NCBI GenBank assembly: GCA_036479435.1
Contig: JAZGFI010000227.1
Span: forward strand, 1 to 13,504
Direction of reading: 5' to 3'
Length of the DNA stretch: 13,504 nucleotides
Source: Planctomycetota bacterium
Lineage (GTDB): Bacteria > Planctomycetota > GCA-002687715 > DRQF01
A program made the translations under genes and the position numbers. Below are positions 1 to 13,504 of the stretch, one piece after another (position 1 is the stretch's first letter; every line of letters begins with the position of its first letter). The notes under the pieces were generated by a model. That model saw nothing but the letters and a program-made list of their open reading frames with translations. It searched no databases and had not been told where the DNA came from.

Positions 1-1510
1 GGTCGATCTTCCGAGGGCCGGTGGCCGCCACATCGTTGGGGCCAACAAAGGCCTCGCCCTTCGACTTCCACCAACGCTGCCACTTGCCTGGCTTGGCCTT
101 GTAGTCAAGGCCGGTGAGGCGCTGTAGTCCGTCGAGCGCAGTGTTGCGGACGATGGGGTCTTTGTCGCCGAGCGCCTTCAGCATGGGTTCAAAACAGGCT
201 TTCTTGCGCATCGCGGCCATGCCGGTAACGCCCGCGCCGCGGACTCGCCAGTTGTCGTGTGACAGCAGATCGCGGAGGTCGGGGACGGACTCTGCGTACT
301 TCATCCGGCCTAGCGACACCGCCGCCGCTAGGACGAGCTTCCATTCCGAACGCCGCAACATGGCGCGAAGCGAACCAAGGTCTCCACCGACCCGCGACTT
401 GCCGTACTGAGCCAAGACTTCTTCCAAGACCTCAGTGGACTCCTCGGCCTGCAAACGGGCGTCGAGGAGCTCCTTGCGCTTCCCGTCGAGTTGCATGGCT
501 GCCACGACCGCCTGAAAGCGCACTTTGGCTTCCTTGTCTTCCGCCGCAGTCTTGGCCAAAGCCTCAAAGGACTCCTTCAGGCGCATCTCACCTAAAACGC
601 GAGCGGCCGTGGCGCGAACTTCCGACGCCTTGTGACCGAGGCCGTCTTTCTCGATTGCGGTTCGCAGTTTCGCCGCGTCGCCCAAGGGCTCATCGCCACG
701 GGCCAAGTCTTGCAATAACTCGACCGCACTGGGACCCGACAGAGCGTTGGACGCGGCCAGAAATTCTTGGCAACGCGCCAAAGCGGGACGCCTCGTTCCG
801 TCGGCCGGAAGCCGCGACAAAAGGCCCACGACAGCTCGTCTATAGCGTCGCTGCAAGGACGATCGCAGCTCACCCTTGAGGGCCGCTAGCAGTATCGGGA
901 GAGCCTCTGGTTCGGCGCTCGCCGCAAGGCCTTCGGCGATACCGGCCCGGATTTCCGCGCGGCCGCGCTGCAACAGCGGCATCAAAGATTCGCGAGCTTT
1001 CTTGCCGCCGAAGGCGGCGCGGGCACGCGCCGCAGCCACGACGACCATGTGGTCTTCAGAATAGAGCAGCTTCGCGGCTTTTTTTTCGTCCGCGAGACCA
1101 ATCTCGCGCAACGCCTCCAGGGCACGCACCGTCTTTTTGCCCTTGATCGACTTCGTCAAGGCCGTGCGAGCGGCTGACCGATCAATCTGCGCTGCGGCTC
1201 GGCTCGCCGCTTCACGGACCGCGATCAAGGGGTGTTTTAAGGCCACCCCAATGACGGCGCTCAAGGCTGCTTTATCGCCCTTCATGCCCAGTGCTTCAAC
1301 GACGGCGCCATTGGTCTGCCAATCTTTGGTCTTCAGCGCCTTGAGGAGGAGCTTGGTGGCCGAAGGATCTGTGCTTTCTTGCAAGAGGTCGATCGCTCGC
1401 AAGCGGGTCCGAAGGTCTTTTGACTGGATCATCTGAGCCGGATCGTCCTGAGCCCAAAGAAGACCGGACACTAAAAACAGCAAGATGAACGCGCTAGTGG
1501 TGCGAAACAT
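1..1510 (-). CDS. HEAT/PBS-lyase-repeat protein with N-terminal signal peptide, 3' end off the left edge (>=503 aa)
   Basis: Missing from the ORF track because there is no stop in the window. Manual translation from ATG 1510: MFRTTSAFILLFLVSGLLWA|QDDPAQMIQSKDLRTRLRAIDLL... It contains repeated HEAT units (VRATAARVLG, VRFQAVVAA, LVLAAAVSLG, LLSHDNWRVRGAGVTGM, ALGDKDPIVRNTALDGLQRLTG..WQRWW) and stays open to position 2. Confidence 0.85.
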   Translation of the reverse strand, partial: MFRTTSAFILLFLVSGLLWAQDDPAQMIQSKDLRTRLRAIDLLQESTDPSATKLLLKALKTKDWQTNGAVVEALGMKGDKAALSAVIGVALKHPLIAVREAASRAAAQIDRSAARTALTKSIKGKKTVRALEALREIGLADEKKAAKLLYSEDHMVVVAAARARAAFGGKKARESLMPLLQRGRAEIRAGIAEGLAASAEPEALPILLAALKGELRSSLQRRYRRAVVGLLSRLPADGTRRPALARCQEFLAASNALSGPSAVELLQDLARGDEPLGDAAKLRTAIEKDGLGHKASEVRATAARVLGEMRLKESFEALAKTAAEDKEAKVRFQAVVAAMQLDGKRKELLDARLQAEESTEVLEEVLAQYGKSRVGGDLGSLRAMLRRSEWKLVLAAAVSLGRMKYAESVPDLRDLLSHDNWRVRGAGVTGMAAMRKKACFEPMLKALGDKDPIVRNTALDGLQRLTGLDYKAKPGKWQRWWKSKGEAFVGPNDVAATGPRKID

Positions 1511-1655
1511 GGTTTAGTTCCCAATGGAAGAATTCAGAGCCACGGGTGGCCAAGCCTGCAAAATGCCAGCGCTGTGGTCAACTATCACTGAGATGGTTGG
1601 CGTCGGATGCAGGGTGTAGTTTGACGGCGAACAGTACCAATCTCGGGGTTTTAAG

Positions 1656-2480
1656 ATGACGAGCCGTTCCGGCGACGATCCCAAGCCAGGATGGCGCGAC
1701 ACGCTGCACGAAGTCATTTTCGAGGCCGACACGCCAGCAGGCAAGGCCTTCGACGTCTTGTTGATCGTGTCCATTATCATCAGCGTGCTCGCCGTCGTGC
1801 TCGAAAGCGTCACCAGCATCCGCGCTAAATATGGGGCCATCCTGATCACCGCCGAGTGGTTTTTTACGGTGGTATTCACGATCGAGTATATCTTTCGCCT
1901 GATCAGCGTCCGGCGGCCCCTCAACTACGCGACTAGTTTCTTCGGCGTCGTCGACTTTCTATCCATCATCCCCACCTACCTCGCCCTTTTCATTCCGGGC
2001 GGCCAAACTCTCATGACGATCCGCGGCCTACGCTTGCTGCGTGTCTTCCGCGTCTTTAAGTTGTCGGCCTATGTTGGCGAGGCGCAGAGCCTCGCCCTCG
2101 CTTTACGCGCCAGCCTGCGCAAGATCATGGTATTCGTCTTGGCGGTCATCACCATTGCCGTGATCGTCGGTTCCTTCATGCACGTCGTCGAGGGCGAAGA
2201 TTCTGGCTTTACCGACATCCCCACCAGTGTCTACTGGGCGATCGTTACCTTGACGACCGTAGGCTACGGCGACATCGCCCCGGTAACCCCGCTCGGCAAA
2301 ACCCTCGCCTGCTTCGTCATGATGTGCGGCTTCGGCATCATCGCCGTCCCCACCGGCATTGTCTCCGTGGAGATGTCCCGCATTGCCAAAGAGGAGACGA
2401 CGCAGTCCTGTATCTCTTGCAGCCTCCAGGGCCACGCCGTCGACGCGGTTTTTTGTAAGTTCTGCGGCACAAAACTCTAG
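1656..2480 (+). CDS. Ion transporter / voltage-gated K+ channel (Ion_trans type) with C-terminal zinc-ribbon
   Basis: Six hydrophobic segments, an S4-like motif RGLRLLRVFRVFK, the selectivity filter TTVGYGD, and C-terminal CISC...CKFC. Confidence 0.92.
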   Translation: MTSRSGDDPKPGWRDTLHEVIFEADTPAGKAFDVLLIVSIIISVLAVVLESVTSIRAKYGAILITAEWFFTVVFTIEYIFRLISVRRPLNYATSFFGVVDFLSIIPTYLALFIPGGQTLMTIRGLRLLRVFRVFKLSAYVGEAQSLALALRASLRKIMVFVLAVITIAVIVGSFMHVVEGEDSGFTDIPTSVYWAIVTLTTVGYGDIAPVTPLGKTLACFVMMCGFGIIAVPTGIVSVEMSRIAKEETTQSCISCSLQGHAVDAVFCKFCGTKL

Positions 2481-2498
2481 CGAGTTTCCGCCCATTTC

Positions 2499-2527
2499 TT
2501 GACGGGGCACTTTGACTGATATAGCCT
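2499..2527 (+). promoter_or_regulatory. Putative sigma70 promoter of the cas operon
   Basis: TTGACG (2499-2504), 17 nt, then TAGCCT (2522-2527). An alternative extended -10 is TGaTATAGC (2517-2525). It lies about 80 nt upstream of cas3. Confidence 0.5.
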
Positions 2528-2605
2528 GTGAGTCGCACGACTGGCAGGCGCGAGGCACAAGTCACATCGTAAACCCCATCCCAATGGAGAGCCGAGACAA
2601 CGGTA

Positions 2606-4867
2606 ATGCCAGGTCATTTCGCACATACATTTCCGGGAAAAAGCTGCGGATCATGGCAATCGCTAGAAGATCATCTGAATGCGGTTGCAGAGATCTGCTC
2701 GAAATTCGCTGATCGGTTTGGAGCAGCCGATTGGGGTCATGCGACCGGCCTATGGCACGACCTTGGAAAATACTCGTGCGCGTTTCAGTCGTACCTGTCT
2801 TCAACCAGCGAGCCAGACTCCCACCAAGCGGAAACACGAGGTTCGGTGGATCACGCAACGGCGGGTGCACAACATGCCGTGAAAACAATTCCCGTGCTCG
2901 GACATCTAATCGCTTACGTCATTGCTGGCCACCACAGTGGTCTCCTCGACGCGATTTCCGATGGGGCCAATCAGGAAAAGCGGCTGGCAAAAGCGATCGA
3001 GCCTTGGGTTCACGGCCTGGCGAAACTGAACACCCCCAAGTCACCTCAGTTACCAGAATTCTTGCGTCGAGCCTTGGATCAGCGCTCTTGTGATCCCAAA
3101 GCTACGGCATTCAGCTTCGCGTTCTTCACGCGTATGCTGTTCGCTTGCCTGGTAGACGCCGACTTTCTCGACACTGAAGCCTTCATGAGTCCGGCCCGAG
3201 CCGCTGATCGACCGACTTGGCCGTCAGACATTCTATCCCAGATTTCCGACTGTACTGACAGCCATGTCAATGATCTCGGTGCCCGTCAAACTCCGGTCAA
3301 TCGACGACGACAAGAGGTCCGTCAGGCCTGCATCCAAGGCGCCGAGCTCAACCCAGGACTGTTCTCTCTCTCCGTTCCCACCGGTGGTGGAAAAACTCTC
3401 GCGTCATTGACTTTCGCGCTTCGTCACGCAGTCCGTCACGGCATGGAACGCGTCATCTACGTCATCCCATTCACCAGCATCATCGAGCAAAATGCCGCCG
3501 TTTTTCGCTCGATAACTGCATCTCTCTGCGGGGGTGGACTCGCCGACCCTGTCATCGAACATCACAGTTCCGTCGATGTCGGAGAGGAGACAGTCGCCAG
3601 CCGGCTCGCAACAGAGAACTGGGATGCTCCGATCATCGTCACAACAACCGTCCAATTCTATGAGTCGATGTTTGCGAATAGATCTAGGCGTTGTCGAAAA
3701 CTCCATCGCCTTGCCAAGTCAGTCATCATTCTTGACGAAGTGCAGTCGATCCCCGTCGACTACCTAAAGCCCTGCCTAAGCGCTCTTCGTGAACTATCTG
3801 AGAACTACGGGAGCAGTGTCGTCCTTTGTACTGCAACTCAGCCCGCCGTCCACCATCGCGACGAGTTTCCAATTGGGCTAAAGGGTGTGCGAGAGATCAT
3901 CCCCGAGCCGACCGAATTGCACCAATCCCTCGAACGAGTCGAAGTCGTCGATATTGGTGATCAGGGTGATTCCGAACTCGACCTACTGCTTGCGGAACAC
4001 AGACAATCCCTTTGCATCGTGAACACGCGCAAACACGCTCGACGCCTTTTCGAAGGGCTCAAAGCTCGGCAGGGGATTTTTCATCTCAGCGCATCCATGT
4101 GCCCAGAGCACCGCAGCTCGACCCTCAGAGAAATCTTTACGGCCCTGGAACGAGGTGAACGTTGTCAGGTCATTTCGACCCAAGTCATCGAGGCGGGCGT
4201 GGATGTCGATTTCCCCGTCGTTTTCCGTTCTCTGGCCGGCCTCGACTCGATTGCGCAAGCCGCGGGACGGTGCAATCGTAATGGGGAACTGAAAGGACTC
4301 GGAAAGACCTTCGTGTTTCGTTCGGAACACAGGTCGGCTGAGCGATTCCTGAGAGAAATGTCGGGCGCAGCCCGTCAGATTCTTGGCGGACTAAATAGCC
4401 GACCCCTTTACCCTGATCTCCTCGCGCCGGAGGCCATCGAGCACTATTTCCGACTGTACTACTGGAGCCAGAAAGACCGCTGGGATGCACACGACATTCT
4501 CGCTCGAGATCTTCTGGACTCGAACAATCCAAAACTTCCCTTTGTCTTCGGCTTTGCCACAACTGCCAAGAACTTCCGTTTCATCGAAAACTGCAACCAA
4601 GCGATCATCATTCCTTGGCGACATCGGGGACGCGAACTCTGCGAGGCCCTACGCGCGGAATACGGAACGCCGCGTCAGAGCACTCTCCGCGAACTGCAAA
4701 GATACAGCGTTCAGATTCCCGAGCATCAGTACCAAAGGAACGTTGGGCTGAACATCGAACTCATTCAAGATCGATACCCGATCCTCACTAGCCCAGAGCT
4801 CCACTACGACGAGGAACTCGGCATTCTGTTGGACGACGAAACTCCGAAGGCGAGTTTCGTCATATGA
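2606..4867 (+). CDS. cas3: CRISPR-associated helicase/nuclease Cas3 (HD + SF2 helicase)
   Basis: HD domain motifs HDLGK, DHATAG, IAGHHSGL, LVDADFLDT; helicase motifs PTGGGKT, DEVQ, TATQP, QAAGRCNR. Confidence 0.97.
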   Translation: MPGHFAHTFPGKSCGSWQSLEDHLNAVAEICSKFADRFGAADWGHATGLWHDLGKYSCAFQSYLSSTSEPDSHQAETRGSVDHATAGAQHAVKTIPVLGHLIAYVIAGHHSGLLDAISDGANQEKRLAKAIEPWVHGLAKLNTPKSPQLPEFLRRALDQRSCDPKATAFSFAFFTRMLFACLVDADFLDTEAFMSPARAADRPTWPSDILSQISDCTDSHVNDLGARQTPVNRRRQEVRQACIQGAELNPGLFSLSVPTGGGKTLASLTFALRHAVRHGMERVIYVIPFTSIIEQNAAVFRSITASLCGGGLADPVIEHHSSVDVGEETVASRLATENWDAPIIVTTTVQFYESMFANRSRRCRKLHRLAKSVIILDEVQSIPVDYLKPCLSALRELSENYGSSVVLCTATQPAVHHRDEFPIGLKGVREIIPEPTELHQSLERVEVVDIGDQGDSELDLLLAEHRQSLCIVNTRKHARRLFEGLKARQGIFHLSASMCPEHRSSTLREIFTALERGERCQVISTQVIEAGVDVDFPVVFRSLAGLDSIAQAAGRCNRNGELKGLGKTFVFRSEHRSAERFLREMSGAARQILGGLNSRPLYPDLLAPEAIEHYFRLYYWSQKDRWDAHDILARDLLDSNNPKLPFVFGFATTAKNFRFIENCNQAIIIPWRHRGRELCEALRAEYGTPRQSTLRELQRYSVQIPEHQYQRNVGLNIELIQDRYPILTSPELHYDEELGILLDDETPKASFVI

Positions 4868-4880
4868 GAGGAAGCGCAAG

Positions 4881-5612
4881 ATGAGCTATGGAATCATGCT
4901 GGAGGTTTGGGGCGAATACGCATCCTTCAACCGGCCAGAAATGAAGGTGGAGCGTGTTTCCTACGAAGTCATGACACCAAGCGCCGCGAGAGGGTTCTTA
5001 GAAGCCATCTACTGGAAGCCACAAATGCGCTGGGTGATCGACCGCATCCACGTCCTCGCTCCAATCAAGTTCTCGCACGTGCGGCGCAACGAGATCGACT
5101 CCCGCATTCCAGTCGGTGGCCCAAGCGGGGTACGGAGCGCCATGAAGTCCGAAAAAGGCGACTTGGGAATCACGGTTAGCAATCACCGTCAGCAACGCGC
5201 CGCCATGATCCTCAGCGATGTTCGCTACGGAATCGTAGCGCATGTTGAAGTCTTGGACGCGCAAGAAAAAGACGGAACCCTAAACCCACACGCGGGCTCC
5301 AAACACGTCGAGGCTTTTCGGCGCCGTGTCCGAAAAGGCCAGTATTTTCACCATCCCTATCTCGGGTGCCGAGAGTTTCCCGGTTCATTTCAGCATGTCG
5401 ATAGCGAAGGCGACTGGGGCTGCCCCAAGGAGCTCGAAGGGCAACGCTCTCTCGGATTTATGCTCTGGGACATGGAGTTCGTCGAAGACGAAAAGGGGGC
5501 GATTGTGGAATCCAACCGGGGTCGCCGACTGAGCGCCACGGCTAGGTTCTTTGACGCCATGATGACGAATGGCGTTCTCGAAGTTCCACCTCTTTCCGAA
5601 ACGCGGGCTTGA
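4881..5612 (+). CDS. cas5c: Type I-C Cas5 (Cas5d), pre-crRNA processing endoribonuclease
   Basis: Motifs WGEYASFNRPEMKVERVSYEVMTPSAARG, IYWKP, RRNE and PYLGCREF; RBS GAGGA upstream; no cas6 in the locus. Confidence 0.96.
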   Translation: MSYGIMLEVWGEYASFNRPEMKVERVSYEVMTPSAARGFLEAIYWKPQMRWVIDRIHVLAPIKFSHVRRNEIDSRIPVGGPSGVRSAMKSEKGDLGITVSNHRQQRAAMILSDVRYGIVAHVEVLDAQEKDGTLNPHAGSKHVEAFRRRVRKGQYFHHPYLGCREFPGSFQHVDSEGDWGCPKELEGQRSLGFMLWDMEFVEDEKGAIVESNRGRRLSATARFFDAMMTNGVLEVPPLSETRA

Positions 5613-5614
5613 CG

Positions 5615-7366
5615 ATGATCCTCAGAGCACTCCATGACCTTCATGAAAGACTGAAAGACGATCCTGACTACGAGATTGCGCCAGATGGCTTTAGCTACCA
5701 AAAAGTGACTTTCGTGATTGTCCTCGAAACTGATGGCCGTTTGGTGGAAATCGCTGACACTCAGATCGAAATCAATGGCAAGACTCGACCTCGACGGGTT
5801 CTTGTTTTCGGAACTGCAAAGCCCAGCGGAAAAGGGTTGAATCCTTGCTTCCTCTGGGACAACACAAAGTACATCTTGGGGCATGATGGCAATGTCGATC
5901 CGAAGAAACGCAAACCCGAGCGTGCACAACAGGTGTTCGAGGCCTTTAGGGAAAGGCACATCTCGCTTCGCAAGAAAATCGGCTCGTCTGAGTTTGATGC
6001 AGTTTGCAATTTCCTTTCGGGATGGAAACCGTCCGATGCTGAGAAGCATAGCGTCCTCGCCGAGGGCACCTCCGGCTTCGGTGTCTTTCAGATCCGTGGT
6101 CAAACACACTTTGTCCACGAGACCCAGAAAATCCGCACCTTTTGGCTCCAAGACCGACAAGAAGATCCAGAGGGTCCGCTGTCAACTTGTTTGATCACCG
6201 GAGAGGTCTCACCGACCGCACGAATTCATCCGAAGATCAAGGGTGTCTGGGGAGCACAGAGCTCAGGCGCAGCTATTGTCAGCTTCAACGACAGTTCCTA
6301 CTTGTCATATGGCAAAGTACAGAACTTCAATGCGCCCGTCTCCAGTGGCGCGGCAAGACATTATGTCAAGGCGCTCAACGCACTTCTCGACGGCCCAATG
6401 CAGGAGAAGCACCGCTTTGGAATCGGCGACATGACCTTGGCCTTCTGGACGGATCGGCCCTCTGCGCTGGAAGACATATTCGTGGAGTTTAGCCAGAGCG
6501 GCGAAGGAAAAGCCGTTGAATCATCACAGGACGAAGGGCTTAGGTCAAAAATCGGCGCACTGCTTAGAGCGCTCCGGCAAGGACGCGAGGCCTACGCCGA
6601 TCTCGATGACGAGCCCGACAAGACCGAATACTTCCTGCTTGGGTTGTCCCCCAATGCAGCTCGTCTATCCGTTCGGTTTTTTTGGCGTGGCAATCTGACA
6701 GCATTCCTCGACAAACTTCGGCTCCATTTTCAGCACATCCAGATCGAAACTCAAAGAAATTCTGACCGGGAGTTTCCGCCTGCGTGGCAATTGCTCCGCC
6801 AAACCGCGCGCGAGTCGAAAGACATCCCACCCATTCTCGCCGCGCCTTTGCTACGAGCGATCATCGACGGATCGAACTACCCTCCCGCCATGTACTCTGC
6901 CATCATTGGAAGAATTCGCGCAGACCGAGACATCAACCATGCTCGCGCTTGCCTCATCAAAGGATACCTCATACGCAACTTGGGAAAGGACATGCCCATG
7001 AGTCTCGACAAGTCTCAAATAGATAGCGGATACCGTCTCGGCAGGCTTTTTGCCACTCTCGAGAAAACCCAAAAGGACGCCCTCGGTGAGAACTTAAACG
7101 CCACCATTCGGGATCGCTTCTACGCTTCCGCGTCGGCGACTCCTGGGCCCGTGATACCTCGCCTGCTTCGCACTTATCAACACCATCTCGCCAAACTCAG
7201 TGGTGGGCTGAAAGTAAGTCGCGAGAGGTTGCTTCAAGAAATCATGGACGGCCTCGATCAGATTCCGGCGCAGCTTGACCTCAGCGCTCAAGGTTGCTTC
7301 GCGCTCGGCTACTACCACCAAATGAACGACTTCTACAAGAGACGTACCGATGACTCGAAAGATTAA
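5615..7366 (+). CDS. cas8c: Type I-C large subunit Cas8c (Csd1)
   Basis: MILRAL N-terminus (ATG 5615; TTG 5609 overlapping the cas5 stop is the alternative start), LWDN..Y, CLITG, SFN..S..SYG..Q..NAPV, LSPNAARLSVRF, and position between cas5 and cas7. Confidence 0.95.
   Translation: MILRALHDLHERLKDDPDYEIAPDGFSYQKVTFVIVLETDGRLVEIADTQIEINGKTRPRRVLVFGTAKPSGKGLNPCFLWDNTKYILGHDGNVDPKKRKPERAQQVFEAFRERHISLRKKIGSSEFDAVCNFLSGWKPSDAEKHSVLAEGTSGFGVFQIRGQTHFVHETQKIRTFWLQDRQEDPEGPLSTCLITGEVSPTARIHPKIKGVWGAQSSGAAIVSFNDSSYLSYGKVQNFNAPVSSGAARHYVKALNALLDGPMQEKHRFGIGDMTLAFWTDRPSALEDIFVEFSQSGEGKAVESSQDEGLRSKIGALLRALRQGREAYADLDDEPDKTEYFLLGLSPNAARLSVRFFWRGNLTAFLDKLRLHFQHIQIETQRNSDREFPPAWQLLRQTARESKDIPPILAAPLLRAIIDGSNYPPAMYSAIIGRIRADRDINHARACLIKGYLIRNLGKDMPMSLDKSQIDSGYRLGRLFATLEKTQKDALGENLNATIRDRFYASASATPGPVIPRLLRTYQHHLAKLSGGLKVSRERLLQEIMDGLDQIPAQLDLSAQGCFALGYYHQMNDFYKRRTDDSKD
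6998..7366 (+). CDS. cas11: Cas11c small subunit, in-frame internal translation start within cas8c (122 aa)
   Basis: SD-like AAGGA (6986-6990) lies 7 nt before in-frame ATG 6998. The product MSLDKSQIDSGYRLGRLFATLEK... matches the Cas8c C-terminal helical domain known to be expressed separately in type I-C systems. Confidence 0.75.
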   Translation: MSLDKSQIDSGYRLGRLFATLEKTQKDALGENLNATIRDRFYASASATPGPVIPRLLRTYQHHLAKLSGGLKVSRERLLQEIMDGLDQIPAQLDLSAQGCFALGYYHQMNDFYKRRTDDSKD

Positions 7367-7384
7367 GCTGAGGAAACGAACGCA

Positions 7385-8242
7385 ATGAACCGACACGAAT
7401 TCGTAATGATTTTTGATGCCCGAGATGCAAACCCAAATGGCGACCCGGATGCCGGAAACTTGCCACGCATTGACCCCGAAACCGGCCACGGTTTGGTAAC
7501 TGATGTTTGCTTGAAAAGGAAAGTCAGAAACTACGTTTCGTTAACACGAAGCAACGACGAAGGGCACCGAATCTACTTTAGAGAACGGGCCGTCCTTAAC
7601 CGGATCCACGAGGAGGCCTACAAACACATTGGGGAAAAACCGAAGAGCAAGAAACTGCCGAGCGACGTCGAAAAGGCCAGAAAGTTGACCCAATTCATGT
7701 GCCAGAATTTCTGGGACATTCGCGCCTTTGGTGCTGTCATGAGTACGGAAGTCAACTGCGGACAGGTTCGCGGCCCAGTACAAATCTCATTCGCCAGGTC
7801 GGTCGACCCCATTTTCGCACAAGAACACGCCATCACGCGAAACTCCGTCACCAATGAAAGAGACCTCGAAAAGGAACGCACGATGGGCCGTAAGTTTACG
7901 ATTCCCTACGGTATCTACGTTGCTCACGGTTTCATCAATCCCTTCCTCGCTGACCAAACCGGCTTTGGTGACAGTGATCTCGACCTACTCTGGGAGAGCC
8001 TCGCCAATGCCTTCCAGTTCGACCAGTCCGCCGCCCGTCCAGCGGGCTCCATGGCTATGCGACGCCTCGTCGTTTTTCGCCATGCCAGCAAGTTGGGCGA
8101 GGCACCGTCCCACCAGCTATTCGAAGCCCTTAAAGTCGTTAGGAAGTCCGAGTGTGCGGTGCCACGCAAGTTTGCGGACTACGAAATTGACATAGACACG
8201 GAGAAGATCCCGGCGGGAGTCGAAACCCTTGAAAAGGCATAG
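7385..8242 (+). CDS. cas7c: Type I-C backbone subunit Cas7 (Csd2)
   Basis: Motifs NPNGDPDAGNLPRID, TDVCLKRKVRNY, DIRAFGAVM, GQVRGPVQ, RTMGRK. Confidence 0.97.
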   Translation: MNRHEFVMIFDARDANPNGDPDAGNLPRIDPETGHGLVTDVCLKRKVRNYVSLTRSNDEGHRIYFRERAVLNRIHEEAYKHIGEKPKSKKLPSDVEKARKLTQFMCQNFWDIRAFGAVMSTEVNCGQVRGPVQISFARSVDPIFAQEHAITRNSVTNERDLEKERTMGRKFTIPYGIYVAHGFINPFLADQTGFGDSDLDLLWESLANAFQFDQSAARPAGSMAMRRLVVFRHASKLGEAPSHQLFEALKVVRKSECAVPRKFADYEIDIDTEKIPAGVETLEKA

Positions 8243-8245
8243 ACC

Positions 8246-8944
8246 GTGTTCAAAGACGCCGATCTTCTCCCCCTTTCAGGGCTTCAACATCTGGTTTTTT
8301 GCCGCAGGCAAGCAGGCTTGATTCACGTGGAATCACAATGGGCCGACAACAAATTCACGGTCGAGGGTTCGCGTCTACACGAGCAGGTGGATCAGTTGGG
8401 ACGCCGCCATGAAAAGCGCGGCAACCTAGTTGTATCACGGGGCATTTGGATTCGTTCGCAGCGCTTGGGTCTGATTGGACGAGCCGACGTCGTGGAGTTT
8501 CGTCGCGTTGAATGCGGCGACCCGACATACCCGGTGGCCGTTCCTCTTCCGGGCCGCGACGGAAGGTGGCGACCGTTACCCGTCGAGTACAAGCGCGGCA
8601 AACCAAAAGAGCACCGCGCCGACGAAGTTCAGCTCTGCGCCCAAGCGATGTGTATCGAGGAACACTTCGAGATCGCTATCTCCGAGGGCTCGCTTTATTA
8701 CGGGCAGACCAAACGGCGAACCGAAGTAGATTTCGACGAGGGCCTCCGGGATCTCACGAAATCTGTCGCTCGAGACTTCCACAATCTCGTCAAGAACCGT
8801 GAAACCCCAAGGGCAGAACCCGGAGCCAAGTGCACAAACTGCTCGCTCCTTGAGATTTGCGTACCCTCGGCGGTCGAACACCAAAATGCTGCGTCTCGTT
8901 ACATCCGAAATTCTGTTCGATTGATTGCCCGCGAACGATCATGA
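8246..8944 (+). CDS. cas4: Cas4 RecB-like nuclease
   Basis: LSGLQH..FC.RQ, G.AD.VE, PVEYKRG, QLCAQ, and a C-terminal Cys cluster (CTNCSLLEIC); GTG start. Confidence 0.95.
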   Translation: MFKDADLLPLSGLQHLVFCRRQAGLIHVESQWADNKFTVEGSRLHEQVDQLGRRHEKRGNLVVSRGIWIRSQRLGLIGRADVVEFRRVECGDPTYPVAVPLPGRDGRWRPLPVEYKRGKPKEHRADEVQLCAQAMCIEEHFEIAISEGSLYYGQTKRRTEVDFDEGLRDLTKSVARDFHNLVKNRETPRAEPGAKCTNCSLLEICVPSAVEHQNAASRYIRNSVRLIARERS

Positions 8945-9975
8945 AACGACATCTTAACACTCTTTTTGTAACGACAGACGGCGCTTACTTGGCAGCGGTG
9001 GGAGAGACCGTGGCCGTCAAGATAGAAGGTGAAACCAAACTGAGAGTCCCGCTTCATCTCCTCCAAGGAATCGTCTGCTTTGGTCGCGTCTCAGCCAGCC
9101 CCCAATTGATGTCTCGGTGTGCAGAACGTGATGTTGGCTTGTCATTCCTCAGCAGTCACGGGCGTTTTCAAGCCAGAGTGCAGGGACCCATCTCCGGCAA
9201 TGTTTTGCTTCGGCGCGCTCAATTCCGCCTAGCGGATTGCCCCACATTTTCGGCCTCAATTTCCAAGGTCATCGTCACGGCTAAGATCGTCAACTGCCGC
9301 AGTATTCTTCGACGCCGACTGCGCGACCATCCCGACGCCACGGGGTCCAGCGCCATTCAGACCGCCGTTGACGAACTCGCCAAGCGTGTTTCTAGTCTGG
9401 ATCGCAAACTCAGCCTCGACAGCATCCGCGGTGTCGAAGGAGATGCTGCACGTATCTACTTCTCAGTATTCGACCACCTCATCGTCCAACAAAAACAGGA
9501 GTTTAAATTTCAGGAGCGGAGCCGTAGGCCACCTCGGAACGCGGTCAACGCCGTTCTTTCGTTTGGCTACAGCCTCCTCGCACAGGACGTTTCCTCAGCA
9601 CTCCAGGCCGTTGGCCTTGATCCACAGGTGGGTTACCTTCATCGAGATCGCCCTGGGCGCCCCAGTTTTGCCTTAGATCTAATGGAAGAACTCCGCCCCA
9701 TCATGGTCGACCGTGTCGCGCTTTCTCTCATCAATCGGCGCCAGATCAAGATTACGGGATTCAAAGTTGAGGAGGCTGGCGGTATCCACATGGATGACAA
9801 GACGAGAAAGAAACTACTCATCGCCTATCAAGAGAGAAAAGACGAAGTGCTCGTCCATCCCTTCCTCGGTGAGAAAATTAGCTCGGGTCTCATCTCCCAC
9901 ATTCAAGCGAGACTTGCCGCACGATACATCCGTGGCGAGTTAGATGCCTATCCCGCCTACTTCCACCGCGGTTAG
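8941..9975 (+). CDS. cas1: Type I-C Cas1 integrase (344 aa)
   Basis: The likely start is ATG 8941 (ATGA overlap with the cas4 stop, MKRHLNTLFVTT). Motifs GNVLLRR.Q, RGVEG..AR.YF, NAVLSFGY, GLDP..G.LH, LALDLMEELR-like FALDLMEELR. Confidence 0.97.
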   Translation: MKRHLNTLFVTTDGAYLAAVGETVAVKIEGETKLRVPLHLLQGIVCFGRVSASPQLMSRCAERDVGLSFLSSHGRFQARVQGPISGNVLLRRAQFRLADCPTFSASISKVIVTAKIVNCRSILRRRLRDHPDATGSSAIQTAVDELAKRVSSLDRKLSLDSIRGVEGDAARIYFSVFDHLIVQQKQEFKFQERSRRPPRNAVNAVLSFGYSLLAQDVSSALQAVGLDPQVGYLHRDRPGRPSFALDLMEELRPIMVDRVALSLINRRQIKITGFKVEEAGGIHMDDKTRKKLLIAYQERKDEVLVHPFLGEKISSGLISHIQARLAARYIRGELDAYPAYFHRG

Positions 9976-9988
9976 GGAGAATTGAGCC

Positions 9989-10279
9989 ATGATGGTCGTC
10001 GTCAGTTACGATGTTTCTACGAAAGACCCCAACGGATCACGGCGCCTCCGGCGCGTGGCCCGTGCTTGTTCTGATTACGGCCAACGAGTTCAGAATTCAG
10101 TTTTTGAGTGCTTGGTCGATCCGGAGCACTGGGCCCGACTCAGGAATCGTCTACTCGACGAGATCGATCCGTCGGTCGACAGTCTACGATTCTATTTCTT
10201 GGGGGCTCGATACAGCCGTCGGACTGAGCACCATGGCGCCAAAGAACCCCACGATCCCCAATCGCCCATGATCGTATAG
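9989..10279 (+). CDS. cas2: Cas2
   Basis: VVSYDVST...G.RRLRRVA..C..YGQRVQNSVFEC, DSLRFY; RBS GGAG upstream. Confidence 0.97.
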   Translation: MMVVVSYDVSTKDPNGSRRLRRVARACSDYGQRVQNSVFECLVDPEHWARLRNRLLDEIDPSVDSLRFYFLGARYSRRTEHHGAKEPHDPQSPMIV

Positions 10280-10462
10280 CCTGCTTGCGAACCCAAAGTG
10301 CTCACAGTAACCCCGGGAGGTTCGCGATGCCAACAAGGCCCTGCAAAGAAAGCACTTACGTCGTGCGACCCCCATCGTTTGCAAGTTCAAATTACGCATG
10401 CAGTAACCCTCGCGATTTTCCGATTCTAAACCCATGCCCATCAATTGGTTTAGACTCCCGCA
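10280..10462 (+). promoter_or_regulatory. CRISPR leader
   Basis: A 183-bp non-coding stretch between cas2 and repeat 1. It has an inverted pair GCGAACC (10287-10293)/GGTTCGC (10319-10325), a direct repeat CAGTAACCC (10305, 10401), an inverted pair CTAAACC/GGTTTAG (10426-10453) and an IHF-like CATCAATTGGTTT (10439-10451). Confidence 0.8.
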
Positions 10463-12257
10463 GTCGCTCCCCTCGCGGGAGCGCGGATTGAAACCGCGGC
10501 TCTGCATTCGGTCAAGCGACTTGCCGAGTCGCTCCCCTCGCGGGAGCGCGGATTGAAACCCGGCGTAGTCGTCTTGTTCAACCCCGCCGAAGAGTCGCTC
10601 CCCTCGCGGGAGCGCGGATTGAAACGTCGCCACCCCCGTGGCCTAAAGCTTTGTTGGCGGTCGCTCCCCTCGCGGGAGCGCGGATTGAAACTTACCGAGG
10701 CCGAACAAGACGAACTGTTCGGTGGTCGCTCCCCTCGCGGGAGCGCGGATTGAAACAAAAGACCGGGTGGAAGATCAACGAGAACGTATGTCGCTCCCCT
10801 CGCGGGAGCGCGGATTGAAACTTTCCAGGGTGCTCCTGGAACAGGGTCGGGGTCTGGTCGCTCCCCTCGCGGGAGCGCGGATTGAAACAACCGCAATGAC
10901 GGCACTTCTCCAGGATCCGTAAGTCGCTCCCCTCGCGGGAGCGCGGATTGAAACCCCTGGTAAGCGCGGGCATAGCGCCCGCCTTTAGGTCGCTCCCCTC
11001 GCGGGAGCGCGGATTGAAACAACTGGCGCGCTTGTTTTTCGTACCTTCGGGACGGGTCGCTCCCCTCGCGGGAGCGCGGATTGAAACCCCCTGCCAGCGA
11101 CAAAAGGCGGTCGACATCGGGTCGCTCCCCTCGCGGGAGCGCGGATTGAAACCGTTGAGCAACGATCAAGACCTGCTGAATTACGGGTCGCTCCCCTCGC
11201 GGGAGCGCGGATTGAAACCGGCTATCTCGCTCGACCGCGTCTTTATGACGGAGTCGCTCCCCTCGCGGGAGCGCGGATTGAAACGCTTGTCGTCAGAGCC
11301 TATCGACACCATAACCCAGTCGCTCCCCTCGCGGGAGCGCGGATTGAAACATTCCCTGCATCACCGAACACAACTACGTTGAATGGTCGCTCCCCTCGCG
11401 GGAGCGCGGATTGAAACACACAGAGCGATCCTGATATCACCTTGACTGAGATCGTCGCTCCCCTCGCGGGAGCGCGGATTGAAACGACGAATCAGCCAGA
11501 TTTTCTGCTGAGGTGTAAAGTCGCTCCCCTCGCGGGAGCGCGGATTGAAACTTCCTCTGTCATGCTTGACTTCCGTATCTCTCAAGTCGCTCCCCTCGCG
11601 GGAGCGCGGATTGAAACGATAAGGGGTCTAAAAGTTTCAGGAATTACTTGGTCGCTCCCCTCGCGGGAGCGCGGATTGAAACTTCATAAGCTCAAGGACA
11701 ATTCAAAATTTCTTTGGTCGCTCCCCTCGCGGGAGCGCGGATTGAAACGCAGATGGGTGACGAAGACAAAAGAGCGTCTGAGGTCGCTCCCCTCGCGGGA
11801 GCGCGGATTGAAACCTGTAGACCGAGCACCAGATCACAAACGCCAACGTGTCGCTCCCCTCGCGGGAGCGCGGATTGAAACTCCCCAAAATCCACAGGAC
11901 CACCCCCACCCCACGTCGCTCCCCTCGCGGGAGCGCGGATTGAAACCTGGATAGCACGATGCCCCACCAGATGGTGCGCAGGTCGCTCCCCTCGCGGGAG
12001 CGCGGATTGAAACGCACGTCCGCCTCGGCTCCCACAACGCCCTCTCGTCGCTCCCCTCGCGGGAGCGCGGATTGAAACATTTACAAATAGTCACTGGTAG
12101 GGTCGGTCTCTTGTCGCTCCCCTCGCGGGAGCGCGGATTGAAACCAGGTCTGGCGTCGCGTCAAGGACAGCAACCAAAGTCGCTCCCCTCGCGGGAGCGC
12201 GGATTGAAACTGAATCCATCGAGGCTCATGTCATCCCGCCAGGTCGCTCCCCTCGCG
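10463..12257 (+). CRISPR. Type I-C CRISPR array: 27 identical 32-bp repeats GTCGCTCCCCTCGCGGGAGCGCGGATTGAAAC, 27 unique spacers (32-36 nt), and the 5' half of a 28th repeat
   Basis: Repeats start at 10463, 10528, 10594, 10660, 10725, 10790, 10857, 10923, 10989, 11056, 11121, 11187, 11253, 11319, 11386, 11454, 11520, 11586, 11651, 11717, 11783, 11850, 11915, 11982, 12047, 12113 and 12179, with a partial repeat at 12243-12257. The stem CGCTCCC/GGGAGCG and the ATTGAAAC end are typical of I-C. Confidence 0.99.
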
Positions 12258-12440
12258 TGTTGACGGTGGCCTAGAAGTGCGGATAAGCGGCGCTTTGTAC
12301 ACGGGCCGCCAGGCCTCAACGGTGCCCAGATCGGAGGGTCGTGTTGGATGTCGAGGTCTCTTGGAGTTTCGTTCCTGAATTCAGAAACGTGGTCTTGGTG
12401 AAGGGAATTGTGTCCGCCTCGGGCCTGCGGTCGCTATGGG

Positions 12441-12911
12441 CTACTGGCGTAACTTGTCCGTCGTGAGGCTTGCTTCGAGCTTGCGGTCTGATCTGGTGGG
12501 TCTTTGCCGCTTAGGTAAAGAGGGAGCCCAACGAAAAAACCCGTTGTTTGGTGATGAGCAAACTCGGCACTGGATGTAGGCGATGGGGTCTTTGCCTTCT
12601 CTTCCGCCAGTGTCAGCGGGTTGTTGCCGTTTTGGCTCCGCGTCACCTCCGACTTGAGCGAATGCGGGACCCTGATGCGTTACGGAACCGCTTCGGTCGC
12701 GAAACCGCTGTTGGCGTGCTCTCGCTGATTCCCTGCCCTTCTGCGTCTTCCTGTAGCGTGCCGCAGCTTCGCATTGCTTCTCTCGCCGACTCGATTGGGC
12801 ACATTGAGCAGAGCAATACCGTTGTCCGCGGTCACAGGTCAGGCAGATGCTCACGAGACGGTGGCAACGTGAACAGTAAAACAACCTCTGTGACTCAATC
12901 GCTTCAATCAT
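12441..12911 (-). CDS. Cys-rich, basic hypothetical protein (putative zinc-finger nucleic-acid binder), cargo of the element
   Basis: The only protein-like ORF in the element (ATG 12911; GTG 12917 alternative). It has CSRC-x6-CLTC-DRGQRY-CSAQC, then an Arg/Gln-rich helix (RARQQRFRDR, VTHQG) and a distal CRVC. Confidence 0.75.
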   Translation of the reverse strand: MIEAIESQRLFYCSRCHRLVSICLTCDRGQRYCSAQCAQSSRREKQCEAAARYRKTQKGRESARARQQRFRDRSGSVTHQGPAFAQVGGDAEPKRQQPADTGGREGKDPIAYIQCRVCSSPNNGFFRWAPSLPKRQRPTRSDRKLEASLTTDKLRQ

Positions 12912-12943
12912 GGCCACTTAGCTTAACCCAAGAGTGGGCACAT

Positions 12944-13003
12944 CCGAGACACCCCAGGGTCTTGCGACCAGTCTGTCGAAGTGGTGAGGCTGCCAGACCT
13001 CGG
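12944..13003 (-). ncRNA. Candidate structured cis-RNA upstream of the cargo ORF (multi-stem junction plus pseudoknot)
   Basis: Manual pairing on the minus strand: CCGAG/CUCGG, GUCUG/CAGAC, GGUC-GCAA-GACC (GNRA loop), and loop GCCUCA pairing with UGGGGU. No family recognised. Confidence 0.35.
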
Positions 13004-13023
13004 CAAAACGATGCGACTTGAAC

Positions 13024-13057
13024 CTTGGTTCCCGGGGCCATGGCCCCGGGAACCAAG
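13024..13057. repeat. Perfect 34-bp palindrome
   Basis: CTTGGTTCCCGGGGCCA|TGGCCCCGGGAACCAAG, with 17/17 pairs and no spacer. Confidence 0.95.
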
Positions 13058-13178
13058 ACCGCCTGCGCCCTTACCCCTACGCCAACCAAAAATTCGGTGC
13101 CCAGGAAACGCGGACCGTTAACGCGGCGGTCATGCGCGCAAAGCGCCATCTATGCGCAGGTCTCAACCGCCGTCTACA

Positions 13179-13201
13179 CTCGCGGGAGCGCGGATCATGG
13201 C
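13179..13201 (+). CRISPR. Displaced 3' part of the degenerate terminal CRISPR repeat
   Basis: CTCGCGGGAGCGCGGAT (13179-13195) is an exact 17-nt match to repeat positions 10-26. It is followed by CATGGC instead of TGAAAC. Confidence 0.92.
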
Positions 13202-13425
13202 GATTCCGTTTGAACGTGTGAGAGTGGTTTCGGCGGACGATCACTTCAGCGGCCTGTGGTGGTGAGACACTGCGGCCCAATTGGCCACAGTGAATATTTA
13301 GTTCCGAGCTAGTCTCATTCCCAACTCCTTTGTTTGCAGTGGACTAAGCCAGCTGGCGAATTCCCTCATGATTGAAGCGTTCCGCCTGCTACGCTCTGTG
13401 CTTAGAGTCTGCCGGGAGATCCACC

Positions 13426-13504
13426 ATGCGTTTCATCTTGTGCACTTTGTTGTTGTCGTCTTTGGGCTTGGCTCAGAATCTGCCGGTCCGCCATGTTTTC
13501 GACG
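13426..13504 (+). CDS. 5' fragment of a probable secreted protein (runs off the right edge)
   Basis: RBS GGGAG (13414-13418) and ATG 13426; MRFILCTLLLSSLGLA|QNLPVRHVFD is a typical Sec signal peptide. Confidence 0.65.
   Translation, partial: MRFILCTLLLSSLGLAQNLPVRHVFD

Follow-up and report, generated by a model that had tools for sequence, protein, structure and literature searches.

A transposase-less, IS21-like element with a conserved cysteine-rich protein gene splits the terminal repeat of a type I-C CRISPR array

IS21 is a current structural model for the control of a DDE transposase by an AAA+ partner; descriptions of it give it two genes, and its target duplications are 4-8 bp long. 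Tn7 and Tn5053 combine a transposase with an AAA+ regulator and a TniQ/TnsD selector, and TGT...ACA ends with short duplications are common to several DDE families. An insertion sequence within a CRISPR array also has a familiar precedent in IS6110, which interrupts the direct-repeat locus of Mycobacterium tuberculosis. For individual IS21 members, the sections consulted of the published accounts report a 5-bp target duplication and no strong target specificity for IS5376, each end of which carries a pair of direct repeats spaced by about 23 bp (L1/L2 and R1/R2) (PMC10122671), and target duplications of 7-8 bp for members from Paracoccus (PMC3281130). In the part consulted, a further report (PMC10359306) documents IS insertions that inactivate CRISPR-Cas through its cas genes and also mentions CRISPR loci as insertion sites.

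We analysed a window of 13,504 nucleotides (the whole stretch of Planctomycetota DNA), in which the last repeat of a CRISPR array is interrupted by a 921-bp insert. This insert resembles IS21 and IS5376 in its TG...CA ends, in inverted repeats of the kind recognised by IstA and in its short duplication. Unlike autonomous IS21 elements, however, it lacks istA and istB, and its branch has an upstream gene for a cysteine-rich protein that is not described for IS5376 or the Paracoccus members in the consulted sections of those reports; moreover, the IstA of this branch is 22-29% identical to the other IS21 transposases resident in the genome, compared with 46-65% identity within the branch. The insert is also similar to MITEs and other non-autonomous IS elements, being transposase-less and multi-copy, with its parent's inverted repeats and target duplications and, as seen for analogous mini-elements in other genomes, coexisting full-length partners, but it is not a strict MITE because, at 921 bp, it is coding and keeps an intact, conserved 158-aa gene. 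Like IS6110, it is a DDE-type element that interrupts an array and is tolerated there, but it belongs to another IS family, is non-autonomous and sits in the loop of the terminal repeat. With Tn7 and Tn5053 the branch has only its logic in common, in that a DDE transposase and its AAA+ partner come with a third, small protein, and no Pfam, NCBIfam or fold match ties the cysteine-rich protein to TniQ or to another family.

The locus is a type I-C CRISPR-Cas system, with a full gene set from cas3 to cas2 followed by an array. All genes of the operon (cas3, cas5, cas8c/csd1, cas7, cas4, cas1 and cas2; 2606..10279, forward strand) are intact reading frames, and Pfam matches above the curated cut-offs were obtained for Cas3-like_C_2, DEAD, Cas_Cas5d, Cas_Csd1, Cas_Cas7, Cas_Cas4, Cas_Cas1 and CRISPR_Cas2; the Cas3_HD match of cas3, at 22.1 bits, lies slightly below its cut-off of 23.1. 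Beyond the leader (10280-10462), a repeat search defined an array (10463..12242, forward strand) of 27 intact 32-nt repeats, with the unit GTCGCTCCCCTCGCGGGAGCGCGGATTGAAAC and full copies spanning 10463 to 12210, and 27 spacers of 32-36 nt. Since cas2 precedes the array and shares its strand, 12243 marks the leader-distal end. An Rfam scan of the window returned CRISPR-DR9 matches only, all of them sub-threshold.

The 28th and terminal repeat breaks off after 15 nt at 12257/12258 (5' part, 12243..12257, forward strand), and the rest, CTCGCGGGAGCGCGGAT followed by a degenerate catggc (13196-13201), picks up at 13179 (3' part, 13179..13201, forward strand), where the repeat search listed a family member at 13174-13195. 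Deleting 12258-13178 together with one of the two copies of CTCGCG (12252-12257 and 13179-13184) rebuilds the repeat. When folded, the repeat forms a hairpin with a 7-bp stem, and CTCGCG, at repeat positions 10-15, covers the whole 5-nt loop (CTCGC) and one base of the stem, the first in its 3' arm. These results bear out the claims of an earlier note, made on the letters of the sequence, that an insert splits the terminal repeat in its hairpin loop and that the duplicated 6-mer is the loop plus one base.

The insert itself (12258..13178), whose element orientation runs right to left in the window (reverse strand), begins with TGTTGACGG and ends with CCGTCTACA, giving TGT...ACA ends. Its 40-nt terminal inverted repeats match at 29 of 40 positions when counted base by base, just as had been claimed, and form the longest inverted repeat of the window; the one at 12258..12297 (forward strand) matches the right (IstB-side) end of full-length relatives, and the one at 13139..13178 (reverse strand) matches their left (gene-proximal) end. 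Between this left end and the gene start lies a perfect 34-bp palindrome (13024..13057; 17+17, no loop), identified by repeat search, within which no variant between sibling copies is listed. Subterminal direct repeats comparable to L1/L2 and R1/R2 are clear in the IS21 elements on contigs C212 and C71, which lack the cysteine-rich gene; in the insert, inspection by eye revealed just a weak short motif about 24 bp apart. A promoter and terminator scan found neither inside the insert. No ORF in it matched Pfam or NCBIfam, the profile of the branch IstA run in six frames reached a best E of 3.6, and the profile of the branch IstB a best E of 1.7; the eight IstB loci of the genome are all on other contigs. 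The element is thus without a transposase, as the earlier note had it, and with neither istA nor istB in the insert its mobilisation would have to occur in trans. The ends and the 6-bp duplication also support a product of DDE-type transposition rather than of Cas1-Cas2.

Half of the insert is filled by a gene (12441..12917, reverse strand) encoding a cysteine-rich protein of 158 aa from a GTG start, or 156 aa from the ATG at 12911. The protein is conserved at 156-158 aa, has eight cysteines and is zinc-finger-like; C15, C18, C25, C28, D29, C35 and C39 are invariant, and C117 and C120 are at least 90% conserved. Homologues fall into 1977 clusters at E<=1e-3, or into 262 when the limit is tightened to E<=1e-10, and within the phylum the gene is found in 10 of 401 genomes (400 sampled plus the window's own, which is counted), the closest being 57% identical. 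Comparison of sibling copies suggests that the gene is under purifying selection: of the 11 differences listed for codons 1-80, 7 are synonymous against 23.5% expected, and all three listed indels fall outside the gene, in a set of 40 listed variants (6 more are not shown) from contigs that may mix copies. Pfam and NCBIfam contain no family for this protein, a PHROG search gave one PHROG of unknown function (E ~1e-3), and a PDB sequence profile search gave uS14 alone (E=0.033). The best Foldseek match was YacG (E=2.5), the best Z of the VIA wide search was 2.8, and the ESM Atlas returned 'hypothetical protein' clusters only. On RefSeq plasmids the gene is unannotated or labelled hypothetical, and a protein search of metagenome contigs produced 211 pattern matches with no relative among them.

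It is through this gene and the termini that the insert is connected to IS21. Of 80 related loci, 63 (from 41 of 52 genomes) encode IstA immediately downstream of the gene and on its strand, and IstB follows too in 48 of those 63, the gene order of the full-length branch being cysteine-rich protein, IstA (DDE transposase) and IstB (AAA+ helper). One full-length member is a 3370-bp element of Rhizobium sp. SL86. The IstA neighbours match NF033546 at 232.9 and 267.8 bits (cut-off 160), and the IstB neighbours match PF01695 at 214.9 and 189.3 bits (cut-off 24.1) and also NF038214. Because a blastn-short search for inverted repeats missed most full-length ends, element ends were taken from copy-to-copy boundaries. 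Seventeen termini (the window's two, a sibling's two, and the rest from full-length and mini-elements of four other phyla) can be aligned over 45 columns with no gaps. Column identity averages 66%, and T1, G2, T3, A18 and G22 are invariant; IS21 elements of the same genome that lack the cysteine-rich gene have only TGT in common with the insert's ends. Duplications of 4-7 bp accompany 14 of 23 two-ended copies in the branch, and 10 of these 14 are 5 bp long. The assignment to the IS21 family is therefore supported by homology of both gene and termini to elements that encode IstA and IstB. Checking the ends against 60 relatives, as had been suggested, gave a single match of 34 nt (E=4.8e-4), and the exact end motif had no matches in collections of genome contigs and metagenome contigs. 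The literature searched, a scope outside which ISfinder and TnPedia fell, describes no three-gene IS21 branch, no such cysteine-rich protein and no IS21 mini-elements in arrays.

Within the genome, the ends of the insert were found at 13 other places at 83-96% identity, which together with the shared duplications described below goes beyond coincidence, with a tally of five other left ends and nine other right ends or relics. Four other left-end copies share 96% identity with the left end in the window (12258..) over 71-127 nt, and for the right end there are eight other copies or relics at 83-96% identity, plus a weaker relic on C37. Three further left/right pairs carry the duplications GTCTTG, GATGAC and CTTGAT, the length being 6 bp in all four defined pairs of the genome. 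Many copies sit right at a contig boundary, where a multi-copy repeat would be expected. For the interior of the insert, Logan contigs contain an exact copy and a variant about 4-9% different at 2-4 times the depth, which fits sibling copies. Contigs from four runs contain no empty-site joint, a result that does not imply its absence since contigs drop rare variants.

Four contig ends (C1, C178 / C124, C160) carry the ends of a second, seemingly longer variant, the 'type A' sibling; they agree with the insert over 71 and 107 nt, beyond which they diverge. Their interior is missing from the assembly, so the resident full-length partner was not recovered; the search for an autonomous istA-istB element with the same ends, proposed in the earlier note, came up empty in this genome, and the assembly contains no branch-type IstA or IstB and no second copy of the cysteine-rich gene except a fragment on C22. 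Neither the insert nor the 'type A' ends contain a recognisable IstA or IstB remnant (all E>0.5), so an origin of the insert by internal deletion of a full-length element is presumptive. Two candidate parents were rejected. An integrase-type transposase tail beside the truncated C22 copy belongs to a different multi-copy IS present at many contig ends, and a short parent, deduced from the 2-kb contig floor, was dropped as the full-length interior may just be unbinned.

Reduced elements of this kind are found in other genomes as well. Elements of about 0.6 kb that keep the cysteine-rich gene alone recur in Acidobacteriota and Bdellovibrionota, gene-only mini-elements occur independently in at least three phyla, and a branch-type IstA is present in four of five genomes with mini-elements. 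In genome G402, a 599-bp mini-element has seven identical copies, all seven with a duplication, and its ends are 83-90% identical to those of the full-length element.

The missing full-length partner, the lack of an IstA or IstB remnant and the absence of the exact ends from the other genomes searched count against it, but the remaining observations make it likely that this copy stems from a distinct IS21 branch, is non-autonomous and internally reduced, and came to its place by near-random insertion and survival. Our verdict is an ordinary insertion by a non-autonomous IS21 element in a new form, one that keeps a third gene. The insert would retain two IS21-type ends and the first gene of a three-gene element. 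IstA and IstB made elsewhere in the cell would cut its 3' CA ends and join them to nicks staggered by 6 bp; these nicks would by chance flank the loop of the leader-distal repeat, and gap repair would then duplicate CTCGCG. The trans-acting source was probably the 'type A' sibling. Survival would be expected because a broken terminal repeat costs at most the oldest spacer, although the neutrality of the site, like any role of the retained protein, is something that we infer.

A more far-reaching proposal, which we regard as possible but rather unlikely, is that the cysteine-rich protein acts as a third transposition component in one IS21 branch. It would bind IstA, and perhaps the ends or the 34-bp palindrome; made in cis, it would let gene-only mini-elements capture the IstA and IstB of relatives, and it, or the small size of the elements, might bias insertion to CRISPR arrays. 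Hints in this direction come from the signs of purifying selection, from the independent mini-elements in at least three phyla and from a weak complex prediction. The cysteine-rich protein with IstA scored 0.48, compared with 0.00 for the best control and 0.00 with IstA replaced, and the three runs share at least 33% of contacts, with a partner pLDDT of at least 57. Among 157 solved complexes 116 attain the pass mark, compared with 2 of 215 mismatches, but passes at or below 0.60 comprise only 18 of the 157 solved complexes and both passing mismatches, and the calibration holds only roughly for the present case, with its own alignments and three chains.

It is improbable that the element or its branch actively prefers CRISPR arrays or hairpin DNA, for instance through IstB reading deformable DNA or through the cysteine-rich protein. 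Taken together, the window and G402 do show three insertions of mini-elements, each into a different type of array. Two of the seven G402 copies lie inside arrays, both mid-array, one splitting a 37-nt repeat and the other in a spacer of an array with 29-nt repeats; G402 arrays amount to about 7.3 kb of 5.9 Mb, and by our own arithmetic uniform insertion would place at least two of seven copies there with P ~3e-5. However, these two are the only array insertions among 156 distinct sites elsewhere, both from one genome and one mini-element, in counts that cover this branch alone. No array sites were found at 10 loci in G401 and G403, at 55 sites in 21 further Acidobacteriota genomes or among about 98 full-length sites (63 + 35), with arrays detected as at least three exact 16-18-mers within flanks of 1.5-5 kb, so that small arrays are missed. 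Furthermore, one of the three array insertions lies within a spacer rather than a hairpin, three other reconstructed sites in the window's genome fold no better than shuffles (z -0.01 to 0.9), and the duplications CTCGCG, GTCTTG, GATGAC and CTTGAT have no consensus. Repeats make up 0.016% of the assembly, so a match among about 10 insertions is unlikely a priori, which counts against pure chance, but the window was chosen for it. The targeting of hairpins or CRISPR repeats raised in the earlier note thus finds no support as a general rule, with none of three other sites here in a hairpin and 2 of 156 elsewhere in arrays. The G402 excess is small and could be explained by tolerance of insertions, since survival bias alone raises the share of sites in arrays that tolerate them. 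Tolerance at a nearly neutral trailer repeat, the alternative offered in the same note, is the simplest reading.

Selection of the insertion for disabling the array, for example by relieving self-targeting or admitting a useful plasmid, seems very unlikely. Both G402 insertions are mid-array, and the IS inactivation of cas genes and mentions of CRISPR-locus insertions noted above (PMC10359306) would be in keeping with such selection; however, the window's insertion hits the terminal repeat, after which no further spacer follows, the cas frames are intact, and no self-targeting spacer was found, the 27 spacers having only chance matches of 14-18 nt to the genome. We also give hardly any credence to an origin in another TGT/ACA family (IS481, IS3, Tn7-like or Tn5053/Tn402-like) with a merely superficial likeness to IS21. 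Several DDE families have such ends, the insert holds no transposase and an integrase-type C-terminal tail abuts the truncated C22 copy, but that tail is part of a different IS repeated at many other contig ends, and the cysteine-rich gene and both 45-nt termini are homologous to elements encoding IstA and IstB. Finally, an assembly chimera of the array with a repeat elsewhere can be dismissed with near certainty: as a multi-copy sequence the element does interrupt the assembly elsewhere, but the half-repeats and duplication fit a single transposition event exactly, and independent Logan contigs from three runs, among which the source sample may be represented, cross the left junction (run X2, 12179-12304) and the right (runs X1 and X10, 13132-13450) with no differences, which answers the concern over misassembly raised at the outset.

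Our preferred reading, a reduced IS21-branch element inserted near-randomly and tolerated, carries a modest lesson for CRISPR biology: trailer repeats and array interiors collect such insertions, and array callers will truncate here. The small array excess in one genome merits a proper census. For the IS21 family, a widespread branch (1977 protein clusters) whose third gene is conserved yet lacks annotation would bring a further component into the current model, and transposase-less elements that retain exactly this gene likewise point to a component to test. Some bacterial 'non-autonomous' elements are, on this evidence, not coding-free.

The window carries a complete type I-C cas operon (cas3, cas5, cas8c, cas7, cas4, cas1 and cas2; 2606-10279) and a CRISPR array of 27 intact 32-nt repeats preceded by a leader (10463-12210). 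The cas4 (8246-8944) and cas1 (8857-9975) frames share 88 nt when counted from their first possible start codons, and the real cas1 start is probably further downstream. The array is the sole one of the genome, its repeats make up 0.016% of the assembly, and its spacers gave no match to the genome itself. A 28th repeat starts at 12243 and is interrupted after 15 nt; its remainder, 17 consensus bases with a degenerate 6-nt tail, resumes at 13179. The 921-bp insert between the two halves (12258-13178) begins TGTTGACGG and finishes CCGTCTACA. Counted base by base, its 40-nt termini are inverted repeats matching at 29/40 positions, and a repeat search returned this pair as the longest inverted repeat within the window. 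CTCGCG is present at both flanks. Within the repeat it spans positions 10-15, covering all 5 nt of the hairpin loop and the base that opens the 3' arm of the 7-bp stem. The earlier note's description of the split terminal repeat, the insert's ends, their 29/40 match and the CTCGCG duplication was right in every detail.

Both junctions were bridged with 0 differences by Logan contigs, the left from public sequencing run X2 (12179-12304) and the right from runs X1 and X10 (13132-13450); the runs behind these contigs may include the source sample. No empty-site joint was found among them. The split repeat with its insert is real, and the element is mobile. The contigs contained the exact interior of the insert together with a variant ~4-9% different at 2-4 times the depth, which would fit siblings of the type B variant described below.

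Elsewhere in the 5.47-Mb assembly (299 contigs), we found five further left ends (contigs C1, C178, C162, C163 and C22). Right ends or their relics turned up at eight more places (C119, C40, C124, C160, C68, C2, C117 and C263), with a ninth, weaker match on C37. Eight of these additional ends sit at a contig start or end, as expected because a repeat breaks short-read assembly. Pairing of flanks gave three more 6-bp duplications (C162/C119, GTCTTG; C163/C40, GATGAC; C1/C160, CTTGAT) and a candidate fourth pair, C178/C124, whose duplication agrees at just 5/6 positions. Two variants of the ends are present: type B (C162, C163 / C119, C40) tracks the insert over the full 126-127 nt available, and type A (C1, C178 / C124, C160) diverges from it after 71 nt on one side and 107 nt on the other. 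Of the C22 copy, 352 nt remain, up to the point where an unrelated multi-copy IS truncates it. That IS, represented by a right end and an integrase-type C-terminal tail, also ends many contigs (C180, C87, C257, C194, C201 and C208); the surrounding locus (L002, C22:735-4086) holds an IS pile-up at 1347-2501, adjoining argS, with an ISL3 transposase fragment beside the C22 fragment. The gene-proximal end also survives as five solo relics of 44-98 nt, none with a partner end nearby, at C68:6590-6673, C2:7607-7704, C117:4793-4845, C263:36365-36411 and C37:~4404-4447, and the C22 fragment is the only solo relic of the opposite end. One-ended events or adjacent deletions have been reported for an IS21 member (PMC3281130).

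The insert encodes an eight-cysteine protein on the minus strand (12917-12441; 158 aa, shortened to 156 aa if translation starts at the ATG at 12911), hereafter the Cys gene. One public protein is 80% identical to it, and an exhaustive profile-free search returned 1977 representative clusters at E<=1e-3, 262 of them at E<=1e-10. Alignments of 30 and 134 members left C15, C18, C25, C28, D29, C35, C39 and R44 invariant; conservation is 90% or more at C117 and C120, and the two cysteine groups are separated by an arginine-rich stretch. AlphaFold2, run on the 134-row alignment, gave a mean pLDDT of 81.5 (block means of 92-97 for residues 11-70) and a model with the cysteines on two beta hairpins followed by two long helices (37-57 and 59-76). 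Searches of sequence and structure libraries (Pfam, NCBIfam, PHROG, PDB, Foldseek and ESM Atlas) returned no family or function, and RefSeq leaves the gene without annotation or labels it hypothetical. Among 40 listed differences between sibling copies (6 more were not listed, and variant contigs may mix copies), 18 fall inside the gene, 9 of them synonymous; in codons 1-80, 7/11 are synonymous versus 23.5% expected for random changes, and none of the three listed 1-nt indels falls within the gene. Between the gene-proximal end and the gene start is a 34-bp palindrome without mismatch or loop (17+17; 13024-13057). It contains no listed sibling variant, is followed by no T-run on either strand, and could be a protein-binding site. 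Several Acidobacteriota matches to the gene carry one or two in-frame stops (TAG, TGA or TAA), among them L161-L163 (genome G569), L164 (G468) and L176 (G790).

The neighbours of this gene in other genomes link it to the IS21 family. Scanning one genome per species, we obtained 566 relatives and retained 80 loci from 52 genomes, in which the gene is multi-copy within genomes. IstA, the DDE transposase, directly follows it on the same strand at 63/80 loci in 41/52 genomes (62 scored automatically, plus L064, whose frames overlap), with IstB, the AAA+ helper, also present in 48 of the 63; the gene stands alone at 17 loci in 11 genomes. IstA neighbours scored 232.9 and 267.8 bits against NF033546 (cut-off 160), and IstB neighbours 214.9 and 189.3 bits against PF01695 (cut-off 24.1) and 220.7 and 195.1 bits against NF038214 (cut-off 200, one slightly below). 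These profile matches identify the neighbours as genuine IS21 proteins. Copy-to-copy boundaries defined full-length elements of 3370 bp in Rhizobium sp. SL86 and 3818 bp in a deltaproteobacterial MAG. Seventeen termini, comprising both ends of the insert, both of type A and the ends of full-length and mini elements from four other phyla, gave a gapless 45-column alignment with a mean column identity of 66%. The insert's right end in the window pairs with the gene-proximal (left) end of full-length elements and its left end with their IstB-side end; therefore, the insert consists of a left end, the gene and a right end, without istA-istB. Its assignment to IS21, proposed in the earlier note, is upheld by this homology of gene and termini to those of IstA/IstB-encoding elements.

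Gene-less IS21 elements of the same genome (C212 and C71) have only TGT in common with the insert's termini, and IstA of such residents is 22-29% identical to that of the three-gene branch, versus 46-65% within the branch across phyla. C212 (2565 nt) and C71 (2593 nt) are whole elements, each assembled as a single contig, with a clear direct-repeat pair ~23-24 bp apart at each end, like IS5376; the genome holds eight IstB loci in all. Branch target duplications were found in 14/23 copies having both ends (ten of 5 bp, one of 4 bp, one of 6 bp and two of 7 bp), and the other 9/23 presumably lost them by rearrangement. This 4-7 bp range fits values published for the family: 5 bp for IS5376, which has CA ends, paired-repeat ends and no strong target specificity (PMC10122671), and 7-8 bp for Paracoccus members (PMC3281130).

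Three genomes of Acidobacteriota and one of Bdellovibrionota carry mini-elements of 589-615 bp in which TGT-type ends enclose the Cys gene alone, and a Thermoanaerobaculia genome has a similar ~0.66-kb element with less clear ends. Seven copies at 100% identity are present in each of genomes G401 and G402, and, as judged from sequence, these mini-elements are active. Branch-type IstA was found in 4/5 genomes holding them, and was not found in the fifth, 3.1-Mb G404, with the query used. In G402, the mini-element matches the ends of a 3.3-kb full-length element (90% over the last 49 nt, 83% over the first 35 nt), a classical non-autonomous/autonomous relation except that the mini-element retains a gene. 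An autonomous istA-istB element with the insert's ends, sought in the window's genome following the earlier note, was not recovered from the assembly: there is no branch-type IstA/IstB, no second Cys gene beyond the C22 fragment, and no IstA/IstB remnant in the insert or type A ends. We infer that type A is the likely source of transposition proteins here.

The earlier note had also raised a preference for CRISPR arrays or for hairpins. A periodic-repeat check around the element flagged 4 of 93 related loci. In two of these, L056 and L073, the signal came from ordinary tandem repeats well away from the element, and the other two, both in the Acidobacteriota genome G402, are real arrays (L138, C2:1400991-1404589; L139, C2:704057-707655). 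Identical 599-bp gene-only mini-elements interrupt these two different arrays mid-array, one splitting a 37-nt repeat with a 5-bp duplication at repeat positions 11-15 and the other lying inside a spacer of a 29-nt-repeat array. At a distance of 15 kb lies an intact third array, which has the 37-nt repeat. For 2/7 copies to fall in arrays occupying ~7.3 kb of 5.9 Mb, uniform insertion gives P ~3e-5. No arrays were found at ten loci in G401 and G403. The gene occurs in 23/401 Acidobacteriota genomes, including G402 and the unpublished G454; in the other 21, with at most 9 candidates scored per genome, none of 55 sites (54 regions) had an array within 5 kb. Outside the window's genome, arrays account for 2/156 distinct sites, and a single element in a single genome supplied both; this exceeds the uniform expectation of roughly 0.1-0.2, but is not clearly above the level to be expected if arrays tolerate insertions, and array targeting as a rule is not borne out. 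Of the sites in the window's genome, the split repeat folds into its 7-bp hairpin, and the three other reconstructed ones fold no better than shuffled sequence (z -0.01, 0.06 and 0.90). One of the three array events is in a spacer, so hairpin structure in itself is not what is targeted.

In the mechanism we consider most likely, IstA/IstB of a full-length relative would bind the insert's ends and expose the 3' CA, and the insert would be joined with a 6-bp stagger in the trailer repeat. Such an insertion would survive because it would impair, at worst, only 3' processing of the crRNA from the oldest spacer. The Cys-rich protein kept in the insert may act on the element's behalf. A three-chain prediction of Rhizobium IstA, IstB and the Cys-rich protein scored 0.48 (runs 0.55, 0.48 and 0.44), with controls at best 0.00, replacement of IstA giving 0.00, contacts agreeing by at least 33% and partner pLDDT of at least 57. 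The pass mark is reached by 116/157 solved complexes and 2/215 mismatches, with just 18 of the 157 and both passing mismatches at 0.60 or under, and this calibration is only rough here because custom alignments and three chains were used. The model weakly suggests, as a lead and not a finding, a complex of the protein with IstA/IstB.

An IS inside a CRISPR array is a known occurrence, and non-autonomous IS21 derivatives are a known kind of element. In the literature searched (ISfinder and TnPedia being outside its scope), no description was found of a three-gene IS21 branch, of the Cys-rich protein it encodes or of minis keeping only that gene, and these are apparently new.
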